In this document: positions 1 through 9,442 of the stretch, piece by piece | Layout of the letters: each line of letters starts with the position of its first letter | How positions within the stretch are numbered: position 1 is the stretch's first letter | From: a virus | Taxonomy: Duplodnaviria; Heunggongvirae; Uroviricota; Caudoviricetes | Length of the DNA stretch: 9,442 nucleotides | Strand: one strand, 5' to 3' | Virus record (IMG/VR): IMGVR_UViG_2548876961_000016 | The notes under the pieces: model-generated | What the model was told of the DNA's origin: nothing | Databases searched by the model: none | What the model saw: only the letters and a program-made list of their open reading frames with translations | Made by a program: the position numbers and the translations under genes

Positions 1-173
1 TGTCAGTTATCATCTTCGGTTACGGTTATCGGCAGAACGCCCTGCCGCTGACAAGAGCTTATTTGCCTGACCAATCTACTCCACATGATAGATAACTATC
101 ATTTATAACATTTCATTGATTAGTCTTTATTTTTCACTATGTTACAAATAACAACTCCGTCAAAAACAGCGAA

Positions 174-230
174 ATTAACTACACCATTAACTACACCGTT
201 TCACGAACAATATCGAACAACCACGAACAA
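174..230. repeat. Tandem 12-bp repeat ATTAACTACACC x2 followed by three CGAACAA repeats at 10-bp phasing
   Basis: ATTAACTACACC at 174-185 and 186-197; CGAACAA at 204-210, 214-220 and 224-230. Helical phasing suggests a protein-binding array. Confidence 0.55.
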
Positions 231-291
231 AGATCAACACGCTTTAACCGTTATCATTTTCCGGCCATCCGTTATGAAGCTGGTGGATGTT

Positions 292-396
292 CCCCGATAT
301 GGGTATCCCCACCTACCTGGCTTTTTTTCCGGTTAAATGTTAATCAGGCTGGTGGCCTTTACATACCCTTGATCACGGTAATGATGATTCAGGTGC
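292..396. repeat. Copy A of a roughly 105-bp direct repeat
   Basis: About 95% identical to 818-933 over the shared core CTGGCTTTTTTTCCGGTTAAA(T/C)GTTAATCAGGCTGGTGG(C/G)CTTTACATACCCTTGATCACGGTAATGATGATTCAGGTGC. Copy A carries a deletion in the leading palindrome. Confidence 0.7.
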
Positions 397-817
397 GTAC
401 CTTTTCCCCAGTGGGGTAAAAGCTCCAACCGTAACGATGTTCGTTGTGGTTGCCTTGATGGTCTGCGTGGTCATTATGACCATTCAGAATTTGAAGGGTG
501 ATGTTTCCGATCTCCTCAAATTGAGGATTGTGGAAGAATCAATGGGTTAGTCTTACTTTCCCAACATCCCCCAATGGGGGTTTTCGAAATAATCAATGGG
601 TTAGGCCATAGTGCAATTTTGCACTATGGAACAATTCCAACCAGTTATCGGCATCAGGCCCACCAGCCAACGCAATTTTGCGCTTTGCTTTAATCTCAGT
701 AAGTTACCGCGCCAATTTCCGCAGTCTGTGGAAATTGGGAAGAATCAACGGGTTAGGCTGGTTTCCCCGATGTTCGCCGCTGGCGAATTTCGAAAATATC
801 AACCAGTTACCGCCGTA

Positions 818-933
818 TCCCGATATGGTGATCCCCATATCGAGATTGGATACCTGGCTTTTTTTCCGGTTAAACGTTAATCAGGCTGGTGGGCTTTACA
901 TACCCTTGATCACGGTAATGATGATTCAGGTGC
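818..933. repeat. Copy B of the roughly 105-bp direct repeat
   Basis: See copy A. Begins with the CCCGATATGG..CCATATCG palindrome-like element and ends with ...GATTCAGGTGC. Confidence 0.7.
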
Positions 934-936
934 TTC

Positions 937-962
937 CCCGATATGGTGATCCCCATATCGGG
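937..962. repeat. Perfect inverted repeat CCCGATATGG-(6 nt)-CCATATCGGG just downstream of the 307-aa gene
   Basis: 10-bp arms. Related copies at about 819-844 (right arm 8/10) and about 293-312 (right arm degenerate). No U-tract follows on the minus strand, so it is not a canonical terminator. Confidence 0.6.
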
Positions 963-978
963 ATAGATGCTGGAAAAA

Positions 979-1902
979 TCAGCTTTTCGCCAGAACGGTG
1001 ACGGCCTTATCGAGTTTTTGCCATCCGCAATAGGTGATTGCCCTGAACGCTGTAGCGTCATTCTGGAAAAGGCTAACCGCCCCTGATTCGGTTTTTATTA
1101 CCGCCTCATCAGTTGGGGTTATAACCGTGGCTTCAACGTTAATAATCAGCTTTTGAGCGTCTATCAGCATCATGCGATCCGCCTGTTCGCTCACAATTAC
1201 CGGTATTCTCAAAAGCTCTATCTGCCAGAACTCAGCATCAGTAAGCTGTAAGGCGTTTTCTACGGGCAATATTAGCGACGACGTGGAAAGCGTGTTACCG
1301 TTCGCTATGTGCTTTTTGAAAATCTCTATGAAGTTTTCGGCCTCATCAGCACCATTAAGCACGCCCTCAGGGGATACGCCAGCCACCTCCTGATCACTGG
1401 AAAGAAATTTTTTATCTATTTCTTTCACCGATTCCGATGTGATCAAGTCTCTGATCGCTGAATTTGTACCAGGGGTGCTAAATTTGATTAGCTCGTTATT
1501 CAGCATCACAATAGCGCCAAGTTTGCACAATTTTAGCGCACTTTCGTTTACTTCTCCCTCTTTGACAGGGATTTCTTCGGCTTCTTTAAGCCATTTACTA
1601 CCCTTGCCTGATATTGAATGCAATTTTGCGCCAAACGGAAGATTAAGCGCGCTGCTGATTAGCTTGCCTGGTACAGACTGCGAAAAAATATACTCGCCAA
1701 GCTCTCTTACTATCGGCTCTGCCACCAGCGACGGCATGTTATCCGTAGTCATTCTGTTGACGATGGATTTTTCAAGAAATTTCGATACTGCCGGATCATT
1801 TCTTTTCGTCATCTCTATAGCGTCAGCATGGCTAAATTTACACGATGCCAGCACGCTGGCGGCGCGAACTGCTGACACGCCTTTCATGTTTTTACAGATC
1901 AT
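979..1902 (-). CDS. Putative HK97-fold major capsid protein homologue (307 aa); product call tentative
   Basis: Strong RBS (AGGAGGAGGAAGAAG before the ATG). A central segment (LGAIVMLNNELIKFSTPGTNSAIRDLITSESVKEIDKKFLSSDQEVAGVSPEGVLNGADE, then SSLILPVENALQL) follows the conserved HK97-family pattern (SdELl.ds...sYi...L......E...fLnGdGtg..p.Gil, then sGivlNP.dw..i). Judged by eye, not by search. Confidence 0.55.
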   Translation of the reverse strand: MICKNMKGVSAVRAASVLASCKFSHADAIEMTKRNDPAVSKFLEKSIVNRMTTDNMPSLVAEPIVRELGEYIFSQSVPGKLISSALNLPFGAKLHSISGKGSKWLKEAEEIPVKEGEVNESALKLCKLGAIVMLNNELIKFSTPGTNSAIRDLITSESVKEIDKKFLSSDQEVAGVSPEGVLNGADEAENFIEIFKKHIANGNTLSTSSLILPVENALQLTDAEFWQIELLRIPVIVSEQADRMMLIDAQKLIINVEATVITPTDEAVIKTESGAVSLFQNDATAFRAITYCGWQKLDKAVTVLAKS

Positions 1903-2053
1903 CTTCTTCCTCCTCCTGGAAGCACGGGTTTAGTGTTTCGTGAAAATATGGCATCAGAACAGCGGCGGCCTGTAACCGTATTTCGGTCGACTGCTGCTTG
2001 TCGTTCATGATTTCCGTGAGTACATCAATAGGGTCTGTGATGTATTCGCTCAT
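1892..2053 (-). CDS. Hypothetical small acidic-tailed protein (53 aa), not in the ORF track
   Basis: My translation: MSEYITDPIDVLTEIMNDKQQSTEIRLQAAAVLMPYFHETLNPCFQEEEEDDL. GAGGT lies 8 nt upstream of the ATG at 2053; it sits between the TerS-like stop (2065) and the 307-aa gene, overlapping the latter's start by 11 nt. Confidence 0.3.
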   Translation of the reverse strand: MSEYITDPIDVLTEIMNDKQQSTEIRLQAAAVLMPYFHETLNPCFQEEEEDDL

Positions 2054-2064
2054 AGTTCGCTACC

Positions 2065-2553
2065 TCAGTGTTTTAAGTCTGTTGGTGGCTTAGGGATGGG
2101 GAACCGATTTGAGTAGACACTAGCGGCATTGAGTTTTTTAACCTCTTTTTTCCCAATGCTGCCGATCTTGCGGTGGGTGAACTGGGCCAGCTTAAACGCG
2201 GCATCTAAAGCCAGTTTTGGATCTGTGTCCATGTTGTCAATCAGTATCCTGCCCATTGCTTTGATGGGGTCGGGTAGGCCGTTATCCATCATCTCAATGG
2301 TGTTAATTGATGCCCGTTCCGGTGTAACTTTTTCGGTAACTTTCTTTGTAACTTTTTTCGGTTTTGTAACCTGAAAAGTTACATCAGAAGTTACAGCCTT
2401 AAGATACTTTTTCACCTCAGGATCGTTGGATAGCTGCCAGCCTTTAACCCTTGCGGTCTTTTCGCTGTATCCCGCATGTATAGCGGCTTCCGTGGGATTT
2501 GCGCCCCTTGATAACGCATCAGCAAACCGCTTTTTTTTGGTCGTTAATGCCAT
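2065..2553 (-). CDS. Terminase small-subunit-like HTH protein (TerS-like; possible packaging-specificity factor)
   Basis: N-terminus from the internal ATG at 2553 (MALTTKKKRFADALSRGANPTEAAIHAGYSEKTARVKGWQLSNDPEVKKYLKAV) matches the TerS N-terminal DNA-binding pattern (AAI.AGYS.K.A.....L). GAGG lies 7 nt upstream of that ATG. A 4-aa periodic linker (VTKPKKVTKKVTEKVT) follows. The open frame extends to an ATG at 2688 through a G10 tract, so the start is ambiguous. Confidence 0.6.
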   Translation of the reverse strand: MALTTKKKRFADALSRGANPTEAAIHAGYSEKTARVKGWQLSNDPEVKKYLKAVTSDVTFQVTKPKKVTKKVTEKVTPERASINTIEMMDNGLPDPIKAMGRILIDNMDTDPKLALDAAFKLAQFTHRKIGSIGKKEVKKLNAASVYSNRFPIPKPPTDLKH

Positions 2554-2575
2554 GCAAAAACCTCGTTTTGAGGGG

Positions 2576-2598
2576 GTGTAACTTTTCGTGTAACTTTT
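2576..2598. repeat. Tandem direct repeat GTGTAACTTTT x2 upstream of the TerS-like gene
   Basis: Copies at about 2576-2586 and 2588-2598. The same GTAAC(T)TTT motif recurs with 12-bp period inside the gene (about 2324, 2336, 2348, 2366) and inverted (GTTAC at about 2378 and 2390). Confidence 0.4.
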
Positions 2599-2671
2599 TT
2601 GAAAAGCAAAATTTTCTACGAATGAGACGGGGGACGGTGTCCAGGGTGATCGACTTTCCGGCCGGAACACT

Positions 2672-2681
2672 CCCCCCCCCC
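2672..2681. repeat. Homopolymeric tract C10 (G10 on the coding strand) 4 nt after the ATG at 2688
   Basis: Supported independently by both ORF-track translations (MTWGGG... on minus, ...LPPPM on plus). Confidence 0.8.
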
Positions 2682-2684
2682 ATG

Positions 2685-2846
2685 TCATTGCTCACCGAGT
2701 AACGAGATCAGGCCTTCAACTTCATTACTCAGCTTGTTTATTCGTGTCTCAAGCTCTGCGATCTTTTCCATCAATGGCGCTATAGTGTCTCTTGTTTCCT
2801 CGCCAATGGCCTTAATGATGCTTGCCTCGCGTTCTGTGATAGCCAT
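2685..2846 (-). CDS. Hypothetical small coiled-coil-like protein (53 aa), not in the ORF track
   Basis: My translation: MAITEREASIIKAIGEETRDTIAPLMEKIAELETRINKLSNEVEGLISLLGEQ. The ATG is 3 nt after the upstream stop with GGTGAGG about 8 nt upstream; its TGA overlaps the ATG at 2688 (ATGA). Confidence 0.4.
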   Translation of the reverse strand: MAITEREASIIKAIGEETRDTIAPLMEKIAELETRINKLSNEVEGLISLLGEQ

Positions 2847-2849
2847 TTG

Positions 2850-3044
2850 TTATGCCTCACCTGTTGCAATGCCCAGTCTTTCGCGTAACAGCACACGTGC
2901 AAGATGACCTATTGTTGGCGTGGCGGCTCTGCCGTATATACCAGCTTCATTCATCCGGCGAATAACATCGAATTGAAGTTTTTTAAGCTCGTTTAGGATC
3001 TCGTGATCAATCATCACGGTAGCGCTTTGCTTTATCTCTTCCAC
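2850..3044 (-). CDS. Hypothetical small protein (64 aa), first gene of the packaging-like operon
   Basis: Strong RBS (AGGAGGA 5-6 nt before the ATG at 3044) and an AT-rich promoter-like region upstream (3045-3132). Sequence MEEIKQSATVMIDHEILNELKKLQFDVIRRMNEAGIYGRAATPTIGHLARVLLRERLGIATGEA. Confidence 0.55.
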   Translation of the reverse strand: MEEIKQSATVMIDHEILNELKKLQFDVIRRMNEAGIYGRAATPTIGHLARVLLRERLGIATGEA

Positions 3045-3132
3045 TTTGTTTCCTCCTGATACTTATCATCGCATAATCAGTATTTTCGATAGATTATCAT
3101 TAATCAACCATTTTTTAAGATATGAGAGATCG

Positions 3133-3156
3133 AAAAAAAGCCGGATTGCTCCGGCT
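3133..3156 (-). terminator. Rho-independent terminator ending the replication operon
   Basis: Minus-strand RNA reads AGCCGGA, loop GCAA, UCCGGCU, then U6-7, about 20 nt after the stop at 3175. Confidence 0.6.
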
Positions 3157-3174
3157 ATGTGCTCACTCCTTCGG

Positions 3175-3483
3175 TTATTCTCCAGTGCTTTTAACGTTGA
3201 TGGTTGTTACCTGTTCCGCTTCTGCAATCTCCCGCTCTGTCAGCGTGGCAAAGTTTGCCGCCGCCGTGGTCATGAATGCGCTTATTAGTTCGGGATTCTC
3301 CTTCGCGTATCCTTCCCGTGTGTGGCGGTCTATAACTTTGATTGCCACCTTTAGGGAAAGCTCTGTCATGTCTAACGCTTTATATTTTTGCTGTGTTCTG
3401 TCTCTGCGCATTTTGGTCATTTGTCGCCCCTGATTCATGTTTTCGGTCGGCATGTTTGTTAAGTGATTTTGATGTATGCACAT
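3175..3483 (-). CDS. Hypothetical protein (102 aa; real start may be an internal ATG) downstream of the origin
   Basis: Minus-strand ORF followed by a clean intrinsic terminator on the same strand; the overlapping plus-strand ORFs look non-protein-like. Several in-frame ATGs, none with a strong RBS. Confidence 0.5.
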   Translation of the reverse strand: MCIHQNHLTNMPTENMNQGRQMTKMRRDRTQQKYKALDMTELSLKVAIKVIDRHTREGYAKENPELISAFMTTAAANFATLTEREIAEAEQVTTINVKSTGE

Positions 3484-3530
3484 TTATTTTTACCCCCCTC
3501 GTTTAAAAAGTTTTAGGTTGTGGTGCACCT

Positions 3531-3756
3531 CCTCTACCTCTTCTACCTAATCATCTTTCAGGTCAGTAATGGCGCGGCTTTCAGATGGGTAGAGGACTTT
3601 TCGTGGCCCTCTACCCATCCTCTACCCGCCCCTCACAAACGACCTTAATCATGGTAGAGGGGGTAGAGGGGTTTTATTAGCCTTCTACCTATCCCTCTAC
3701 CCACTTATCATGTTGAATAATATGCGTTTATTTCATTCAGGTAGATGGGGTAGAGG
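3531..3756. repeat. Iteron array (about 10 copies of GGTAGAGG / CCTCTACC in both orientations): putative origin of replication
   Basis: CCTCTACC at about 3531, 3608, 3619 and 3694; variants CTTCTACC at about 3541 and 3682; GGTAGAGG at about 3588, 3653, 3662 and 3749; variant GGTAGATGG at about 3740. Several copies are 9-12 bp apart, with AT-rich flanks, immediately downstream of the primase stop. Confidence 0.6.
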
Positions 3757-3770
3757 GCTTTTACAAAAAA

Positions 3771-5519
3771 TTATAAAAACGCGTCACAATCATCCGTTGT
3801 AATTGCGTTGGTCTGCGTTACTCCCTTAACTTTTCGCGTAATATATTCATGTCCGTAAACTTTCGCCGCTGGCTTCATGGCCTTGCTGAAATCAGCCACG
3901 TTTAGCGGCTTGCTTCTTCCTGCGTATGCCATAAACGCCAGATAGACGCGGTAAAGGCTGTTTCTGGTCGTGTACTTCACGGAATCGCCACCGCCACCCA
4001 TCATCAGGCCGCGCGCTTCCTCCAGAAAATTCAGGAACTGGCAAAACTCAATAACCGGATCTGTCTGTTGCTTTATCGCCAGTGCTTCATCACCGTCGCG
4101 CTGTTCCAGTAATAAAGCCCGTGCCTTTTCAGGGTCAGCAAAATTAGCCAGCAAGCGGCGGATAATCACAGGGATTTCAGCCGCGACCTTCTCCGGCAAA
4201 TCCTTGTCCTTTTCTGCCTCGCTAACGATATTGTCAAAGCGAAAAATAACCCGACGACGTGCCACGCCTCCGGCCCGTTCGGTGAATATCATCGGGTTGT
4301 TGTTGGTCGCCAGCACCACCGCCCTGATTACCGCCGTGAAACGCTTTTCATATTTCGGGTTAATTTCCACGGGGTCGCCGCCCGTGATTTTCTTGATGCC
4401 CGTTCCTTCGCCTGTATATTTCGGCTGGTCAGCCAGGACGATAAGACGACTCCCGACAACCTGCGCGCGCCCTCCTGCATCATCGAGTGATGTCATCTCC
4501 GCGCTTACGGTGTTCTGTTTCCCTGCCAGAAGGCTGGCTATGTGTGTGAATGTACTTTTACCGCTCCCGCCGTCTCCGGTGGCCTCAATAAACATCTGCC
4601 AGTCGTACCGGTTCGCCATAATCATGTACAGCGCGGCACATATACGCATCATCTTGCGCGGGTCTTTTCCGGCTGCGTGCTCAAGCCATTTATGAAAGTT
4701 TGGCGCGTTGTCGCGAATGTTCTCCCCTGGTGCTGGTGGCGTGTACTCAATGCCGTTGTGCGTGGTGATCCAGTTCTCCGGCGTGTGCGGGGAAAATTCC
4801 CCCGTTTTCAGGTCAAGTGCACCATTGGCGAACGGCAGCAAATCGCCGGACGGCTCCCCCATTGGTTCGGCAATAACTTTTAACGCTTCAACGGCGTTAT
4901 TGATCACGCGTTTGCTGAAAGTGGCCCTGTGCTCTGAATAGATCGCCACCATTTCGCGGCTAAGTTCCATTGTGCTGACCGGACACCATACCCCGCCGCG
5001 CCATACGTGAACGATTTCACTTTCAGGATGTACGCAAACGCCATCAAAGCGATCGGCAAGCAGCTGGGCGCGCTCACTGTCTGCCATTTGTGCCAGTTGC
5101 GTATTTTTCTGCTCCGGCATGGTAAGCCCTGCGGCAATATTTTCACGCTCAGCATTCAGATAGCGCCGCCAGTTTTCACACTTCTGACCGTGCATTCCTT
5201 CGGGGTAAAATTTTGCATCCTGTACGCCTGCCGCCGCCAGCTTCTGACCAATCTTTTTGGTCTCCACCAAGTCCAGTTCTCCTGCCTGGTACAGCCTTAC
5301 GCGTTTTTTTCCATCAGGAACAATTTGCAGTGCATAAAGTTCGGCAAGCTGATTTGGCCCAAGCCACACAGGAGGCACATTATCGCCGGATGCGGGGCCG
5401 TCCTGCTCCTGCCACTGTTTTGCATGTGCCCACGCATCACTACCCGCGAAAATAATCACCTCTGTGTCTTTGTGTTTTATTCCGCGTGGCTGTTTTTTTA
5501 CGTTCGGTGCCAGTTTCAT
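3771..5519 (-). CDS. Replication initiation primase/helicase (phage/plasmid primase, P4-family C-terminal NTPase type)
   Basis: 582-aa ORF with Walker A GDGGSGKST at residues about 315-323 and a candidate Walker B (RLIVLADQ). Its size and its position upstream of an iteron array match satellite and P4-like Pri/Rep or alpha proteins. Confidence 0.85.
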   Translation of the reverse strand: MKLAPNVKKQPRGIKHKDTEVIIFAGSDAWAHAKQWQEQDGPASGDNVPPVWLGPNQLAELYALQIVPDGKKRVRLYQAGELDLVETKKIGQKLAAAGVQDAKFYPEGMHGQKCENWRRYLNAERENIAAGLTMPEQKNTQLAQMADSERAQLLADRFDGVCVHPESEIVHVWRGGVWCPVSTMELSREMVAIYSEHRATFSKRVINNAVEALKVIAEPMGEPSGDLLPFANGALDLKTGEFSPHTPENWITTHNGIEYTPPAPGENIRDNAPNFHKWLEHAAGKDPRKMMRICAALYMIMANRYDWQMFIEATGDGGSGKSTFTHIASLLAGKQNTVSAEMTSLDDAGGRAQVVGSRLIVLADQPKYTGEGTGIKKITGGDPVEINPKYEKRFTAVIRAVVLATNNNPMIFTERAGGVARRRVIFRFDNIVSEAEKDKDLPEKVAAEIPVIIRRLLANFADPEKARALLLEQRDGDEALAIKQQTDPVIEFCQFLNFLEEARGLMMGGGGDSVKYTTRNSLYRVYLAFMAYAGRSKPLNVADFSKAMKPAAKVYGHEYITRKVKGVTQTNAITTDDCDAFL

Positions 5520-5815
5520 TTTTTACCCCTGAATACGTTAAGCATCTTTTTTATTTCCTGAATATTGGCGCGTGCTTTCTCCCTGCTGGTTGGCTTACTG
5601 CGGGGCGCTGCCTGTACCAGAGAAAAATCACGGTTGAACTGATAAACAGGCATAACGCAATCATATTCGTAGCCTTCACGGCGGTAAGTTACGCGCCGTT
5701 CCTCCACGCCCTTAATCATTACCGTGCCGCCGTACTTATCGCGGTAAATATCCCCGCACATGAATTTAGTGCGAGTTTTGCCGCTGGCAGTTAAGCCAGA
5801 ATATTTAAGTTTCAT
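5516..5815 (-). CDS. Hypothetical protein (99 aa) immediately upstream of and coupled to the primase gene
   Basis: ATG at 5815 with GGAGA about 9 nt upstream; its stop overlaps the primase start (ATGA). Basic protein (MKLKYSGLTASGKTRTKFMCGDIYRDKYGG...), no motif recognised. Confidence 0.55.
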   Translation of the reverse strand: MKLKYSGLTASGKTRTKFMCGDIYRDKYGGTVMIKGVEERRVTYRREGYEYDCVMPVYQFNRDFSLVQAAPRSKPTSREKARANIQEIKKMLNVFRGKK

Positions 5816-5820
5816 TATTT

Positions 5821-6081
5821 TTATTCTCCGATAGCGTGACCTGATAAGCCGTTAATCTTCTCTGATGTGCTCTCTATTTTGCTGGTGGAAATATTCAGTA
5901 ATTCAGAAATGGCAAAGGTTAATCTTGTCGTTGACTCGTCACGCTCGCAATTTGTCAGCGATTCAAACCAGACGTTAATAATCTCACTTACGGCATTGTT
6001 GTAAGATATTGCGCTTTGTGTGAGTTCATTCAATTCGCAAATTACGCGTTTGTTATTGTTCATAGCGTTTAAATCTCTCAT
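5821..6081 (-). CDS. Hypothetical small protein (about 80-86 aa; start at ATG 6081 or 6063)
   Basis: The ORF track starts at TTG 6084; in-frame ATGs follow at 6081 and 6063, neither with a strong RBS. Asn/Ser/Ile-rich. It overlaps the upstream ORF end and its stop sits in the RBS of the next gene. Confidence 0.4.
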   Translation of the reverse strand: MRDLNAMNNNKRVICELNELTQSAISYNNAVSEIINVWFESLTNCERDESTTRLTFAISELLNISTSKIESTSEKINGLSGHAIGE

Positions 6082-6244
6082 CAATTAACCACAGCGCAAC
6101 ACTTCCAGAAAGTTTTGCCAGAAGGCCAGCTAATGCGGATATATCACCATCATTTAATTTATTAGGGTACACCTCAAGAAGTCGGCAAATAATTTCTGTC
6201 TGGTGCGCACGTTCAGCGGCTTCGTGTAATGTAATTTCCTTCAT
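6053..6244 (-). CDS. Hypothetical small protein (63 aa)
   Basis: ATG start overlapping the upstream stop (TAATG), in a same-strand run of tightly packed small ORFs. Sequence MKEITLHEAAERAHQTEIICRLLEVYPNKLNDGDISALAGLLAKLSGSVALWLIDERFKRYEQ has no family I recognise. Confidence 0.45.
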   Translation of the reverse strand: MKEITLHEAAERAHQTEIICRLLEVYPNKLNDGDISALAGLLAKLSGSVALWLIDERFKRYEQ

Positions 6245-6474
6245 TAATGCCCCCCCCCTTTTAATTCATGTACTGCTGCAATAATTACATGTGATAAACC
6301 TGCTTTACCGGAATTACTGATTACTGAATCAATCGCCGCTTGCATATTAACGGCCTTCACGTTCTGCGTGATGCCAACGGTATAGCCGCGCTTGTTAACA
6401 GCACGGGAAAAAACGCGGAAGGTTTTAAGCACGGCACACCCCCTGACGAATACGGGCGACAAATACAGCAACAC
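6244..6474 (-). CDS. Hypothetical small protein; start uncertain (GTG at 6474 or ATG at 6345 giving 33 aa)
   Basis: ORF ends ...HELKGGGH, with GGG GGG GGG encoded by a 9-nt G tract. Its stop overlaps the next gene start (TAATG). The ATG at 6345 has an AAGG 9 nt upstream. Weak support overall. Confidence 0.25.
   Translation of the reverse strand: MLLYLSPVFVRGCAVLKTFRVFSRAVNKRGYTVGITQNVKAVNMQAAIDSVISNSGKAGLSHVIIAAVHELKGGGH
6250..6258. repeat. Homopolymeric tract C9 (G9 on the coding strand) at the junction of two small leftward ORFs
   Basis: Encodes GGG at the end of ORF 6244..6474, immediately before the overlapping stop/start TAATG. Confidence 0.8.
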
Positions 6475-6628
6475 AACCTGACGGGCAACGGCTACGCGCT
6501 TCGCGTTCCGTCCAGGCGGTTACGTGGATGATTTGAGATTCTCCGGCACTCAGGGCCAGAAAACGCCAGATGTATTTATTCAGGTTGTGCGAGTCCCGCC
6601 CTTGCGGGTGTGTGGTATGATTTAACAT
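6425..6628 (-). CDS. Hypothetical small protein (67 aa), possible first gene of the leftward operon
   Basis: Internal ATG within the long 6425..7123 ORF (MLNHTTHPQGRDSHNLNKYIWRFLALSAGESQIIHVTAWTEREARSRCPSGCVAVFVARIRQGVCRA), preceded by GAGGT 4-5 nt upstream. The longer upstream extension crosses the divergent promoter region and is antisense to the plus-strand gene, so it is unlikely to be coding. Confidence 0.3.
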   Translation of the reverse strand: MLNHTTHPQGRDSHNLNKYIWRFLALSAGESQIIHVTAWTEREARSRCPSGCVAVFVARIRQGVCRA

Positions 6629-6705
6629 AGCTACCTCGATACTGTTGCTATCGTTGGTTGTTAGACGCCCTGCATGTGTGCCACCACTGCGGGGCGTTGT
6701 TATTT

Positions 6706-6797
6706 GGTGCATCGCACCATCTGTTTTTAACCTATCAGCAAGTGAATCGCACTTCAAGCCTTTTCTCTGAATTTTTTTTGTGTATACTGAATCGCAC
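6706..6797. promoter_or_regulatory. Divergent control region with three copies of a (T/G)GAATCGCAC-type motif and a -10-like TATACT
   Basis: GGTGCatcGCACC (about 6706-6718), GTGAATCGCAC (about 6742-6752) and TGAATCGCAC (about 6788-6797). TATACT at 6783-6788 lies about 30 nt upstream of the 6819 ATG. The region sits between the leftward operon and the plus-strand small gene. Confidence 0.4.
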
Positions 6798-6818
6798 CAA
6801 CTTAGAGAGGATTCAGTA

Positions 6819-6998
6819 ATGGCAACAGGTTCAACAAATAATAAGTCGCAACAGTTAAATGCCAGATTCCCGCATGATGTTGTTGCAGACTTAGAAAAAA
6901 ATTTAGATGAAGGTGAAAGCAAAGCGCAATTTATAGTTACTGCCGTTAAAGGCGAAATCAAACGCCGCCAGCGCCGCAAGGCCAAAGAGCAGGAATAG
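6819..6998 (+). CDS. Small putative DNA-binding protein (ribbon-helix-helix-like), candidate regulator
   Basis: 59-aa ORF from the internal ATG at 6819 (MATGSTNNKSQQLNARFPHDVVADLEKNLDEGESKAQFIVTAVKGEIKRRQRRKAKEQE), preceded by GAGAGG 8 nt upstream. The GTG at 6780 in the ORF track has no RBS. The strand/helix/helix pattern and basic tail are RHH-like by eye only. Only plus-strand gene in the window. Confidence 0.5.
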   Translation: MATGSTNNKSQQLNARFPHDVVADLEKNLDEGESKAQFIVTAVKGEIKRRQRRKAKEQE

Positions 6999-7086
6999 TC
7001 CACCAGCAAGCCAGCACACTGAGCACATTGCCCACCAGACAGCAAATCGCTATGATGTTCGGGCTTATGTTTAGTGTTTTCCCATT

Positions 7087-7115
7087 GGCGACCGCCACAG
7101 GTCGCCTTTGTTTTA
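7087..7115 (+). terminator. Rho-independent terminator for the small plus-strand gene
   Basis: GGCGACC, loop gccaca, GGTCGCC, followed by TTTGTTTTA. It lies about 90 nt after the stop at 6998 and just before the alpA stop (convergent arrangement). Confidence 0.55.
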
Positions 7116-7132
7116 TGTGTCATATGTTCCCC

Positions 7133-7357
7133 CTACGCTGCCTTACCTGAATTAATACGATCCCGGCTTTTAACCCATTCCATAACCTCGGAAAGCAGCC
7201 AACCTACTGAACGACCACCCAGATTACGGCGTGACGGGAAATTCCCTTTTTTCTCCAGTTCGTAGCGTGTAGTGCGGCACACTCCTGTTAACTTACGGCA
7301 TTCATCCTCACGGATTACGCGATCTGATAGTGATTGAAATTGTGTATTTTGATTCAT
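7133..7357 (-). CDS. alpA: AlpA-family (Phage_AlpA / Vis-like) HTH transcriptional regulator
   Basis: 74-aa ORF. Core RVIREDECRKLTGVCRTTRYELEKKGNFPSRRNLGGRSVGWLLSEVMEWV matches the AlpA-family pattern (l..ev...tGlsrst.y.l...g.FP.p..lg.r.vgW...ev..W). Its position downstream of the integrase matches CP4-57-like elements. Confidence 0.85.
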   Translation of the reverse strand: MNQNTQFQSLSDRVIREDECRKLTGVCRTTRYELEKKGNFPSRRNLGGRSVGWLLSEVMEWVKSRDRINSGKAA

Positions 7358-7392
7358 AAAAAAACGTCCTCGAACGTTGCCGAACGAGGACG
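7358..7392 (-). terminator. Terminator-like or attenuator hairpin directly abutting the alpA start codon
   Basis: Minus-strand RNA reads CGUCCUCG, a 12-nt loop, CGAGGACG, then U7, then AUG of alpA. The 8-bp GC-rich stem plus U7 looks like an intrinsic terminator for readthrough from int and the 257-aa gene, but the only Shine-Dalgarno-like sequence for alpA (GAGGA) lies inside the 3' stem arm. Confidence 0.45.
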
Positions 7393-7419
7393 ATTCTAGG
7401 CGGTAGTAAAACGCCGTTT

Positions 7420-7453
7420 GTGTGATATCACACTACCAGCACGTGATATCACT
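7420..7453. promoter_or_regulatory. Pair of palindromic operator-like sites (GTGTGATATCACAC and GTGATATCAC) about 21 bp centre to centre, upstream of alpA
   Basis: Perfect 14-bp palindrome at about 7420-7433 and perfect 10-bp palindrome at about 7443-7452, sharing the core GTGATATCAC. Two-helical-turn spacing is typical of cooperative dimer binding. The second site overlaps the stop codon of the 257-aa gene. Confidence 0.5.
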
Positions 7454-8222
7454 TTTTACGTTTTTGTTGAGATTCACGCCCCAAATACTTTTGCCATGTC
7501 TGCCAATGTGTTTTTGGAAATTCTATCCCTCTGGATGCAGCTATAGAATCAATTAAATCTGCTATTTTAGGTAATGATTCCGTGTCCAGGTCTACATCAC
7601 CCATTTCTGGAATAAGTTTAATTAAAGAGTAAATAACCTCATTCCTTTTTGACGATGCTTTTGGGCTATCTTCTGTTATCTTCGGGAAGTCTCCCGTATT
7701 TTTTATATTATCTAAATCACTAGCCATCACACACAAATAGTTAACATCAAATTCATAACCACCCTTACAAAAAACATACATGAGATTATCATCACCATAC
7801 TTATTCGTAAGATGAGAACATTTTATATATTGTCTCATGCTAAATTCGACATCAGCAAAAACATATGCCGGAGTATAATAAAACCCTGATAAGCTGCTAA
7901 CATAATAACATTTGATAGAATTCCCTACAGGACCAATAATGGCACTATCTAAAAATTCAGTGTCACCAGTTAAACCAACTGTAAAATTACTTCCAAAAAC
8001 AGCAGATTCATCATTGAAAGGATATTTTATTAATTCTTCCTCATTACAACCATTGATAAAATGACATAATGAAAAATTGAATTTTTTAGCATCAATTTTT
8101 GGTATATATACAGAAATATTAAGAGCACCTATATATGCGTAATGATAAAGATCTTTTATTGCACAGCCTAACTTTTCTGCCGCTTCAGGTAACGGATAAT
8201 AGAGTCTTTTAGGTAATTTCAT
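7449..8222 (-). CDS. Hypothetical protein, AT-rich cargo gene in the int-alpA slot; N-terminal HTH-like segment, remainder unrecognised
   Basis: 257-aa ORF whose start overlaps the integrase stop by ATGA. Residues 5-35 (LYYPLPEAAEKLGCAIKDLYHYAYIGAL) resemble an excisionase/MerR-like helix-turn-helix; the rest is Tyr/Phe/Asn-rich with no motif I recognise. G+C looks much lower (roughly one third, by eye) than flanking genes (about half). Followed by a hairpin plus U-tract (7358-7392). Confidence 0.65.
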   Translation of the reverse strand: MKLPKRLYYPLPEAAEKLGCAIKDLYHYAYIGALNISVYIPKIDAKKFNFSLCHFINGCNEEELIKYPFNDESAVFGSNFTVGLTGDTEFLDSAIIGPVGNSIKCYYVSSLSGFYYTPAYVFADVEFSMRQYIKCSHLTNKYGDDNLMYVFCKGGYEFDVNYLCVMASDLDNIKNTGDFPKITEDSPKASSKRNEVIYSLIKLIPEMGDVDLDTESLPKIADLIDSIAASRGIEFPKTHWQTWQKYLGRESQQKRKK

Positions 8223-9442
8223 TTGGCCACCTTCAGCATAACAATATTTTCATGATTTCCAGCCAGCACATCGAGGCGCTCAACCCATAGATTAAGAGCG
8301 TCACGTTTTGCATCAAGATAACGGGAGTGATTATAGACTCGTTGCATTCCTGGCAACTGGTGCGCGGTAAGCTGCTCCACAACATGCGGTTCCACGCCTA
8401 AATCGTTCAGCATCGTTGTAAACGTGTGCCGGATGTCGTGCAACGTCCAGGGGGCTTGATTAATGCGTCTGTGTGCCGTTCTTCCGTACTCTGATACGGA
8501 TGATTGCCCTTTCAGTTCTCCGAGCAATAAGCCCGTGTGCCTGTTCTGCTCCACCAGCTTCATGACAAACGGCAAGATCGCTTCCGGTATTGGCCTGAAT
8601 ATTGCTACCTTCGTTTTGCTGTGTTCTTTCGGCACGGTCCAGAGCATTTCTTTAAAATCCCATTCCTGGACCTCAGAGCGTCTTAGCTCAGTGGTACGAC
8701 ATCCGAAGACAATCAGGAGGCGAATCAGGGCGCTGTAGTACGGTGGGTAAATTTTTTCATCAAGGGCGCGTAGTAATTCCCCAAGCTCCTTGTTTGTTAG
8801 TACGCGCTCGCTTATTTCTGCTTTTTTCCCAACATCACCGACAACCATATCATCAAGAACGTTGCTGATTGCGTATCGTCGTTTTCGGCAGTACTTAAGC
8901 GCCTGTTTGCATACCTGTAGCAAAAATCCGGCTGATACCGGATTACGCTTAGCAAGCTGGTCAAAACAGGCCAGCCAGTGGCGTAGCTCGCATTTTTCCA
9001 GTGGCATAGCTCCAATCTGGCTAATTATGTGTTTATTGATCCGGCTTTTCAGTGATTCGTAGTCAGTGCGCTTTTCCTTTGCGTACGATTCAAGCCAGTA
9101 AGTGAGCGCTTCCTTAACCGTCACGGGGGCTAACGCGTCCTGTACAGCATGATTAAGTTCATAGCGCGGATTTTTCCCCTCAGCCAGCCATGCGCGACAT
9201 TGCGACGCTTTTTCCCTGGCTGCTTTCAGGCTCAAATCTGGATAATTTCCCAGCCTCAGACGTTCAGGTGATATCTGCCTACCAGTTCCGGACCTGTAAG
9301 TGAAATACCAGGTTAACAGGCCATTGGTTGAATGCCTTACGCTAAGGTTGCCACCATCATTAAAAAAGGTGCTTTTTGTGGTTGGTGATCCGCTTAATTT
9401 TCGTAAAAGAGTGTCGCTAAGTCTATGAATTGCCCTGCTCAT
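8219..9442 (-). CDS. int: Tyrosine site-specific integrase (P4/CP4-57-type phage integrase family)
   Basis: 407-aa ORF. C-terminal catalytic region has the His-x-x-Arg box (LHDIRHTFTTML) and a tyrosine-containing tail (RVYNHSRYLDAKRDALNLW); an upstream Arg box is present (FGCRTTELRRSEV). The ATG is on the last bases of the window, so promoter, att site and any longer N-terminus are not visible. The stop overlaps the next gene start (ATGA). Confidence 0.9.
   Translation of the reverse strand: MSRAIHRLSDTLLRKLSGSPTTKSTFFNDGGNLSVRHSTNGLLTWYFTYRSGTGRQISPERLRLGNYPDLSLKAAREKASQCRAWLAEGKNPRYELNHAVQDALAPVTVKEALTYWLESYAKEKRTDYESLKSRINKHIISQIGAMPLEKCELRHWLACFDQLAKRNPVSAGFLLQVCKQALKYCRKRRYAISNVLDDMVVGDVGKKAEISERVLTNKELGELLRALDEKIYPPYYSALIRLLIVFGCRTTELRRSEVQEWDFKEMLWTVPKEHSKTKVAIFRPIPEAILPFVMKLVEQNRHTGLLLGELKGQSSVSEYGRTAHRRINQAPWTLHDIRHTFTTMLNDLGVEPHVVEQLTAHQLPGMQRVYNHSRYLDAKRDALNLWVERLDVLAGNHENIVMLKVAK

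Follow-up and report, generated by a model that had tools for sequence, protein, structure and literature searches.

The closest described relatives of the locus considered here are the PICIs of Gram-negative bacteria, for which SatelliteFinder uses five core components, two of them being TerS and a capsid homologue; islands with all five ("Type A" PICIs) come from E. coli in 97% of cases (PMC10085698), and a major capsid gene is carried by 21 of 29 reference Gram-negative PICIs (PMC10111431). One reference member is EcCIIHE3034 (Fillol-Salom et al. 2018, ISME J, Table S1), listed like EcCI18098 with the cspD-clpS site and its core (Table S1 of PMC6092414). EcCICFT073 is an experimentally characterized E. 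coli PICI with lambda and phi80 as helpers, which has no TerS and works through Rpp, the helper's Nu1-type TerS, and a lambda-like cosN. In pac-type SaPIs (e.g., SaPI1, with TerS-S and Ppi), a satellite TerS homologue redirects the helper TerL, and SaPIbov5 carries Ccm, a capsid homologue 24% identical to the capsid protein of its helper phi12 (PMC8569155). The cf-PICIs (e.g., EcCIEDL933) encode a full head set comprising capsid, protease, portal, head-tail connectors, HNH, TerS, and TerL, and P4-like satellites remodel P2-type capsids via Sid and use Psu/Delta.

The DNA analyzed here (the window) is a 9,442-nucleotide stretch of IMG/VR virus record IMGVR_UViG_2548876961_000016, and the element within it is, with a probability of about 0.85 on the features described below, a Gram-negative PICI that is complete except for the last ~190 bp beside int, the full island measuring ~9.54 kb, of which the window covers nearly all. 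It is an ordinary, textbook member of the known PICI family, and the sole new lead it offers is that its packaging genes resemble head genes of prophages from Shiga-toxin-producing (STEC) strains. By gene content it is a SatelliteFinder "Type A" PICI, with all five core components (int, alpA, primase, TerS, and the capsid homologue) in the window. All 16 ORFs are intact, and the minus-strand order is integrase, cargo, alpA, Icd-like gene with small ORFs, DUF4222, primase, iterons, TerS-like gene, and capsid homologue; a YlcI/YnfO gene between alpA and the Icd-like gene is the only one on the plus strand. A preliminary description had read the order integrase, cargo, alpA, regulator, small ORFs, primase, iterons, and packaging genes as that of an integrative phage satellite; ORF and profile matches bear out the order, and a size of 9.5 kb, bounding direct repeats, and core genes on both flanks bear out the satellite. 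An internal fragment of a full-size prophage is excluded by this size, these repeats, and the clpS/clpA and yljB/cspD/macB flanks. The same description had singled out the pairing of TerS and a capsid protein as unusual; the pair is common in PICIs, because both belong to the core components and 21 of the 29 reference islands have the capsid gene. Nor is the island, from its gene content, a cf-PICI: a related backbone type and ~650 bp of int-distal non-coding DNA are shared with such elements (the phoQ element in L006), whereas only TerS and the capsid homologue of the head set are present, and no tail, lysis, portal, connector, or TerL genes were found in the island.

EcCIIHE3034 is the closest reference satellite, with the same attachment site, core, and gene order and with protein identities of 92% for integrase, 98% for AlpA, 87% for DUF4222, and 97.6% for primase. 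The tyrosine integrase (8219-9442, minus strand; 407 aa, with an arm-binding domain; PF00589, PF13356, phrog_1) has its ATG at the last base of the window. Next to it, in the int-alpA accessory position, lies a 257-aa cargo gene of low GC content (7449-8222, minus; GC 0.31-0.33) that EcCIIHE3034 lacks. The AlpA-family regulator/excisionase (7133-7357, minus; PF05930, E 3.4e-16) and the YlcI/YnfO-family small protein (6819-6998, plus; phrog_949, E 6.9e-24, and RefSeq annotation) are followed by a minus-strand block at 5516-6628 that holds the Icd-like protein (6425-6628), three small ORFs (5821-6063, 6053-6244, and 6244-6432), and the DUF4222 protein (5516-5815), and then by the 582-aa primase/replicase (3771-5519, minus; D5_N, DUF5906, and Pox_D5; phrog_864, E 2e-169). 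EcCICFT073 has the int-alpA-primase-origin-late layout in common with the window, is likewise transcribed in one direction, and carries both iterons that form an origin 3′ of the primase gene and a late-region capsid homologue; the window differs from it in attachment site and in its predicted helper family, and has a full-length TerS of its own, which EcCICFT073 lacks. SaPIs differ in their Gram-positive lineage, Stl repressor, and divergent transcription, and no sequence relationship between them and the window was detected beyond shared phage protein families.

The junction sequences identify the integration target as the known cspD-clpS PICI attachment site, in the clpS-yljB/cspD intergenic region. 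Positions 1-85 are chromosomal flank (the clpS upstream region, clpS ending at the base just before position 1), matching the empty K-12 site exactly as far as the att core, which likely explains why 5425 of 5426 E. coli genomes match some part of the window. The int-distal att core copy, TGATAGATAACTATCATTTAT (21 bp; direct repeat family D6), lies at 86-106, and the int-proximal copy, TGATAAATAACTATCATCTAT, at 17608-17628 of locus L001, 168-188 bases past the right end of the window; the unoccupied K-12 site has a single copy of the repeat, TGATAGATAACTATCATCTAT. The att center, ATAACTATCAT, is the reverse complement of the published cspD-clpS core, ATGATAGTTAT. The last 8 nt of the small gene yljB fall within the 21-bp core, the island is flanked directly by clpS/clpA on one side and yljB/cspD/macB on the other, and empty sites are seen in closely related chromosomes. 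It had been expected that both ends of the window are island DNA, that both att junctions lie outside it, and that the target is a tRNA or tmRNA gene. The right-hand half of this picture stands, the int-proximal junction being 168 bp beyond the end, whereas the left end is chromosomal and the int-distal junction is inside; extension of the flanks, as had been proposed, gave the direct repeat at both boundaries with the core genes clpS and yljB/cspD in place of a tRNA or tmRNA gene, and none of the latter occurs within the window. Just inside the int-distal junction, arm-type repeats at 167-239 (AATTAACTACACC twice and several of CGAACA type; repeat family D2) are 74% identical to L001 17457-17529, next to int and inside the other junction, and may serve as binding sites for Int or AlpA.

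A repeat-dense non-coding terminal region with no conserved reading frame follows at 240-978, containing an 88-nt repeat (314-401 and 851-938) and hairpins at 606-629, 712-738, 817-846, and 937-962. Positions 162-807 align at ~70% identity with the non-coding DNA at the int-distal end of the phoQ cf-PICI, and pieces of the terminal region occur in 1106 genomes. The replication origin is assigned, by position and layout, to 3531-3756, directly 3′ of the primase gene, where 11 GGTAGAGG-type iterons stand in both orientations, with an AT-rich stretch near 3702-3739; the origins of E. coli PICIs have the same position and layout (PMC6092414, section 6 and Fig. 2 legend). The iterons proposed at the outset are upheld: the whole window has 13 GGTAGAGG-type matches, 11 of them in this interval, against a shuffle mean of 3.7, and 13 was reached in 0 of 200 shuffles.

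The late cassette sets the island apart from EcCIIHE3034, whose unrelated cassette encodes SSB, a lambda gpE-type capsid protein (PF03864), a gpD-type decoration protein, and a Nu1-type TerS-like protein (PF07471), whereas the cassette of the window encodes a Terminase_2 TerS, a mini-protein matching a TerS segment, and an HK97-type capsid homologue. The TerS homologue (2065-2553, minus; 162 aa) matches PF03592 (Terminase_2, E 2.5e-10) and phrog_641 (E 3.5e-43); a longer reading of 207 aa, up to 2688, probably extends the ORF artefactually, the phrog_641 match beginning at its residue 46 and RefSeq annotating the 162-aa form. A homopolymer-length difference was observed upstream of terS. Along almost the whole of its length, TerS shares 47% identity with that of STEC lambdoid prophages, with the DNA-binding N-terminus and C-terminal segment conserved, the latter far better than the linker, which is replaced. 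The adjacent 53-aa mini-protein (1892-2053, minus) is a homologue of this C-terminal segment with an acidic tail: it matches positions 89-125 of the 162 in the phrog_641 (TerS family) profile (E 3.5e-7), its Smith-Waterman score against island TerS residues 88-137 was reached by 5 of 2000 shuffles, and its phage tblastn matches, all weak, fall inside annotated terS genes in 15 of 16 cases; it is conserved at 91-100% across backbones. All GTAACTTT matches of the window are confined to 2324-2597, where 6 exact copies compare with an expectation of 0.30 and none of 200 shuffles attained that number; three of the copies, inside terS, follow one another at a 12-bp phase, another is inverted, and upstream of the gene stand two more, at 12 bp. 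This cluster is a candidate packaging (pac) site; no confident pac or cos site was found in the island, and no lambda-type cosN in the window outside coding sequence.

The capsid homologue (979-1902, minus; 307 aa, HK97 type) matches PF05065 (E 1.3e-6; 28.4 bits against a cutoff of 24.2), the major head protein families phrog_617 and phrog_10, and Protein Data Bank capsid protein 9d9w (E 4.7e-6); its structural model is poor (pLDDT 51). It consists of the capsid domain and an N-terminal linker without a protease, and is 25% identical to residues 291-625 of a 645-aa Peptidase_S78-capsid fusion of STEC lambdoid prophages; many of its 2900 profile relatives are ~630-670 aa long and matched in their C-terminal half. 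Three small minus-strand ORFs, of 53 aa (2685-2846; coiled-coil-like), 64 aa (2850-3044), and 81 aa (3175-3420; phrog_1231, 73% identical to that of EcCIIHE3034), move with terS and the capsid gene as a single cassette that keeps 81-100% identity from one backbone to another; the integrases of these backbones show identities of 100%, 76%, or 22%. By this distribution the cassette is exchangeable, and its retention on at least four backbones at 81-100% protein identity implies recent exchange and selection.

The best counterparts of the island TerS (47%) and capsid homologue (25%) are neighboring genes in one set of phages, the STEC lambdoid prophages, and the probable helpers are such prophages, of PPompW type and Stx1a-, Stx2a-, and Stx2c-converting, an assignment based on protein identities of 25-47% and on co-occurrence in STEC strains that are themselves related by phylogeny. 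The predicted-helper head module (Terminase_2 TerS, TerL, and the Peptidase_S78-capsid fusion) is present in 1255 of 5426 genomes. A query of the late cassette plus helper terL hit at least two places in 60 of 60 cassette-carrying genomes among the matches listed; since cassette and STEC-type helper share no exact match longer than 13 nt, which is not enough for a megablast seed, the additional hits most likely represent helper-type terL. Coordinates for both helper module and cassette were obtained in CP020106, CP101310, and CP077491.

Two other identities may be weighed against the PICI reading. The integrase, AlpA, Icd-like gene, and P4-family primase/helicase annotation are also found in P4-like satellites, and SatelliteFinder scores a typical P4-like element as a "Type C PICI" (int, alpA, primase; PMC10085698), an identity that the label "P4/PICI-like" first given to the island allowed; its P4 half must be dropped, as the 16 ORFs include no Sid, Psu, Delta, or Epsilon homologue, the products of the late genes are a TerS and a capsid homologue of HK97 type, backbone identity to the reference PICI is 87-98%, and the target is not a tRNA, which together effectively refute an identity that we regard as extremely improbable. 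An immobile remnant, either a degraded cf-PICI or a prophage relic whose satellite-like genes have lost their function, is improbable too. The ~870 bp of ORF-free, repeat-rich DNA at one end, the length difference upstream of terS, and the absence of the predicted attP junction from the public viral (IMG/VR) and JGI metagenome contigs searched would fit decay, but all 16 ORFs, both att copies, and both arm-repeat sets are intact, island copies are 95-99.9% identical between genomes of several serotypes while close relatives have empty sites, and the cassette is retained on different backbones as described.

For the PICI, homology with EcCICFT073, SaPIs, and SaPIbov5 suggests a cycle in which a helper phage would turn on alpA, AlpA would drive island expression and excision, and the primase would replicate the island from the iterons. 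The island TerS would recognize island DNA through its diverged DNA-binding N-terminus and recruit the helper TerL through its conserved C-terminal segment, probably as in pac-type SaPIs, so that island concatemers would be packaged into capsids built by the helper. Rather unlikely, yet of some weight, is an Rpp-like action, in which TerS would form mixed complexes with helper TerS via the C-terminal segment, block phage packaging, and retarget the hybrid to island DNA, the 53-aa mini-protein possibly blocking as Ppi does; Rpp proteins are thought to be TerS-derived (PMC6739421), and the marked conservation of this segment and its second, stand-alone copy beside terS fit such a role. However, the island TerS is near full length, with helix-turn-helix and C-terminus as in SaPI TerS, shows no detectable similarity to Rpp (no Rpp chain among solved-structure matches), and belongs to Terminase_2, whereas Rpp targets Nu1-type TerS. 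Direct recruitment of helper TerL by TerS is preferred, and the capsid homologue may co-assemble with the helper capsid protein, possibly giving smaller capsids, as the ~24-25% identity to the helper's protein that it shares with Ccm would suggest; the genes of the window combine a TerS, a Ccm-like protein, and the mini-protein in one island. Size redirection by E. coli PICI capsid homologues appears unproven, because deletion of the EcCICFT073 capsid or decoration gene neither restored normal lambda plaque formation nor relieved interference, with the island in phage-sized capsids (PMC6092414), and because PICI capsid genes are reported dispensable for helper-assisted transfer (PMC10111431). 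The same observations, and the view of Williams and co-workers that PICI late genes are helper captures (PMC10111431), favor a dispensable captured gene or a pure interference factor, with island multimers in full-size helper capsids, a possibility to which we give somewhat less than even odds. Against it, the homologue is only 25% identical to any phage capsid yet 93-100% conserved among PICIs, which suggests a satellite-specific function rather than recent passive capture, and it has diverged as far as Ccm, a proven size-redirector.

Judged by its gene content and location, the island is a canonical all-five-component ('Type A') PICI of E. coli at a published attachment site. A six-frame ORF listing and family scans bore out the gene order of the preliminary description on the minus strand, which carries 15 of the 16 ORFs. 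A tyrosine integrase gene (8219-9442, minus; PF00589 and PF13356, phrog_1), whose ATG lies on the window's last base, stands at one end of the element, abutting the int-proximal att junction, and is followed downstream by a low-GC cargo ORF of 257 aa (7449-8222, minus; ORF listing), an AlpA-type regulator gene (7133-7357, minus; PF05930, E 3.4e-16), a YlcI/YnfO-family gene (6819-6998, plus; family scan), and an Icd-like gene (6425-6628, minus; family scan). Three small ORFs and a DUF4222 gene, all on the minus strand, lie between the Icd-like gene and the gene for a 582-aa D5/P4-type primase (3771-5519, minus). Three further small minus-strand ORFs separate the primase gene from terS, which encodes a Terminase_2 small-terminase homologue (2065-2553, minus; PF03592; phrog_641, E 3.5e-43), and beyond it come a 53-aa ORF (1892-2053, minus) and the gene for an HK97-type capsid homologue (979-1902, minus; PF05065, phrog_617, and profile searches).

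The PICI criteria of Fillol-Salom 2018 and the SatelliteFinder PICI model were applied gene by gene. The model names five core components, namely integrase, regulator (AlpA), primase-replicase, capsid morphogenesis, and small terminase (PMC10085698), and, taken component by component, the island holds all five (integrase, AlpA, primase-replicase, capsid homologue, and TerS). Pfam and PHROG scans of the 16 ORFs found none of the functions 'forbidden' for a PICI (tail, holin/lysis, portal, head-tail connector/adaptor), and the element size of ~9.54 kb, given by the positions of the two 21-bp repeats around the island, fits the small-size criterion of about 8-15 kb. The preliminary description had proposed a P4/PICI-like satellite, and comparison of gene content with P4-like, PICI, and cf-PICI elements upholds only the PICI part of that proposal. 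Whereas P4-like satellites carry their own hijacking genes, the late region of the island is filled by TerS and the capsid homologue, and Pfam and PHROG scans of the window ORFs gave no match to Sid, Psu, Delta, or Epsilon. Unlike the cf-PICI at phoQ (locus L006), in which a full head set is seen, the window contains no TerL of its own, portal, prohead protease, head-tail adaptor/connector, or HNH gene. A third possibility, that the window is an internal fragment of a full-size prophage, is excluded, since one junction lies inside the window, the flanks are chromosomal (clpS/clpA and yljB/cspD/macB), and nothing prophage-like adjoins the element. With all five core components, no forbidden ones, and neither P4 hijacking genes nor a cf-PICI head set, the island is therefore placed among canonical PICIs. 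The combination of TerS and capsid homologue, earlier regarded as unusual, proves to be part of the Type A definition, and 97% of PICIs with all five components come from E. coli (PMC10085698); a major capsid gene occurs in 21 of 29 reference Gram-negative PICIs (PMC10111431). Overall, what had been observed in the window largely stands, and its interpretation stands in part. The classification is routine, the island being an ordinary member of a well-described family that has probably been counted already in bulk satellite catalogues; as mildly novel leads there are only the predicted relationship with helpers among STEC and Stx phages and a putative TerS-segment mini-protein.

The boundaries were placed by comparison with E. 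coli MA11 and related genomes, which match the window at 99.9% identity; of 5426 complete genomes, 29 contain 80% or more of it. STEC strains carrying the island include FRIK2533, MA11, and 13E0780. In MA11, the window begins immediately after clpS and extends to the start codon of the integrase gene, with clpS/clpA beyond one end and yljB/cspD/macB beyond the other. A 21-bp direct repeat lies at window 86-106 and at 17608-17628 of the MA11 locus (L001), the latter copy being 168-188 bases past the window's right end, so that the int-distal junction is inside the window and only the int-proximal one is outside, rather than both as first supposed; window 1-85 is chromosome. The unoccupied K-12 locus carries one copy of the core, alignment of both junctions displays clean divergence into island DNA inward of each copy, and the attachment site is polymorphic among genomes for presence or absence of the island. 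As read from these junctions, integration was site-specific and duplicated the target. The two core copies differ reciprocally at positions 6 and 19, which places strand exchange within the central ATAACTATCAT. Because the final 8 nt of yljB, a small-protein gene, fall within the int-proximal copy, the 3′ end of this gene is regenerated on integration. The cspD-clpS site is also that of the reference PICIs EcCIIHE3034 and EcCI18098, whose published core, ATGATAGTTAT, reads as the centre of the 21-bp repeat on the opposite strand (Table S1, Fillol-Salom et al. 2018). The expectation of a direct repeat at both boundaries was thus realized, and that of a tRNA or tmRNA target beside int was not: ARAGORN found no such gene in the window, and the nearest tRNA, serW, ~3 kb off beyond clpA, is not the site.

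The attP predicted from the junctions reads …CCCACGAACACTAAC-TGATARATAACTATCATYTAT-AACATTTCATTGATTAG…, and the predicted junction had no match in IMG/VR or JGI metagenomes. IMG/VR loci with the capsid gene bear IMG taxon-style UViG identifiers, which suggests that they are calls from isolate genomes, and they were for this reason not counted as evidence of packaging. Near the attachment site, an arm-type repeat, AATTAACTACACCATTAACTACACCG, occurs at window 173-199 and L001 17463-17489; it is the reverse complement of the 'att site core' listed for EcCIDI14, CGGTGTAGTTAATGGTGTAGTTAATT (Table S1, Fillol-Salom et al. 2018). Perhaps the sequence published as a core is in fact an arm repeat, or else arm sites are common to this integrase family.

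The backbone closely resembles that of EcCIIHE3034, whose sequence was fetched and whose proteins were compared with those of the island: identities are 92% for the integrase, 98% for AlpA, 87% for the DUF4222 protein, 97.6% for the primase, 66% for the Icd-like protein, and 73% for the phrog_1231 ORF. The origin architecture is evident from its repeats: 3′ of the primase gene, a stretch of 226 bp (3531-3756) contains 11 GGTAGAGG-type iterons, some in each orientation; the whole window contains 13, against a shuffle mean of 3.7, and none of 200 shuffles reached 13. This iteron origin, with an AT-rich centre directly after the primase-replicase gene, has the layout described for PICIs. Promoter and terminator scans of the island returned site numbers not above those of shuffles. 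Helper-dependent induction, excision, replication, packaging, and transfer, together with interference with the helper, would be expected of a PICI; the evidence for them here is indirect, namely the polymorphism of the attachment site and the co-occurrence with a candidate helper module. By analogy with EcCICFT073, a helper would trigger alpA expression and AlpA-dependent induction, and the primase and origin would drive replication.

In the late region, the protein comparison with EcCIIHE3034 found nothing related to the island's late genes. EcCIIHE3034 carries a lambda-type cassette (Nu1-like, gpE-like, gpD-like; 6311-10187 of its locus, L003), whereas the island, on the same backbone and at the same site, carries Terminase_2 and an HK97-type capsid homologue in its six-gene cassette (window 979-3420). 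EcCIMP1 has an unrelated packaging region. The nearest E. coli phage relatives of the TerS-like and capsid-like proteins occur in the same genomes, those of PPompW-type prophages and of Stx1a-, Stx2a-, and Stx2c-converting phages. In PPompW_EH2246, the head module runs TerS (Terminase_2), TerL, a 645-aa Peptidase_S78-capsid fusion, and then portal. The island TerS is 47% identical to its TerS over nearly the full length. Conserved between the two are the N-terminal helix-turn-helix and the last ~60 residues, and the central linker of the island protein is shorter and unrelated. The capsid homologue aligns at 25% identity with residues 291-625 of the fusion, a stretch that comprises the linker and capsid domain but not the protease. 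The profile built from the small family of this homologue retrieved 2900 proteins, many of 630-670 aa and aligned over their C-terminal half, which confirms a genuine HK97-type capsid homologue; its structural model (pLDDT 51) was too poor to use. Its homology and divergence are comparable to those of SaPIbov5 Ccm, an HK97-fold protein incorporated into small capsids, which is 24% identical to the phi12 capsid protein (PMC8569155), against 25% here.

The helper-type module is present in 1255 of 5426 genomes, and three genomes appear with coordinates in both the helper-module and the cassette lists. A chimeric query joining the island late genes to 1 kb of helper terL gave 2-10 matching places in each of the 60 cassette-carrying genomes listed; because the longest exact word common to the cassette and this helper is 13 nt, the extra places are most likely terL. 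The cassette is conserved at 81-100% on backbones with integrases 100%, 76%, or 22% identical (the last in loci L011 and L013-L016) and primases 48-100% identical. This modularity across backbones, together with homology to and co-occurrence with the helper module, marks the cassette as an exchangeable module mirroring the head-gene family of a helper, and STEC lambdoid prophages, including Stx-converting phages, are the probable helpers. With lambda-type and STEC-lambdoid/HK97-type cassettes alternating on one backbone and site, PICIs could retarget helpers by cassette swap. If Stx-converting or related STEC prophages were confirmed by experiment as helpers, the relationship would matter for how much Stx phage is produced and for horizontal transfer in enterohaemorrhagic E. 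coli.

How the cassette might act can be framed by known satellites. As in pac-type SaPIs, the island TerS would bind island DNA and recruit the helper's TerL; possibly, by analogy with Rpp, it acts instead in a mixed complex. The capsid homologue might co-assemble with the helper's capsid protein in the manner of Ccm, an analogy tempered by two reports, namely that deletion of the EcCICFT073 capsid gene did not relieve interference with lambda (PMC6092414) and that PICI capsid genes are not needed for transfer (PMC10111431). The 53-aa ORF between terS and the capsid gene matches phrog_641 (E 3.5e-7) at profile positions 89-125, corresponding to the conserved C-terminal segment of TerS, and has an acidic tail, QEEEEDDL. 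Its link to TerS rests on this profile match, on weak phage tblastn matches, 15 of 16 of which fall inside terS genes, and on a shuffle test against the island TerS (5 of 2000); BLASTP against TerS proteins returned nothing. The ORF may encode a stand-alone mimic of that TerS segment, a Ppi-like decoy or interference peptide. Taken together, the late cassette might be a dedicated device against STEC lambdoid prophages, including Stx1a-, Stx2a-, and Stx2c-converting phages, that combines a replacement TerS, a Ppi-like 53-aa decoy aimed at TerS or TerL of the helper, and a Ccm-like protease-less capsid homologue. Such a device, to which we tentatively give about three chances in ten, would lower Stx phage yield and influence how Stx is transduced in O157 and other STEC.

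A candidate recognition sequence lies around terS, where all six exact copies of GTAACTTT in the window (0.30 expected) fall within 2324-2597. Three are in 12-bp phase inside terS and encode the KKVTKKVTEKVT linker, one is inverted, and the other two, also in 12-bp phase, lie shortly before the terS start; speculatively, the cluster is a TerS-binding or recognition site or a pac site. As for a lambda-type cos, no cosN-like sequence was found outside coding regions; the closest candidate, differing at a single position, is within the primase gene. The sole indel between the window and MA11 is a homopolymer at 2672-2681, C10 in the former and C8 in the latter, which could reflect sequencing error or slippage-prone variation; since the C10 tract brings an ATG further upstream (2688) into the terS frame, the resulting 207-aa TerS ORF is spurious.

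The 257-aa cargo ORF, with a GC content of 0.31-0.33, sits between int and alpA at the int-proximal (5′) end of the island; for PICIs, immune systems have been reported at either end (5′ or 3′). It had no match in PADLOC, Pfam, PHROGs, or NCBIfam, nor did defence annotation of the other ORFs yield a PADLOC match. Only its N-terminal ~50 residues resemble winged helix-turn-helix domains of the Xis/AlpA/MerR type. The family combines this conserved N-terminal part with a hypervariable, beta-rich middle and a C-terminus nearly identical between members otherwise 40% identical, a pattern suggestive of recombination. The cargo is a candidate uncharacterised defence or regulatory gene. An Rfam match to the eukaryotic snoRNA SNORA5 inside it (7536-7633, plus; sub-threshold at 24.8 bits against a gathering score of 30; E 0.077) was judged to be chance, and the Rfam scan returned nothing else.

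The 870-bp left end is non-coding, and window 162-978 within it is ORF-free and repeat-dense: an 88-nt sequence occurs there twice (314-401 and 851-938), along with several hairpins, perfect or nearly so. A hidden gene was rejected there, as no conservation of frame was seen with the hypothetical ORFs of the EcCIIHE3034 annotation. Window 162-807 is ~70% identical to the int-distal end of the phoQ cf-PICI, whose packaging system differs, and the cf-PICI preprint gives no cos-site location able to explain the shared terminal DNA. Pieces of the left end occur in 1106 E. coli genomes. Within it, a 57-bp stretch (499-555) matches, at ~90% identity, a segment of the roi/antirepressor gene found in Stx1a-converting and other lambdoid phages; it could be the scar of a recombination event or a small element that island and phages share.

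Follow-up and report, generated by a model that had tools for sequence, protein, structure and literature searches.

Tandem 12-mers and phased heptamers in the int-distal attachment arm of an Escherichia coli PICI as putative integrase and AlpA sites

The repeats at positions 174-240 probably form a protein-binding module in the int-distal att arm of a phage-inducible chromosomal island (PICI), where two tandem 12-mers would be arm sites for the integrase (Int) and phased heptamers would be boxes for the island AlpA protein. The array lies close to the island junction, the same composite is duplicated in the other arm, its geometry is fixed over five att sites, the two repeat types covary with the Int N-domain and with AlpA, and the attP junction itself was found in public contigs. 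From these relationships we infer which protein belongs to which repeat, and an effect of binding on the direction of recombination. The feature is ordinary in kind, being a tyrosine-recombinase att arm with putative integrase and recombination directionality factor (RDF) sites and no new kind of system. What appears to be new relative to the cited literature is the motif pair in this PICI integrase clade, the identical composite on both arms, and the covariation by which the doublet would go with Int and the heptamers with AlpA.

Results

The repeat array

The window analyzed here is a stretch of 9,442 nucleotides that begins one base past the clpS start codon and ends with the int start codon (its last three bases). 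Direct reading of the sequence gives ATTAACTACACC at 174-185 and again at 186-197 as perfect tandem 12-mers, a 6-bp spacer (gtttca), and then CGAACAA at 204-210, 214-220 and 224-230, with tat and cca as the successive spacers. TRF reports a period of 12 with 2.0 copies at 100% match and a period of 10 with 2.9 copies, and a repeat-family search also recovers the 12-mer as a repeat family. The two 12-mers and the three CGAACAA copies at a 10-bp period described in the initial annotation are confirmed by all of these; a fourth, degenerate box (TCAACAC, 234-240), which continues the 10-bp phase, had been overlooked.

The array is not a chance arrangement of common words. Exact CGAACAA occurs three times in the window on both strands, always inside the 204-230 cluster, and the 8-mer core of the 12-mer, ACTACACC, is confined to the two att arms within 25 kb of genome. 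Runs of at least three heptamers with at most one mismatch and exactly 10-bp spacing were counted in shuffled sequences, from which 0-0.01 are expected per island. Just beyond the heptamers lies a stretch, CCGTTATCATTTTCCGG (244-262), that is conserved in islands at three att sites (the window, L010 and L013/L016), and the sequence island-inward of it diverges among islands; it could mark the inner limit of the arm or be one more protein site.

Table 1. Coordinates of the att-arm features and of the two proposed binding proteins in the window.
Feature	Position	Strand	Basis or proposed role
Host DNA upstream of clpS	1..86	.	clpS start codon immediately left of base 1
Recombined att core, int-distal junction	87..107	.	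Three-way junction/empty-site alignment
IHF-like site AATCAATGAAATG	109..121	-	One mismatch to WATCAANNNNTTR; between core and arm sites; read from sequence
Two tandem 12-mers ATTAACTACACC x2	174..197	+	Putative arm-type sites for the integrase N-terminal Arm DNA-binding domain
Four heptamer boxes, exact 10-bp phase	204..240	+	Putative array for the island AlpA
alpA, 74 aa	7133..7357	-	Pfam Phage_AlpA, E = 3.4e-16; proposed heptamer binder
Tyrosine integrase, 407 aa	8219..9442	-	Proposed 12-mer binder; start codon = last three window bases

The island, its insertion site and the att core

The window is an E. coli PICI whose target is the 3' end of yljB, in the clpS-cspD interval. Its leftward gene set comprises int, a 257-aa ORF, alpA, a DUF4222 gene, a D5_N/DUF5906 primase, a Terminase_2 small subunit and a capsid-family protein, and the island has the marks of a Gram-negative PICI, with a size of about 10 kb, co-oriented int, alpA and pri-rep, a probable ori downstream of pri, packaging genes and a PICI-specific att site. 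The cspD-clpS site has been tabulated for EcCIIHE3034 and EcCI18098 with the core ATGATAGTTAT (Fillol-Salom et al., 2018, Table S1, PMC6092414), which is the reverse complement of the ATAACTATCAT block described below. The host part of the window is matched in 5425 of 5426 complete E. coli genomes, and in nearly all of these, empty-site genomes such as K-12 BW25113 included, the match is confined to window 1-106. At least 80% of window 1-1000 is matched in 36 genomes, and at least 80% of the whole window in 29.

Both junctions were placed by a three-way alignment of the left end of the window, the K-12 empty site and the sequence past int. An 11-bp block, ATAACTATCAT, is common to both junctions and attB, occurring at window 92-102 and at L001 21622-21632, 174 bp beyond the int start, while the empty-site homology stops at about window 102-106. 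The end of homology and the repeated block together place the core at 92-102, and the repeats therefore begin 71 bp inside the island at its int-distal end. The suggestion in the initial annotation that these are arm-type sites near the other attachment junction, and its expectation of a direct repeat of the att core beyond the window ends, are both borne out; the island boundary, which in the opposing case would have been far away, is 71 bp from the first 12-mer, and the module recurs on the int side.

The int-distal core consists of a host-side GATAGAT (87-93), a 7-bp overlap AACTATC (94-100) and an island-side ATTTATA (101-107). The attB sequence, GATAGAT-AACTATC-ATCTATC, is a perfect 7-bp inverted repeat with a 7-bp spacer; attP as reconstructed reads GATAAAT-AACTATC-ATTTATa, and the core of the related phoQ/roxA island reads GATAAAA-TATGTCC-TTTTATC. 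This is the usual layout of core-type sites flanking an overlap region. Between the core and the 12-mers, the IHF-like sequence of Table 1 is a putative IHF bend site, with a perfect IHF consensus at the equivalent spot in L008, L009 and EcCICFT073.

The att core includes the stop codon of the 24-codon gene yljB, which the island restores at the int-side junction, much as elements that insert into tRNA genes restore theirs. A tRNA or tmRNA 3' end near int had also been anticipated; the window contains neither, the nearest tRNA-Ser is 3 kb off, past clpA, and a tRNA/tmRNA target is ruled out, the target being the stop codon and 3' end of yljB. Rfam returned no family at gathering thresholds across the window, with a chance snoRNA-like match (E = 0.65) in 1-1100.

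The second module and its conserved geometry

The int-side arm, just outside the window and 24 bp upstream of the int ATG, reads ATTAACTACACC ATTGACTACACC gtgcat CGTACAA ggg CGAACTG tga CGAACAA ggg CGAACAA. This module is oriented in the same way as that of the window and its heptamers keep the 10-bp phase; about 50 bp beyond them comes CGAACAC cca CGAACAC, and then the core.

Among species-representative genomes, one locus with a relative of the integrase was useful, a Shigella copy in which int is disrupted and the distal arm is out of reach; in the E. coli complete-genome collection, relatives at 70-94% DNA identity occur in 1223 of 5426 genomes. Islands were fetched from the same site (L004, L005, L011, L012, L023) and from four others: phoQ/roxA (L008 and EcCICFT073 = L017), inside tqsA (L009, L015), smrA/abgR (L010, L024) and thiM/rcnR (L013, L016). 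The integrases at these four sites are 60-80% identical in protein sequence to that of the window. Arms were read out in every fetched island except L024, and all of these islands, over five att sites, carry a 12-mer doublet followed by phased heptamers on both arms. The gap between doublet and heptamers is 6 bp in most islands and 17 bp at thiM/rcnR.

The distance of the repeats from the junction, which had been proposed as a check on their function, is near-constant: the core block lies 66-74 bp from the distal doublet across islands (71 bp in the window island) and 125-128 bp from the int-side doublet (126 bp in the window island). Measured from the overlap center, the window island has 77 bp to the start of the distal doublet and 132 bp to the end of the int-side doublet. 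When the distinct arm sequences from this att site are compared, 3 of 118 motif positions are variable vs. 47 of 222 in the rest of the arm (Fisher one-sided p = 4e-7, a value that is indicative only as the sequences are related).

An exact search for the attP-specific junction found it at the predicted core in two public contigs. In L018 (IMG/VR; 90-111 and 10480-10780), the int-side arm leads into ATAACTATCAT and then into the distal arm with its 12-mers, and the other end of the contig carries the host clpS junction, which suggests either that island copies stand in tandem or that excised and integrated forms were assembled together. L022 (ENA metagenome; 39-60) contains the near-core boxes, the core and a complete distal module. 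Three further matches to the attP pattern, L019-L021, were unrelated AT-rich contigs and were discarded upon reading.

The doublets accordingly look as arm sites are expected to look, lying inside the element about 50-150 bp from the core, on both arms, and with a sequence unlike the core-type sites, which are GATAnAT inverted repeats unrelated to ATTAACTACACC. The heptamers likewise have the properties of an RDF array, as direct repeats at one-helical-turn spacing in an att arm (the general form of RDF sites; PMC7498355), with a cognate small HTH protein encoded in the island and boxes that track its allele. In one respect they depart from lambda, and from KplE1 as described, where RDF sites occupy one arm: the phased heptamers are on both arms in all islands examined.

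Integrase and AlpA track different repeats

The window integrase has a Pfam Arm-DNA-bind_3 domain (E = 2.1e-16, residues 8-95) and a Phage_integrase domain (E = 1.6e-17), and its N-terminal part can be aligned with the solved structures 3jtz and 3rmp of CP4-like integrase N-domains. The island AlpA matches PDB 8c3t, an "AlpA family phage regulatory protein", on which a literature search found nothing relevant. Comparison of both proteins with both repeat types among the islands (Table 2) suggests that the 12-mer follows the Int N-domain and the heptamer follows the AlpA allele.

Table 2. Protein variants and repeat variants in islands with both arms read.
Islands	Int N-domain segment	12-mer	AlpA type	Heptamers
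Window, L011, L012	GNLSVRHSTxGLLTWYF	ATTrACTACACC	A (TGVCRTTRYE)	CGAACAA
L008, L010, EcCICFT073	GNLSVRHSTxGLLTWYF	ATTrACTACACC	B (TGLSRxCRYR; 61% to A)	GRAACAA/GCAACAA/GACACAA
L009, L015	GNLSVKYLTSGKLTWYF	AGTGACTACACC (one distal copy AATGACTACACC)	B	As L008
L013, L016	GGLEIKHSKGGKLTWYF	AACTGACCACAC	A (L013 97% to window)	CGAACAA

The most informative pair is L008 and L009. Their AlpA proteins are 100% identical and their Int N-domains 78% identical, and since the Int C-terminal parts are 95% identical the pair isolates the N-domain; in the arms, the 12-mers alone differ, in four copies of four (ATTAAC to AGTGAC). The AlpA of L015 is near-identical to that of L008 as well. The 8-bp core of the 12-mer is the same in L008 and L009, and a protein that binds the core only is not told apart by this pair. 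The window and L013 give the same picture at another site, with AlpA at 97% and the Int N-domain at 60% identity, 12-mers that differ (AACTGACCACAC) and heptamers that stay CGAACAA; L016, with a type A AlpA, has an Int N-terminal sequence nearly identical to that of L013. The converse case is the window vs. L008/L010, where AlpA is down to 61% identity and the heptamers differ, with no change in the Int beta-hairpin segment or the 12-mers.

Taken over all islands, each of three Int N-domain variants has its own 12-mer variant whatever the AlpA allele and the Int catalytic part, in few lineages. Type A AlpA goes with CGAACAA and type B with GRAACAA/GACACAA; a sub-variant that retains the type A helix also retains CGAACAA, and the more distant alpA variants in L023 and L024 gave no new AlpA/heptamer combination. 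The strength of the covariation should be read against its sample of three Int N-domain types and two AlpA types in few independent lineages, and it is limited by the physical linkage of the int-side arm to int and alpA. The part of the initial annotation that took the whole array for recombinase sites holds for the 12-mers, which track the integrase arm-binding domain, and needs refining for the heptamers, which track AlpA and are more likely RDF or regulator boxes.

The distribution of the two motifs within islands differs in the same sense. The ACTACACC core of the 12-mer never occurs outside the att arms, unlike the heptamer arrays. Between int and alpA, EcCICFT073 (L017) has six boxes after the int stop (1885-1941) and three (2146-2172) about 55-80 bp before the alpA ATG. 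Arrays of this family were also located at L008 9616-9642, L009 9239-9265 and L013 9599-9625, and in capsid-forming PICIs a heptamer array stands upstream of the capsid operon as well. This suggests an AlpA regulon reaching beyond the att arms, and it is the pattern that would be expected of a regulator or RDF rather than of a recombinase.

In the window, the region directly upstream of alpA (7358-7460, minus strand) contains a pair of GTGATATCAC palindromes and, ending at the alpA ATG, a hairpin that has a T7 run (CGTCCTCGTTCGGCAACGTTCGAGGACGTTTTTTT). Two CGAACG lie in the hairpin loop region on the opposite strand, 10 bp apart. The region could be a terminator or attenuator combined with AlpA boxes.

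Other repeats in the window

Positions 500-812 (plus strand) contain at least five units of about 48-54 nt, in which a palindrome that differs from unit to unit (stem of 5-12 bp, loop of 3-4 nt) precedes a conserved GAAAr-WATCAAYNGGTTA-GGC/CCG, and this array is flanked by an 88-nt direct repeat (314-401 and 851-938). All four exact IHF-consensus matches in the window (0.55 expected) are in the palindrome array region. No lambdoid cosN and no Rfam match was found in 500-812. Similar palindrome arrays occur at the int-distal end of EcCICFT073, L008 and L009, and hence in cos-type and capsid-forming PICIs too. Tandem repeats of 12 nt also occur at 2324-2362 and 2576-2598, in the terminase small-subunit gene and a short way upstream of it; those at 2324-2362 encode a KKVT-type peptide repeat. 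Finally, 3527-3760, directly downstream of the primase stop at 3771, is a probable replication origin, in which GGTAGAGG/CCTCTACC is repeated at least 12 times, with copies facing either way.

Discussion

Comparison with known systems

The att site of phage lambda provides the classical reference, with arm sites P1, P2 and P'1-3, the Xis sites X1-X1.5-X2 and the IHF H sites in attP. The window resembles the textbook lambda arrangement in its heterobivalent integrase with distinct arm and core sites, its tandem arm sites, its RDF-like direct repeats and an IHF-type site between core and arm. It is unlike lambda in that the lambda Int N-domain belongs to another Pfam family, Xis sites occupy one arm only, and the lambda arm sites are 10-mers in mixed orientation, where here there are two identical composite modules.

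A closer parallel is KplE1 (CPS-53), in which the RDF TorI binds five boxes (GTTCG/GATCG/GTCCG) on the int-side arm, three of them 2 nt apart (Panis et al., PLoS Genet 2010, PMC2951348, where the arm-type site concept is also summarized). In the K-12 sequence these three boxes begin at L014 7934, 7944 and 7954, that is, at a 10-bp phase, with the core on one side and, on the other, the IntS arm sites that come before intS. GTTCG, found in these boxes, is CGAAC read on the other strand, and the three-box block has the 10-bp phase seen here. IntS also has an Arm-DNA-bind_3 N-domain, and the order is the same in both elements (core, two boxes, a gap, the phased block, integrase arm sites, int ATG), with the same box orientation relative to int. 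The differences are that the target of KplE1 is a tRNA gene, that its IntS arm sites carry a TAAA motif with no tandem 12-mers (PMC2951348), and that TorI boxes are described on the int-side arm only, while here the whole module is on the distal arm too. TorI and the window AlpA are moreover distant (31% identity over 62 aa, pairwise BLASTP E = 3e-5). The link between them rests on BLASTP and on the similarity of the DNA boxes, because a PDB phmmer search with AlpA did not retrieve TorI and TorI itself falls below the Pfam threshold.

The helper-embedded PICI motif tgTGTATTGCantgTGTATTGCa is also a tandem 12-bp doublet with an 8-bp core, present in two co-oriented copies per attP at 81 +/- 2 and 132 +/- 2 bp, compared with 77 and 132 bp here, although the measuring conventions may differ (NAR Genom Bioinform 2023, PMC10111431). 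Its core is TGTATTGC and that of the window is ACTACACC, so that the two are not the same by core sequence. In the part of that account considered here, the motif is reported absent from other PICIs and adjacent phased heptamers are not mentioned (PMC10111431). P4 Vis, CP4-57 AlpA and phage 186 Apl are small HTH proteins that act at att sites and promoters through direct repeats one helical turn apart (PMC7498355, PMC11963761), similar to what we propose; they are unlike the PICI proteins in that no PICI AlpA binding sites are defined in the cited literature, and Fillol-Salom et al. describe AlpA as an activator, not an excisionase (PMC6092414).

Alternative readings

Several other readings of the module were weighed. 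An improbable one is that a single protein, Int, binds all of the repeats, or that the assignment is reversed with AlpA on the 12-mers and the Int arm domain on the heptamers. Both motif types do occur in both arms at a fixed distance from the core, and the ACTACACC core is the same in L008 and L009; for the doubled motif of helper-embedded PICIs, the authors left the choice between Int and AlpA undecided (PMC10111431). A common binder or an exchange of roles is nevertheless hard to reconcile with a 12-mer that shifts with the Int N-domain while AlpA stays 97-100% identical, and with a heptamer that shifts with AlpA while the Int beta-hairpin segment is constant. PalpA, where AlpA acts, has heptamer arrays and never the 12-mer, and in KplE1 the GTTCG boxes belong to the RDF and the int-nearest sites to the integrase. 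It is quite unlikely, too, that the integrated distal module has a regulatory role besides, with AlpA or Int bound there controlling transcription toward clpS or blocking read-through. The island lies about 100 bp upstream of the clpS start codon, KplE1 arm sites double as PintS operators (PMC2951348), and a weak outward sigma-70-like match is found at 163..136 on the minus strand; yet promoter-like matches are at chance level (3 found vs. 2.3 expected), simple scans for promoters in the two arms did not exceed chance, the -10 hexamer of the 163..136 match is not kept in the close relatives L004 and L005, and the module is equally present at att sites with different neighbor genes.

The initial annotation also offered initiator or terminase binding arrays and a cos/pac element, all of which are rejected. 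Phased direct repeats are typical of origins, and the P4 alpha protein binds TGTTCACC octamers that loosely resemble TTGTTCG, the reverse complement of the heptamer, but it is very improbable that the module serves as iterons for the island primase or initiator, given that a separate iteron field of another motif (GGTAGAGG/CCTCTACC, 3527-3760) lies 3.3 kb away and the module is tied to the att core. PICI origins are in fact reported downstream of the primase gene (PMC10111431), just where the GGTAGAGG field lies. A small-subunit terminase (pac) array or a part of cos would suit an island that encodes a TerS (Terminase_2) and carries the array at its end, past the packaging genes. This too has very little probability and is excluded by position, with a second copy upstream of int, by the lack of a lambdoid cosN in the window, and by the presence of the module in islands of unlike packaging types: it is unchanged in cos-type EcCICFT073, which has its cosN elsewhere (L017 10259, 10998), and it also occurs in capsid-forming PICIs with a different terminase, so that it is common to cos-, TerS- and capsid-type islands. 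As for coding, an ATG-initiated ORF (139-336, 65 aa) does span the array and would give a small protein with an LTTP repeat. That this explains the repeats is exceedingly unlikely, as its ATG is ACG or GCG in the close relatives L004 and L005, the copy of the module upstream of int is non-coding, and the ORF is unannotated in every genome fetched.

A proposed mechanism

In the preferred reading, with Int on the 12-mers and AlpA on the heptamers, each 12-mer would receive one integrase protomer through its N-terminal Arm DNA-binding domain, and the catalytic domains of the same protomers would grip the core GATAnAT-AACTATC-ATnTATn (87-107). The arm would fold back at the IHF-like site that separates the core from the 12-mers. 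AlpA, predicted to be a winged-helix protein related to TorI and P4 Vis, would sit side by side on the four heptamers, one helical turn apart, where it may bend or stiffen the arm and thereby set the direction of recombination toward excision. Since the composite module is duplicated in the other arm, the four 12-mers over the two arms could seat the arm domains of an integrase tetramer.

Published work on EcCICFT073, which has the same arms as the window island, bears on this indirectly. AlpA activates its own promoter, PalpA, and AlpA over-expression leads to Int-dependent excision and replication without activation of Pint (PMC6092414). The PalpA activation and the excision speak for reading the heptamers as AlpA boxes; the unchanged Pint under AlpA, despite the boxes adjoining int, counts against it.

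A broader possibility, which we put forward tentatively and would rate as somewhat unlikely, is that one AlpA code is used at four places: on each of the two att arms, at the promoter of alpA and, in those PICIs that form capsids, at that of the capsid operon. AlpA would then be both the missing excisionase and the master activator of Gram-negative PICIs, acting in an intasome with one identical composite module (an Int doublet and an AlpA filament) per arm. If AlpA is excisionase and activator at once, this would account for excision upon AlpA over-expression without more int transcription. A symmetric intasome of two modules is not described for lambda or KplE1.

Significance

PICIs are widespread satellites that move virulence and defense genes, and their excision is understood only in part; in the cited literature AlpA is known as an activator, and no excisionase and no AlpA or Int binding site is defined for these islands. 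The present analysis provides an att-site map of both arms, with the core, an IHF-like site, a putative Int doublet and putative AlpA boxes, together with a sequence rule that relates motif to protein. With such a rule the limits of PICIs could be set precisely, and islands able to cross-excise could be predicted.

Follow-up and report, generated by a model that had tools for sequence, protein, structure and literature searches.

Genomic context of the repeat region

The window, that is, the whole stretch of 9,442 nt analysed here (IMG/VR record IMGVR_UViG_2548876961_000016), represents a PICI-type phage satellite of ~9.5 kb between clpS and cspD. Its gene content, as assigned by Pfam, is that of a satellite: an integrase, a D5-type primase, a TerS, and a capsid-like protein. 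Positions 1-91 are the upstream region of the host clpS gene, and the left island junction is marked by the att core ATAACTATCAT (92-102). The same 11-mer was found again at the opposite junction, past int (L001, about 21375). The core is followed by the attP P' arm (174-230, plus strand), consisting of a doubled arm-type motif, ATTAACTACACC twice (174-197), and three (A/T)CGAACAA repeats (203-230). A doubled arm motif with CGAACA repeats was also found next to int (L001, 21223-21288). The arm repeats were detected by Tandem Repeats Finder and a repeat search.

The repeat pair studied here sits just inside this integrase-distal attachment arm and starts directly past it. On the other side lies a capsid-like gene of 307 aa (979-1902, minus strand), with which the late operon ends; it matches the Pfam family Phage_capsid (1.3e-6), and is named 'phage major capsid protein' in RefSeq. 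The repeats are two copies of a non-coding module conserved at the ends of enterobacterial PICIs, which is located between the attP P' arm and this last late gene. Three ORFs cover the repeat region (611-880, 678-1001, and 870-1061), and none of them matches a Pfam family. The initial annotation had regarded the region as a non-coding, cis-acting module; this reading, and the specificity of the region to islands of this kind, are supported by the ORF result and by the conservation of the region at PICI ends. In other islands, the array described below is usually flanked by a 93-aa protein, which is absent from this window and has no relative in Pfam or PDB.

Structure of the repeat pair

The repeat pair reported earlier is real. 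Positions 314-401 recur at 851-938 as a direct repeat of 88 nt, free of gaps and with 95% identity. The spans originally assigned, 292-396 and 818-933, are unequal in length; an indel of 11 nt separates them, located after the palindrome and before the 88-nt block. A second direct repeat of 28 nt (819-846 vs. 937-964) is 96% identical, and a weaker one (271-311 vs. 915-955) is 73% identical. A chance origin of the repeat can be excluded because of its length and its identity, and because about 1100 E. coli genomes contain this module as well.

The 88-nt block is led by a GATC-centred palindrome of 26 bp, which occurs three times. Copy 1 (293-311) is truncated and reads CCCGATATGG GTATCC CCA; one arm and 3 nt are kept, and the GATC is lost. 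Copy 2 (819-844) reads CCCGATATGG TGATCC CCATATCGAG, and its arms match at 9/10 positions, rather than the 8/10 given before. Copy 3 (937-962) has perfect 10-bp arms around the centre TGATCC, as had been noted; it does not follow directly after the stop of the 307-aa gene, but ends 16 nt before that stop codon. Copy 3 is present at this place in every inspected island with the capsid-like/TerS module (L009, L010, L011, and L101), and its centre in some of them is the mirrored form GGATCA. Since each palindrome is self-complementary, 816-842 and 939-965 also form a 27-nt inverted repeat (I1). The three copies had been described as decaying from right to left, but a description as different recombinant junctions fits them better. 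Several other islands have the left copy cut at this very point, between CCCCA and CCTACC. The palindrome alone also has chance occurrences in three unrelated high-GC viral contigs.

The layout of the module is a 26-bp GATC-centred dyad, then a T-tract dyad, and then an invariant core of ~50 nt with a Chi octamer. Module copy 1 (314-401, plus strand) contains a T-tract dyad (315-333), a TTAA box (331-345), a Chi (348-355), and a sigma70-like site, TTTACA-16-AATGAT (358-385). Palindrome copy 2 and module copy 2 (851-938) make up a polymorphic segment of 118 bp (819-936, plus strand), in which the Chi is at 885-892 and the TTTACA-16-AATGAT site at 895-922. The module core is invariant in the alignment of module copies (A1).

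Chi sites

The end region contains the Chi octamer GCTGGTGG at 279, 348, and 885 on the plus strand, and at 660 on the minus strand. The first site (279-286) lies directly upstream of the first palindrome, and this Chi-palindrome arrangement, AAGCTGGTGGATGTTCCCCGATATGG, is also found in several other islands. The minus-strand site (660-667) lies inside the array, and is homologous to the right-hand Chi of a Chi-palindrome-Chi arrangement in L031 and L070. In the whole window, 9 Chi octamers were observed vs. 0.21 expected; the density is 1.12 per kb in the island parts and 0.26 per kb in the flanks. The Chi is intact in 36/38 module variants, a collection that was anchored on that very core; the two variants without it are L018 and L026.

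RecBCD recognises Chi from its 3' side (PMC5041463, PMC8791490). In EcCICFT073, the first Chi met from the cosN at L002 9410 towards att is the module Chi. The Chi orientation fits RecBCD entry from this cosN; for the TerS-type island in the window, the packaging direction is assumed. The strongest Chi sites have purines (A or G) at +4 to +7 of the 3' flank (PMC5041463). The module Chi is followed by G(C/T)TTTAC, with pyrimidines at +4 and +5, unlike the preferred flank. The idea of an optimised Chi was rejected on this invariant TTTAC flank. The conserved core of ~50 nt is far longer than Chi, so that something besides Chi is under selection as well.

The dyad-IHF array and its homology to roi

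Three dyads without an IHF consensus lie beside module copy 1 (401-422, 427-451, and 468-482), and are also conserved in other islands. They are followed by an array of six units (502-815, plus strand), all in one orientation. The general form of a unit is a dyad of 13-27 bp, a gap of 3-10 nt, and then an IHF consensus or near-consensus. The dyads and IHF sites are at 514-526 and 537-549 in U1 (gap 10 nt), 568-580 and 591-603 in U2 (10 nt), 606-629 and 635-647 in U3 (5 nt), 671-682 and 693-706 in U4 (10 nt), 712-738 and 743-755 in U5 (4 nt), and 773-787 and 797-809 in U6 (9 nt); the IHF sites of U3 and U4 are near-consensus. In the window, 4/5 exact matches to the IHF consensus WATCARNNNNTTR fall in the array (537, 591, 743, and 797), all on the plus strand, and each of these predicted sites is preceded by GAAG, GAAAT, or GAAAA. 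For the dyads in the array, 5 were observed vs. 0.42 expected. Tandem Repeats Finder picks up the arm-site repeats alone; the units of the array have diverged too far for it.

The bias holds across islands. Over 50 island ends, the IHF consensus was counted 110 times on the plus strand and 0 times on the minus strand (30 kb), and Chi 59 and 8 times, respectively; these ends are mutually related, so that the strand-bias counts overstate the independent support. The IHF consensus is about 90-fold denser in the island ends than in the adjacent genes. The spacing between dyad and IHF site is 9-10 nt in most units across islands, and the dyads vary by paired substitutions. The one-way orientation, the fixed spacing, and the paired dyad changes together argue for selection on the array.

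The array units are homologous to phage roi genes. U1 shares about 90-98% identity with roi over 43-58 nt, and U2 shares 87.5% over 40 nt; they are homologous to two roi alleles, of Stx1-type and Stx2-type phages, respectively. The roi alleles of JLK-2012/Stx1, HK629/VT2-Sakai, and HK022 phages all have the dyad, the 10-nt gap, and WATCAANNNNTTA at the same codons. Each roi dyad class recurs in the PICI arrays, and at least three roi alleles have array counterparts. In HK022, the site inside roi is the only IHF consensus in 5.5 kb. Clerget and Boccard reportedly found in 1996 that the HK022 Roi protein binds a site inside roi, adjoining an IHF site. From that study, we take the array dyad to be a putative Roi site. 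The link between dyad class and N-terminal allele of Roi could be physical linkage alone, because the dyad lies inside that coding stretch.

Conservation across islands and host genomes

Segments matching the module were found in 1108/5426 E. coli genomes; among the positive genomes, the median number of places is 1 and the highest is 6, and 80% of the genomes surveyed contain no match. All contexts inspected were PICI ends, except for one array unit inside roi genes. The initial annotation had considered that the unit might prove to be a genome-wide dispersed repeat, like a MITE or REP element; these three results speak against it. The module is present at the same end in CFT073, the O157 capsid-forming PICI, the O26 island, the yejO, tqsA, and prophage-embedded islands, and its position holds whatever integrase or packaging genes the island has. 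One module was found in about 44/52 distinct IMG/VR island ends, where an end was counted if its DNA extends 300 nt or more past the 93-aa gene. Where the arm motif is present in these ends, it is about 160 nt from the module. The module is normally in single copy per island. L009 has no module, despite the same TerS and capsid-like genes. Among the GTDB species representatives scanned, the module core was found, besides E. coli, only in Shigella flexneri, and a cross-genus covariation set could therefore not be built.

PICIs are widespread satellites, which carry virulence and defence genes, and their cis sites known so far are att, ori, and cos or pac. The present results point to a conserved non-coding region at the PICI end as a fourth. 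This region is common to satellites that differ in integrase and packaging strategy. In the literature searches made, no description of this region was found, nor of Chi or IHF sites in PICIs.

Duplication and mosaicism

The 118-bp segment with copy 2 is missing from L011, an island in another strain. Apart from this segment, L011 shows 99.9% identity over 846 nt, and a single palindrome is present there. Records of 633 bases were also found alongside 751 among the genome matches. The end points of the segment are ambiguous within a 24-nt repeat (819-842/937-960). Absence of the unit from otherwise identical islands, with no effect on mobility, had been named beforehand as a finding that would refute the cis-acting reading; this is borne out in part, as copy 2 is absent from this nearly identical island end. 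In L006, the modules are in tandem.

The region is mosaic between islands. The two diagnostic bases of copy 2 are those of the L010 module and its left flank is that of L007 and L059, so that it is a recombinant. Copy 2 is gained or lost by exchange between the two flanking dyad copies. The duplication is probably a recent and dispensable recombination product, and in itself is of minor importance. The earlier suggestion of recombination sites is supported in part, by the Chi in the core, the change of copy number through palindrome exchange, and the mosaicism between islands.

Alternative explanations

The repeats had been proposed, among other examples, as packaging sites. In such a reading, they would be a pac or cosB-like recognition site, with the repeats and IHF sites bending the DNA on behalf of the small terminase. 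In lambda cosB, as in P1 pac, repeated elements occur together with an IHF site, and in P1 pac GATC hexamers are used. The island has its own TerS, the region adjoins the late genes, and the palindromes and module contain TGATCC and TGATCA. However, GATC is not enriched in the region (5 in 750 bp vs. a window average of 3.4 per kb), and the same module is found in PICIs that package via lambda-type cos plus Rpp, via HNH/TerS/TerL, or via a different TerS, including capsid-forming PICIs. The exact cosN matches of EcCICFT073 (L002 9410 and 10149) lie outside module and array; relative to the module, these lambda-like sequences are 340 bp and about 1.1 kb deeper in the island. A search for the cosN-like GGGCGGCGACCT with up to 3 mismatches gave no match in window positions 1-1000. 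L009 combines the same TerS and capsid-like genes with the lack of a module. Moreover, seven phased GTAACTT(T/C)T repeats (2324-2598) span part of terS and the DNA immediately upstream of it, where a pac site is usually located, and this array is a better pac candidate than the repeat pair. A packaging site is thus the least probable of the alternatives. A promoter is less improbable, although still unlikely. Here, the module would mainly be a promoter, with TTTACA-16-AATGAT (358-385 and 895-922) firing rightwards into a non-coding RNA. Transcription from copy 1 would cover the dyad array, and that from copy 2 would enter the capsid-like gene in antisense. Dyads with T3-4 after them would be weak terminators or RNA hairpins, and Roi and IHF would block the antisense transcript during helper growth. 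The promoter scan identified one and the same sigma70-like site in each copy, the distance of the invariant TTTAC from Chi is fixed, and all three downstream sequence classes show some -10-like hexamer at 16-17 nt; but only class A satisfies the scan (13/36 variants), classes B and C reach 8/12, and three promoter-like sites in 1.1 kb compare with 2.3 from shuffles. The order of dyad and IHF site relative to this promoter is the same as that relative to roi transcription, and TTT(T/C)CG follows most array dyads, on the plus strand only. The single modules fold like shuffled sequences (z 0.4 to -1.7), the Rfam scan (E up to 1) gave no relevant match, its sole hit being a chance one to a snoRNA in another part of the window, and the dyads are symmetric up to 1 nt from the centre, more than an RNA hairpin would need. 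The dyad mismatches show no strand bias (G:T or T:G 20 vs. A:C or C:A 29), and a structured RNA was therefore dropped as the primary reading.

The other two alternatives concern the palindrome. Its architecture of 10-bp inverted arms and a 6-bp spacer would fit the core site of a Xer/Int/resolvase-type recombinase, which would serve multimer resolution or inversion, with the change of the 118-bp copy as the product of the enzyme. The indel does fall exactly between two direct palindrome copies; but the 24-nt direct repeat suffices for a RecA-dependent or slippage deletion, and thus a dedicated enzyme is not needed. The centre occurs in different islands in the mirror forms TGATCC and GGATCA and in the symmetric forms GGATCC and TGATCA; the mirror centres differ by one base and its symmetric partner, as drift of a perfect 26-bp palindrome would also produce. 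Satellites packaged from multimers would gain from resolution, yet no second recombinase gene was found within the window, and the att core ATAACTATCAT is unrelated to the palindrome. Copy 1 and many islands also have a truncated palindrome, with the rest of the module kept. The ATAA/TTAT inner arms of cer and dif are missing from the palindrome. Such a recombinase site is improbable. Two further candidates were rejected: GGTGCGTAC (394-402) is similar to the XerC arm of cer, but other islands do not conserve it and it has no inner ATAA/TTAT, and an attC-like reading of GTTAGGC was ruled out, as no inverse core is present on the same strand. Finally, the palindrome-88 nt-palindrome segment of about 150 bp might be a MITE-like mobile repeat with 27-nt TIRs, or functionless debris of satellite/phage recombination, both of which are very improbable. 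The inverted repeat at 816-842/939-965 and the strong folding of the segment (z -4.3 and -5.1) would suit a mobile repeat, but the fold of 816-965 is merely the two palindromes pairing with each other. An 'empty' allele does exist in L011; it retains one palindrome, as predicted for exchange between repeats, and no target-site duplication was found. High mosaicism, with pieces matching the phage gene roi, could indicate debris, whereas the strict orientation of the array, the fixed spacing, and the paired dyad changes argue for selection. In the collection, no dispersal was found outside PICI ends, with Shigella as the only non-E. coli species representative with the core, and in most islands the module keeps its position and orientation at about 160 nt from the arm sites.

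Proposed function

The region is best read as a composite cis-acting end region, in which Chi would be joined by binding sites for IHF of the host and Roi of the phage, and which here carries a recombinational duplication. We give this reading, built on sequence comparison, a probability of about 0.5. The end region would be a protein-binding platform, neither a gene nor a packaging site. Its plus-strand Chi sites would face RecBCD arriving from the late-gene (cos or pac) side. Chi might then halt the degradation of linear satellite DNA short of attP and int, and load RecA. This would likewise account for the mosaicism of the region and for its tendency to duplicate, and an extra module copy would merely add a third Chi. 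Helper phages such as lambda make Gam, so that there is less need for Chi in the donor cell. If the Chi sites are functional, they would show how Gam-less satellites survive RecBCD, and why satellite ends are recombination hotspots.

The array, in turn, would bind host IHF and Roi-type proteins of the helper phage. The satellite end might in this way respond to, or titrate, a protein of the phage lytic cycle, for example as a roadblock for transcription crossing the island end. A more specific version of this proposal is possible, although it is tentative and rather doubtful. The non-coding PICI end might be a multi-allelic 'Roi reader', in which operator-like dyads and IHF sites have been copied from autoregulatory roi sites, with a fixed Chi shielding attP and int. 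Its array of one-way dyads, derived from the roi genes of different lambdoid/Stx helpers, would sense or titrate Roi, and the response might be a gating of transcription across the end, or an upset of the phage's own balance of Roi and IHF. If the array binds Roi, it would represent a new contact between satellite and helper, in which a DNA array reads a phage regulator, as opposed to a protein-protein trigger. It might also open a way to study the Roi/Rha proteins, which are poorly understood and tie phage growth to IHF.

Comparison with known systems

Several known systems resemble parts of this composite end region. Lambda cosB and P1 pac have similar repeats and IHF bending near late genes, with GATC in palindromes; in contrast to them, the module is independent of the packaging genes, and this island has a separate pac-like array. 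The crr of satellite P4 consists of two direct repeats of about 120 bp, far from ori; here, a pair of ~105-120 bp is found in a satellite with a primase-helicase, several kb from ori. However, crr works via ori iterons, whereas none are found in these repeats, and the second copy is dispensable for carriage (L011). A crr-type region was rejected, as the ori iteron GGGTAGAGG, with 8 copies at 3531-3756, has none in 1-1000. The BIME-1/RIB/RIP elements, i.e. E. coli REP palindromes with IHF sites at operon 3' ends, also place palindromes and IHF sites past the last gene. BIME-1/RIB elements are inverted REP pairs around a single IHF site; the array differs from them by its lack of a REP consensus, its confinement to satellite ends, and its head-to-tail units. 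The array is not of this kind, since its dyads are AT-centred 13-27-mers unrelated to the REP consensus.

Chi-rich mobile elements that use host RecBCD/RecA, such as Chi-protected rolling-circle plasmids and Gam-less lambdoid phages (PMC8791490), likewise carry the canonical octamer. The island shares with them a strong over-representation of Chi and an orientation bias in the non-coding end. It differs in that its Chi is fixed within a 50-nt conserved block near attP, and in that the 3' flank is not optimal. The lambdoid Roi/IHF site inside roi, in a comparison that includes the rha-type IHF-dependence genes, has the same 45-bp architecture as the array units: a 13-bp dyad, 10 nt, and WATCAANNNNTTA. 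The dyad classes CCTCAAATTGAGG, CCCCCAATGG(T/G)GG, and CCTGCATTGCAG(C/G) are common to roi and the arrays, and spacer variants are common to both as well. Unlike the roi site, the satellite arrays contain mixed allele classes and perfect dyads, including some classes for which no phage counterpart was found. The roi site in phages is single and lies within a coding region, whereas its satellite version is non-coding, with as many as about 6-8 repeats that all share one orientation.

Identity and repeat structure of the island end

The minus strand of the window carries all of its identified genes: tyrosine integrase, D5-type primase, Terminase_2 small terminase (TerS), and capsid-like protein. 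A sequence with 100% identity is present between clpS and cspD in the chromosomes of O157:H7, O103, and other Shiga-toxin-producing E. coli (STEC). This gene set and insertion site identify the window as a PICI-type phage satellite, with its att core ATAACTATCAT at 92-102. A doubled motif ATTAACTACACC with CGAACA repeats was found at 174-230 and again beside int, and these were thus assigned as arm-type sites. The repeat region therefore extends from a point just within the P' arm as far as the last late gene's stop codon. The P' arm also contains a sigma70-like site (TTGACG-16-CATAGT; 136-163, minus strand) pointing at the att core, which would read towards clpS when integrated and towards int once circular. 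Between terS and the capsid-like gene, a 53-aa ORF (1892-2053, minus strand) shows similarity to small-terminase profiles in their C-terminal part (phrog_641 positions 89-125); it possibly represents a TerS tail that was duplicated or split.

A repeat search of the window confirmed the direct repeat pair of the initial annotation as an ungapped 88-nt block (314-401 and 851-938, 95% identity), and also found a 28-nt direct repeat (819-846 and 937-964, 96%). The palindrome CCCGATATGG-N6-CCATATCGGG is perfect at 937-962, and the first copy (293-311) retains one arm plus three bases, much as described; the second copy (819-844) matches at 9/10 positions rather than the 8/10 claimed. No further half-sites occur within the island. 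The stretch between palindrome and 88-nt block has 11 extra bases in copy 2 compared with copy 1. Across islands, the palindrome centres (GGATCC, TGATCC, GGATCA, TGATCA) differ by mirrored single changes. The ORFs over the repeat region had no family match, in agreement with the non-coding character proposed for it.

Distribution and history of the module

Of 5426 complete E. coli genomes, 1108 contain segments of the region, at a median of one place each; among GTDB species representatives, the module core occurred outside E. coli in Shigella only. In every context opened, the module was at the integrase-distal end: EcCICFT073 and other islands adjoining phoQ (one of them a capsid-forming PICI that has HNH, TerS, and TerL), the yejO and tqsA islands, and one island located within a prophage portal gene. 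The position was independent of the integrase arm motif and the packaging genes. The module is therefore island-specific and family-wide, and not the MITE or REP element considered initially. Eighty IMG/VR loci were fetched via the 93-aa gene that usually flanks the region, giving 52 distinct ends with at least 300 nt beyond this gene. About 44 of these 52 ends, which are mutually related (as bears on all counts over island ends below), carry one module; in those with the arm motif, the distance between the two is about 160 nt. The 93-aa protein (9064-9345 in the EcCICFT073 locus L002, and homologues) is conserved (phrog_1561), without Pfam or PDB relatives. Its gene is the last before the array in most PICIs; in the window, the palindrome and module copy 2 stand in its place.

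The duplication is polymorphic. In strain 9000 and others, an island end that is 99.9% identical over 846 nt has only one palindrome separating array and capsid-like gene; 118 bp (819-936) are absent, with end points within a 24-nt repeat. The initial annotation would have been refuted by absence of the unit from otherwise identical islands with no effect on mobility; copy 2 is absent from this near-identical island end. Both diagnostic bases of copy 2 recur in the module of L010, another clpS island, and the left flank of copy 2 recurs in L007 and L059; copy 2 is therefore a recombinant and no simple local copy. Tandem modules also occur in L006, and 271-292, left of the first palindrome, is a degenerate copy of the module right end (repeat D5); the tandem arrangement is therefore old and recurrent. 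The duplication arises by exchange between palindromes; in itself, the pair of repeats is a recombinational duplication of an ordinary kind.

Conserved elements of the module and array

The module alignment showed an invariant core, TACC.GG.TTTTT.CC.GGTTAA...T.AATCAGGCTGGTGG..TTTAC, which contains the Chi octamer and is followed by three unrelated sequence classes. Chi occurs 9 times in the window, compared with 0.21 expected from shuffles, and its density is 1.12 per kb in eight islands versus 0.26 per kb in flanks. In 50 related non-coding island ends, the plus strand has 59 Chi and the minus strand 8. Plus-strand Chi is recognised by RecBCD moving from the late-gene side to attP. Over whole satellites (the window, with 9 in 9.4 kb, and L001-L009), the density of Chi is 4-5 times that of the flanking chromosome, with about equal strands over the island parts of L001-L009 (36 vs 35). 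The 2.5 kb of late genes adjoining the terminal region show no Chi enrichment and a skew of 80:8 to the coding strand. At some ends (L031/L036, L070-L073), the palindrome has plus-strand Chi to its left and minus-strand Chi to its right, both oriented so as to face any RecBCD that entered through a break within the palindrome. In the yejO-type islands L099/L104, several ATGTTAAC / GTTAACAT copies in both orientations adjoin the palindrome, in the place of the module TTAA box of other islands, which hints at a further binding motif.

Between the modules, 401-815 contains 5 dyads (arms ≥6 bp, centre ≤3 nt), compared with 0.42 in shuffles. From 502 on, six units each consist of a 13-27-bp dyad, 3-10 nt, and a full or near IHF consensus. 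The window has five exact WATCARNNNNTTR matches, of which four, all on the plus strand, are within the array. In the compared, related island ends, the IHF consensus occurs 110 times on the plus strand and 0 times on the minus strand, and 9-10 nt separate dyad and IHF site in most units. The array dyads vary by paired changes (CCTCAAATTGAGG, CCCCCAATGGGGG, CCTGCATTGCAGG, CAGCCGTTGGCTG, TTCGCCGCTGGCGAA). Because their symmetry reaches within one base of the centre and mismatches have no strand bias, the sequences point to double-stranded dyads rather than RNA hairpins; the region matched no known RNA family.

For unit 1, identity to part of roi from JLK-2012, Stx1 phages, and many prophages is about 90-98%, and unit 2 corresponds to the VT2-Sakai and HK629 roi allele. 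In HK022, the sole IHF consensus in 5.5 kb is within roi and follows the dyad CTGCATTGCAG by 10 nt. Among 160 roi loci surveyed, five allele forms were distinguished, in all of which a dyad is separated by 10 nt from WATCAANNNNTTA, at constant codon positions; the three roi dyad classes all recur in PICI arrays. The dyad differs among these at least five forms (HK022 roi, L107 2656-3378; L093, L094, L108-L267), as does the neighbouring N-terminal sequence (KRHDNVKRTIETLAKNG, SRHDKVKQSIERLAARG, SRHSNVKVSIDRLVKRG, SRPDNVKISIERLAKSG), and the IHF consensus always follows. This pattern would fit allele-specific self-recognition. The presence of Chi, IHF consensus sites, and roi-homologous dyads has strong statistical support.

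Possible functions

The region is a conserved, oriented, non-coding island end. Packaging is one rival explanation. A cos site was rejected, as the region has no cosN-like sequence; in EcCICFT073, both exact cosN matches are inside the island, beyond the array (PMC6739421, PMC6092414). The module is probably not a pac site either, since it is indifferent to packaging type and L009 has the same TerS without it. Also counted against this role are seven GTAACTT(T/C)T repeats with 12-nt phasing (2324-2598; three direct, two inverted, two direct) in the 5' part of terS and just upstream, which form a plausible pac site or TerS-binding array (12 matches in the window versus 3.2 expected). An analogue of P4 crr was ruled out because ori iterons are absent from the terminal region: the eight GGGTAGAGG copies, in both orientations, at 3531-3756, just downstream of the primase gene, are probably replication origin iterons, and none was found in the terminal region.

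An antisense promoter might be read from the TTTACA-16-AATGAT site in both module copies; only one of the three sequence classes passed the promoter test. The remaining rivals are a site-specific recombination site and a mobile or junk repeat. A Chi-only reading is weakened by a conserved block far longer than Chi, and by a 3' flank that differs from the purine-rich flank of the strongest Chi.

As a proposal, Chi would limit RecBCD degradation of linear satellite DNA and promote RecA exchange, which would explain both mosaicism and duplication. The array may be occupied by IHF and phage Roi proteins, in which case the satellite end would respond to or titrate a helper protein; HK022 Roi reportedly binds a site in roi adjoining an IHF site. 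No description of the module or the bracketed array was found in the PICI literature searched, and both appear to be previously undescribed. The module and array are worth an experiment.

Follow-up and report, generated by a model that had tools for sequence, protein, structure and literature searches.

In the window, that is, the whole stretch of 9,442 nucleotides analysed here, positions 504-812 form a non-coding array of six modules with a fixed internal geometry, which are homologous to a short segment of the roi genes of lambdoid phages, lie near one end of a chromosomal island, and occur in related islands irrespective of their packaging type. Comparison of the sequences indicates that the modules are copies of a cis-element located within codons ~43-57 of roi/Rha-family genes, and we interpret 504-812, with moderate confidence, as a composite binding platform derived from roi modules. 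The best overall explanation, to which we assign roughly an even chance, is that the array would provide a platform, for docking or as a decoy, to which IHF (a DNA-bending protein of the host) and the Roi proteins of helper phages bind. A preliminary description of the region, made from the DNA letters alone, had envisaged a multi-protein binding platform, either a cos/pac site or an analogue of the P4 cis replication region (crr), or else a structured non-coding RNA; its general idea of a platform fits the combination of dyads and IHF sites found here, but its specific cos/pac, crr and RNA proposals do not.

Modular architecture and geometry of the array

The starting point for this analysis was a 14-nucleotide motif, AATCAAYGGGTTAG, three copies of which had been noticed in the non-coding region. 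All three are present on the plus strand at 537-550, 591-604 and 743-756 (the last ends at 756 rather than at 757 as originally given), no further copy exists elsewhere in the window even when two mismatches are allowed, and three matches were reached in none of 200 dinucleotide-preserving shuffles of the window (mean 0.12). The 14-mer AATCAAYGGGTTA and a fourth copy of the motif, TATCAACCAGTTA at 797-809, are each exact matches to the established IHF consensus WATCAANNNNTTR. Exact matches to this consensus number four, at 537, 591, 743 and 797, all on the plus strand and all within 270 bp (537-809), while 0.55 are expected over the whole 9.4-kb window and four were obtained in 0/200 shuffles. 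Two degenerate copies of the motif are located at 635-647 and 692-706. When genome contigs were scanned, the 15-mer GAATCAAYGGGTTAG matched only at scattered single sites in bacteria unrelated to this host, and these matches were judged to be random.

Each motif copy is preceded by a palindrome, so that 504-812 resolves into six units, and the six palindromes occupy 513-527, 568-580, 606-629, 671-682, 712-738 and 773-787. The inverted repeats GTGCAATTTTGCAC (611-624) and CGCAATTTTGCG (671-682) and the hairpins CCCCCAATGGGGG (568-580) and 401-422 had been located correctly in the preliminary description, where GTGCAATTTTGCAC appeared without the longer palindrome at 606-629 of which it is the core, and from which the palindromes at 513-527, 712-738 and 773-787, as well as the fixed distance between motif and palindrome, the fourth and the two degenerate motif copies, the identity of the motif as the IHF consensus and the 88-bp direct repeat described below, were absent. 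Its three copies of GCAATTTTGC do not exceed chance, as 57 of 200 shuffles also reach three with one mismatch allowed, and the copy at ~1620 lies within the capsid-like gene and is unrelated to the array.

In order along the plus strand, unit A (504-550) comprises the palindrome TCCTCAAATTGAGGA (513-527, centred at 520) and the exact IHF consensus AATCAATGGGTTA (537-549), and unit B (558-604) comprises the palindrome CCCCCAATGGGGG (568-580, centred at 574) followed by the same consensus AATCAATGGGTTA at 591-603. Unit E (606-650) has a 24-nt palindrome, CCATAGTGCAATTTTGCACTATGG (606-629), and the degenerate motif TTCCAACCAGTTA (635-647), and unit F (671-710) has the palindrome CGCAATTTTGCG (671-682) and the degenerate motif AATCTCAGTAAGTTA (692-706). 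Unit C (712-756) carries a 27-nt palindrome with one G-T mismatch, CCAATTTCCGCAGTCTGTGGAAATTGG (712-738), along with the exact IHF consensus AATCAACGGGTTA (743-755), and unit D (761-812) combines the palindrome TTCGCCGCTGGCGAA (773-787) with the exact consensus TATCAACCAGTTA (797-809).

The palindromes differ in sequence between units, and their centres lie ~17 nt upstream of the motif. Among 35 distinct units collected from nine islands and eight roi alleles, the dyad centre is 16.5-18 nt upstream of the motif in 30 and exactly 17 nt upstream in 22. At the six innermost pairs of the dyad, symmetry is retained in 19 to 31 of the 35 units with at most three pair types per position; displacing the centre leads to a sharp loss of symmetry, and changes occur on both arms with the symmetry preserved.

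The host island and its relatives

Positions 1-106 of the window are host DNA present in essentially every Escherichia coli genome, whereas the remainder is an island that O157:H7 and O103:H2 strains carry between clpS and cspD. Its gene set identifies it as a phage-inducible chromosomal island (PICI): it encodes an integrase, AlpA, a primase with an adjacent origin and packaging-interference genes, measures ~10 kb and occupies a specific att site. All of its genes are on the minus strand, including those for the integrase (8219-9442), AlpA (PF05930; 7133-7357), a primase of the D5_N type (3771-5519), a small terminase subunit (TerS) with a Terminase_2 domain (within 2065-2688) and a 307-aa HK97-type capsid homologue (PF05065; 979-1902). 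The island encodes no portal, protease or large terminase subunit, and its capsid homologue resembles Ccm, the protein that redirects capsid size in cos-type SaPIs. No tRNA or tmRNA gene was found in the window.

Several other sequence features of the island bear on how its non-coding DNA may be read. The iteron GGTAGAGGR is present in 11 copies, in both orientations, and in the whole window is confined to 3530-3757, directly downstream of the primase gene, a segment that is very likely the replication origin of the island; none of these iterons occurs within 106-980, which does not agree with the earlier proposal of a P4 crr analogue. Repeats of the form GTAAC(T/C)TTT are found at 2324-2398, within the N-terminal coding part of terS, and at 2576-2600, just upstream of its start, and may serve the TerS of the island as a pac site or operator. 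Just inside the island boundary, at 174-239, ATTAACTACACC is repeated twice and CACGAACAA three times in tandem; ATTAACTACACC is also present in islands integrated at phoQ, and these repeats are probably arm-type integrase sites of attP.

The array is situated within an 870-bp non-coding stretch (107-978) at the end of the island distant from the integrase gene, and the whole region is bracketed by an 88-bp direct repeat, termed D1, whose two copies (314-401 and 851-938) are 95% identical. The first copy, on the plus strand, contains the promoter-like sequence TTTACA-16-AATGAT (358-385) and is preceded by a partial palindrome at 293-311; promoter-like sites in the region are at chance level (three found versus 2.3 expected). 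The second copy, likewise on the plus strand and part of a segment at 816-964, lies between two copies of the palindrome CCCGATATGGTGATCCCCATATCG(G/A)G, at 819-846 and 937-964, and is oriented into the 3′ end of the capsid-like gene. At 293-401 and 816-964, the repeat is flanked by copies of the palindrome CCCGATATGGTGATCCCCATATCGGG. A homologous D1 segment occupies the matching position in two related islands (L002 and L003), and related islands have the repeat in a single copy only.

Between the first repeat and the array, the hairpin CTTTTCCCCAGTGGGGTAAAAG (401-422, plus strand) opens a ~150-bp block that is conserved among islands, with 398-550 being 91% identical in many O157, O145 and O55 genomes. 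This hairpin precedes a putative small open reading frame (ORF) of 37 codons plus stop (437-553, plus strand), which would encode the hydrophobic peptide MFVVVALMVCVVIMTIQNLKGDVSDLLKLRIVEESMG and whose last codons and stop overlap unit A, the stop being inside GGGTTAG. The frame is open in five island loci, with variable C-termini, and has no Pfam or PHROG match; since the DNA of its N-terminal part does not differ between the five loci, this conservation is uninformative about coding.

Homologous non-coding arrays are found in other E. coli islands, at the matching end and in the matching orientation. The islands concerned are integrated beside phoQ, in the mdtJ/ydgV region, near narP and inside a prophage portal gene. 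The last of these (L130, 1763-3365) resembles a "helper-embedded" PICI and still carries the array. The packaging modules of the islands that carry similar arrays are of three different kinds: a full capsid-forming set of HNH, TerS, TerL, portal, protease and capsid genes (L002), a module of Nu1-like TerS, capsid and decoration genes (L003), and TerS with a capsid homologue, as in the present island. Within these arrays, the 60-nt unit D is identical in L002 and L128, and hence in three islands of differing type and integration site, and unit F is also present in L002. In L003, a lambda-like cosN, GGGGCGGCGACCTCGCGG, lies ~350 bp past the array, beyond a 93-aa gene; the lambda-like cosN/cosB segment GGGGCGGCGACCTCGCGGTTTTTATCTGTTTATGAGAATTTTCCGG there (8700-8750) is placed between the 93-aa gene and the Nu1-like terS. 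The 93-aa gene (phrog_1561) abuts the array in most islands and was considered as the source of a binding partner, a candidate that was rejected because the present island has the array without the gene. Window positions 395-830 were matched in 1386 of 5426 complete E. coli genomes, or about one quarter, a count that includes matches to roi genes.

Homology to a module within roi genes

The origin of the units was traced by a sensitive BLAST search of window positions 250-980 against 50,697 phage records, in which every one of the 74 matches is in a lambdoid phage gene, whether roi or a gene for a Rha-type "DNA-binding protein" or an anti-repressor. Each of units A, B and C has its own matching roi allele, at 86-98% identity; the best identities are 90-98% over 43-57 nt, but most pairs of unit and allele are only 86-91% identical, with short exact stretches. 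Unit A is 90-91% identical to the roi segment of JLK-2012, Lahn2 and Stx1a phages and 98% identical to that of phi330. Unit B is 87.5% identical to the segment in VT2-Sakai, HK629 and PA phages, and its palindrome class also occurs in allele P0045. In Stx1_14040-type phages, unit C corresponds to a Rha-family "DNA-binding protein" gene containing CAATTTCCACAGaCTGTGGAAATTG, although by itself the BLAST match is weak (37 nt at 86.5%, E = 0.06), and unit D resembles the module of roi allele P0054, GCGCCAATGGCGAA. Unit E has no counterpart among the phage records searched. More generally, searches of the phage and IMG/VR data revealed no roi counterpart of units E and F or of the common terminal class composed of CGCAATTTTGCG and TATCAGCAAGTTA: of the 72 IMG/VR loci matching the CGCAATTTTGCG class, those with a recognisable context are island arrays, the others being unrelated, and in 0 of 72 does a Roi homologue lie within 1.5 kb.

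All nine roi alleles that were read, comprising HK022 roi (L219, 4656-5378) and the alleles in L005, L132-L134 and L215-L218, contain the palindrome-plus-IHF module at codons ~43-57 of genes whose products have an N-terminal Rha domain (PF09669). Their palindromes are allele-specific, namely CCTCAAATTGAGG, CCCCCAATGG(T/G)GG, CAATTTCCACAGaCTGTGGAAATTG, CCTGCATTGCAG(G/C) and GCGCCAATGGCG, and the exact IHF consensus follows at a common offset in eight of nine. Five palindrome classes are common to island arrays and roi alleles, with end-to-end alignment. In HK022 roi the module reads CCTGCATTGCAG and then AATCAATGATTTA, and in this phage the palindrome and the plus-strand IHF consensus each occur once per genome, together, inside roi. 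The entire 40.7-kb HK022 genome has only three exact IHF consensus matches, two of them in the integrase region at ~20.2-20.5 kb and the third in roi.

Codon usage argues that the IHF consensus is under selection as DNA even within roi. The codons that make up the IHF core are fixed, with Ile54 written as ATC in 8/8 and Leu57 as TTA in 8/9 alleles, whereas five other conserved leucine columns of roi use three to four codons each and TTA in 0 of 45 instances.

The islands carry the module but not the gene. When four Roi proteins were compared by tblastn with this island and with nine related loci, only residues ~37-78 were matched. Stops occur throughout the six frames of 100-1010, except in an ORF at 678-1001 and the small ORF at 437-553. 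A decayed roi gene was considered and rejected, in view of the stop-filled frames and the presence of only the module segment of roi; the array lies outside any Rha-family (PF09669) coding sequence and is a non-coding derivative of the module.

Clerget and Boccard reportedly found in 1996 that HK022 Roi binds within its own gene, at a site closely linked to an IHF site, and that IHF stabilises this binding; we infer that the sites they mapped are the palindrome and the consensus described here. In some Stx-type phages (L133, L215 and L217), the module-bearing Rha-family gene directly follows cI and cro, the position occupied in lambda by the replication genes. This is the arrangement of the Stx phages of types Eru6, Eru7 and Eru9, which encode a Rha-family protein at the position of the replication module beside cI (PMC8951638), and the related Rha proteins of phi80 and P22 are described there as inhibiting phage growth in IHF mutants (Henthorn & Friedman 1995, as cited in PMC8951638).

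The N-terminal domain of Roi has no sequence match in the PDB, and its assignment as a winged helix is based on Pfam PF09669 and on model topology. In an AlphaFold model, the Rha domain (mean pLDDT 80) consists of a strand-helix-helix arrangement followed by a beta-hairpin wing, for which Foldseek returned only weak winged-helix matches (best E = 0.1). The palindrome encodes the hypervariable residues 45-52, which make up the first strand of the modelled wing, and the IHF site encodes the (I)NGLG segment at the tip of the wing. If the wing aids DNA recognition, one might speculate that operator and recognition segment are written in common nucleotides, in which case the roi operator and the Roi wing segment would change together.

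Possible function and comparison with known systems

On the docking or decoy reading, IHF would occupy and bend the modules, and during lytic growth of a lambdoid helper a Roi-type protein would bind the module with the matching dyad; the presence of several dyad classes would allow one satellite to engage several helper types. The helper regulator might then be sequestered, or it might be recruited to the end of the island beside attL, and we hold sequestration by a decoy with low confidence only. The lambdoid phages that carry these roi genes are likely the helpers of the satellite. In a more specific and less probable version, the array would be a collection of operators serving as decoys or docking sites, each unit mimicking the self-operator of a different helper Roi allele with IHF as a co-factor, so that a single satellite could trap or exploit the Roi of many lambdoid helpers. 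Because units E and F and the CGCAATTTTGCG plus TATCAGCAAGTTA class have no roi counterpart in the data searched, at least part of the array must bind another partner, or none. It also counts against the model that only one or two modules per island would match each Roi allele, and neither a gene nor a regulated promoter is evident as a downstream output of the array. A plasmid reporter that contains only the alpA promoter region of another E. coli PICI responds to the helper (PMC11773190), and the present array is therefore probably not the induction switch.

Among the alternatives, a non-functional recombination scar is unlikely. Pieces of roi would have entered by illegitimate or short-homology recombination between island and prophage and have been kept neutrally; the units are clearly related to roi DNA, identity to roi in one island (L131) reaches ~20 nt upstream of the palindrome, and island ends are known to accumulate accessory DNA. 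Yet the islands never contain any part of roi other than the module segment, and units of at least three alleles stand in tandem and in a single orientation, with unit D, as noted above, identical across three dissimilar islands. The palindromes and IHF matches are moreover intact, and sometimes more perfect than in the phage (CCCCCAATGGGGG versus CCCCCAATGGTGG), in the absence of coding constraint. Selection on a cis-element would fit this pattern better than neutral scars.

An accessory replication element, fired or enhanced by a helper Rha-family protein in the way that the lambda origin lies inside the O gene, is quite unlikely. This analogy draws on the frequent presence of IHF sites in replication origins and on the roi dyad ATCCTCAAATTGAGGAT, which resembles the lambda ori iteron ATCCCTCAAATTGGGGGAT, as well as on the location of the Rha-family gene in Eru6, Eru7 and Eru9 phages (PMC8951638). 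However, the island possesses its own primase and a typical iteron origin, the array contains no iterons, each roi gene has a single dyad rather than an iteron set, and no evidence ties Roi to replication. The GC content across the array is 42-51%, an ordinary composition, with no AT-rich unwinding region adjoining.

We consider it very unlikely that the units are homology patches through which the island recombines with helper roi, by Red/Orf/Rap or RecA, to yield packaged cointegrates. The best identities to roi (90-98% over 43-57 nt) and the recombination genes ninB and ninG that flank roi in these phages would suit such a role, but most pairs of unit and allele fall short of this level and share only short exact stretches, the island has its own TerS, probable pac site and origin, and what is conserved is the geometry of dyad and IHF site, not raw sequence.

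A role at the RNA level is similarly improbable. In this scheme, a plus-strand transcript from the promoter of the 88-bp repeat would form hairpins that constitute a structured non-coding RNA, serve as attenuators or make up the 3′ end of the small-ORF mRNA, in keeping with the promoter-like site at 358-385 and with the end of that ORF inside unit A. A single strand of 395-830 does fold much better than shuffled sequence (z = -5.9), but perfect palindromes fold alike on both strands and alone account for the folding, so that the score does not separate the readings. The number of promoter-like sites does not exceed chance, the region contains no terminator-like site and no Rfam match (the sole Rfam 15 match in the whole window is a chance hit to SNORA5 at 7536), and the modules recur inside protein-coding roi genes with a codon choice that preserves the duplex IHF consensus, which points to sites in duplex DNA rather than to RNA folding.

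That the array is the cos or pac packaging site of the island is extremely improbable despite its proximity to the packaging genes and the IHF site within lambda cosB (PMC9026076): lambda cosN (GGGCGGCGACCT) has no match in 1-1100, and its sole one-mismatch match in the window, which is at chance level, lies inside the primase gene with flanks unlike lambda, whereas the arrays accompany HNH/TerS/TerL, Nu1-like TerS plus lambda cos, and Terminase_2 TerS modules alike, the separate cosN beyond the 93-aa gene means that the array is not cos in L003, and the GTAAC repeats in and upstream of terS are the better pac candidate.

The array has its closest counterpart in HK022 roi, which has the same architecture and spacing as an island unit, a dyad followed by WATCAANNNNTTR 17 nt on. 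HK022 carries one such module, which is coding and appears to lie next to the gene of its presumed binding protein, while the island carries six tandem non-coding modules of several dyad classes and no roi gene. The array and P4 crr are both repeat-rich, non-coding and several kb from the primase gene. The crr of P4 repeats the ori iterons bound by the alpha protein, whereas the GGTAGAGGR iterons of the island origin are absent from the array. In lambda cosB, lambda attP and P1 parS, IHF sites are interleaved with the sites of specific proteins at fixed spacing, as in the array, although the array has no terminase R sites, cosN or ParB boxes and is separated by 400-700 bp from the att core, with the arm-type repeats (174-239) lying between.

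The roi alleles that the array matches belong to Shiga-toxin phages, and any effect of the array on helper lytic growth could consequently bear on Stx phage biology; the array also offers a concrete candidate DNA target for Roi proteins. The PICI literature searched contains no description of such arrays and no paper linking PICIs with Roi. Satellites are already known to target helper proteins with proteins of their own and to have copies of the packaging sites of their helpers: the helper cos is present in P4 and in cos-type SaPIs, and lambda-like cosQ/cosN, together with Rpp, in E. coli PICIs (PMC9026076; bioRxiv 10.1101/2022.09.08.507074). The island resembles these elements in that a satellite holds a copy of a cis-acting DNA site of its helper, but it differs from them in that the copied site comes from a regulatory gene, roi, and is assembled into a multi-allele array. 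A satellite equipped with arrays of the helper regulator's own operator would represent a different form of helper-satellite interaction, one mediated by cis-acting DNA and involving the poorly understood Roi/Rha proteins of lambdoid and Stx phages together with host IHF.

Follow-up and report, generated by a model that had tools for sequence, protein, structure and literature searches.

The 9,442-nt stretch of viral DNA analysed here (the window) is a classical Gram-negative PICI at the known cspD-clpS att site, and the 307-aa protein encoded at positions 979 to 1902 is its standard lone capsid homologue. We regard the identification of this protein as a PICI capsid homologue as close to certain. 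Among Gram-negative PICIs, a lone capsid homologue belongs to the documented core features, and the cassette that bears this one is found in a catalogued element; the discovery value of the gene is therefore small. What remains of value is that a concrete class of candidate helpers can be named, namely prophages of the Stx1a, Stx2c and PPompW types with a protease::capsid fusion. Because terS and the capsid gene point to one and the same helper class, the role of the capsid genes of Gram-negative PICIs becomes testable in STEC, in which the interplay of PICI and helper could affect the yield of Shiga-toxin phages.

Limits, gene content and class of the island

E. coli strain MA11 carries a sequence 99.9% identical to the window, and a nearly intact copy is present in each of 29 complete genomes. 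The island is neighboured by clpS and clpA on the left and by yljB and cspD on the right. In addition to the att core ATGATAGTTAT on the clpS side, there is a second copy on the right, 172 nt outside the window. With cores at both ends, the island is fully delimited and measures 9.53 kb. Its features are these:

92..102, minus strand: att core ATGATAGTTAT, clpS side; for EcCIIHE3034, both this core and the cspD-clpS site have been published (PMC6092414 Table S1)
937..962: palindrome CCCGATATGGTGA/TCCCCATATCGGG, at the cassette boundary
937..3406, minus strand: portable late cassette, delimited by blastn and made up of the palindrome, the capsid gene, the 53-aa ORF, terS and three small ORFs
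979..1902, minus strand: HK97-fold major-capsid-protein homologue, 307 aa, the PICI “capsid morphogenesis” component (Pfam, PHROG, TIGR, model and Foldseek)
1892..2053, minus strand: 53-aa ORF between terS and the capsid gene, resembling the C-terminal helix motif of TerS
2065..2553, minus strand: small terminase subunit (TerS); the RefSeq start gives 162 aa, and the longest ORF extends to 2688
3771..5519, minus strand: PICI primase-replicase with D5_N, DUF5906 and Pox_D5 domains and a C-terminal domain of the P4 primase family
7133..7357, minus strand: AlpA-family regulator (PF05930, E=3.4e-16; phrog_2790)
7449-8222, minus strand: 257-aa ORF between int and alpA, in an AT-rich stretch (GC 31-33% vs ~46% elsewhere)
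8219..9442, minus strand: tyrosine integrase (Pfam Phage_integrase and Arm-DNA-bind_3), 92% identical at the amino-acid level to the EcCIIHE3034 integrase

The genes follow the order int, the 257-aa gene, alpA, an Icd-like gene and other small genes, DUF4222, primase, small ORFs, terS, the 53-aa ORF and capsid, and a small YlcI/YnfO gene is the only one not on the common strand. Pfam, PHROG, NCBIfam and PADLOC returned nothing for the 257-aa ORF. A Klebsiella aerogenes island has a gene with 38% identity to it in the equivalent place, which marks the ORF as a conserved PICI gene rather than random cargo.

All annotated genes of the island were screened for head functions. Neither Pfam and PHROGs nor the RefSeq annotation, which was read together with that of the flanks, shows a portal, a protease, a scaffold, a large terminase, a connector, or any tail or lysis gene; the capsid gene is thus the sole head-morphogenesis gene besides terS. 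A reading made from the sequence alone (the sequence-only reading) had described a TerS-like gene and small ORFs as the only company of the capsid gene, with no portal, protease, scaffold or large terminase. Pfam, PHROG and the RefSeq annotation agree with that description. That reading had also allowed that a head module might lie beyond the window; none does, and clpS/clpA and yljB/cspD flank the att-bounded island.

In SatelliteFinder, “capsid morphogenesis” is one of the five core components of a PICI, and portal, connector and adaptor genes are forbidden ones (PMC10085698). Measured against that core list by Pfam and PHROG assignment, the five-component set is present in the island as int, alpA, primase, terS and capsid. 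Further, genes for a portal, for head-tail connectors or adaptors, for tails and for holins are missing; the island is small, is bounded by att direct repeats, and has mostly co-directional genes. A portal, a prohead protease, head-tail connectors, an HNH gene and a large terminase of its own, which characterise the cf-PICIs, were not found. Neither was a psu-delta-sid operon of the P4-like kind, no such families occurring among the Pfam and PHROG matches, and kinship with P4 is limited to the C-terminal domain of the primase. We also considered a prophage fragment and rejected it: att repeats at a known PICI site bound the island, with core genes on either side.

A non-coding stretch of ~870 nt (103-965), rich in repeats, separates att from the capsid gene. 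It contains a palindrome, CCCGATATGGTGATCCCCATATCG, in near-identical copies at 819-846 and 937-964 and in a diverged copy (64%) at 293-320, together with an 88-nt direct repeat (314-401 and 851-938, 95%) and a repeated motif of the GGAAGAATCAATGGGTTAG type. Parts of the stretch are found, without annotation, in 1091 E. coli genomes, and Rfam returned no family for the whole window. When positions 100-980 were compared with phages, the only match was one of 57 bp (window 499-555), 90-91% identical to part of the roi/antirepressor gene of Stx1a-converting and related lambdoid phages; no helper cos-like region was found. The stretch may be a packaging site.

A capsid homologue with the HK97 fold

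The 307-aa protein has the HK97 fold, and the assignment to this capsid family, which the sequence-only reading had made from sequence patterns, is sound. The protein matches PF05065 (Phage_capsid) over profile positions 47-274 of 280 with E=1.3e-6 and 28.4 bits, above the Pfam GA of 24.2. Among the PHROG major head families it matches 617 (E=1.8e-10) and 10 (E=5e-8), and with TIGR01554 (major_cap_HK97) it scores 26.3 bits, slightly under the cutoff of 27.5. Exhaustive comparison by phmmer with 1.84 billion representatives yielded 488 relatives (E<=1e-3). Close relatives measure 315-349 aa and many of the distant ones 600-740 aa, the same length as a protease::MCP fusion that we confirmed in the Stx1a phage LC567819.

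An AlphaFold2 model made from 16 homologues is of moderate confidence (pLDDT 67, pTM 0.67). Its weak stretch comprises residues 88-122, which we read as the E-loop; this loop, the A- and P-domains and the spine helix characterise the HK97 fold. The model bears on the fold and not on any preference for pentamers or hexamers. Foldseek comparison of the model with the PDB gave 196 matches at E<=1e-3, and the best 50 of these are, without exception (50/50), HK97-fold capsid or encapsulin proteins. The structural comparison that the sequence-only reading had named as a check therefore came out in favour of its fold assignment. At the level of sequence, a profile was needed to find a match in the PDB, because single-sequence phmmer gave nothing better than E=2.1. 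The family profile found the Bxb1 MCP (E=1.4e-6), and the capsid proteins of Bxb1 and 80alpha were the only ones that it retrieved.

A strong Shine-Dalgarno sequence, AGGAGGAGGAAG, precedes the ATG of the capsid gene, and this ATG and the stop of the 53-aa ORF upstream share an 11-nt overlap. An alternative start, M6 at position 1887, coincides with the point at which the homologues of other genera begin. We rejected a chance ORF at 979-1902 on the grounds of the ribosome-binding site, the dN/dS, and the profile and fold matches. An encapsulin was likewise rejected: by sequence, the protein is related to phage capsid proteins and to protease::capsid fusions rather than to the linocin family. 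PADLOC gave no match for the capsid homologue, the 53-aa ORF or the 257-aa ORF. A pattern search of genome contigs with the family alignment produced 24 pattern matches, none of which was confirmed.

Conservation of the capsid gene

The capsid gene occurs in 220 of the 5426 complete E. coli genomes, and its carriers are mostly STEC of types O157:H7, O26, O111 and O103. All of these copies (220/220) are full length, at 95-100% identity, and the dN/dS of the gene, calculated against two variants, is 0.16-0.17. Homologues of 307-322 aa are present in Serratia, Klebsiella and Arsenophonus (38-79% identity), and both length and position are kept in four genera, at identities of 38-53%. Wherever the flanking DNA is long enough, in contexts from Arsenophonus, Serratia and Klebsiella, the homologue occupies the distal end of an int-alpA-replicase island, or a place close to it, and is the only head gene there; two further contexts are interrupted by contig ends. 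Portal, protease and TerL are absent from the homologue-bearing islands of these three genera. The capsid homologue is thus a protein of constant length under purifying selection. The full-length copies, the low dN/dS and the cross-genus homologues at a kept position argue against a decaying relic.

The wider family has variants of its own. Islands at the fis/dusB site in Klebsiella (L006 11000-13297) and Serratia marcescens (L013 7141-9534) have a capsid homologue and no recognisable terS, and a 765-797-aa protein with no Pfam family adjoins the homologue or lies near it. In Arsenophonus nasoniae (CP123498.1, L003), a prophage harbours a related island, of the order int-alpA-primase-terS-50 aa-capsid, which separates the head-completion genes from those for tail assembly and the tape measure. 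ORF fragments border the island on both sides (L003 1640-1840 and 11382-11597); by position and sequence, these look like the halves of a split major tail gene. This prophage-embedded island resembles the helper-embedded PICIs of PMC10111431. An exact-pattern scan aimed at the Arsenophonus prophage gave no matches.

A portable late cassette

The capsid gene travels with terS as a cassette between PICI backbones. Positions 937-3406 are recovered by blastn as a single block of 2470 bp, at 95% identity, in EcCI11128 and in an O26:H11 island (loci L008 and L011), and both of these islands carry a different integrase (tRNA-Pro/yejM site) from that of the window and, in addition, a RepA helicase.

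The TerS of the cassette has a Terminase_2 N-terminal domain (E=2.5e-10) and matches phrog_641 (E=3.5e-43). It is 47% identical to the TerS of the Stx1a-converting phage LC567819, with the C-terminus as the most conserved part. The 53-aa ORF matches phrog_641 as well, only at positions 89-125 (E=3.5e-7), which correspond to the C-terminal helix motif, the part in which the TerS of the PICI and that of the candidate helper agree most closely. Pairwise BLASTP of the 53-aa ORF with the PICI TerS gave no alignment, and the PHROG profile is the only link between the two. ORFs of 50 aa in Arsenophonus (L003 9837-9989) and 54 aa in Serratia (L004 9840-10004) occupy the equivalent position. The 53-aa protein could be a mimic of the TerS C-terminus that disturbs helper packaging in a Ppi/Rpp-like way.

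Candidate helper phages

Searches by tblastn with the capsid homologue and with TerS lead to much the same phages. The former gave 112 phage records, among them 35 Stx1a, 17 Stx2c and 13 “Enterobacteria”; the latter gave 116 of nearly the same make-up (36, 17 and 13, respectively). Both sets are dominated by STEC prophages of the Stx1a, Stx2c and PPompW types. The closest phage relatives of the two proteins, at 23-25% identity for the capsid homologue and 46-47% for TerS, are in the same STEC lambdoid prophages. From these data we infer that prophages of the Stx1a, Stx2c and PPompW types are the likely helpers of the island.

The head module of the Stx1a phage LC567819 consists of HNH, TerS, TerL, a 645-aa protease::capsid fusion (Peptidase_S78 and Phage_capsid) and a portal. 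Residues 7-296 of the capsid homologue align to residues 291-625 of the fusion with 25% identity and E=1e-19. This alignment identifies the 307-aa protein, at the level of sequence, as a diverged paralogue of the capsid part of the STEC-prophage protease::capsid polyprotein. Compared with that 645-aa polyprotein, the homologue is without the protease domain and starts about 290 residues later, and some 55 residues stand N-terminal of its Pfam capsid domain; given the span of the alignment, it corresponds to a capsid domain from which the protease and the greater part of the scaffold region have been lost. The phage protease::capsid gene is present in 1251 of the 5426 E. coli genomes, in up to seven copies per genome, and it occurs together with the PICI capsid gene in at least one of them (NZ_CP169026.1).

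Proposed mechanism and alternative explanations

That a capsid paralogue might co-assemble with the protein of a helper and so change the size of the capsid, as the sequence-only reading had suggested, is plausible by analogy, and the idea is not new. The precedent is Ccm of SaPIbov5. This protein is 24% identical to the helper capsid protein, fills the pentamers and forces small T=4 shells, and it forms no capsids on its own (PMC8569155). The capsid homologue of the island, with no scaffold of its own, would be unable to build a shell alone, and the lack of a protease and scaffold region suggests that it would need to co-assemble with the helper polyprotein. In such a scheme, the homologue would enter the shell together with the helper protease-scaffold-capsid protein and, like Ccm in the pentamers, would bias assembly towards small capsids. 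These would suit an island of 9.5 kb and shut out a helper genome of ~50 kb, and the island TerS would recruit the helper TerL to the island DNA. We consider Ccm-like co-assembly and size redirection by the 307-aa protein possible, at somewhat under an even chance. When the protein's identity as a PICI capsid homologue and its Ccm-like action are taken together, our judgement falls slightly on the favourable side of even.

Simple arithmetic bears on this scheme. The island amounts to 19% of a helper genome of 49.6 kb. If a T=7 shell were reduced to T=4, it would have room for some 43% of that genome, or about two island units; reduction to T=3 would leave room for some 28%, or about 1.5 units. 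These values agree with headful packaging by a dedicated TerS, though the argument is speculative.

A bolder proposal is that terS, the 53-aa ORF and the capsid homologue form a portable three-gene hijacking unit directed against STEC lambdoid prophages with a protease::scaffold::capsid polyprotein. The scaffold-less paralogue would enter helper procapsids, for example at the vertices, with small capsids as the result; the island TerS would redirect the helper TerL; and the 53-aa look-alike of the TerS C-terminus would block the helper TerS. We view this proposal as rather doubtful. If it is true, it would be the first mechanistic account of the capsid genes of Gram-negative PICIs, and, should the lambdoid helpers also be isometric, it would extend redirection of the Ccm type beyond the prolate helper of SaPIbov5.

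The same protein could serve other ends. It might act purely in interference, as a dominant-negative subunit that poisons or mis-shapes helper procapsids, lowers the yield of the helper and so defends the host, with no productive small capsids. PICIs typically interfere with their helpers (PMC6092414), and a 307-aa protein that has neither protease nor scaffold regions can act only by mixing with helper subunits. An altered function would also fit the far greater divergence of the capsid homologue from the helper (23-25% identity) than that of TerS (47%). However, the tight linkage and translational coupling of the gene to the terS packaging cassette suggest a role in the encapsidation of the island itself, and the poisoning of all capsids would block the transfer of the island too; we therefore think pure interference unlikely. 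At the opposite extreme, the 307-aa protein might by itself build a satellite capsid and borrow portal, protease and tails from the helper, the island being a degraded or minimal capsid-forming PICI. This is very improbable. The genes that define the cf-PICIs, namely portal, protease, head-tail adaptor, HNH and TerL (PMC10085698), are absent; the protein has no sequence-level match to the EcCI2 capsid protein; and published trees split the capsid genes of PICIs from those of cf-PICIs almost perfectly (PMC10085698). Moreover, the phage relatives of the protein assemble with a covalently fused scaffold that the 307-aa protein lacks, and even Ccm makes no capsids by itself (PMC8569155).

The gene could, finally, be a dispensable late gene captured from a helper, a backup copy or leftover with no role for the satellite, as has been suggested for helper-embedded PICIs. 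It has been proposed that late genes adjacent to the integration site are captured by PICIs and that the loss of a PICI capsid gene by knockout was tolerated (PMC10111431); the position of the related Arsenophonus island in a prophage late region would agree with such an origin. A further case is EcCICFT073, whose c1499, of the lambda-E type, is the only Gram-negative PICI capsid homologue to have been deleted. The deletion had no phenotype: interference with lambda was unchanged, and the island was packaged in full-size capsids (PMC6092414). This result also counts against Ccm-like size redirection by the 307-aa protein. Set against these facts are the dN/dS of 0.16-0.17, the 220 full-length copies among 220 in E. 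coli, and the length (307-322 aa) and position that are kept across four genera at 38-53% identity. The cassette also passes intact between backbones, and an identity of only 23-25% to any phage capsid protein means that the capture was not recent. Dispensability is, in our estimation, quite improbable.

Comparison with known systems

A lone capsid gene in a Gram-negative PICI is already documented and is common. Of 29 reference Gram-negative PICIs, 21 have a major-capsid homologue (PMC10111431). Capsid homologues have been described in EcCICFT073 (c1499) and PmCI172, and for the latter a Ccm-like role has already been suggested (PMC6092414). The sequence-only reading had set the element apart from known PICIs; that claim does not survive the figure of 21 of 29, nor the presence of the same cassette in EcCI11128. 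The cf-PICIs (EcCIEDL933 and EcCI2) differ from the island in having portal, protease, head-tail connectors, HNH and TerL, all of which are absent here. The vertex protein gp24 of T4 is another imperfect parallel, for it is a product of the phage itself rather than of a parasite and does not redirect capsid size.

Ccm of SaPIbov5 (PMC5052747, PMC8569155), on which the proposal of co-assembly and size redirection is modelled, differs from the 307-aa protein in several respects. A profile search of PDB sequences detected no sequence relationship between the two, and Ccm has an 87-residue delta domain in place of the ~55 residues that precede the capsid domain here. SaPIbov5 has no terS and uses the cos site of its helper, whereas the island has a terS of its own. 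The capsid protein of the candidate helper is made as a protease::scaffold::capsid fusion. Ccm turns a prolate helper capsid isometric, and the candidate helpers here are lambdoid prophages, for which the geometrical problem is a different one if they are isometric. Further, the function of Ccm was demonstrated by experiment, whereas the 307-aa protein is known from its sequence and a model.

The closest parallels are among the catalogued PICIs of E. coli. The coordinates of EcCI11128 (E. coli O111:H- 11128; PMC6092414 Table S1) take in a capsid gene of the window type, which is 96.9% identical in nucleotides to that of the window. As in the window, the cassette is located at the distal end of a ~9 kb int-alpA-replicase island that has no other head genes. 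The backbone is a different one: EcCI11128 combines a tRNA-Pro/yejM integrase with a RepA helicase, whereas the window has a cspD-clpS integrase and a primase of the D5/P4 type. EcCIIHE3034 presents the complementary picture. It shares the att site of the window, an integrase 92% identical to the window's and the possession of a lone capsid gene, and window positions 3189-5830 have 87.5% DNA identity to it. In contrast, the capsid protein of EcCIIHE3034, like that of EcCICFT073, is of the lambda-E type (351 aa) and is accompanied by a gpD-like decoration protein; BLASTP of the EcCIIHE3034 capsid protein with the window protein gave no match (E=0.25). EcCIIHE3034 (L010 7609-9011) and the window (979-1902) thus have near-identical integrases at the same site and unrelated capsid genes, which suggests that late cassettes are swapped to suit different helper head types. 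With a cassette that matches EcCI11128 and an integrase, att and primase region that match EcCIIHE3034, the window is a mosaic of catalogued PICI modules.

Follow-up and report, generated by a model that had tools for sequence, protein, structure and literature searches.

In phage lambda, cos is made up of cosN and of cosB, whose R3, R2 and R1 elements are bound by gpNu1. In HK97, the site for the small terminase (TerS) lies 15-29 bp from the cleavage site and cleavage assisted by the HNH protein gp74 leaves a 10-nt 3' overhang (PMC11331095), and in pac sites of the SPP1, SF6 and P22 type several contact points lie close to the cut or flank it (PMC9611059). Among satellites, EcCICFT073, a PICI with the Rpp system, was shown experimentally to carry its helper's cosN with a different cosB (PMC6739421), and SaPIs encode a TerS that turns the helper's terminase toward satellite DNA (PMC6092414). 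SaPIbov5 carries the capsid homologue Ccm, and its helper, phi12, is a cos phage (PMC8569155).

The locus described here lies in a window of 9,442 nt (the whole stretch of DNA analyzed), which holds int, alpA, a D5-type primase gene, terS and a gene for a capsid-like protein, with int, alpA, the replication module and the packaging genes all running in one direction. No terL, portal or tail genes were found in the 9,442 nt, and no HNH gene was found in the satellite within the window. The sequence-only reading, made earlier from this DNA, had taken the element for a satellite, and by gene content it is indeed best classed as a PICI-type phage satellite. We propose that window positions 2323-2681 form the packaging-recognition region of this cos-type satellite, in which the repeats would serve as docking sites for its own TerS beside a helper-like cut site, a reading to which we assign a probability of about 0.66. 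The features concerned are as follows.

979-1902, minus strand: HK97-fold capsid-like protein, 307 aa (PF05065, E = 1.3e-6).
1892-2053, minus strand: 53-aa ORF just downstream of terS, resembling the TerS oligomerization hairpin only.
2065-2553, minus strand: terS, satellite small terminase, 162 aa (PF03592, PHROG 641).
2323-2370, minus strand: in-gene direct array of four (A)AAGTTAC(A/C) units, cores at 2365-2370, 2347-2352, 2336-2340 and 2323-2328.
2375-2395, minus strand: in-gene inverted pair, GTTACA on the plus strand at 2378-2383 and 2390-2395, 12 nt apart.
2576-2598, minus strand: upstream repeat pair, two AAAAGTTACAC units 12 nt apart in a cosB-like position.
2600-2681, minus strand: conserved cos block, homologous to cos of HNH-TerS-TerL phages.
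2627-2636, minus strand: predicted 10-nt 3' cohesive end, CGTCCCCCGT, by homology to phage cohesive ends.

The TerS-like gene recognized in the sequence-only reading encodes a small-terminase homologue: the protein matches Pfam Terminase_2 (PF03592) over aa 3-57 with E = 1.4e-10 and 42.4 bits against a gathering cut-off of 26.1, matches PHROG 641 over its full length (aa 1-159, E = 1.5e-43) and is 46% identical to the TerS of Stx1a and Stx2c phages. The 207-aa ORF at 2065-2688 to which the gene had been assigned is a mechanical artefact. The true start is the ATG at 2553, which has GAGG 8 nt upstream; every homologue opens with M(A)LTT, and 2554-2688 contains the cos site. Three parts make up the protein: residues 1-58 form an N-terminal helix-turn-helix (HTH), residues 59-83 a disordered linker and residues 96-126 a helical-hairpin core. 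The AlphaFold2 model places helices at 5-15, 20-26, 34-42 and 45-58 and a hairpin at 96-126, with pLDDT of 89-97 for the helices of aa 1-50 and below 50 for the linker, so that the predicted architecture is that of the Terminase_2 type (HTH, flexible linker, helical oligomerization core). The N-terminal HTH is of the same family as that of SPP1/SF6 G1P, and the Terminase_2 fold differs from that of lambda gpNu1. When PDB sequences were searched with phmmer for an Rpp relationship, RppC chains were absent from the matches at E <= 1, and terminases were represented only by weak matches (E 0.18-0.93) to the small terminases 4zc3, 2cmp (which we take to be SF6 G1P), 3zqp and 21di. An Rpp identity was rejected for want of an RppC match among the PDB sequences and, unlike EcCICFT073, the satellite encodes a full-length TerS rather than an Rpp that heterodimerizes with the helper's TerS.

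The cos block opens on the minus strand with a run of 10 G (2672-2681), followed about 30 nt on by CTGGACAC-CGTCCCCCGT-CTCATTCGTAGAAAATTTT. Alignment of 12 satellite and phage loci with MAFFT gave the consensus GG.GGGGGGG..GGACACC.C.CCCCCTCTCA..C..AGAAAAA.T, and the block was kept across all 12, which come from E. coli, Salmonella, Hafnia, Morganella-type, Proteus, Dryocola, Enterobacter and Yokenella sources. Phage 2851 has the same block between its HNH and terS genes. The sequence record of the Stx1 phage Lys8385Vzw has its ends exactly inside the block, and this phage is a cos phage with 3' ends, its cos (CGCCCCCCCT) having been mapped by PhageTerm (PMC7946995). Acinetobacter phage fLi-Aba03 carries an annotated "3' cohesive end", CGCCCCCCAT, at the place matching window 2627-2636, and the flanks GGACAC and CTCA are common to the window cohesive end and its phage counterparts. 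The predicted end reads CGCCCCCCGT in the other alleles of the satellite; position 2634 is C in ten other alleles, whose core thereby equals that of phage 2851, and the common satellite allele equals phage 2851 at 20/20 bases around the cut (GGACACCGCCCCCCGTCTCA).

By this homology, window 2600-2681 is a cos site like those of the HNH-TerS-TerL phages. The first repeat starts 32-35 nt past the cut in 12/14 loci, and in the window the upstream pair starts 32 and 44 nt past the predicted cut and lies 23-45 nt ahead of the terS ATG. The conserved distance, the location on the packaged side of the cut and the placement before terS point to a cosB-like position for these copies. A pac-like site, as first suggested, does not fit a block homologous to mapped 3' cohesive ends about 30 nt from the upstream repeats, and headful packaging was rejected in favor of cos given this cohesive-end homologue and the HNH gene, typical of cos packaging, of the related phages. 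The counterparts of the repeats are the R elements of lambda cosB or the TerS site of HK97 rather than a headful pac.

As in lambda, the order is cut site, repeated TerS-binding elements (putative here) and terS; unlike lambda, the site belongs to an HK97-like, HNH-dependent family, whose overhang is 3' and 10 nt long, against 5' and 12 nt in lambda. Like HK97, the phage relatives have an HNH-terS-terL-protease/capsid module, their gene order being HNH-TerS-TerL-protease/capsid-portal with terS adjoining terL (L002, L007, L087-L093), and share with it a 10-nt 3' cohesive end and a TerS site with an A-tract a few turns downstream of the cut, both of which are predicted in the satellite. In HK97 a non-HTH substructure reads a single 15-bp site and the DNA is threaded through the ring; in the satellite there are several putative sites 12 nt apart, and TerS is of the HTH type (Terminase_2). 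Recognition DNA beside or inside terS is also found in SPP1/SF6 pac (G1P, same Pfam family) and in P22, whose pac lies in gene 3, but theirs are headful pac sites with imprecise cuts and the satellite would have a defined cohesive-end site. In neither lambda nor EcCICFT073 does part of the site array lie within the terS coding sequence, as it does here.

On the coding (minus) strand the repeat motif is (A)AAAGTTACA, present in two copies upstream of terS and six within it. All six AAAGTTAC octamers of the 9.4-kb window are confined to 2324-2597. On the plus strand, GTAAC starts at 2324, 2336, 2348 and 2366 and GTTAC, the reverse orientation, at 2378 and 2390, and the six in-gene copies (two inverted, four direct) are spaced 12/12/18/12/12 nt. 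With up to one mismatch, GTAACTTT had 18 matches in the window against 8.6 expected, a number reached by 1/200 shuffles, and 8/23 GTAAC/GTTAC sites of the window were clustered in 280 bp (P ~7.5e-5 under random placement). The copies noticed in the sequence-only reading inside and beside terS were all recovered where it had placed them, among them the tandem pair upstream of the ATG (two GTGTAACTTTT units at 2576-2586 and 2588-2598) and the four direct copies in the gene. The uniform 12-bp spacing ascribed to these four was corrected to 12, 12 and 18 nt, and the motif GTAAC(T)TTT does not extend to all of them, since the copy at 2366 reads GTAACCTG without the T-run and that at 2336, GGTAAC, matches in the 5-mer only. 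Comparison of 11 close alleles gave 38 variable columns, of which 0 fell within repeat cores, too little polymorphism to count as evidence that the cores are spared.

No sigma-70-like promoter was found in 1850-3100, and we therefore rejected the idea that the upstream pair serves as a promoter or operator. An RNA element was also rejected, as no Rfam or tRNA matches were found within the window. A terminator-like match at 2560-2577 on the plus strand has the wrong orientation and is no better than chance.

Within terS, the direct array encodes V62T, V68T, V72T and V76T of the disordered linker, and the inverted pair, TGTAAC on the coding strand, encodes A-V54-T and D-V58-T. The repeats keep to the reading frame, recurring every four codons, and Lys-rich linkers are common among DNA-binding proteins, both of which would suit selection of a flexible, K/V/T-rich linker in the protein with the upstream copies coincidental or unrelated. 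We regard this explanation as very improbable, and it is largely refuted by several features of the array. The same 8-11-mer is found in noncoding DNA upstream, the linker is predicted to be disordered, and noncoding copies are also 11-13 nt apart (in the window, L004, L089, L092 and fLi-Aba03), so that the spacing is more than a codon multiple. Codon choice is fixed: the direct array uses GTT-ACA or GTT-ACC without exception, and of the linker VT pairs 21/21 have GTT or GTA for Val, versus 13/20 elsewhere (Fisher p = 0.003), and 19/21 have ACA or ACT for Thr, versus 13/42 elsewhere (p = 9e-6). The codon preceding each inverted copy always has T as its third base, regardless of the amino acid (A, D, S, G, L or R). 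In other clades the motif outlives a change of reading frame: the first inverted copy holds the motif at the same nucleotide positions, read as GC[T GTA AC]T (A-V-T) in the window and as AG[G TTA AC]T (R-L-T) in L086, and at the place of window 2390-2395 the GTTAAC clade has GTTAAC in the other frame, read as R-L-T, A-L-T or M-L-T. At the second inverted position of that clade the copy is in frame (E-V-N in L086), offset by one nucleotide. A protein-level linker repeat was rejected on this codon and frame evidence and on the covariation described below, which together indicate that the in-gene copies are under DNA-level selection and are not the mere coding periodicity that the first reading named as the alternative. 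To our knowledge there is no report of embedded pac sites dictating a covarying peptide repeat.

Across relatives, GTTACA stands at both the upstream and the in-gene positions in the window, L004, L007, L009 and L096, GTTAAC at both in L086, L087/L088, L089 and L091, and GTTAAA at both in fLi-Aba03; L090 is a loose fit, with GTTAAC in the gene and ATTAAC upstream. The linker peptide changes with the motif (VT for GTTACA, VN for GTTAAC, VK for GTTAAA), and this shift, which a protein-level origin does not account for, goes exactly with the upstream copies. L086 repeats the layout of the window in GTTAAC form, with one copy upstream, then two and three in the gene, spaced 12 nt. Residue 20 of the HTH is P, S or H in 16/18 VT-type proteins and Q, K or R in 19/19 VN-type proteins, and P is never found there outside the VT class. 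The motif variants (GTTACA, GTTAAC, GTTAAA) thus appear to track TerS clades and HTH residue 20, a correlation confounded by phylogeny. With position conserved and motif covarying with TerS clade, these alignments favor the earlier suggestion that the repeats are a TerS-linked packaging recognition element. Its description as a private signal stood in part: a Hafnia phage with the order HNH-TerS-TerL-capsid has the GTTACA layout of the window, so the motif is not confined to satellites, and it does differ from the GTTAAC of E. coli Stx-type phages. Recognizable copies are few or lacking in some relatives, L092 having two upstream only and L093 none, and in Burkholderia phage vB_E192b (TerS 38% identical) neither terS itself nor the 21 nt ahead of it contained a recognizable cos block or repeats. 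A scan of viral contigs for related loci yielded 75, nearly all identical to the window type or the Stx-phage type, which added little diversity.

The link between TerS and the motif is drawn from such comparisons, and A-tract and GTTA sites could be bent DNA seen by other factors, so a different reader was considered: a host nucleoid protein, the helper's HNH nuclease or TerL, or a satellite replication initiator acting on iterons. This we consider improbable. The motif keeps a fixed distance to cos beside terS in phages and satellites of at least 7 genera with differing hosts and replication modules, its variant follows the TerS HTH sequence, and the satellite in the window is without an HNH gene. 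PICI origins adjoin pri/rep (PMC6092414), which in the window lie about 1.2 kb from the repeats, and replication iterons were rejected because of where the repeats lie and because phages conserve them too.

A reading of the upstream copies by the satellite's TerS would not by itself assign a role to the in-gene array, whose place is fixed relative to the gene and not to cos (about 230-300 nt from cos in the window versus about 385-440 nt in L004), which is unusual for a strict cosB element. The TerS site might consist only of the upstream copies, in particular that 32 nt from the cut, and the in-gene array might be another TerS-linked element, such as an autoregulatory roadblock to terS expression or slippage-prone spare sites that contribute little to packaging. 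SPP1 G1P sites overlap SPP1's own promoters. Whole 12-nt units of the in-gene array are gained and lost between alleles, the copy number drifting from P0003 and P0004 (fewer) to P0062 (12 units), and phage 2851 and L092 are without in-gene copies. We nevertheless judge a purely upstream site unlikely, because the in-gene motif persists from genus to genus and changes in step with the upstream copies, so that the same specificity would read both, and because the repeats are without a nearby sigma-70-like promoter. The distribution of copies also suggests compensation for missing upstream sites: phage 2851 has a cos-to-ATG spacer of 229 nt with five upstream copies and zero in the gene, and most compact loci (56-75 nt spacer) have one to three upstream copies and an in-gene array. 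Two loci break this pattern, L004 having in-gene copies despite a long spacer and L092 having none in the gene although it is compact.

Under the packaging-recognition reading, the cut site (G-run plus GGACAC-CGYCCCCCGT-CTCA), which is nearly identical in sequence to that of the E. coli HNH-TerS-TerL phages (Pankowvirus-type Stx and PPompW prophages), would be nicked by the helper's large terminase and HNH nuclease to give the 10-nt 3' overhang. The repeats of AAAAGTTACA from 32 nt right of the cut would act as do the lambda cosB R elements, the HTH domains of a satellite TerS oligomer binding them and so positioning the helper's nuclease and motor on satellite DNA. Only two sites would be upstream because the intergenic space is just 73 nt, and six further sites would follow about 190 nt on, inside terS, in the stretch coding for the disordered linker, where the DNA motif would be what is selected and the Val-Thr-rich peptide its consequence. 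Helper-type phages of E. coli carry GTTAAC at the equivalent positions, so GTTACA with a matching TerS may be distinct from the helper's signal. The locus fits a private cosB read by the satellite TerS, with the core of the Stx-type cut site shared and GTTACA in place of GTTAAC; these motifs differ at only two bases, and cross-recognition is possible.

Like EcCICFT073, the satellite keeps a helper-like cut site and differs in the recognition elements, and like SaPIs it carries its own TerS, although SaPI TerS works with pac phages. Phages of the phi12 type depend on an HNH nuclease, and SaPIbov5 is not known to encode a TerS and simply carries a phage cos. Unlike SaPIs, the element in the window brings together a cos site, a TerS of its own and a gene for a capsid-like protein. 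That gene adjoins the packaging module, as the gene for the capsid homologue Ccm does in SaPIbov5, and in tblastn its product is about 24% identical to the capsid portion of the fused protease-capsid protein found in Stx-type and PPompW phages. The 53-aa ORF between it and terS matches positions 89-125 of PHROG 641 (E = 3.5e-7) and aa 90-132 of the TerS alignment (hhalign, probability 91.5%, E = 8.7e-7); BLASTP gave no match to TerS, the relationship being visible to profile methods only. ORFs of 50-53 aa likewise come after terS in satellites L086, L010 and L096.

Among 5426 complete E. coli genomes, the satellite class was found in 220, mostly of STEC lineages, and the phage-type cos in 1244, and at least one genome (O157:H7 MB41-1, NZ_CP039834.1) has the satellite together with five phage-type cos copies. 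The C-terminal tail of the satellite TerS (...PPTDLKH) is unlike that of phage 2851 (...RLVVNNDNEGNG), so interaction with the TerL of phage 2851 is not assured. Two TerS-encoding E. coli PICIs, of whatever class, failed to transfer (PMC6092414).

A broader proposal, which we offer tentatively and at somewhat below even odds, is that, throughout a widespread family of HNH-dependent cos phages and satellites, terS may contain an expandable array of sites for its own product in the part coding for the disordered linker, VT, VN or VK at every fourth linker residue being a passive reflection of the DNA motif. New packaging specificities would arise when a two-base switch in the motif (GTTA-CA, -AC or -AA) is accompanied by a change at HTH residue 20 (P, Q/K or N), and satellites of E. 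coli would in this way have gained a private signal and kept the helper's cut site. The locus offers a concrete, testable candidate packaging signal for E. coli satellites with their own TerS and suggests as possible helpers the Stx1, Stx2c and PPompW prophages with the same cut site, which matters for how DNA moves between strains that make Shiga toxin. DNA recognition by HTH-type small terminases is named as an unresolved question in a review of the field (PMC9611059), and GTTACA, GTTAAC and GTTAAA would be natural specificity variants with which to probe it. The terS linker would also be a clean case of a predicted array of DNA-binding sites constraining the protein sequence that overlaps it.

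The genes of the window all lie on the - strand.

9442-8219, -, tyrosine integrase
7357-7133, -, AlpA
5519-3771, -, D5-type primase
several small ORFs, -
2553-2065, -, small-terminase homologue (terS)
2053-1892, -, 53-aa ORF resembling the TerS oligomerisation hairpin only
1902-979, -, 307-aa HK97-fold capsid-like protein

Gene annotation of the 9.4 kb gave no terL, portal or tail genes, and the gene content matches a PICI-type satellite of Gram-negative bacteria (PMC6092414). Of 5426 complete E. coli genomes, 220 carry the 1 kb around the repeats and cos site at 95-99.8% identity, always in the chromosome, with O157:H7, O111, O26 and O103 strains among the matches listed. No Rfam or tRNA matches were found in the window. 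Beyond the last gene, positions 1-979 are non-coding and repeat-rich, with an 88-nt direct repeat at 314-401 and 851-938 (95% identical), the palindrome CCCGATATGGTGATCCCCATATCGGG three times (293, 819 and 937) and 47-72-nt repeats at 504-604 and 738-809; this stretch may represent the terminus of the element, REP-like elements or accessory DNA. The capsid-like protein shares ~24% identity with the capsid half of the protease-capsid fusion of helper-type phages and recalls SaPIbov5 Ccm, which redirects capsid size; homologues of 281-321 aa follow terS in the related loci L004, L086, L010 and L096. The 53-aa ORF directly after terS is homologous to TerS aa 90-132 only (PHROG 641 E = 3.5e-7, hhalign probability 91.5%), ORFs of 50-53 aa also follow terS in satellites L086, L010 and L096, and its product could co-assemble with or poison helper TerS.

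Assignment of the gene as TerS-like was upheld by matches of its 162-aa product to Pfam Terminase_2 (N-terminal 55 residues, E = 1.4e-10) and PHROG 641 "terminase small subunit" (full length, E = 1.5e-43). The start at ATG 2553, a guess of the sequence-only reading, was borne out; the 207-aa ORF at 2065-2688 from which that reading took its coordinates is mechanical. The protein is 46% identical to TerS of Stx1a-, Stx2c- and PPompW-type E. coli prophages (genus Pankowvirus, e.g. phage 2851), in which the gene order is HNH-terS-terL-protease/capsid. Identity as an Rpp protein was rejected, as a PDB sequence search gave weak small-terminase HTH matches only and no RppC. An AlphaFold2 model built from 28 homologues has a confident four-helix HTH domain at aa 1-58, pLDDT <50 at aa 59-83 and a helical hairpin at aa 96-126. 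The C-terminal tails of satellite (...DLKH) and phage 2851 (...VVNNDNEGNG) TerS differ, and one homologue, P0022, is an apparent recombinant: HTH and long linker are phage-2851-like, the last 28 aa those of satellite L004 (...PEPPKFTRH).

A pac-like site at terS, as had been proposed, is contradicted by a block homologous to mapped cohesive ends, which is read as a cos site. This block, contained in the 131 nt before the terS ATG, can be aligned with the sequence between HNH and terS in phage 2851 and with ten further satellite and phage loci from seven genera, and is made up of a run of 7-12 G, ~30 nt, then GGACACC-G-C-CCCCC-T-CTCA-CGCAGAGAAAAAAT; the length of the G-run differs between satellite alleles. 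The record of Stx1 phage Lys8385Vzw ends in ...GGACACCGCCCCCCCT and starts with CTCACGCAGAGAAAAAATTCC, and according to PhageTerm it is a cos phage whose cohesive ends are 3' and whose cos is CGCCCCCCCT (PMC7946995). For Acinetobacter phage fLi-Aba03 the linear record ends in ...GGACACCGCCCCCCAT and starts with CGCACGCACAAAAAAAATTCC, its last 10 nt being annotated "3' cohesive end". The window's counterpart of these ends is the homologous 10-mer CGTCCCCCGT (2627-2636). Within this predicted cohesive end base 2634 is T in the window and C in 10/10 other alleles examined and in phage 2851, so that the 20 nt around the cut (GGACACCGCCCCCCGTCTCA) in those ten alleles are identical to phage 2851. 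E. coli phages sharing this cut site occur in 1244 of 5426 genomes, at up to seven copies per genome. A 10-nt 3' overhang and an adjacent HNH gene characterise the HK97-type packaging machine (PMC11331095); no HNH gene was found in the window's satellite, and L004 (4348-4836), from a related E. coli satellite family, has an HNH-like ORF of its own upstream of cos.

The repeat positions reported from sequence were confirmed: GTAAC starts on the + strand at 2324, 2336, 2348, 2366, 2578 and 2590, and opposite-orientation copies at 2378 and 2390, with successive spacings of 12, 12, 18, 12, 12, 188 and 12 nt. The earlier description of four GTAAC(T)TTT copies at 12-bp spacing holds for the number of in-gene direct copies; one spacing is 18 nt, and the T-run is missing from the copy at 2366. 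The repeat reads (A)AAAGTTACA on the coding strand. The octamer AAAGTTAC occurs six times in the 9.4-kb window, always within 2324-2597, 8 of 23 pentamer sites lie within 280 bp (random-placement P ~7.5e-5), and GTAACTTT with <=1 mismatch occurs 18 times versus 8.6 expected. No sigma-70-like promoter was found near the repeats. The products of the four direct in-gene repeats, V62T, V68T, V72T and V76T, lie inside the segment predicted to be disordered; P0109, a frameshifted allele of this terS, reads the array in another frame.

The first repeat copy starts 32-35 nt past the inferred cut in 12 of 14 loci. In the window the upstream copies start at +32 and +44, with the ATG at +73; phage 2851, with 229 nt from cut to start codon, has five copies there (+33, +41, +109, +132 and +147), the gene itself being free of them. 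In compact loci (56-75 nt spacer) one to three upstream copies plus an array at gene nt ~156-230 are the rule, the exceptions to this pattern being L004 (long spacer, in-gene copies) and L092 (compact, no in-gene copies); L092 and L093 are relatives with few or no copies. The long spacer of L004 holds six GTTACA copies and one GTTAAC copy. The array keeps its place in the gene, not its distance from cos (~230-300 nt in the window vs ~385-440 nt in L004). In several loci the non-coding copies, too, follow each other at 11-13 nt, a spacing not confined to multiples of three. The order of cut site, repeated elements and terS is shared with lambda cosN-cosB-Nu1. In the Morganella phage L090, four GTTAAC/GTTAAT copies, absent from the other loci examined, lie 107 to 64 nt left of the inferred cut, upstream of the G-run at the end of the HNH gene, and could be a cosQ-like or second TerS-binding cluster.

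The main result is that the copies upstream of terS and those inside it covary in motif, in three classes.

Motif used in both places, loci (TerS identity to the window) and linker peptide
GTTACA: the window; E. coli satellite L004 (62%); Hafnia phage L007/L008 (57%); Salmonella loci L009/L010 (54%); satellite-like L096 (56%); linker Val-Thr every fourth residue
GTTAAC: satellite-like L086; Morganella-type phages L087/L088; Dryocola phage L089; Proteus phage L091; linker Val-Asn
GTTAAC, loose member: L090, upstream copy degenerate (ATTAAC); linker Val-Asn
GTTAAA: Acinetobacter phage fLi-Aba03; linker Val-Lys

The most telling case is L086, which has the window's layout (a single upstream copy at +33, in-gene copies in groups of two and three, the same gene coordinates and 12-nt spacing) and spells LTSEVNFSGEKVNPKVNPKVN at positions where the window spells AVTSDVTFQVTKPKKVTKKVTEKVT. 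The inverted copies switch in mirror image (TGTAAC in the window, GTTAAC in L086), and the same nucleotides of the first inverted copy encode A-V-T (GC[T GTA AC]T) in the window versus R-L-T (AG[G TTA AC]T) in L086, the motif being preserved despite the different reading frame, as also in L004 and L091.

Codons were counted in five GTTACA-type genes, comparing linker VT pairs with the rest of the same genes. Across these loci, which are related by descent, Val was encoded by GTT or GTA in 21/21 linker VT pairs vs 13/20 elsewhere (Fisher p = 0.003), and Thr after Val by ACA or ACT in 19/21 vs 13/42 (p = 9e-6). Within the linker pairs GTT is followed only by ACA or ACC and GTA only by ACT, exactly what spelling GTTAC(A) or its complement needs. 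The base preceding each inverted copy is always T, while its amino acid varies (A, D, S, G, L, R). At 54-62% protein identity, synonymous sites should be near saturation. Close alleles differ in array length by complete 12-nt units (4, 5 and 6 VT pairs in P0003, P0004 and P0001), and Morganella-type phages have 2 to 12 VN pairs. In the metagenome phage L088 (2001-2600; protein P0062) the array has grown to ~12 VN/IN units (GTTAAC, GTTAAT, ATTAAC) versus 5 in the near-identical L087, a striking repeat expansion inside an essential gene.

Of the DNA-binding proteins, TerS alone accompanies the motif in every case. In the 120 homologues listed, residue 20, immediately ahead of the second HTH helix, is P, S or H in 16/18 VT-linker proteins (P only within this class), Q, K or R in 19/19 VN-linker proteins and N in the GTTAAA phage fLi-Aba03. 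This tracking of the motif, confounded by descent, is no more than suggestive of TerS as its reader.

Helper TerL and HNH would nick the common cos core, and a satellite TerS oligomer binding AAAAGTTACA sites via its HTH domains would recruit the helper's nuclease and motor to the satellite genome. Extra sites, beyond the capacity of the 73-nt spacer, would come from the in-gene array, and the 12-nt spacing would suit a TerS ring in which each subunit, its HTH domain facing outward, contacts one site, a putative geometry; such a "nucleosome-like" model has been discussed and disputed (PMC9611059).

TerS-encoding E. coli PICIs were already known, and mobilisation failed in 2018 (PMC6092414). 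None of the components is new in kind: cos sites, cosB-like repeats and satellite TerS proteins have precedents, and P22 and SPP1 likewise have recognition DNA within terS. Searches of open-access papers and bioRxiv preprints gave no account of these satellites' cos site, of the repeats, or of terS-linker-embedded sites with a covarying peptide; the combination, with its coding-sequence covariation, is new as far as can be told. A private, satellite-specific signal, as first suggested, stands in part: the Hafnia phage natively has GTTACA, so the motif is not a satellite invention. EcCICFT073, with its different cosB (PMC6739421), follows the same logic, which the window's satellite would realise with a full TerS and not an Rpp. 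GTTACA and GTTAAC are only two bases apart, and discrimination between them by TerS is putative. Since the E. coli phages that share the cut site use GTTAAC, the satellite's GTTACA sites together with its own TerS would be a private recognition signal.

Follow-up and report, generated by a model that had tools for sequence, protein, structure and literature searches.

A GGTAGA iteron array directly downstream of pri-rep as the probable replication origin of a PICI at the cspD-clpS site of Escherichia coli

The stretch of DNA analysed here, referred to as the window, comprises the 9,442 nucleotides of IMG/VR virus record IMGVR_UViG_2548876961_000016 and is 99.9% identical to E. coli chromosomal DNA located between cspD and clpS, with many of the matching strains belonging to O157:H7 or O103:H2. 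Its main open reading frames all lie on the minus strand and encode a tyrosine integrase (8219-9442), AlpA (7133-7357), a DUF4222 protein (5516-5815), the 582-aa initiator Pri-Rep (3771-5519), a small terminase, TerS (2065-2688), and an HK97-type capsid protein of 307 aa (979-1902). The same strand carries a 257-aa frame, small frames that include an Icd-like one, and three small frames after the gene of the 582-aa protein, and the island has no ssb, which in related islands comes after the ori. A repeat-rich non-coding region at about 290-965 lies apart from the array described below. The 11-nt attachment-site core ATGATAGTTAT marks one end of the island at 92-102 (minus strand), and a second copy is found about 180 nt past the right end of the window. 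Fillol-Salom et al. 2018 (PMC6092414, Table S1) record both this core and the cspD-clpS site for the PICIs EcCIIHE3034 and EcCI18098, and the element can therefore be assigned to the Gram-negative PICI family. An integrase at a PICI-specific attachment site, alpA, pri-rep, a packaging module and a single direction of transcription are all present, and by these sequence features the window is a PICI of about 9.5 kb at a published attachment site in E. coli.

The part of the island between pri-rep and the next gene carries no annotation in RefSeq. In 37 complete genomes this ori region recurs with 99% identity or more, and 167 of 5426 genomes match at least 80% of its length; the phage collection contained no match to it. 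The one full-length match in the plasmid collection was rejected as a plasmid copy, being a circular contig of chromosomal DNA around the integrated island. A protein search of genome contigs, a small sample, returned three loci, and the listing of homologous proteins held only proteins at least 97% identical and hence gave no diverse alignment.

The array itself occupies 3531-3756, taken on the minus strand like the genes around it. The octamer GGTAGAGG occurs in eight exact copies in the window, all of them inside this stretch, compared with 0.11 copies expected by chance, and a count of eight was reached in 0 of 200 shuffles. Three copies with one mismatch, GGTAGAAG at 3540 and 3682 and GGTAGATG at 3740, fall in the same 226 bp and complete a set of 11 iterons of the form GGTAGA(G/A/T)G, five on the plus strand (3588, 3653, 3662, 3740 and 3749) and six on the minus strand (3531, 3540, 3608, 3619, 3682 and 3694), with the extended consensus R-GGTAGA-G-G-R. 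Position 8 of the iteron is G in every copy, and position 7 is G in eight, A in two and T in one. The GGTAGA hexamer, expected 2.3 times per window, occurs 11 times and only within the array, and in the complete island of a finished genome it is likewise restricted to the array. The original prediction, which had counted about ten octamers in both orientations within roughly 230 bp directly after the stop of the 582-aa frame, is thus borne out.

The array begins 14 nt past the TAA stop of pri-rep (3771-3773) and ends 47 nt ahead of the ATG of the next minus-strand frame (3175-3483), the first gene downstream of the ori, whose conserved Shine-Dalgarno sequence GAGGGGGG is located at 3492-3499. 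The iterons are arranged mainly as tandem pairs with spacings of 9, 11 or 12 nt, and the orientation alternates from pair to pair. Nearest the initiator stop is a plus-strand pair (3740-3756) formed by GGTAGATG at 3740-3747 and GGTAGAGG at 3749-3756, 9 nt apart from start to start. It is followed, moving away from pri-rep, by a spacer of 38 nt (3702-3739) with 74% AT and by a minus-strand pair (3682-3701) composed of GGTAGAAG at 3682-3689 and GGTAGAGG at 3694-3701. Further pairs consist of two copies of GGTAGAGG each, on the plus strand at 3653-3669 with 9-nt spacing and on the minus strand at 3608-3626 with 11-nt spacing, and a single plus-strand GGTAGAGG (3588-3595) is inverted relative to the 3608 copy at a distance of 20 nt from start to start. 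Beyond it lie a non-iteron block, CTGAAAGCCGCGCCATTACTG (3564-3584, minus strand), and the minus-strand pair furthest from the initiator gene (3531-3547), with GGTAGAGG at 3531-3538 and GGTAGAAG at 3540-3547 in 9-nt spacing. A 34-nt module is present twice in the array, 74 nt apart, with 79% identity between its copies.

The array had also been described as embedded in AT-rich flanking DNA, which is accurate only in part. Its GC content of 47% hardly departs from the 46% of the window, and the AT-rich DNA consists of the 38-nt internal spacer and the 14 nt between the stop and the first iteron (79% AT). The spacer is off-centre, with two iterons on one side and nine on the other, and the iteron pairs on its two sides point in opposite directions, which, according to descriptions of PICI and SaPI origins, makes the spacer the candidate melting site. 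An alignment of 12 ori haplotypes of this type, taken from E. coli and Shigella, shows its AT-rich character kept throughout. Invariant columns make up 80% of the iteron core in this alignment, versus 27% elsewhere; iteron positions 7-8 have no invariant column, because both change together between allele groups. The block CTGAAAGCCGCGCCATTACTG is near-invariant across the 12 haplotypes, although the adjacent spacers vary. Part of this block is also retained in the allele of E. coli Br190 despite its different iterons.

Scans for other signals were largely negative. A sigma-70 promoter scan of the gap and array gave no match, and no intrinsic terminator was predicted between pri-rep and the 3175-3483 frame. 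DnaA boxes are not enriched (21 found versus 22 expected), with a single one-mismatch match at the edge, and no IHF consensus lies within 3484-3770. The traits of DnaA-dependent iteron plasmid origins of the pPS10/R6K/F type, namely DnaA boxes or IHF sites by the iterons, were accordingly not seen. An Rfam search of the window yielded nothing credible, and a full-text literature search for the octamer returned only unrelated primer sequences.

The protein encoded immediately upstream of the array combines, by Pfam, a D5_N domain (residues 151-280), an SF3 helicase domain (DUF5906, 314-415) and a Pox_D5/P4-type origin-binding domain (485-573). Residues 486-574, encoded at 3798-4064 (minus strand), match the origin-binding domain of P4 alpha in PDB entry 1ka8 by phmmer, with E = 1e-5 when the full-length protein is the query and 1e-6 when the domain is used by itself. 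The helicase core (residues 193-430) matches SaPI5 PriRep (7ola) with E = 4e-15, and for the C-terminal domain the matches to sequences of known structure were to P4 only, with none to SaPI PriRep. P4 alpha binds its type I iterons through its C-terminal domain, and the corresponding domain of Pri-Rep, whose identity tracks the iteron type as described below, is the likely reader of the window's iterons.

The N-terminal part is of a different kind. Residues 1-150 have no Pfam match even at E <= 1, and neither a zinc-ribbon nor a Toprim domain was detected there, although both domains score in P4 alpha and in the Br190 allele. The idea that these 150 residues are a degenerate Toprim domain was rejected: beside the negative Pfam result, an hhalign comparison with the P4-type N-terminus reached a probability of only 0.13. 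The first 125 or so residues are a module common to a RepA-type helicase. With helicase and origin-binding domains and no detectable zinc-ribbon/Toprim region in the 582 aa, the label of primase attached to the protein at the outset is best regarded as inherited from annotation. The pri-rep frame is intact. Its last 299 codons differ from those of its counterpart in EcCICFT073 by 53 synonymous and 6 non-synonymous codons, and by this measure the gene is under strong purifying selection.

EcCICFT073 is also the island in which an origin of this type has been tested. The study in question places the PICI origin directly 3' of the initiator gene (PMC6092414). A temperature-sensitive plasmid carrying EcCICFT073 rep and the putative ori formed colonies at 44 degrees C, its rep mutant formed none, and deletion of the ori left significantly fewer colonies, though not zero (PMC6092414). 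The gap after EcCICFT073 pri-rep is the region designated as the tested ori, and the text of that study does not give the exact boundaries of construct and deletion (PMC6092414). This gap, of 288 nt, aligns collinearly with window positions 3484-3770 (287 nt). The two Pri-Rep proteins are 91% identical overall, with 98-100% identity over residues 151-582, 98% in the origin-binding domain and 70% in the first 150 residues. The plasmid maintenance experiments of PMC6092414 were performed with that pri-rep and ori, and homology to the EcCICFT073 ori is one of several grounds for reading the present array as an origin.

Every feature of a Gram-negative PICI origin that can be examined in silico was found in the array, including the 74% AT spacer between the oppositely oriented pairs 3740/3749 and 3682/3694, with seven further iterons beyond. 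The expected PICI/SaPI-type architecture is supported both by this homology and by the opposite iteron sets that surround an AT-rich stretch after the initiator gene. We consider it probable, at roughly 85%, that 3531-3756 is the vegetative replication origin of the 9.5-kb island and that it works as follows. After induction, the island's own Pri-Rep would bind the 11 iterons through its C-terminal, P4-alpha-type domain. Binding would open the 38-nt AT-rich spacer at 3702-3739, and Pri-Rep, by analogy with SaPI Rep and P4 alpha, would then load itself as the replicative helicase. The island DNA would subsequently be amplified for packaging. The scheme also needs a priming step, for which Pri-Rep has no detectable primase domain, and to that extent it is incomplete.

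An alternative drawn from P4 is that the array is a crr-like cis-acting enhancer, to which Pri-Rep binds while replication starts elsewhere, as it does in P4. The array occupies the same position as P4 crr and shares its 9-nt tandem spacing and mixed orientations, and the 34-nt module that occurs twice faintly resembles the two 120-bp repeats of crr. Against this, all 11 GGTAGA copies of the island are in the array, and in EcCICFT073 pri-rep together with its downstream region was enough for plasmid maintenance (PMC6092414). An enhancer of the crr type is improbable because the island has no second cluster.

Whether the array belongs to the initiator or to its neighbours can be judged from more distant alleles. 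Past the stop of the initiator gene, these show the same layout of a pair, an AT-rich stretch and about nine more copies in both orientations, and the iterons differ: GGTATACA in E. coli EC25, GTAGGGAT in E. coli Br190, CTGTTCAC in Serratia aquatilis, TGTTCAT in Morganella morganii and, in E. coli strain 272, TGTTCACC, an exact P4 type I repeat. Among four proteins with TGTTCA-type iterons, the binding domains share 44-52% identity, and their identity to the domains of the GGTAGA type is only 27-34%. By comparison, the helicase core of the Serratia protein is 70% identical to that of the window, its iteron type notwithstanding, and the N-terminal 150 residues of the strain 272 protein are 68% identical to the window's, yet its iterons are of the P4 type. 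Two islands with 100% identical ori have AlpA proteins that are only 73% identical. By these sequence comparisons, the iteron type goes with the C-terminal origin-binding domain; it does not track the helicase core, the N-terminal region, alpA or the genes downstream. Binding domain and array are consequently seen as one unit that is exchanged and evolves together in this satellite family, while the shuffling of helicase core, N-terminal module and packaging genes proceeds independently of it.

This association bears directly on the proposal that the iterons serve as operators, bound by a regulator or by Pri-Rep itself to control the downstream packaging operon, in which case the array would have this role instead of, or in addition to, that of an origin. 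The array does stand directly upstream of the conserved Shine-Dalgarno sequence of the next gene, no terminator follows pri-rep, and a conserved non-iteron block lies among the iterons. No sigma-70-like promoter was found in the region, however, and EcCI11368.1 combines the same downstream module with a different Rep and different repeats, so that the array changes with the Rep gene; it is independent of alpA too. Since the array follows the initiator gene and not the downstream operon or the terminase, a role as operator array has little in its favour, and the same argument applies to a pac site.

A further view accepts the array as an origin by descent but holds that it is inactive here, the island being a decaying remnant. 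It is suggested by the short length of the island (about 9.5 kb) and by the absence of ssb, which related islands carry after the ori. The pri-rep frame is nevertheless intact with its excess of synonymous differences (53 versus 6), the core is kept in 11 of 11 iterons, and the ori region is the one found at 99% identity or more in the 37 complete genomes, all of which makes an inactive remnant hard to credit. The weakest reading, that the array is the pac recognition site of the island's TerS, can draw on the facts that TerS is encoded on the island and that pac sites can be repeat-rich, but homologous arrays occur in EcCICFT073-type islands with different morphogenesis and packaging genes, EcCI11368.1 has a 97% identical TerS and none of the GGTAGA repeats, and the repeat-rich non-coding region at about 290-965 is a better pac candidate, so that it scarcely merits consideration.

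With the array taken as the probable origin, the differences between it and the EcCICFT073 origin point to a possible determinant of specificity. Each origin has 11 iterons built on the core GGTAGA, in both orientations and at corresponding places, and the two sets diverge in the last two bases, which are GG (8 copies), AG (2) and TG (1) in the window and CA, TA, GA or GT in EcCICFT073. Position 8 is thus G in 11 of 11 window copies and A in 10 of 11 EcCICFT073 copies, position 7 of the latter being C, T or G. The only amino-acid differences between the two binding domains are A542N and S545G, with alanine and serine in the window (codons A542 to S545 at 3885-3896, minus strand) and asparagine and glycine in EcCICFT073.

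The association extends beyond this pair. Position 8 was compared with residues 542/545 at 11 loci of the GGTAGA origin type, which represent only about six lineages. Five of them, the window, 2015C-3163, SMBL, MS1679 and N66, have mostly G at position 8, and all encode A542 and S545; the other six, CFT073, O55:H7, ATCC 25922, TO73, 14EC020 and FDAARGOS_943, have A at position 8, and all encode asparagine and glycine. IHE3034 and a Shigella flexneri locus, which were examined separately, likewise join GGTAGA(C/T)A-type arrays to asparagine and glycine. A change from alanine to asparagine requires at least two base changes, and the strong purifying selection on pri-rep makes it unlikely that the two replacements are recent noise. 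In two AlphaFold models of the binding domain, one built from a single sequence and the other from seven, V541 is placed at the start of the third helix, with pLDDT of only 53 and 51; from these models only the helix boundaries were used. Because both are of low confidence, the predicted position of residues 542/545 at the start of helix 3 is tentative. The main reservation concerns linkage: no more than about 350 bp separate the two codons from the array, and the association could reflect the co-inheritance of one recombination block.

The original prediction had inferred a distinct replicon specificity for this array. With respect to P4 this is well supported. With respect to EcCICFT073, the two iterons have the core GGTAGA in common and diverge at positions 7-8 alone, so that cross-recognition between the two islands is possible. 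That the window and EcCICFT073 represent two replicon specificities, set by G or A at position 8 together with A542N and S545G, is accordingly a tentative proposal that is more likely to fail than to hold. If neither initiator activates the origin of the other island, the two islands would offer a compact and testable case of initiator-iteron co-evolution, and the switch would also explain how related satellites replicate separately in one cell.

The result leaves the current picture of PICI and P4 replication unchanged. What it provides is a precise annotation of the origin in a PICI that is frequent among enterohaemorrhagic E. coli, and its practical value lies in annotation, in satellite-based vector design and in a small specificity switch that can be tested.

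Among published elements, EcCI11368.1 and EcCI11128 are E. coli PICIs with a RepA-family helicase, and the former shares much of its downstream module with the window. Five downstream genes are 84-98% identical at the amino-acid level, including TerS at 97%, and the upstream DUF4222 protein is 78% identical. The first 125 or so residues of its helicase are 64% identical to those of the window's protein, but the body is unrelated (RepA/AAA_25) and lacks the P4-type binding domain. The gap after the helicase gene contains about ten copies of AAGTGGGGA and not one GGTAGA.

The origins of SaPIs are located immediately downstream of rep and contain 6-12 short iterons, of which two or more lie to either side of a central AT-rich region, oppositely oriented (PMC9371898). 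The C-terminal winged-helix domain of SaPI Rep recognises these iterons, and the protein binds and melts the origin independently of ATP and loads itself (PMC9371898). The window array shares this layout, as it directly follows the initiator gene and has an AT-rich stretch with at least two iterons of opposite orientation on each side. SaPI iterons, in contrast, are penta- or hexanucleotides unrelated in sequence to the window octamers, and the likeness between SaPI Rep and Pri-Rep is limited to the helicase core, so that a sequence relationship to the SaPI-type ori and iteron reader was not found. SaPIs also belong to a Gram-positive host lineage and have divergent transcription, whereas the window island is transcribed in one direction.

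P4 alpha and Pri-Rep have D5_N and an SF3 helicase in common, together with an origin-binding domain of the 1ka8 type at the C-terminus, in which they are 31% identical. In both elements the initiator gene is directly followed by a cluster of octamers in both orientations with tandem copies 9 nt apart, the spacing of the window pair 3740/3749 recurring in the P4 crr pair 4314/4323. The two elements also differ. P4 alpha has 777 aa with zinc-ribbon/Toprim primase domains, neither of which was detected in the 582-aa Pri-Rep, and in P4 the terminator t-alpha is annotated between gene and repeats, where none is predicted in the window. The P4 cluster directly downstream of alpha is crr, with the ori about 4.5 kb away and both clusters needed in cis, whereas the window island has only one cluster. 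The form in which the original prediction gave the P4 type I repeat, TGTTCACC, agrees with the annotated record (NC_001609), and the window octamer does differ from it: in P4 orientation the window iteron reads CCTCTACC and matches TGTTCACC at four of eight positions. Written in that orientation, the iterons form a graded series from P4 TGTTCACC through CFT073 TGTCTACC and EC25 TGTATACC to the window CCTCTACC. The supposed P4 ori/crr architecture therefore stands as regards position and the P4-alpha-type binding domain, but in its iteron, its single cluster and the lack of a recognisable zinc-ribbon/Toprim domain the array is, by sequence comparison, not strictly a P4 origin.

Of the described systems, the origin of EcCICFT073 is the closest to the array. 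Both islands show the gene order DUF4222, pri-rep, ori, and in both the iteron pair by the stop is succeeded by the AT-rich spacer, the block CTGAAAGCCGCGCCATTACTG, the final iteron pair and the downstream Shine-Dalgarno region. They differ in attachment site, cspD-clpS for the window and ycfD-phoQ for EcCICFT073, and in the downstream module, which in the window comprises TerS and the 307-aa capsid protein without ssb. As far as its sequence goes, the window array is a variant of the origin type tested in 2018, and its novelty is limited to the iteron variant, to the evolution of binding domain and array as a unit, and to the candidate two-residue specificity switch.

The 582-aa Pri-Rep initiator encoded beside the origin is annotated as 'DNA primase', and a Pfam search detected neither a zinc-ribbon nor a Toprim domain in it. 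Its N-terminal module, comprising residues 1-125 (5145-5519, minus strand), has a counterpart at 4240-4605 of L021, one of the compared loci, and no Pfam match was obtained for residues 1-150. When the N-terminal module was compared with P4-type primase regions by hhalign, the result was likewise negative. The counterpart belongs to the RepA/AAA_25 helicase of the Escherichia coli PICI EcCI11368.1, whose N-terminus is 64% identical to the first ~125 residues of the 582-aa protein and whose remainder is unrelated to it. These residues thus constitute a portable module, common to two helicase types whose iterons differ.

Within the origin, a 21-nt block, CTGAAAGCCGCGCCATTACTG (3564-3584, minus strand), separates the single iteron from the last iteron pair and is near-invariant across the 12 origin haplotypes. 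The diverged Br190 allele, which has other iterons, retains it in part, and scanning the block for DnaA, IHF, and promoter consensus sequences returned no match. Iteron count differs from strain to strain: the origin region of N66 (L016) carries a 12th iteron, added by an 8-nt duplication, while that of FDAARGOS_943 (L020) has a gap shortened to 205 nt with only 6 iterons.

The first gene downstream of the origin is a 309-nt ORF (3175-3483, minus strand), for which RefSeq places the start at an internal ATG, giving 246 nt. Because the Shine-Dalgarno sequence GAGGGGGG, invariant among the origin haplotypes, sits 8 nt before the start of the longer ORF, the RefSeq annotation may truncate the gene.

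A repeat-rich, non-coding region of ~880 nt (103-978) separates the att core from the capsid gene. It contains an 88-nt direct repeat, with copies at 314-401 and 851-938 that are 95% identical, and two copies of the palindrome CCCGATATGGTGATCCCCATATCGGGAT (819-846 and 937-964), plus a degenerate one at 293-320. Matches to the IHF consensus number 4 within 537-809, against 0.55 expected. This region could serve as a packaging site or provide integrase/IHF arm sites. A 257-aa ORF without a Pfam match (7449-8222, minus strand) is situated between int and alpA; it may be an accessory gene, since it is missing from the otherwise near-identical island of strain SS TX 313-1 (L001).

A related island occurs in CP088587.1 (L024), a circular sequence of 32.5 kb submitted as a plasmid, in which the chromosomal genes clcB, mlc, mdtIJ, pntAB, and ydgH surround an integrated capsid-forming PICI. 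This PICI possesses a Pri-Rep (17785-19539) and ori of the window's family, with 75.8% DNA identity to the window. Either the record is an assembly artefact, or it reflects amplification in situ that began at the island's origin.

Comparison of 979-3483 with L021 (5842-8279) and L003 (1-2998), both compared loci, shows the island to be a mosaic, in which a replication module of the EcCICFT073 type is joined to the downstream module of EcCI11368.1/EcCI11128, consisting of three small ORFs, TerS, and a 307-aa capsid protein. Whereas most relatives carry ssb and perC after the origin, the window's island has neither.

Follow-up and report, generated by a model that had tools for sequence, protein, structure and literature searches.

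The run of nine G residues at the junction of two small genes, ORF1 and ORF2, in an Escherichia coli phage-inducible chromosomal island (PICI) is best explained, with good confidence, as a mutational hotspot born of the Shine-Dalgarno (SD) sequence of the downstream gene, with outcomes that are for the most part tolerated, rather than as a site of programmed recoding or a conserved contingency locus. The run (6250..6258, minus strand; C9 on the plus strand) lies in a stretch of 9,442 nucleotides, the whole of which is here called the window. Among its relatives G6, G7, G8, G9 and G10 alleles occur and natural fusion proteins of 125 or 126 aa exist, in line with the variation in tract length that the original prediction had suspected. 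The evidence does not support a designed fusion or switch, the conserved state in the related loci being a non-repetitive SD between separate genes.

The island and its early operon

Judged by its gene content, the window is an E. coli PICI of ~9 kb situated between cspD and clpS. Integrase, AlpA, primase-replicase and a terS/capsid homologue are found together in one small island without tail or lysis genes, and the gene set and its order match the Gram-negative PICI layout as given in PMC6092414; int, alpA, pri-rep, the terS-like gene and the capsid homologue are shared with the EcCICFT073 type described there, a likeness of gene content. The passages of that paper on alpA, O157, capsid, terminase and cos make no mention of ORF1, ORF2 or G tracts. 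In the PGAP and Pfam annotation the integrase (Phage_integrase, 8219-9442) is followed by a 257-aa ORF, AlpA (Phage_AlpA, 7133-7357), a small YlcI/YnfO-family gene (6819-6998), an icd-like gene upstream of ORF1 in the same operon (6425..6628; NF033153, E 1.4e-17), ORF1 and ORF2 themselves, an 80-aa ORF, a DUF4222 gene, a D5-type primase (D5_N/DUF5906, 3771-5519), three small ORFs listed between primase and terminase, terS (Terminase_2 small subunit, 2065-2553) and an HK97-type capsid homologue (Phage_capsid, 979-1902), all on the minus strand save the YlcI/YnfO-family gene, which is on the plus strand. The early operon runs from alpA through the icd-like gene, ORF1, ORF2, ORF3 and the DUF4222 gene to the primase. 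Overlapping stop/start junctions are frequent in it, and most of its genes have a G-rich SD 4-8 nt before the start codon.

E. coli strain MA11 matches the window at 99.9% identity; the two differ by four substitutions and by a second G tract that is G10 in the window and G8 in MA11, the first tract being G9 in both. No complete genome searched is identical to the window.

Several repeats and motifs elsewhere in the island were observed alongside the G tracts. The non-coding DNA of ~1 kb between the capsid homologue and clpS holds nested direct repeats (271-964), among them an 88-nt repeat at 314-401 and 851-938 with 95% identity, a 47-nt repeat at 504-550 and 558-604, and motifs of the form CCCGATATGG(T/G)GATCCCCA; no Rfam match was found in this region, and the repeats may be att or REP-like elements. 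GTAAC-T-rich units (GGTGTAACTTTT...) occur at 2321-2358, inside terS, where they encode KKVTKKVTEKVT, and at 2575-2600, a short way upstream of terS; they might be repeats to which terminase or a regulator binds. EcCICFT073-type PICIs are reported to have lambda-like cos sites (PMC6092414). A search of the window for the lambda cosN 12-mer gave a near-match with one mismatch, GGGCGGCGACCC, at 4372-4383 on the minus strand inside the primase gene; this was the sole near-match, there was no such motif near the second G tract, the total number of matches was that expected by chance, and a cosN at the second tract was accordingly dropped.

The ORF1/ORF2 junction

ORF1 (6244..6432, minus strand; PGAP WP_000920688.1) encodes 62 aa from a GTG start and begins MLKTF; ORF2 (6053..6244, minus strand; WP_000659213.1) encodes 63 aa. 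The two belong to separate PHROG families, PHROG 3672 (phrog_3672, E 1.6e-26) and PHROG 1478 (phrog_1478, E 6e-34), with profile lengths of 61 and 63 positions respectively. The original prediction had ORF1 begin further upstream, as a 76-aa frame covering 6244-6474, and this start was misplaced: the frame from 6474 is merely the longest open one, and the N-terminus that begins at GTG 6432 is identical across all 49 related loci and is also the PGAP start. The GTG has GGGGGTG in front of it and is overlapped by the stop of the icd-like gene by 8 nt.

At its other end ORF1 reads AAA GGG GGG GGG CAT TAA TG on the minus strand, so that the G9 run supplies the codons of Gly59-Gly61 and the product ends ...KGGGH-stop, as had been predicted. 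The TAATG overlap occupies 6242..6246 on the minus strand (ORF1 TAA 6246-6244, ORF2 ATG 6244-6242), with the ATG of ORF2 beginning on the final base of the ORF1 stop, and the G9 run stands where the SD of ORF2 would be, 5 nt ahead of the ATG and inside the last codons of ORF1. With its stop/start overlap and a predicted SD placed within the upstream gene, the arrangement is that of a translational-coupling junction. Edits made in silico agree with the prediction that one G more would fuse the two ORFs and one G fewer would truncate: at G10 the frame continues as ...KGGGALMKEIT... into a 126-aa fusion with the 63-aa ORF2, and at G8 it continues as ...KGGGINEGNYITRSR-stop. The ORF1 stop falls 11 codons further on at G8 or G5, and G7, which is frame-equivalent to G10, gives an ORF1-ORF2 fusion of 125 aa.

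That two G tracts in the window exceed chance was likewise borne out. In dinucleotide shuffles of the window 0.04 G/C runs of at least 9 are expected, three overlapping matches (two tracts, the second of them real and located at 2672-2681) were observed, and one shuffle in 200 equalled this count.

Structural predictions bear on how much a change in the run would alter the proteins. The confident AlphaFold model of ORF1 (pLDDT 90) is a beta-beta-alpha-beta domain that ends at residue 57, followed by a KGGGH tail predicted to be disordered, residues 60-62 (GGH) having pLDDT below 50; since the Gly codons lie in this disordered tail, gaining or losing a Gly should be of no consequence. ORF2 is modelled as a two-helix hairpin (pLDDT 94.5), for which a fold search returned generic helical hairpin matches and none of significance. 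The nearest folds to ORF1 are the ribosomal LX/eL20 N-domain, and these are weak (TM ~0.8, E 2.5e-3 to 0.1); a still weaker likeness to T7 Gp2 and to the RNAP-binding protein YkzG was also seen. The predicted fold of ORF1 hints, as a weak lead, at a nucleic-acid or RNAP-binding role. No functional assignment was drawn for either protein from these folds, the matches being generic (E ~1e-2 for ORF1). Against PHROGs both proteins matched families of 'unknown function' only, and neither had a match in Pfam, NCBIfam or the PDB sequences.

Probable origin of the tract from a Shine-Dalgarno sequence

Comparison with 49 related viral-contig loci from IMG/VR suggests where the run came from. The junction is AAAGAGGTGCATTAATG in 44 of the 49, encoding ...KEVH-stop at the end of a 61-aa ORF1, and the genes are separate; GAGGTG in these loci is a canonical SD placed 5 nt before the ORF2 ATG. 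The TAATG overlap itself (TTAATG or GTAATG) is present in 46 of 49, the exceptions being L005 and L006, in which the ORF1 stop lies 4-5 nt upstream, and L010, a G8 locus that reads through. Forms that stand between the non-repetitive SD and the long run also occur: strain F6321 has the intermediate GGGGTG (KGVH-stop), and G4/G5 forms are found in L005, L009 and L050. Predicted pairing with the anti-SD is similar across the variants, ~-11 kcal/mol for G5-G11 vs -10.2 for GAGGTG, and the SD function of the G-run is plausibly retained, with several registers possible on a long run. As part of the hotspot reading, and with the same good confidence, the run is regarded as the SD of ORF2 turned into a homopolymer through two substitutions, A to G and T to G, followed by expansion.

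The same change appears one junction upstream. Where the icd-like gene meets ORF1 (CAGGGGGTGTGCCGTG), the SD of ORF1 contains a G5 run (6439..6443, minus strand), reading CAGGGGGTG in the window vs CAGGAGGTG in most relatives (CAGGAGGTGTGCCGTG before ORF1), that is, AGGAGG has become AGGGGG. In another lineage, P0012 is an Icd-ORF1 fusion by way of ...QGGGVMLKTF. The claim that the placement of G tracts at junctions is more than chance can thus be divided: the statistics stand, and the cause is mundane, since G tracts fall at junctions because SDs are there (GAGGTG to GGGGGG).

Length polymorphism among relatives

The tract is polymorphic among homologous elements and not fixed between separate genes. 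Among 38 complete E. coli genomes there are 18 with G6, 12 with G7, 7 with G9 and 1 with G8, lengths that are implied by alignment spans and confirmed by sequence in 12 cases, and of which single ones from long-read assemblies may be errors. The closest complete-genome group accounts for 18 G6, 12 G7 and 1 G9, to which a sub-lineage adds 6 G9 and 1 G8; MA11 has G9, Z1814 G7 and strain 9000 G6. These differences arise on nearly invariant flanks: Z1814 (G7) and 13E0780 (G6) are separated by 0 SNPs over ~1150 nt of flank, and 1 SNP sets MA11 (G9) apart. A second G7 group (2014C-3061, O103:H2 FWSEC0007) is 9-10 SNPs away and lies 5 SNPs from a G6 strain. By parsimony, these sequences hold several tract changes on a background with almost no substitutions.

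Allele counts, for products with the same 58-aa ORF1 body, were taken from an exact-sequence look-up across ~15 billion proteins. G6 was found on 717 contigs, the KGV-stop product (G4) on 659, the exact 62-aa G9 product on 233, G8 on 75, the 125-aa G7 fusion on 65, a G7 fusion into an ORF2 with a nonsense codon (75 aa) on 211 and the G10 fusion on 2; G5, G11 and G12 products were found on 0 contigs in the same look-up. The counts are phylogenetically non-independent and can do no more than suggest an excess of lengths divisible by three. Their sources span many laboratories, projects and platforms (NCBI, Logan, IMG isolate assemblies), and the polymorphism, taken as a whole, is therefore no artefact of assembly.

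Clonal sets share a single length: seven strains from one UK study (Z1615, Z1723, Z1766-Z1769, Z1811) are all G6, as are three FRIK strains, and four 25-0xxxx/LB858871 strains are G9. The G7 fusion allele is present in 12 of the 38 complete genomes, across O157:H7, O103:H2 and O121, and is therefore not strongly counter-selected; from its persistence it could even be useful. In G7 and G8 genomes PGAP keeps ORF2 and marks ORF1 'incomplete'. Loci L062, L063 and L064 (strains 472, OkiPb01693 and 61_150228) were observed to have a nonsense codon in ORF2 (MKEITLHEIAERA-stop) together with G9, G8 and G7 respectively, and the sub-lineage with this internal stop and G7/G8/G9 looks, from its sequences, like one in decay or under relaxed constraint. 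Elsewhere in E. coli O157:H7, length polymorphism of an A8 run has been reported in espW (PMC12078548).

Fusion products

Natural G7 and G10 fusion alleles exist. The ORFs are separate in 44 of 49 related loci, and no fusion was found among 41 clusters of distant homologues. The latter result comes from a profile of the natural fusion proteins, searched with HMMER against 1.84 billion (1.84e9) representative proteins, in which all 41 matches cover one half only, either ORF1 (positions 1-60) or ORF2 (64-130). ORF2-type matches are mostly stand-alone proteins of 47-87 aa (~29 homologue clusters), and a few ORF1-type matches lie within longer proteins, P0040 (247 aa) and P0055 (101 aa); a further profile match was to a repetitive 1355-aa protein. 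A scan of genome contigs with the fusion alignment gave no confirmed relatives. Taken together, the distribution suggests that the fusion alleles are recent, recurrent and sporadic, not conserved, and points to their being tolerated.

Further G tracts

The second tract (G10, 2672..2681, minus strand; C10 on the plus strand) lies in the spacer between a 53-aa ORF (2685-2846, minus strand) and terS, beginning 3 nt beyond the stop codon of the former and ending 118 nt upstream of the terS ATG (2553). In relatives it is G7, G8, G9, G10 or G11 with no regard to frame, as would befit an intergenic spacer in which length is unconstrained. Within the one UK study Z1766 and Z1769 have G10 vs G9 in Z1767, a difference that reflects either very high mutability or long-read error. 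A GTG directly after the tract shares the frame of terS, which is open from there to the terS ATG. A 207-aa extended terS (ATG 2688) was considered and rejected: it is in frame at G10 only (the window and L068) and not at the G7, G8, G9 or G11 of relatives, and because it is out of frame at these other lengths it is treated as an accident of length. A promoter role was likewise dropped after a promoter scan around the tract yielded no sigma-70-like site.

A G9 directly before an ATG (AAAATGGGGGGGGGTTATGCGT) was also observed in L053 (8173-8181) and L054 (8172-8180), which are related islands at the yejO locus of E. coli O111 11128 and JNEC-KY171 with a RepA-helicase replication module. The gene at this G9 is annotated 'frameshifted' by PGAP.

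Proposed mechanism and alternative explanations

Under the hotspot reading, two point substitutions (GAGGTG to GGGGTG to GGGGGG) would have given a homopolymer still able to pair with the CCUCC of 16S rRNA, and replication slippage on the run would then produce alleles from G6 to G10. Lengths divisible by three (G6, G9) would add or remove one Gly in the ORF1 tail and keep the TAATG coupling, G7 and G10 would read into ORF2 and give the 125/126-aa fusion, and G8 (and by prediction G5, observed 0 times in the look-up) would lengthen ORF1 by 11 codons, taking it past the start of ORF2. Every length allele would keep the full predicted ORF1 domain as well as the SD and ATG of ORF2, the C-terminus of ORF1 alone changing; because ORF2 keeps its own SD and ATG in all alleles, those that are out of frame are probably tolerated or mildly deleterious.

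A more purposeful reading, that of an adaptive contingency locus in which the PICI would keep slippery junction G-runs as bet-hedging against helper phages or the host, with separate, fused and truncated forms of ORF1/ORF2 and altered spacing upstream of terS maintained in the population, seems unlikely. In keeping with it, near-identical strains do differ in repeat length (G6/G7/G9 on flanks 0-1 SNP apart), the tract has changed faster than SNPs accumulate around it, G6/G7 changes having arisen independently at least twice, the fusion allele holds steady from one serotype to another, and four G-runs stand at or next to junctions in the element family (the G9, G10 and G5 described here and the G9 of L053/L054), a recurrence that could reflect selection for mutability rather than shared mutational bias. 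Homopolymer runs are known to mutate ~1000-fold faster than point sites, with frameshift rates raised to a like extent, and have been proposed as general regulators (PMC2831843). Against this, the repeat is not maintained across the gene family, 44 of 49 relatives having the non-repetitive GAGGTG with G4/G5 intermediates alongside, and there is no clear ON/OFF state, for no allele would remove the predicted folded domain of ORF1 or the start of ORF2. The agreement in length within clonal groups (seven Z-series strains and three FRIK strains at G6, four 25-0xxxx/LB858871 strains at G9) argues against rapid switching, and the one sub-lineage that pairs tract variants with a nonsense codon in ORF2 looks like decay. 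The broader proposition that SD-derived poly-G runs at icd/ORF1, at ORF1/ORF2, in the spacer upstream of terS and at the G9 of the yejO relatives together act as heritable, reversible dials is quite doubtful. Were it true, early-operon forms (separate vs fused ORF1-ORF2) and packaging-gene expression would be diversified in an arms race with helper phages.

Two other accounts are far less probable. In programmed recoding, the ribosome would shift into the -1 frame on G GGG GGG, or RNA polymerase would slip, and G9 or G6 would thereby yield a set fraction of fusion beside both separate proteins. Relative to ORF1, ORF2 does lie in the -1 frame, no stop codon interrupts the fusion frame, and the run, which itself resembles an SD, would let tRNA-Gly re-pair perfectly; the -1 frameshift of dnaX is stimulated by an upstream SD-like sequence. 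The canonical heptamer, by contrast, is X XXY YYZ, in which Y is normally A or U, and G GGG GGG does not conform to it. Folding of the 113 nt that follow the run is less stable than that of their shuffles, with a minimum free energy of -16.7 kcal/mol vs a mean of -21.3 (z = +1.47), which speaks against a downstream stimulatory structure, and no Rfam match was found there; the slippery site is absent from most of the 49 related loci, and no conserved fusion product was found. In E. coli transcriptomes, moreover, homopolymer insertions occurred only in A or T runs and never in G or C (PMC5574713). With this balance recoding is very improbable. Equally remote is an assembly artefact, in which the true length would not be G9 and the polymorphism would be homopolymer sequencing error, a caution that the original prediction had itself raised. 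Homopolymer miscalls are common in long-read assemblies, the second tract is G10 in Z1766/Z1769 and G9 in Z1767 within a single study, and the window is 2 Gs off MA11 at that tract. But MA11 and six further complete genomes also have G9 at the first tract, the exact G9 product is present on 233 contigs, the G7 and G8 products come from numerous projects and platforms (65 and 75 contigs respectively), and the clonal sets agree at the first tract.

Relation to known systems and implications

The hotspot reading places the junction beside several known systems without making it identical to any. It resembles the 'translational coupling' clusters of GeneTack (PMC3711429) in its TAATG overlap, in the SD 5 nt upstream within ORF1 and in the apparent frame transition, and departs from them in that the SD has become a 9-nt homopolymer of variable length, sometimes with a true fusion or an extended ORF1; within that scheme it would class as a translational-coupling junction to which a phase-variation-like repeat has been added. 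With the slipped-strand loci of Neisseria, Haemophilus and Campylobacter, and with the poly(A) of Listeria inlA (PMC2831843) and the A8 of espW (PMC12078548), it shares a mononucleotide run and +/-1 frame changes between close relatives. Unlike those contingency loci, it shows no ON/OFF of a surface or virulence gene, the tract sits at the very 3' end of ORF1, the start of ORF2 is left intact, and the tract is recent and not family-conserved. Likeness to the programmed -1 frameshifting or transcriptional slippage that gives fusion proteins in dnaX, the IS3/IS1 transposases and the G/GT of phage tail chaperones lies in a second ORF in the -1 frame, a slippery run and a possible fusion, whereas here the site is not conserved, there is neither a stimulatory structure nor a conserved fusion, and the run is of G and not of A/T.

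To our knowledge no contingency locus has previously been described in a PICI, and a literature search for one found no report. Should tract length prove to be selected in satellite-helper conflict, the present tract would then be the first. Junctional G-runs are nonetheless not to be read as designed switches: their origin in SDs explains why they stand exactly at gene junctions in such elements, and tract variation explains the 'incomplete' and 'frameshifted' pseudogene flags that PGAP places on small PICI genes in some strains. More broadly, the ORF1/ORF2 junction offers a worked example of how a ribosome binding site inside an upstream gene mutates to a homopolymer and thereby gives rise to a gene fusion/fission polymorphism.

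Follow-up and report, generated by a model that had tools for sequence, protein, structure and literature searches.

The 59-aa gene in the 9,442-nt stretch of viral DNA analyzed here (the window) most probably encodes a repressor of the Arc/Mnt-like kind that acts through dedicated operators on both of two divergent promoters, with a candidate antisense RNA beside it, and the switch formed by these parts is most likely new in elements whose repressor has been an open question. On the comparative evidence presented below, the gene probably encodes an Arc/Mnt-type ribbon-helix-helix (RHH) repressor of itself and of the leftward operon that runs from an icd-like gene to a primase, with the RNA as a putative second layer and AlpA as the presumed route of induction.

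The window was 100% identical to a ~9-kb island that E. coli strains, including several of O157:H7, carry between clpS and cspD. Judged by its gene order, int-alpA-primase, the island is built like a Gram-negative phage-inducible chromosomal island (PICI). Read in the direction of transcription, the minus strand begins with int (8219-9442), which is followed by a 257-aa ORF without a family match, by alpA (7133-7357; Pfam Phage_AlpA, E = 3.4e-16), the published PICI activator, and by the icd-like gene (6425-6628; NCBIfam phage_ICD_like, 63.5 bits, cutoff 25, in agreement with the RefSeq annotation). The icd-like gene opens the leftward operon, in which small overlapping ORFs and DUF4222 precede a P4-type primase; the primase, a small terminase subunit and a capsid gene, all on the minus strand, come last in the window. 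The RHH gene (ATG 6819 to stop 6998, plus strand; RefSeq YlcI/YnfO family, WP_000190566.1) is the only one that the island has on its plus strand; it diverges from the icd-like gene and converges on alpA. In the window it is monocistronic and is followed by an intrinsic terminator (7087-7106 or 7087-7116, plus strand), located between the RHH gene and alpA. This terminator is one-way, the minus strand having no U-tract after the hairpin. The first-pass annotation had described a single plus-strand gene of 59 aa, divergent from the replication operon and converging on alpA, and the layout derived from annotation agrees on both points, with the terminator lying between the two convergent genes.

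Differences among homologues of the 59-aa gene were found mainly at third codon positions, and the ORF was therefore accepted as a real coding gene. Its product matched NCBIfam NF041551 (YlcI_YnfO_N) over aa 9-50 with 63.3 bits (cutoff 30), and was predicted to consist of a beta-strand (aa 11-17, QQLNARF), helix A, a G32-E-S turn, helix B and a basic tail. Alignment of the protein family with P22 Arc by hhalign (P = 7e-4, probability 26%; Arc sequence checked against 1arq) placed the strands in register (QQLNARFPHDVV vs. PQFNLRWPREVL), with Q12, N14 and R16 corresponding to Q9, N11 and R13, the residues with which Arc contacts bases. Among 21 homologues, sub-threshold Pfam matches were obtained to two RHH-fold families, PSK_trans_fac (5/21, best E = 1.1e-3) and CB_ParB_C (4/21). 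For the window protein there was no Pfam match at E ≤ 10, and none of Pfam's RHH models reached threshold; when the family profile was run against PDB sequences (HMMER), nothing was returned at E ≤ 10, and PADLOC has no family for it. The AlphaFold2 monomer, modeled as a single chain only, had a low to modest pLDDT of 68.7 with helices at 19-26 and 35-58, and a Foldseek comparison of this model with the PDB was uninformative. Neither an HTH match nor an added domain was detected in Pfam, NCBIfam or the AlphaFold2 model. These clues are consistent, each being weak alone, and the predicted fold is likely RHH. The RHH-like pattern proposed in the first-pass annotation agrees with the strand/helix/turn/helix reading and with the Arc alignment, but the curated RHH models remained below threshold.

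Two known relationships were considered for the protein. An RHH antitoxin of a type II toxin-antitoxin pair was rejected, as no toxin partner is co-transcribed and the Icd-like gene is divergent. YlcI (DLP12) and YnfO (Qin) of E. coli K-12 (DUF3950), whose function is not assigned, match the same NCBIfam N-terminal model and are, like the 59-aa gene, small and divergently transcribed, with an RHH-like sequence pattern. Unlike the satellite gene, they lie at one end of lambdoid prophages, next to cos and nohD, and K-12 YlcI was rejected as a close homologue since its relation to the satellite protein is distant (23% identity over 31 aa). The satellite proteins constitute a separate subfamily, PHROG 949. 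Neither PHROG 949 proteins nor the module DNA had a match in 50,697 phage genomes, so that a helper-phage copy or an anti-sRNA sponge is not apparent in sequenced phage.

A repeat search identified one family of three 11-mers with the general form GTG-N5-CAC, spaced 35 and 45 bp apart upstream of the RHH gene and all read here on the plus strand: O1 (6707-6717, GTGCATCGCAC), which is palindromic (GTGC-ATC-GCAC) and one core base off O2; O2 (6742-6752, GTGAATCGCAC); and O3 (6787-6797, CTGAATCGCAC). The 15-bp form of the site, a putative homodimer target, is AAGTGAATCGCACTT. When KGAATCGCAC was searched with ≤1 mismatch, 5 matches were counted in the window against 1.2 expected, and none of 200 shuffles reached 5. 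The repeat family and the shuffles are in line with the three related 10-mers reported earlier upstream of the small gene, of which the palindromic one is O1 and the one overlapping the -10/+1 region is O3, on TATACT (6783-6788). The earlier description of a 10-mer starting with T or G was accurate as to the three copies, but all of them start with T and the G/C change lies one base upstream; the sites are better framed as 11-mers, GTG-N5-CAC, than as 10-mers.

The comparison covered 57 islands of Enterobacterales, including 14 from E. coli (L002-L007 and L052-L059), 41 loci from species representatives across the order (L008-L048), and the model PICI EcCICFT073 (L050). In complete E. coli genomes, the 372-bp region had matches in 1347 of 5426 (about a quarter), at 66-100% identity. 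Loci bearing the sites were found in E. coli, Citrobacter, Klebsiella-group genera, Pectobacterium, Dickeya, Yersinia, Xenorhabdus, Proteus and Morganella. In every locus with an annotated flank, the small gene was divergent from the first gene of the leftward operon, across a gap of ~190 bp; this first gene was icd-like, or ash-family in L058 and L059, and the operon ended in a primase wherever the whole operon was in view. On the other side of the small gene lay alpA, sometimes with Bro, Rha or Ant genes. The positions of the sites were conserved as well. O2 started 77 nt upstream of the ATG (-77) in all loci and O3 started 32 nt upstream (-32) in nearly all, while O1 was located at -112 or at -99 to -104 in nearly all loci, in either orientation but always with the core of its own element. 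No further conserved copies of the site were present within 4 kb on either side. EcCICFT073 carries the module as C_RS30120 and C_RS30125. Both RefSeq locus tags have high numbers that do not fit the series of the neighboring genes, which suggests that the genes were added on re-annotation; the module may for this reason have been overlooked in EcCICFT073.

Intergenic regions were aligned and all loci compared, and the five inner bases of the sites agreed within an element and differed between elements, giving 11 classes. Each class of core corresponded to one version of aa 11-17 of the small protein, with 0/57 discordant loci. The strand QQLNARF occurred with AATCG (the window, Citrobacter, Morganella, Proteus, Pectobacterium, Dickeya and Xenorhabdus), and the other pairs were QMTTVRI with AAATA, QS[VLI]T[AV]R[IV] with TCTTA, QKLQARA with GA[AC]TC, QKMQARV with TGCTC, QL[TF]TVRV with AAACA, QQIVSRV with [AC]ATGC, LQ[VL]SVRL with AACAC, QALKARV with TGGCC (EcCICFT073), KKLEARV with TCAGC and QTVAARV with TTAAA. 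Across the 57 loci, the class of the sites tracked neither AlpA nor the Icd-like protein nor the helices of the 59-aa protein; it tracked the N-terminal beta-strand, which is indirect, comparative evidence for DNA specificity carried by that strand. The 10-mers had earlier been proposed as sites of the small protein, and with a core that follows only the beta-strand over 57 loci and 11 classes they are likely its operators.

The same data bear on whether the 11-mers are instead sites of AlpA or of the Icd-like protein, with the small gene unrelated to them. AlpA activates island genes, excisionase-type proteins often bind direct repeats, and the Icd-like protein matches PHROGs labelled 'transcriptional repressor'. 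Against this, identical AlpA proteins were found with different operators (L041 and L044 vs. L046; L034 vs. L024 and L045), and unrelated AlpAs shared one operator class (the window, L005, L008, L009, L010 and L019). CFT073 and L007 had AlpA proteins 95% identical and Icd-like proteins 91% identical, and their operators differed; the window and L005 had the same operator with AlpA at 20% and Icd-like protein at 28% identity. Both AlpA and the Icd-like protein were consequently rejected as readers of the sites, and the alternative can be given hardly any weight.

Recognition by the beta-strand of the 59-aa protein is the preferred reading, and it is illustrated by a natural swap between L004 and L007, in which the Icd-like proteins are 91% identical, residues 23-52 of the small protein are 97% identical, and only the strand and the operators differ. 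Sliding identity profiles of island pairs showed flanks of 90-100% identity, with divergence confined to about -150 to +60 or +130, a stretch that holds the operators and the N-terminal codons. Specificity thus maps to the N-terminal strand, as expected of RHH proteins, and the bounded divergence is, as a sequence pattern, that of an immunity cassette. Because the operators lie <110 bp from the beta-strand codons, linkage contributes to the correlation between site and strand, but the sharp bounds of the divergence make linkage alone less likely. In genomes with two loci the classes differed in 4/4 cases (L011/L034, L013/L038, L021/L041 and L042/L046), which is not significant, as this outcome is expected about 27% of the time by chance.

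The promoter of the icd-like-to-primase operon (P_L) was predicted on the minus strand with a -35 hexamer TTGAAG (6752-6757), a -10 hexamer TAGGTT (6729-6734), a 17-nt spacer and a start near 6722. A TTGA[ACG][GA] hexamer abutted O2 on the minus strand at a fixed position in 46/48 distinct loci, and a TAnnnT was located at 17-nt spacing from the P_L -35 in about 40/48. In the Nissle island (L004), a promoter scan independently returned TTGACA-17-TAAAGT at the homologous place. As the TTGA hexamer abuts O2 and TAnnnT lies 17 nt beyond, O2 fills the predicted P_L spacer, overlapping the -35 hexamer by one base in the window; an operator would thus lie inside the predicted core promoter of the operon that it is proposed to control. 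O1 falls between about +6 and +16 on the transcript predicted from P_L, and abuts the -10 hexamer in those loci in which O1 is nearer O2.

The rightward promoter of the RHH gene (P_R) was predicted from a -10 hexamer TATACT (6783-6788, plus strand), which was present in 41/48 distinct loci, and as TATA[AC]T in 44/48. No recognizable -35 was seen for P_R in the 48 distinct loci, where the position was CTTTTT-like with a T-tract upstream. O3 begins within this hexamer, sharing two bases with its end, and reaches the predicted start site, near 6795. Its left arm was always CTG and its core was often one base off O2; O3 is probably the weakest of the three sites. The first-pass annotation had placed the sites in the promoter region of the small gene, facing away from the leftward operon, and their positions predict repression of this operon and of the small gene itself.

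Regulation confined to the small gene would be another arrangement, in which the protein is an orphan antitoxin-like or accessory RHH protein acting only on itself, and the leftward operon depends solely on read-through from the alpA promoter. O3 does lie on the gene's own -10/+1, RHH autoregulators are common, and AlpA is needed for expression of the downstream ORF3 (PMC6092414). However, O2 and O1 would then bracket the leftward -35/-10, conserved in 46/48 loci, for no reason, and a toxin partner for such a protein is not co-transcribed. We regard this arrangement as highly improbable and retain repression of both promoters as the preferred reading.

A further element, overlooked in the first-pass annotation, is a structured RNA predicted on the plus strand, in a strongly conserved stretch between the icd-like start codon and O1. 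The candidate cis-antisense RNA of ~80 nt (6628-6706, plus strand) would comprise two stem-loops, SL1 (6628-6663) and SL2 (6664-6698), and a U-rich tail, and in sequence it is complementary to the leader of the icd-like mRNA (5′ UTR with Shine-Dalgarno sequence) and to its start codon. Consensus folding of 42 loci with RNAalifold gave 22 pairs, 13 of them with compensatory changes. Pairing was preserved in 97.2% of cells, compared with 34-44% in slid controls, and 0/500 shuffles reached any of the observed measures.

The hairpins at 6628-6698 could alternatively be a structure of the 5′ UTR of the icd-like mRNA, on the minus strand, or features of the DNA. In favor of this, the leftward mRNA has its 5′ UTR here, and folding was seen for the minus strand too (z = -3.6). 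The strands were nonetheless unequal: 141 G-U pairs were counted in the plus sense vs. 4 in the minus sense, canonical pairing was 97.2% vs. 82.3%, the MFE was -32.8 vs. -25.3 kcal/mol, and the plus-sense fold was the more stable in 41/41 unique regions folded. SL2 is GC-rich and, like a terminator, runs into a U-rich tract, which it does solely on the plus strand. A candidate -10 hexamer, TATGAT (6616-6621, plus strand), with TG at 6613-6614, lies inside codons 3-5 of the icd-like gene. TAnnnT was located at a fixed distance upstream of the RNA structure in 41/42 loci, and this distance held even though the icd-like gene has two unrelated N-termini whose start codons are offset by ~6 nt. A UTR or DNA structure is, on this evidence, distinctly unlikely. 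The G-U asymmetry and the stabler plus folds suggest that the selected structure is that of a plus-strand RNA, and TATGAT is a candidate for the -10 of its promoter.

We infer a conserved cis-antisense RNA of ~80 nt that would lie over the icd-like start codon and the Shine-Dalgarno sequence ahead of it. Searches of Rfam gave no match at E ≤ 1 for the whole window or at E ≤ 10 for 6540-6830; C4, isrK and Esr41 (RF02676) were absent. The SL1 loop (6642-6651) is complementary over 10 nt to the start of the RHH gene (6819-6828), but this match was not kept in the other loci read and was attributed to chance.

Taken together, the switch is proposed to operate as follows. The N-terminal beta-strand of the RHH protein would read the five inner bases of the three GTG-N5-CAC operators. 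O2 in the P_L spacer and O1 past the P_L start would jointly block the icd-like-to-primase (early/replication) operon, and O3, as a systematically weaker copy on the -10/+1 of P_R, would provide negative autoregulation. The RNA, presumably made constitutively from the plus strand and antisense to the icd-like ribosome-binding site, would silence leaky or read-through transcripts. Induction would probably proceed via helper-activated AlpA. The alpA transcript is predicted to run antisense through the RHH gene, across the operators and into the replication operon, and can continue that far because the terminator after the RHH gene acts in the plus direction only. In many islands Bro, Rha or Ant-type genes directly follow alpA, and after activation of alpA by the helper the repressor could be overridden either by these or by alpA read-through.

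Published work on EcCICFT073 bears on how much of the control such a repressor could hold. AlpA of this island was tested as a candidate repressor and proved to be an activator; the helper induces transcription of alpA, an excess of AlpA suffices to induce the island, and without alpA the island is not induced (PMC6092414). As AlpA overexpression alone induces EcCICFT073 and alpA is required, the proposed repressor can be overridden and may not be the main switch. For the same reason, AlpA being required and, when overexpressed, sufficient, the RHH protein cannot be the sole master switch.

An Stl-like arrangement would have the RHH protein alone hold the island quiescent, until a helper-phage protein inactivates it. 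The gene is divergent from the replication operon and has predicted operators on its core promoter, the 11 specificity classes resemble those of immunity repressors, and the global repressor of Gram-negative PICIs has been described as unclear (Fillol-Salom et al., 2018; PMC6092414). But the 59-aa protein, as a predicted RHH fold with a basic tail, has no part with which to sense a phage protein; neither the protein nor the region had a homologue in the 50,697 phage genomes; and it is alpA that the helper induces, with AlpA overexpression sufficient and alpA deletion abolishing induction (PMC6092414; cf-PICI preprint). This arrangement appears unlikely, if still worth considering, and direct inactivation of the RHH protein by a helper protein fits poorly. 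The likeness to Stl suggested in the first-pass annotation is thereby reduced to a functional analogy, as the protein has no HTH and no sensor domain and its gene is not co-oriented with int. Nor does anything indicate that a helper protein acts on the RHH protein, which that annotation had named as the natural target of the helper phage; the published inducer is AlpA.

One genome survey names "YlcI/YnfO" among island genes. In a literature search outside subscription journals, no later paper was found that names the repressor, or this gene as a regulator. With RHH repression overridden through AlpA as the preferred reading, the module is a concrete and widespread candidate for the repressor, present also in the model island EcCICFT073, and it makes three questions directly accessible, namely by what means these satellites are kept silent, how AlpA overcomes this, and whether co-resident satellites avoid cross-talk through their operator classes. 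As naturally occurring combinations of beta-strand and operator core, the 11 classes also constitute a data set for rules of RHH recognition and for orthogonal minimal repressors. More tentatively, and somewhat short of an even chance in our judgment, Gram-negative PICIs in general may have a two-layer immunity, composed of a minimal RHH repressor in at least 11 exclusive classes and a cis-antisense RNA, the RHH protein being the missing quiescence repressor of EcCICFT073. If this were true, the specificity classes ('immunity groups') would let several satellites share a cell without cross-repression, and helper-induced AlpA would override the repressor via read-through, via antisense interference with the RHH gene, or via Bro/Ant antirepressors.

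Compared with known systems, the proposed role is that of SaPI Stl and PICI Rpr, namely a divergent repressor of the satellite excision/replication operon. Stl and Rpr differ in being larger HTH proteins of unrelated fold, with a part that senses a phage protein, and are co-oriented with int, whereas here int and alpA have the direction of the replication operon, opposite to the RHH gene. They are derepressed by a phage protein, whereas the inducer path known here is AlpA (PMC6092414).

The immI region of P1/P7 resembles the window in that an Icd-family gene is first in the operon, with its ribosome site as the target (putative in the window) of a small structured RNA, and in that the downstream genes overlap and are likely coupled. 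In P1/P7, the C4 antisense RNA acts on icd-ant and is processed from the same transcript. The candidate RNA in the window would differ from C4 in being cis-antisense, from the opposite strand; a protein repressor is added here, and an Rfam match to C4 or isrK is absent.

The immI region of P22 offers a likeness for each of the proposed parts. P_ant and P_mnt are divergent promoters and the Arc operator lies inside P_ant, so that an operator within the core promoter is a feature common to P22 and to the window, where O2 lies in the predicted P_L spacer. In P22, Mnt is divergently transcribed and a short antisense RNA (sar) covers the ribosome site of the regulated gene (PMC11016777); here, the small RHH repressor would be divergent from its controlled operon, as Mnt is, and the candidate RNA would lie over the ribosome site of the icd-like gene. 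No sequence homology between Arc and the 59-aa protein was detected by HMMER. The window has three separated 11-bp sites in place of one 17-21-bp operator, and one repressor in place of two. The genes under control would be the icd-like gene and the replication genes of a satellite, whereas in P22 the controlled gene is ant of a phage.

In two related islands, the first leftward gene opposite the gene for the predicted ribbon-helix-helix (RHH) repressor was not icd-like. In comparison loci L058 (1-330) and L059 (1-510) its place was taken by a gene of the ash family (helper derepressor similar to P4 epsilon), in both cases divergent from the RHH gene. The putative RHH repressor therefore appears to guard whichever early gene opens the operon. 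For the Icd-like protein of the window itself (6425-6628, minus strand), matches were obtained to PHROGs 6196 and 1743, labelled 'transcriptional repressor' (E = 2e-30), and this label is at odds with the NCBIfam name of the same protein, 'cell division inhibitor Icd-like', so that either the PHROGs label or the NCBIfam name is probably incorrect. The icd-like coding region also contains a GC hairpin (CCCGC-CCTT-GCGGG, 6594-6607, plus strand), which lies directly upstream of the candidate antisense promoter and is kept in E. coli islands sharing the same icd-like N-terminus.

A plus-strand sequence resembling a promoter (TTGCCC-17-TATGAT, 7028-7056) lies in the interval from the RHH gene to alpA, and a terminator (7087-7106) follows it at a distance of ~30 nt. 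The region 7028-7116 could yield a second, very short plus-strand transcript, or the arrangement could be due to chance. Further along, between alpA and int, a 257-aa ORF (7449-8222, minus strand) was found with its stop overlapping the int start. Pfam, NCBIfam, PHROGs and PADLOC were searched with this ORF and gave no match; accessory genes of other islands occupy the same position, so the ORF may represent cargo or a defence gene of unknown type. The left end of the island (250-1020) is without genes and rich in repeats. Two direct repeats of 88 nt (314-401 and 851-938) share 95% identity, and a palindromic unit, CCCGATATGGTGATCCCCATATCGGG, occurs both at 819-846 and at 937-964. This stretch may serve as a packaging, origin or attachment region.

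Two islands per genome were present in four genomes (L011/L034, L013/L038, L021/L041 and L042/L046). Operator class, defined by the five inner bases of the sites and paired with residues 11-17 of the protein, differed between the co-resident islands in 4/4 of these genomes (~27% expected by chance, not statistically significant), which is consistent with heteroimmunity at a level short of statistical significance. The namesake of the protein family, the RHH-like gene ylcI, is located in the cryptic lambdoid prophage DLP12 of E. coli K-12 (L051 6251-6445, minus strand), where it is divergent from nohD and directly adjoins the cos site.

In the QTVAARV/TTAAA class (L057 ~570-700, L059 ~380-510), the RHH promoter does not carry the third site on its -10/+1. 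There the third site directly adjoins the leftward -35 (GTGTTGAACAC) and falls where the rightward promoter has its -35 region; it is predicted to be a relocated autoregulatory operator. A 101-aa form of the RHH protein was found in some islands (L004 3197-3502, L007 3198-3503 and L054 675-980), with a helical C-terminal extension (…ENPLISSHDALAQVEKLGIKAAEEIGQLVTVAREELQRRK). Mnt is set apart from Arc by an extra oligomerisation domain, and the extension of the 101-aa form is, by analogy, reminiscent of that domain.

Follow-up and report, generated by a model that had tools for sequence, protein, structure and literature searches.

Conserved twin palindromes and a Shine-Dalgarno-containing hairpin look like a control region upstream of alpA in a Gram-negative PICI

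How a helper phage switches on alpA in Gram-negative PICIs and PICMIs has been stated as an open question (PMC6092414; PMC10803314), and the papers that we found give no description of the cis elements of this switch. AlpA is the master activator and an excisionase-type regulator of Gram-negative PICIs; it is both required and sufficient for induction, acts positively on its own promoter, and is turned on by the helper phage (PMC6092414, PMC11773190). Here, we examined the ~95 bp upstream of alpA in the window, by which we mean the whole 9,442-nucleotide stretch of IMG/VR record IMGVR_UViG_2548876961_000016. The palindromes and hairpin in this interval have the look of a control region by which the island stays silent before the arrival of a helper phage.

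The host element is a Gram-negative PICI, which is known here from its gene content and insertion site. Pfam searches identified int, alpA, a D5_N/DUF5906 primase, terS, and a capsid gene in the window. In an identical E. coli locus, where int carries the same annotation, the insert measures 9.5 kb, lies between clpS and cspD, and has an 11-bp repeat at both ends. The gene order is int, a 257-aa gene overlapping int, and then alpA on the same strand, ~90 bp downstream of the pair:

8219–9442, minus strand: int, a tyrosine integrase of 407 aa with an arm-binding N-terminal domain (Pfam Phage_integrase and Arm-DNA-bind_3)
7449–8222, minus strand: int-overlapping 257-aa gene, “iolg-like,” family A
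7133–7357, minus strand: alpA, 74 aa, PF05930 (Phage_AlpA), E = 3e-16

The alpA start is the ATG at 7357, which encodes the sole Met ahead of residue 59, so there is no other start codon. A scan of genome contigs with the single AlpA protein returned only four distant loci and was uninformative.

Two perfect palindromes ~21 bp apart and a hairpin had been predicted upstream of alpA, and the coordinates and sequences of all these elements are as originally described. Exact copies of GTGATATCAC occupy 7422–7431 and 7443–7452, 21 bp from start to start:

7443–7452, no strand assigned: distal operator-like palindrome GTGATATCAC, overlapping the TGA stop (7451–7449) of the 257-aa ORF
7420–7433, no strand assigned: proximal operator-like palindrome GTGTGATATCACAC, with its core at 7422–7431

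The proximal copy extends into a 14-bp palindrome, GTGTGATATCAC AC (7420–7433), and in relatives the distal copy shows the stronger conservation. GTGATATCAC occurs nowhere else in the window, nor elsewhere in 18.5 kb of the identical E. coli locus; with up to one mismatch allowed, 0.38 copies would be expected by chance. For the exact TGATATCA core, 0.20 copies were expected, and two copies were reached in only 1 of 200 shuffles.

The reading of these sites as an operator pair for a dimeric regulator fared well in the comparison with relatives. The palindromes are 10–14 bp long, lie on the same helix face at 20–22 bp from center to center, and keep their dyad symmetry, their ~21-bp phasing, and their distance to the hairpin, while spacer and flanks vary (the spacers are unrelated in L070, L111, L112, L115, L117, and L127); binding itself is putative. 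Their centers lie at −33.5 (proximal) and −54.5 (distal) from the base of the hairpin stem. This geometry is common to islands whose sites read GTGAnnTCAC and to those with the unrelated GGAAnTTCC, and the proximal palindrome holds a fixed position relative to the hairpin base in both families, A and B. Because unrelated site types share the same geometry, we argue that both types take their position from a promoter at the hairpin. As for known regulators, half-sites are separated by N6 for CRP, N4 for LacI-family proteins, and N5 for lambda CI, and we rejected all three for TGTGATATCACA because its N2 spacing does not fit. A proposed response to a helper-phage factor found no backing: nothing links the site to one, and a search of viral contigs for paired GTGATATCAC, made as a check for helper-phage operators, returned no enterobacterial phage as a helper candidate. 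Besides PICI-like contigs, the matches were TGATATCA arrays in gut phages of 39% GC, further arrays in phages of high GC, and tandem repeats within coding sequence, all unrelated.

Between the palindromes and alpA lies the 8-bp GC-rich hairpin, followed by U7 that ends at the alpA AUG. Its only Shine-Dalgarno (SD)-like element, GAGGA (7371–7367), sits within the 3′ arm, as predicted, 9 nt from the ATG:

7385–7392, minus strand: hairpin 5′ arm CGTCCTCG, anti-Shine-Dalgarno (folding and covariation)
7373–7384, minus strand: hairpin loop, 12 nt
7365–7372, minus strand: hairpin 3′ arm CGAGGACG, holding GAGGA (sequence and folding)
7358–7364, minus strand: U7 tract between hairpin and AUG (sequence)

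RNA folding supported the predicted structure, giving −17.6 to −19 kcal/mol for the hairpin (z = −4.3 to −4.8; 0 of 200 shuffles as stable) and z = −5.0 for the whole 121-nt leader. By contrast, an RNA beginning at 7386 folds at −4.7 kcal/mol, no more stably than shuffles. An Rfam search of the window with all families at E up to 1 gave no leader match, only a chance SNORA5 match elsewhere in the window.

The hairpin is kept with compensatory changes in ~40 diverged PICI leaders, with a 7–8 bp stem, a 12-nt loop, and 6–9 nt (usually 8) to the AUG throughout. Because a 7-bp stem was required for a leader to be kept in the set, the 100% pairing of the core stem is partly circular. Among 27 distinct leaders, five of the seven core pairs show two-sided changes, and the covariation score of 0.381 was reached by none of 500 shuffles (0.225 in shuffles); slid controls paired in just 36%–54% of cells. 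Arm pairs as different as CGTCCTCG/CGAGGACG, GCTCTCG/CGAGAGC, GCTCCTG/CAGGAGC, CCACCTG/CAGGTGG, and ACCCTTG/CAAGGGT occur among these leaders, with the 3′ arm purine-rich and SD-like in all 39 variants. Pairing also continues into the flanks, where the first four pairs next to the core stem are formed in 70%–96% of cases (e.g., TTAAAT/ATTTAA in L115 and ATAT/ATAT in L112). With GAGGA in the 3′ arm and covariation holding the anti-SD 5′ arm to it, sequence comparison thus supports selection for the hairpin as a base-paired structure containing the SD sequence. Moreover, E. coli variants have their mosaic breakpoint at the 5′ edge of the hairpin, indicating that the hairpin travels with alpA.

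Whether this hairpin is also a terminator has a more divided answer. The 8-bp stem with six GC pairs (−17.6 kcal/mol) and U7 has the stem and tail of an intrinsic terminator, but the 12-nt loop, with a predicted 2-bp inner stem, exceeds the typical 3–8 nt, and a simple terminator scan left the hairpin unlisted because its loop limit was 8. Close relatives have 5 to 8 T in the tract, and at least 6 T occur within 8 nt past the stem in 26 of the 39 variants; four variants have three or fewer, and the hairpin is retained where the U-tract is lost. Because about one third of leaders lack the U-tract, hiding of the SD appears to be universal and termination lineage-specific. Accordingly, the proposal that the hairpin blocks readthrough holds in part: its position is right for transcripts from int and the “cargo” gene, but its terminator character is not conserved. 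The further proposal that alpA stays silent until the structure is opened or bypassed needs a similar adjustment. Complementarity between either arm and the 80 nt upstream averaged 3.9 nt vs 4.0 nt in shuffles, and the hairpin was present in the minimum-energy fold of all 41 extended leaders, leaving no conserved, mutually exclusive alternative structure of the kind found in attenuators and riboswitches. Since there is no alternative pairing upstream, opening by RNA refolding is unlikely, and bypass by a promoter whose transcripts begin at or within the hairpin is at least as likely a route.

The loop carries a feature overlooked in the original prediction, namely two CGTTCG boxes of a motif that is repeated in the att arms:

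7371–7386, minus strand: two CGTTCG boxes, 10 bp apart (7386–7381 and 7376–7371), putative AlpA (excisionase) or Int-arm sites
204–229, minus strand: three TGTTCG boxes of the loop-box motif in 10-bp phase, in the int-distal att arm
174–197, minus strand: the 12-mer GGTGTAGTTAAT twice, in the att arm, likely Int arm-type sites

The CGTTCG pair reaches from the last bases of the 5′ arm across the loop into the first bases of the 3′ arm. In the window, YGTTCG-N4-YGTTCG is confined to the hairpin and att arm (three matches vs 0.19 expected), and the larger locus has seven matches vs 1.7 expected, with CGTTCG twice in the leader, TGTTCG in sets of three and two upstream of int, and TGTTCG three times in the distal arm. 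A second GGTGTAGTTAAT pair lies upstream of int, beyond the window, and this motif differs between int lineages. GAAC or GTTC boxes were found in 41 of 42 hairpins of relatives, GTTC-sense relative to alpA in eight variants and GAAC-sense in 30. The fifth base of the box tends to agree within an island, being G in those of E. coli and Salmonella and A in those of Klebsiella, with imperfect covariation in L127, L209, and L210. The AlpA recognition helix CRTTRY is nearly invariant, and the GTTC core of the box is invariant. Because the motif is also arrayed in both att arms, the loop boxes are probably an AlpA (excisionase) site, judging from these sequence patterns. Papers on CP4So and GIsul2, consulted for AlpA-family DNA motifs, report no sites.

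A candidate promoter element abuts the hairpin on its upstream side:

7393–7398, minus strand: TAGAAT, a −10-like hexamer abutting the 5′ arm (read from sequence)

Relatives have an equivalent hexamer, nAnAAT, and the operators stand at a fixed distance from the hairpin. However, a sigma-70 PWM scan of the leaders found no consistently placed promoter; every candidate was weak (<10 bits), and TAGAAT was not picked. The hexamer can also be explained otherwise. As an A-rich flank, it can pair with the U-tract, and in 31 of 39 relatives the pre-stem AAT and the base that opens the stem together contain an ATG; because flank pairing and this ATG can explain the AAT, it is not clean evidence for a −10 element. 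In the same 31 relatives, the stem-base AUG is in frame, 36 nt upstream of the alpA AUG, and in three relatives a stop stands just ahead of it in a coupling-like layout. The leader in the window reads AATCG at this point and has no upstream AUG. Variants without palindromes carry TTGCAC or TTGCTT 16–17 bp upstream of the stem-abutting hexamer, and in some relatives the half-site GTGATA is a possible −35 that would shift the start to a few nt before the stem and so put the hairpin in the mRNA. We also rejected leaderless initiation and a promoter in the stretch from the boxes to the ATG, for which the sequence offers no plausible elements.

Our preferred reading, to which we give slightly less than an even chance, is that the hairpin blocks readthrough from a constitutive int operon and that an operator-controlled alpA promoter starts at or inside the hairpin. 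The transcription start, the binding proteins, and the sign of regulation are what we infer from the elements above, their conservation, covariation and geometry, and their associations. The 95-bp interval would then be the alpA control region, made up of an insulator hairpin, its own promoter, and the loop boxes. RNA polymerase from the int/257-aa-gene operon, taken as constitutive as in related satellites, would transcribe the whole stem-loop, which together with U7 should end most int-operon transcripts in this island. In any RNA that escaped, the alpA SD and spacer would be locked in a helix of −18 to −19 kcal/mol, and we propose that readthrough could therefore not make AlpA. The alpA promoter itself would be weak, lack a −35, and lie in the 28–29 bp between the proximal palindrome and the stem. 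Its transcripts would begin at or inside the 5′ arm, around 7386–7385, and without the anti-SD arm would be neither terminated nor translationally blocked. The palindromes would then be centered near −40 and −61, where a bound dimeric regulator could set promoter activity; the 257-aa protein, whose gene has its stop within the distal palindrome, is the most economical candidate for this regulator. The CGTTCG boxes in the loop-coding DNA would probably be bound by AlpA, feeding back on its own promoter. This last step meets a difficulty, in that boxes at +1 to +17 would be expected to repress, yet AlpA is reported to activate its own promoter. Self-activation was measured in EcCICFT073 and EcCIMP1, islands with a different leader; that of EcCICFT073, the one compared here, has boxes ~300 bp upstream and no hairpin.

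The original prediction placed the promoter upstream of the hairpin, in or before the palindromes, which would put the hairpin in every alpA transcript as a leader attenuator and translational lock. A trans-acting factor would then have to suppress termination and expose the SD sequence. This role could fall to a helper-phage protein, an antiterminator, an sRNA, or an RNase, or else to a ribosome that begins translation at the upstream AUG of many relatives. We consider this unlikely, though it is the rival we take most seriously. The AAAU/AUUU flank pairs that lengthen the helix in most variants suggest that the 5′ flank is co-transcribed with the stem, and taking GTGATA (in the proximal palindrome) or TTTCCA (family B) as a −35 would have transcription begin between about −4 and +3, counted from the stem. 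In addition, L184, L185, L197, and L205 carry a lambda-PR-like CTCACCGTCGCGGTGATAAT 18 nt upstream of the stem, with a −10 that would put the start before the hairpin, and the frequent in-frame stem-base AUG also speaks for this reading. However, that AUG is absent from the leader in the window, the U-tract is dispensable in a third of relatives, and neither a conserved alternative RNA structure nor an Rfam family match was found. A structure of −18 kcal/mol over the SD in every transcript would also leave a quick-switch activator almost untranslatable, and the 74-aa PF05930 AlpA is, judged by description, not a homolog of the Q-like P. aeruginosa AlpA.

Two further readings seem to us improbable. 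The hairpin could be an ordinary intrinsic terminator of the int/257-aa operon that overlaps the alpA ribosome-binding site by chance and has no regulatory role, with the palindromes serving as an unrelated operator or as the autoregulatory site of the upstream gene. Its GC-rich stem with U7 and an A-rich 5′ flank, the T-rich tail in 26 of 39 relatives, and the frequent coincidence of module boundaries with terminators in mosaic elements all fit this. Against it, hairpin, 12-nt loop, and AUG distance are kept without a U-tract in L111, L112, L115, L199, L200, and L207; the 3′ arm is constrained to be SD-like while the 5′ arm covaries with it; and a plain terminator has no need of the conserved loop boxes. 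Those boxes are instead the starting point for a DNA-level reading, in which the inverted repeat around two GTTC boxes is a platform for AlpA and/or Int arm binding, possibly cruciform-prone and serving to control excision or to repress, with the RNA hairpin as a by-product. Such a platform is favored by the recurrence of the boxes in the att arms, where the fifth base agrees in islands of E. coli, Salmonella, and Klebsiella, by their two orientations relative to alpA, which suggest orientation-independent DNA recognition, and by the phased GAAC boxes that hairpin-less leader classes (EcCICFT073 and the MREINED class) keep upstream of alpA. Yet the arms vary freely while complementarity and an SD-like 3′ arm are kept, which fits RNA pairing better than protein recognition; the fixed distance of 6–9 nt (usually 8) before the AUG is characteristic of translation-initiation regions; and box covariation is imperfect in L127, L209, and L210.

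The gene upstream of alpA bears on what might act at the palindromes. The 257-aa protein has a conserved N-terminal winged-helix domain of excisionase/MerR type and a conserved helical C-terminus with the last residues ..WQKYLGR, and the part between them is variable and beta-rich. Its gene overlaps int as the Vibrio PICMI gene iolg does. The type of palindrome tracks the family of this “cargo” gene, an observation that the original prediction overlooked. GTGAnnTCAC was present in 19 of 19 family A islands and two GGAAnTTCC sites in five of five family B islands, whereas islands with DUF6387 and other upstream genes had operator palindromes in 0 of 13 cases. In two hybrids, operator type goes with the type of the C-terminal domain. 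This association could reflect physical linkage alone. It also allows a more speculative proposal, which we think rather doubtful, that the 257-aa protein and its family B counterparts are the missing helper-phage sensor of Gram-negative PICIs. The conserved ends would hold the protein on the twin palindromes at the alpA promoter, and the hypervariable middle domain would recognize a helper-phage protein and so turn on alpA, either by activation from about −40/−61 or by relief of repression. The hairpin would leave only the alpA promoter, and not readthrough from the sensor operon, able to make AlpA. If true, the 257-aa protein would be a Gram-negative functional analog of SaPI Stl, and the need for iolg in helper-induced excision of Vibrio PICMI would be explained.

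What is new here is a conserved and mutable set of sites, consisting of a family-specific operator pair, an SD-sequestering and often terminating hairpin, and excisionase-type loop boxes. Together with the 257-aa protein as a specific candidate sensor for helper phage, they make the question of alpA induction accessible to standard experiments. The hairpin would also explain how constitutive expression of int and its neighbor can coexist with a silent alpA, and information on the leader could be useful for engineering PICI-based delivery or diagnostic vehicles.

Among known systems, the Vibrio PICMI has an int-iolg-alpA module, in which int and iolg are constitutive, alpA is phage-induced, and iolg is essential for helper-induced excision (PMC10803314). 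The authors of that work suggest a role for IOLG in the excision complex rather than in the regulation of alpA, and describe no cis elements (PMC10803314); our comparison of the 257-aa gene with iolg rests on the int overlap. EcCICFT073 and EcCIMP1 share the element type, AlpA as master activator, positive autoregulation, and helper-phage induction (PMC6092414, PMC11773190), and overexpression of EcCICFT073 alpA leads to uncontrolled island replication and impairs host growth and viability. However, EcCICFT073 has no int-overlapping gene and no hairpin (fold z about 0), a GTG start, and GAAC boxes ~300 bp upstream. Because its leader differs in these ways, experimental results from that island are not simply transferable to the hairpin leader class.

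The AlpA of P. aeruginosa is a Q-like processive antiterminator described as having eight helices, with a C-terminal helix-turn-helix at residues ~128–142 and an N-terminal ring in the RNA exit channel (PMC7969949, PMC9371919); its mode of action involves a binding element between −35 and −10 and a sigma-dependent pause. A terminator between promoter and regulated genes is a likeness, as is the name, but the island AlpA is a 74-aa PF05930 excisionase-type winged helix, and on comparison by description we rejected Q-like antitermination for it. As the proteins share only the name, there is no basis for transferring the mechanism. In P4, the late promoter PLL lies upstream of vis, an alpA homolog that comes first in the helper-activated transcript, and the excisionase-type proteins P2 Cox and Vis act on PLL via phased direct repeats. 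The likeness is that an AlpA-like gene heads a helper-activated transcript, whereas the P4 sites are TGT-N12-ACA (Ogr/Delta) and cox boxes, not GTGATATCAC palindromes. P4 immunity works further downstream, through termination mediated by CI RNA (PMC10111431).

SaPI Stl, the master repressor countered by helper-phage antirepressors, is an island DNA-binding protein with a variable phage-sensing part, encoded beside int, that controls the start of the satellite cycle (PMC6092414), and the 257-aa protein would resemble it in these respects. In the 257-aa family, conserved DNA-binding-type end(s) flank a hypervariable middle; there is no homology to Stl, the gene is co-directional with alpA rather than divergent, and palindrome binding is putative. 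A further parallel is fold-back inhibition of the transposase mRNAs of IS10 and IS50, reportedly described by Davis, Simons & Kleckner (1985) and by Krebs & Reznikoff (1986). In those elements, an inverted repeat hides the ribosome-binding site only in transcripts from outside; the element's own promoter starts within the repeat, leaving the native mRNA translatable, and the purpose is to guard a dangerous gene against readthrough. The PICI leader likewise has its ribosome-binding site in an inverted-repeat hairpin. It differs in that its internal start is a proposed one, and in that the hairpin is also a terminator in many members, has boxes for a recombination protein in its loop, and would guard not a transposase but the activator and excisionase of a phage satellite.

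The 9.4-kb window is nearly a whole Gram-negative phage-inducible chromosomal island (PICI), inserted between E. coli clpS and cspD, and its alpA region is 100% identical to that of strain 2014C-3061 and many O157:H7 genomes. Its gene order is as follows:

9442-8219, minus strand: int, first in gene order
8222-7449, minus strand: 257-aa ORF, whose ATG overlaps the int stop codon as ATGA
7357-7133, minus strand: alpA (PF05930)
beyond alpA, minus strand: DUF4222 gene, D5-type primase gene, terS, and capsid gene

In such islands excision requires AlpA, which acts as the master activator as well; it activates its own promoter, and helper phages switch it on (PMC6092414; PMC11773190; PMC10803314). 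We found no published description of cis elements upstream of alpA.

Other features of the locus were also recorded. A YlcI/YnfO-family gene (59-72 aa; window 6780-7106, plus strand), with its own plus-strand terminator at 7087-7106, points toward alpA and away from the Icd-like/primase operon. Most PICIs among those whose annotation was inspected have it at the same place, and an alpA transcript reaches the replication genes only via antisense passage through it; this gene may be part of the switch. A 232-aa minus-strand ORF from mechanical listing (window 6425-7123) has no Pfam match or RefSeq annotation; RefSeq instead has the YlcI/YnfO gene, within the same span but on the plus strand, and an Icd-like gene at the ORF's downstream end, and the ORF is probably not a gene. 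Compared with the larger 18.5-kb E. coli locus (L001, NZ_CP027548), whose island is bounded by the 11-bp repeat ATGATAGTTAT, the window shows small indels at ~6244-6998, outside the alpA region (coordinate offset 1901 to 1894), and in the adjoining segment past window 6244 RefSeq annotates a pseudogene as truncated.

The alpA leader folds into the hairpin that had been predicted: CGTCCTCG, a 12-nt loop, CGAGGACG, and then U7 ending at the alpA ATG, with GAGGA inside the 3′ arm. Its folding energy of -17.6 to -19 kcal/mol (z ~ -4.3 to -4.8) is not a chance value. To place it in its family, we gathered alpA loci from E. coli genomes, from viral and prophage contigs by AlpA homology, and from homologues of the 257-aa protein, the last set being independent of the leader. 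About 40 distinct leaders share a common architecture, with a stem of 7-8 bp, a 12-nt loop, and 6-9 nt (mostly 8) to the ATG. The stems are divergent yet complementary (GCTCTCG/CGAGAGC, GCCCTCG/CGAGGGC, GCTCCTG/CAGGAGC, CCACCTG/CAGGTGG, ACCCTTG/CAAGGGT). In a gapless alignment of 27 distinct sequences, five of the seven core pairs changed on both sides, and the covariation score was 0.381 vs. 0.225 in shuffles, none of 500 scoring as high. Leaders were kept only where a 7-bp stem was found, which makes the figure of 100% pairing partly circular, but not the compensatory changes; slid controls paired in just 36-54% of cells. The helix is usually extended by 3-4 flanking A-U pairs, reaching to within 2 nt of the AUG in one locus (L115). 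Leaders of the “MREINED” N-terminus class and of EcCICFT073 gave no significant structure on folding.

The original prediction combined a terminator with burial of the Shine-Dalgarno sequence, and these two parts fared differently. The 3′ arm was purine-rich and Shine-Dalgarno-like in every leader with a hairpin, while 26 of 39 variants had six or more T among the 8 nt past the stem and four had 3 or fewer (e.g., ACCTATCA, GTTAACCA). What the whole family shares is therefore a sequestered ribosome-binding site, and termination is an addition in this island and most, not all, relatives. A GGCG-N9-CGCC inverted repeat (window 7399-7416, minus strand), between the proximal palindrome described below and TAGAAT, is weakened in close relatives (CGTC), missing from distant ones, and probably due to chance.

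Upstream of the hairpin, the palindrome GTGATATCAC occurs at 7422-7431 and 7443-7452 and nowhere else in 18.5 kb (0.2-0.4 copies expected), bearing out the predicted twin palindromes. The proximal copy is a 14-bp palindrome, and the distal copy, better conserved across islands, includes the stop codon of the 257-aa ORF. The reading as an operator pair also held up: in diverged islands, the dyad symmetry and 20-22-bp spacing were kept around unrelated spacers, with the consensus GTGA-N2-TCAC and variants including GTGAATTCAC, GTGAAATCAC/GTGATTTCAC, and GCGATATCGC. Moreover, islands with a counterpart upstream gene (family B, C-terminus ..WLKDxDID; L176, L181, L182, L195, L198, L201, L207) carry two unrelated TGGAAnnTTCCA-type palindromes at the same positions, centered -33.5 and -54.5 from the hairpin base as in family A, the family of the 257-aa ORF. 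GTGAnnTCAC was found in 19/19 family A islands and two GGAAnTTCC sites in 5/5 family B islands; two hybrids, A-type at the N-terminus and B-type at the C-terminus, have sites of the B type, and neither type occurs in the 13 islands with DUF6387 or other upstream genes. The palindromes are a putative operator pair tied to the upstream gene, an association that could be plain linkage because they touch that gene's 3′ end. In four DUF6387-bearing loci (L184, L185, L197, L205), the hairpin is preceded, at a distance of 18 nt, by a lambda-operator/PR-like CTCACCGTCGCGGTGATAAT. Palindromes of the sequence TGATATCA or GTGATATCAC also form arrays in non-coding stretches of unrelated phage contigs (L060, L063-L069, etc., at 39% GC; L093, L095, L108, L119 at 65-71% GC) and may belong to an operator or iteron type that is widespread and recognized by some common DNA-binding domain.

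The loop region of the hairpin reads CGTTCG-GCAA-CGTTCG, two boxes that the original prediction did not mention; in most relatives the boxes are reversed (CGAAC-N5-CGAAC). Arrays of 10-bp-phased YGTTCG boxes also occupy both att arms, which hold a doubled 12-mer as well:

window 204-229, minus strand: three TGTTCG boxes, distal att arm
window 174-197, minus strand: 12-mer GGTGTAGTTAAT, doubled, att arm
int side, upstream of int, in the full locus (L001): YGTTCG arrays of three and two boxes, the two near the core

Box-pair matches numbered 3 in the window (0.19 expected) and 7 in the 18.5-kb locus (1.7 expected), and none of 200 shuffles reached either. The fifth box base tends to match between arms and hairpin of one island (GTTCG in E. 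coli/Salmonella, GTTCA in Klebsiella), with mixtures in Providencia and two metagenomic loci. Because the 12-mer motif changes with int lineage while hardly any variation is seen among the compared islands in either the GTTC core or the AlpA recognition helix (CRTTRY), we infer that the 12-mer is a putative Int arm site and the GTTC boxes putative sites for AlpA as excisionase. EcCICFT073 (L212), an island in which AlpA autoactivation was measured (PMC6092414), carries a 10-bp-phased array of five or six GAACAAC boxes directly behind int and ~300 bp upstream of alpA, consistent with AlpA binding such boxes. The att arms (window 174-229; L001 11357-11506) hold two phased direct-repeat kinds in the same order either side of the core. 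EcCICFT073 (L212 2690-2750, 1270-1415) is without the int-overlapping gene and the hairpin, and upstream of its int it shares the GGTGTAGTTAAT doublet and has GTT(T/C)CA boxes.

That unrelated operator sequences keep the same distances to the hairpin implies that a promoter, relative to which both are positioned, would lie in the 28-29 bp between operators and hairpin. No -35 consensus was present between the proximal palindrome and the stem; a -10-like hexamer adjoins the stem, reading TAGAAT in this island and nAnAAT in its relatives, and in variants that lack the palindromes TTGCAC or TTGCTT lies 16-17 bp away from the hexamer. With TAGAAT as the -10, transcription would start at ~7386-7385, the end of the 5′ arm, and the palindromes would lie near -40 and -61. 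RNA with this 5′ end is unable to make the hairpin; its fold, at -4.7 kcal/mol, does not outdo shuffled sequences. Transcripts of the int operon would carry the whole hairpin and be terminated at U7 or left untranslatable. We tentatively favor this insulating hairpin with an alpA promoter starting at the end of the 5′ arm, at somewhat less than even confidence. A PWM scan gave only weak promoter candidates at inconsistent positions, and the “AAT” before the stem has other explanations, namely flank pairing or the ATG formed with the first stem base in 31/39 relatives. In addition, boxes at +1 to +17 would predict repression, whereas AlpA autoactivation is known from islands with other leaders. 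The stem-base ATG (e.g., L070, L117, L125, L141, L196; absent in the window) lies in frame with the alpA ATG, 36 nt before it, with a stop 1-2 codons ahead of the alpA ATG in L111, L199, and L207; it could open a short ORF, translation of which would melt the hairpin, or be a motif by-product.

That every alpA mRNA holds the hairpin, to be overcome in trans, as originally proposed, is doubtful. Opening of the structure through cis-encoded RNA refolding is unlikely, because neither arm has a complement above chance level in the 80 nt upstream, minimum-energy folding retained the hairpin in each of the 41 extended leaders, and no Rfam family matches. The classical attenuator was rejected as a class for this element. 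A plain terminator, which the U-tract of most variants would suit and the U-poor ones would not, is improbable, and we give equally little credence to a purely DNA-level platform, which the boxes would suit and the compensatory stem changes would not.

In the 257-aa protein, for which no family was detected, the middle is beta-rich and hypervariable, and the C-terminus is helical and conserved. Its gene overlaps int by ATGA exactly as “iolg” does in Vibrio PICMI, where iolg is essential for helper-induced excision (PMC10803314). The doubled GGTGTAGTTAAT resembles a doubled motif reported for HE-PICIs (PMC10111431). The larger Q-like “AlpA” of P. aeruginosa is a different protein and was rejected as a relative. 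It is conceivable, if rather unlikely, that the int-overlapping protein is a helper-phage sensor acting on the palindromes; it would then be the functional counterpart of SaPI Stl. A hairpin formed in read-through transcripts only would follow the same logic as fold-back inhibition in IS10 and IS50. Overall, the element is best described as an assembly of known devices (insulating terminator with Shine-Dalgarno trap, operator pair, and excisionase boxes) in a new variant, sited at the decision point of a phage satellite.

Follow-up and report, generated by a model that had tools for sequence, protein, structure and literature searches.

The window, by which we mean the entire 9,442-nt stretch of DNA analysed here, comes from Shiga-toxigenic E. 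coli and represents a phage satellite, an island of the PICI / cf-PICI type. According to Pfam and PHROG matches, the main genes of the island all lie on the minus strand. They begin with a tyrosine integrase of 407 aa (int; 8219-9442; Pfam Phage_integrase and Arm-DNA-bind_3), followed by a 257-aa reading frame that we call ORF257 (7449-8222) and by alpA (7133-7357; PF05930), the gene for the helper-induced master activator of Gram-negative PICIs (PMC6092414). Further along are a D5-type primase (D5_N/DUF5906; 5519-3771), TerS (Terminase_2; 2688-2065) and an HK97-type capsid protein of 307 aa (Phage_capsid; 1902-979), with small ORFs and DUF4222 among them. A unidirectional series of int, alpA and D5-type primase, then TerS and capsid, with no tail or lysis genes in the window, identifies a Gram-negative PICI or cf-PICI; the far end of the island lies only partly inside the window. 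Identical copies of the island are present in O157:H7, O145:H28, O103:H2 and O121 chromosomes, and in O145:H28 strain RM12581 the island sits between yljB/cspD and clpS. The int-ORF257-alpA module also occurs, with 100% identity over 2,343 nt, on a second island backbone (L001, O145:H28 RM12581), which indicates that the front and late modules recombine independently. The late part comprises TerS and the 307-aa capsid protein in the window, and, in RM12581, a fusion of ClpP protease with capsid, an ssb pseudogene and additional small ORFs. Matches to at least part of the window are found in 5,425 of 5,426 E. coli genomes, and the alignments of some island variants begin only at position 314; the left end (1-330) probably holds the island/chromosome junction (att). 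The window contains no tRNA gene and no RNA family known to Rfam.

The preliminary description had placed ORF257 between int and alpA and proposed that it is coupled to the integrase, and the sequence bears this out: the ATG of ORF257 overlaps the TGA of int as ATGA, and alpA is next in order. The low G+C content that had been suspected by eye is also real, with values of 32.3% overall and 21.3% at third codon positions against 47.4% for the rest of the window, and the gene is the lowest-GC 774-nt stretch of the entire sequence. The suggestion that this composition marks a separate or recent acquisition has to be given up. Low GC is typical of the whole family to which ORF257 belongs: over 26 loci, in hosts ranging from Providencia to Klebsiella, the family gene averages 36%, int 49% and alpA 52%. 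Low GC is found in all 26 of these loci, and the interval left in islands that lack the gene is also at 34%. Base composition is thus uninformative on recent acquisition into this particular island.

Having been introduced as an orphan, ORF257 proves to have a sizeable family. A word-indexed search retrieved 19 clusters from E. coli, Salmonella, Klebsiella and Providencia, all labelled 'hypothetical', and an HMM search with the alignment of these clusters extended the set to 393 representatives at 50% identity. For 54 of these the E-value was below 1e-30, and the named members are from Klebsiella, Citrobacter, Trabulsiella, Providencia, Serratia and Enterobacter. This is an unannotated family of Enterobacterales islands. 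Among 5,426 complete E. coli genomes, DNA similarity places the present allele in 47 and some detectable allele in 84. Searches of Pfam, NCBIfam, PHROGs and PADLOC with ORF257 and 20-69 diverse members returned nothing beyond a weak helix-turn-helix (HTH) signal. ORF257 has no match to the HTH_17 model of Pfam, which is hit by one of 69 family members at an E-value of 0.0026, below the cut-off. No match was obtained when ORF257 was compared by tblastn with 50,697 GenBank phage records.

The surroundings of the family gene are strikingly constant. In 26 distinct loci from E. coli, Salmonella, Klebsiella, Providencia and metagenomes, in which protein identity falls as low as 26%, an integrase gene always precedes it and alpA follows in all but one (L023). 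These loci include a Klebsiella site beside a TetR/RND locus, rcnB in Salmonella and E. coli, Providencia and other E. coli sites, and 20 IMG/VR contigs. When 69 diverse members were aligned, the result proved too divergent for use as a seed in the locus search, and a scan of genome contigs with a single integrase protein yielded two loci only. The 4-bp overlap with int is present in 15 of the 17 loci where the end of the integrase gene directly meets the family gene. The two genes overlap in every locus whose protein matches the middle-domain model and whose contig includes the integrase end, the exception being the truncated copy in L039, which stands apart from its integrase. In the four most divergent loci (L020-L023) the two genes are separated by about 100-330 nt and do not overlap.

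The cassette is nevertheless optional. Many E. coli islands without the family gene occupy the same cspD/yljB site and encode integrases 91-94% identical to that of the window and AlpA proteins 95-96% identical in the core; in place of the gene they have a 420-bp unannotated, AT-rich gap with no relic of it. In blastn comparisons with three such islands (L024, L025 and L026), homology to the window stops at 8240 and restarts at 7325, which delimits the exchangeable unit as 7326-8239, a segment that comprises the C-terminal codons of the integrase, ORF257, the palindromes and hairpin described below, and the first ~10 codons of alpA. ORF257 is thus dispensable. The content of the int-alpA interval does therefore vary among related islands, being either the family gene or the 420-bp gap, but when the gene is present its synteny is rigid. 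It thus resembles a core component in its conserved position and is likely to have a regulatory role, yet it is optional.

Our picture of the protein is based on the family alignment and two AlphaFold models, one of the full-length chain (pLDDT 78) and one of residues 46-257 built on a deeper alignment (pLDDT 83). Three modules can be distinguished, all encoded on the minus strand. The N-domain (residues 1-45; 8088-8222) is the most conserved of them and is predicted to form a beta-alpha-alpha-beta winged helix, the fold of the Xis/RDF/AlpA/MerR superfamily, despite scoring below the thresholds of both PF05930 and HTH_17. The middle domain (residues 46-178; 7689-8087) is beta-rich and hypervariable; only G112, F113, E125 and L162 are invariant in a 19-sequence alignment. 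A disordered linker leads to the C-domain (residues 184-257; 7452-7673), four helices modelled at a pLDDT of about 94 that carry a TWxKYLGR motif and a basic tail. Profile searches against PDB sequences with alignments of the C-domain and of the middle plus C-domains gave no match, and the middle and C-domains have no fold neighbour, although both are confidently modelled. The preliminary description had seen an HTH-like N-terminus and no recognisable motif in the remainder, and both observations stand.

The middle domain is exchanged through recombination. When the window is compared with L011, nucleotide identity is 91-98% over the N-domain, drops to 30-48% over the middle, and returns to 90-100% from about residue 185 through alpA; in the comparison with L005, conservation is limited to the C-domain and the alpA part. 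Moreover, 32 of 163 proteins keep the N- and C-domains around an unrecognisable middle. Such mosaicism indicates that the middle domain is an exchangeable cassette between conserved ends, and we propose that it serves as a sensor or specificity domain. The 131-aa copy in L039 (1851-2246) is truncated at its N-terminus and retains the end of the middle domain and the C-domain, along with both palindromes and the hairpin; it may be an allele in decay or else a natural short form.

Hypervariability and recombination of a central domain are also typical of proteins engaged in arms races, and they add to the case for the proposal in the preliminary description that ORF257 is anti-phage or accessory cargo. 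On such a reading, ORF257 would confer immunity as a single gene, its variable middle would sense a component of the invading phage, and its position beside int would merely reflect a cargo hotspot. Accessory genes of PICIs are reported to lie between integrase and regulator (PMC10085698), the family gene is present in some islands and absent from others, its GC content is low and the family is absent from genuine phages. The slot also resembles the psu-int hotspot of P4 and the accessory slots of PICIs in being a variable, int-adjacent interval with presence/absence variation and low GC (PMC9122126, PMC10085698). Those hotspots, however, hold many unrelated systems, whereas here a single family is found in a fixed register across genera. 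The polymorphism of the int-alpA interval therefore upholds the idea of a slot but not that of a freely exchanged mixture of cargo. No effector, enzymatic or membrane module was found in the family, few residues are invariant, and the single PADLOC match of ORF257, to mad1 (E 0.015), is confined to its HTH segment (residues 8-34) and is not significant. Cargo status would also leave unexplained the co-inherited sites and the hairpin, which are aimed at alpA and point to its regulation. We thus consider an immunity function unlikely as the explanation for the gene, while recognizing that it is compatible with a regulatory one since by firing alpA a sensor would interfere with the phage as well. 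[quoted passage not shown] The occupant of the slot in a characterised PICI, EcCIMP1_002, is likewise a different and much smaller protein.

The sites in question are two copies of the 10-bp palindrome GTGATATCAC, one at 7443-7452, overlapping the stop codon of ORF257, and the other at 7422-7431, 21 bp away. With one mismatch allowed, these are the only copies in the window, where 0.23 are expected. A palindrome pair accompanies the family gene in all 19 loci whose product has a C-domain of the TWxKYLGR type, mostly at positions -3 and +18 relative to the stop codon (the first copy is at -3 in 16 of the 19), with the second copy degenerate in three loci (L002, L012 and L015). A looser pattern, G[TC]GANNTC[AG]C, has just seven stray matches besides the pairs in 210 kb; none falls in the int-alpA interval of islands lacking the family gene, and few occur elsewhere in the locus. 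The geometry is well preserved: the copies are 21 bp apart in 14 of 18 loci, and in 14 of 18 the second copy is 62 nt away from the alpA ATG. Eleven of the 20 palindrome positions are invariant, and the spacer between the copies is not conserved.

The type of site found after the stop codon follows the type of C-terminus. Proteins with a C-terminus of the TWxKYLGR type are followed by two GTGAnnTCAC sites and those with KTIDKWLRGVDLDKK (the KTIDKWLR type) by two copies of TGGAATATTCCA, the related tail in L023 is followed by an inverted repeat with a related GGAAT half-site, and no site follows a ...DVELDYV... C-terminus. Site type follows neither AlpA nor the N-domain. Loci without sites are interspersed among the others when AlpA proteins are clustered, and because near-identical AlpA proteins occur in islands that lack the sites, we rejected AlpA as the palindrome binder; the comparison of loci likewise lends no support to the N-domain as the determinant of site type. 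The correspondence with the C-domain could also be produced by linkage alone, since its coding region adjoins the sites. Four loci with a '...WL.DVELDYV...' C-terminus (L017, L018, L019 and L044) have no palindrome pair anywhere in the locus and keep the hairpin, and in them only about 50 nt separate the stop codon of the family gene from alpA.

These observations bear on the possibility that the non-coding features have nothing to do with the protein, in which case the palindromes would form an RNA stem or a site for a host or helper factor, the hairpin would be a terminator of the int operon only, and ORF257 would have some other role. RNAfold does pair the two palindromes with each other, and the features are physically linked to the gene. 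Tests of complementarity within and between copies are nearly tied: the dyad symmetry within copies is reached by 6 of 500 shuffles and the stem between copies by 257 of 500, which favours the dyad weakly. An RNA stem is disfavoured mainly because the palindromes keep their sequence, in contrast to the true hairpin of these loci, which drifts through compensatory changes. In addition, the symmetric variants GTGAATTCAC and GCGATATCGC each remain dyad-symmetric in themselves and are no longer complementary to the partner copy. Together with the change of site type along with C-terminal type, this leads us to regard unrelated non-coding features as improbable and to favour the palindromes as DNA sites for the protein encoded beside them.

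The second conserved element is the hairpin itself, which lies on the minus strand at 7358-7392 (stem-loop 7365-7392) and consists of the arms CGTCCTCG and CGAGGACG around a 12-nt loop, followed by T7 and ending at the alpA ATG. Across the loci, its 3' arm always contains the Shine-Dalgarno sequence of alpA, which in the window is GAGGA. The z-score of the fold is -4.7, and the stem forms in all 20 loci with the family gene (mean -14.4 kcal/mol for 53 nt); it is absent from five islands without the gene (mean -5.8). Covariation across 17 loci supports the structure: 88.6% of cells pair, compared with 37-50% in slid controls, seven of ten pairs have changed on both sides, and the 20 compensatory cells were reached by none of 500 shuffles. 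In the window, an 8-bp stem with six G-C pairs followed by T7 has the form of an intrinsic terminator, and a generic terminator scan overlooked it because the 12-nt loop exceeds the limit of 8 set for the scan. A clear T-run is present in about half of the related loci and absent from some (for example L013 and L014), so sequestration of the ribosome-binding site is the more general property of the element.

Directly abutting the hairpin is a -10-like hexamer, TAGAAT (7393-7398, minus strand), without a match to a -35 element. A hexamer with A2 and T6 is found 22-23 nt after the second palindrome in 11 of 18 loci. If TAGAAT were to act as a promoter, the palindromes would be centred near -40.5 and -61.5.

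Within the hairpin loop is a further motif, CGAAC-N5-CGAAC (7371-7385), which has three matches in the window against 0.01 expected; at the far island end (204-228) it forms a triple repeat. The same box occurs 40-170 nt outside the int start in L005, L011, L019 and L024-L026; in L024-L026, cspD-site islands that lack the family gene, it also lies some 138-145 nt upstream of alpA. It is present with and without ORF257 and so is not specific to the cassette. We suspect that it is probably an arm-type site for the integrase or a box for AlpA/RDF, common to the att arms and the alpA control region. When the loop of the window (7373-7384) is compared with those of L002, L014 and L030-L045, it is seen to be flipped, reading GTTCG..GTTCG in the window, L005 and L011 and CGAAC..CGAAC in all other loci, with the arms unchanged; a short segment between inverted repeats appears to have been inverted.

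The distribution of this box is one of several points that bear on whether ORF257 might instead assist the integrase, as a directionality or fidelity factor or as an inhibitor of excision acting through its N-domain. Such a role would fit the ATGA coupling to int, which is conserved across most of the family, and the N-domain, which resembles Xis/RDF proteins and is the most conserved module. Yet the repeats shared by the two ends of the island are the CGAAC motif and not the palindromes, and the conserved sites adjoin alpA, about 2 kb from the att end. The integrases of widespread islands without the gene are, as noted, nearly the same, and AlpA-family proteins already supply an RDF-like function (PMC6092414, PMC10111431). 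We therefore think a role in integration or excision distinctly unlikely, and return to alpA as the probable target.

The palindromes and the hairpin are inherited with the gene and keep a fixed geometry ahead of alpA, which points to regulation of alpA. The best-supported reading of the comparisons is that ORF257 would be a regulator of the satellite lifecycle built on an undescribed protein family. More specifically, we put the probability that it acts as a DNA-binding sensor-regulator of alpA at roughly one half. Rather than random immunity cargo, the gene seems to encode the protein half of a self-contained alpA control cassette, composed of the three-module protein, two 10-bp palindromes and a terminator-like hairpin, which some Enterobacterales satellites carry as an optional element. 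The protein would be made together with the integrase by way of the ATGA overlap, and the hairpin would stop or silence read-through from the int-ORF257 transcript, so that alpA would not be made from that transcript. ORF257 may bind the palindromes, which are two helical turns apart, as a pair of dimers, probably through its C-domain, with the conserved ends of the protein handling contacts with DNA and partners. A weak, -10-only promoter would lie just downstream of the palindromes, and because its transcript would start inside the 5' arm, it would escape the hairpin. The variable middle domain would take the signal, most plausibly a helper-phage protein, and the signal would set the level of alpA expression and hence induction of the island; activation and repression by ORF257 are both compatible with this scheme.

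As of 2018, it was called 'unclear' whether Gram-negative PICIs have a repressor, and their inducer had not been identified (PMC6092414; see also PMC11773190), and the integration zone of these elements has been listed as 'integrase and AlpA' only (PMC10111431). Our literature search found no paper later than PMC6092414 that settles the question of the alpA inducer or repressor or describes the ORF257 protein. An attractive but tentative extension of the regulatory model is that the ORF257 family is the missing helper-phage sensor of one lineage of Gram-negative PICIs and functions as a one-component alpA switch. The middle domain would bind a helper-phage protein, upon which ORF257, by way of the paired operators at about -40 and -61, would turn on alpA, which would otherwise be insulated by the hairpin that sequesters its ribosome-binding site. 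The alleles of the middle domain would then define which phages induce which islands.

In function, the closest counterparts to such a protein are the Stl/Rpr regulators of Gram-positive PICIs (SaPIs). Like ORF257, these are satellite-encoded proteins of about 250 aa with an N-terminal HTH and a highly divergent remainder, their genes are co-directional with int, and they couple induction of the island to a helper-phage protein, as we propose for ORF257 (PMC6092414). No homology between ORF257 and Stl was detected in sequence or fold. The HTH of ORF257 is of the excisionase/MerR type, unlike that of Stl; ORF257 and its presumed target alpA point the same way, but stl and str diverge; the putative sites are found at the 3' end of the gene; the regulated gene encodes an activator; and the cassette is optional. 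The N-domain is structurally akin to AlpA, Vis, Xis and other RDFs (relatives of HTH_17 and PF05930), but ORF257 is about four times longer than these proteins, has two extra domains, and is associated with palindromes, whereas RDFs typically bind direct repeats. Should the helper-sensor model be correct, the family would be a Gram-negative counterpart of Stl assembled from unrelated domains, two of them without a known fold.

The family thus offers a concrete handle in the form of a protein, candidate DNA sites, an RNA element and a natural allelic series of middle domains. Its carriers include the STEC lineages O157:H7, O145:H28, O103:H2 and O121, in which satellites affect the traffic of phages and virulence genes, and should specificity reside in the middle domain, the induction of a given satellite by a given helper phage would be predictable from the middle-domain allele. 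Even if the regulator model is wrong, it is worth recording that ~400 clusters are absent from every annotation library, that two modelled domains lack a fold neighbour and that an RNA hairpin supported by covariation precedes a master regulator.

Beyond alpA, several further features of the region deserve mention. A YlcI/YnfO-like ORF (phrog_949; 6780-6998) lies between alpA and the primase on the plus strand, opposite to the main genes, and is accompanied in this interval by several small ORFs with PHROG matches only (phrog_5796 and phrog_1478; 5821-6474, minus strand); the same interval of related islands contains annotated Icd-like cell-division inhibitors. The window has no additional gene directly after alpA of the kind that fills a second variable slot in L005-L007, L041 and L044, where Phage_pRha, T5orf172/MUG113, AntA or ORF6N (Bro-N network) is found immediately downstream of alpA, depending on the island.
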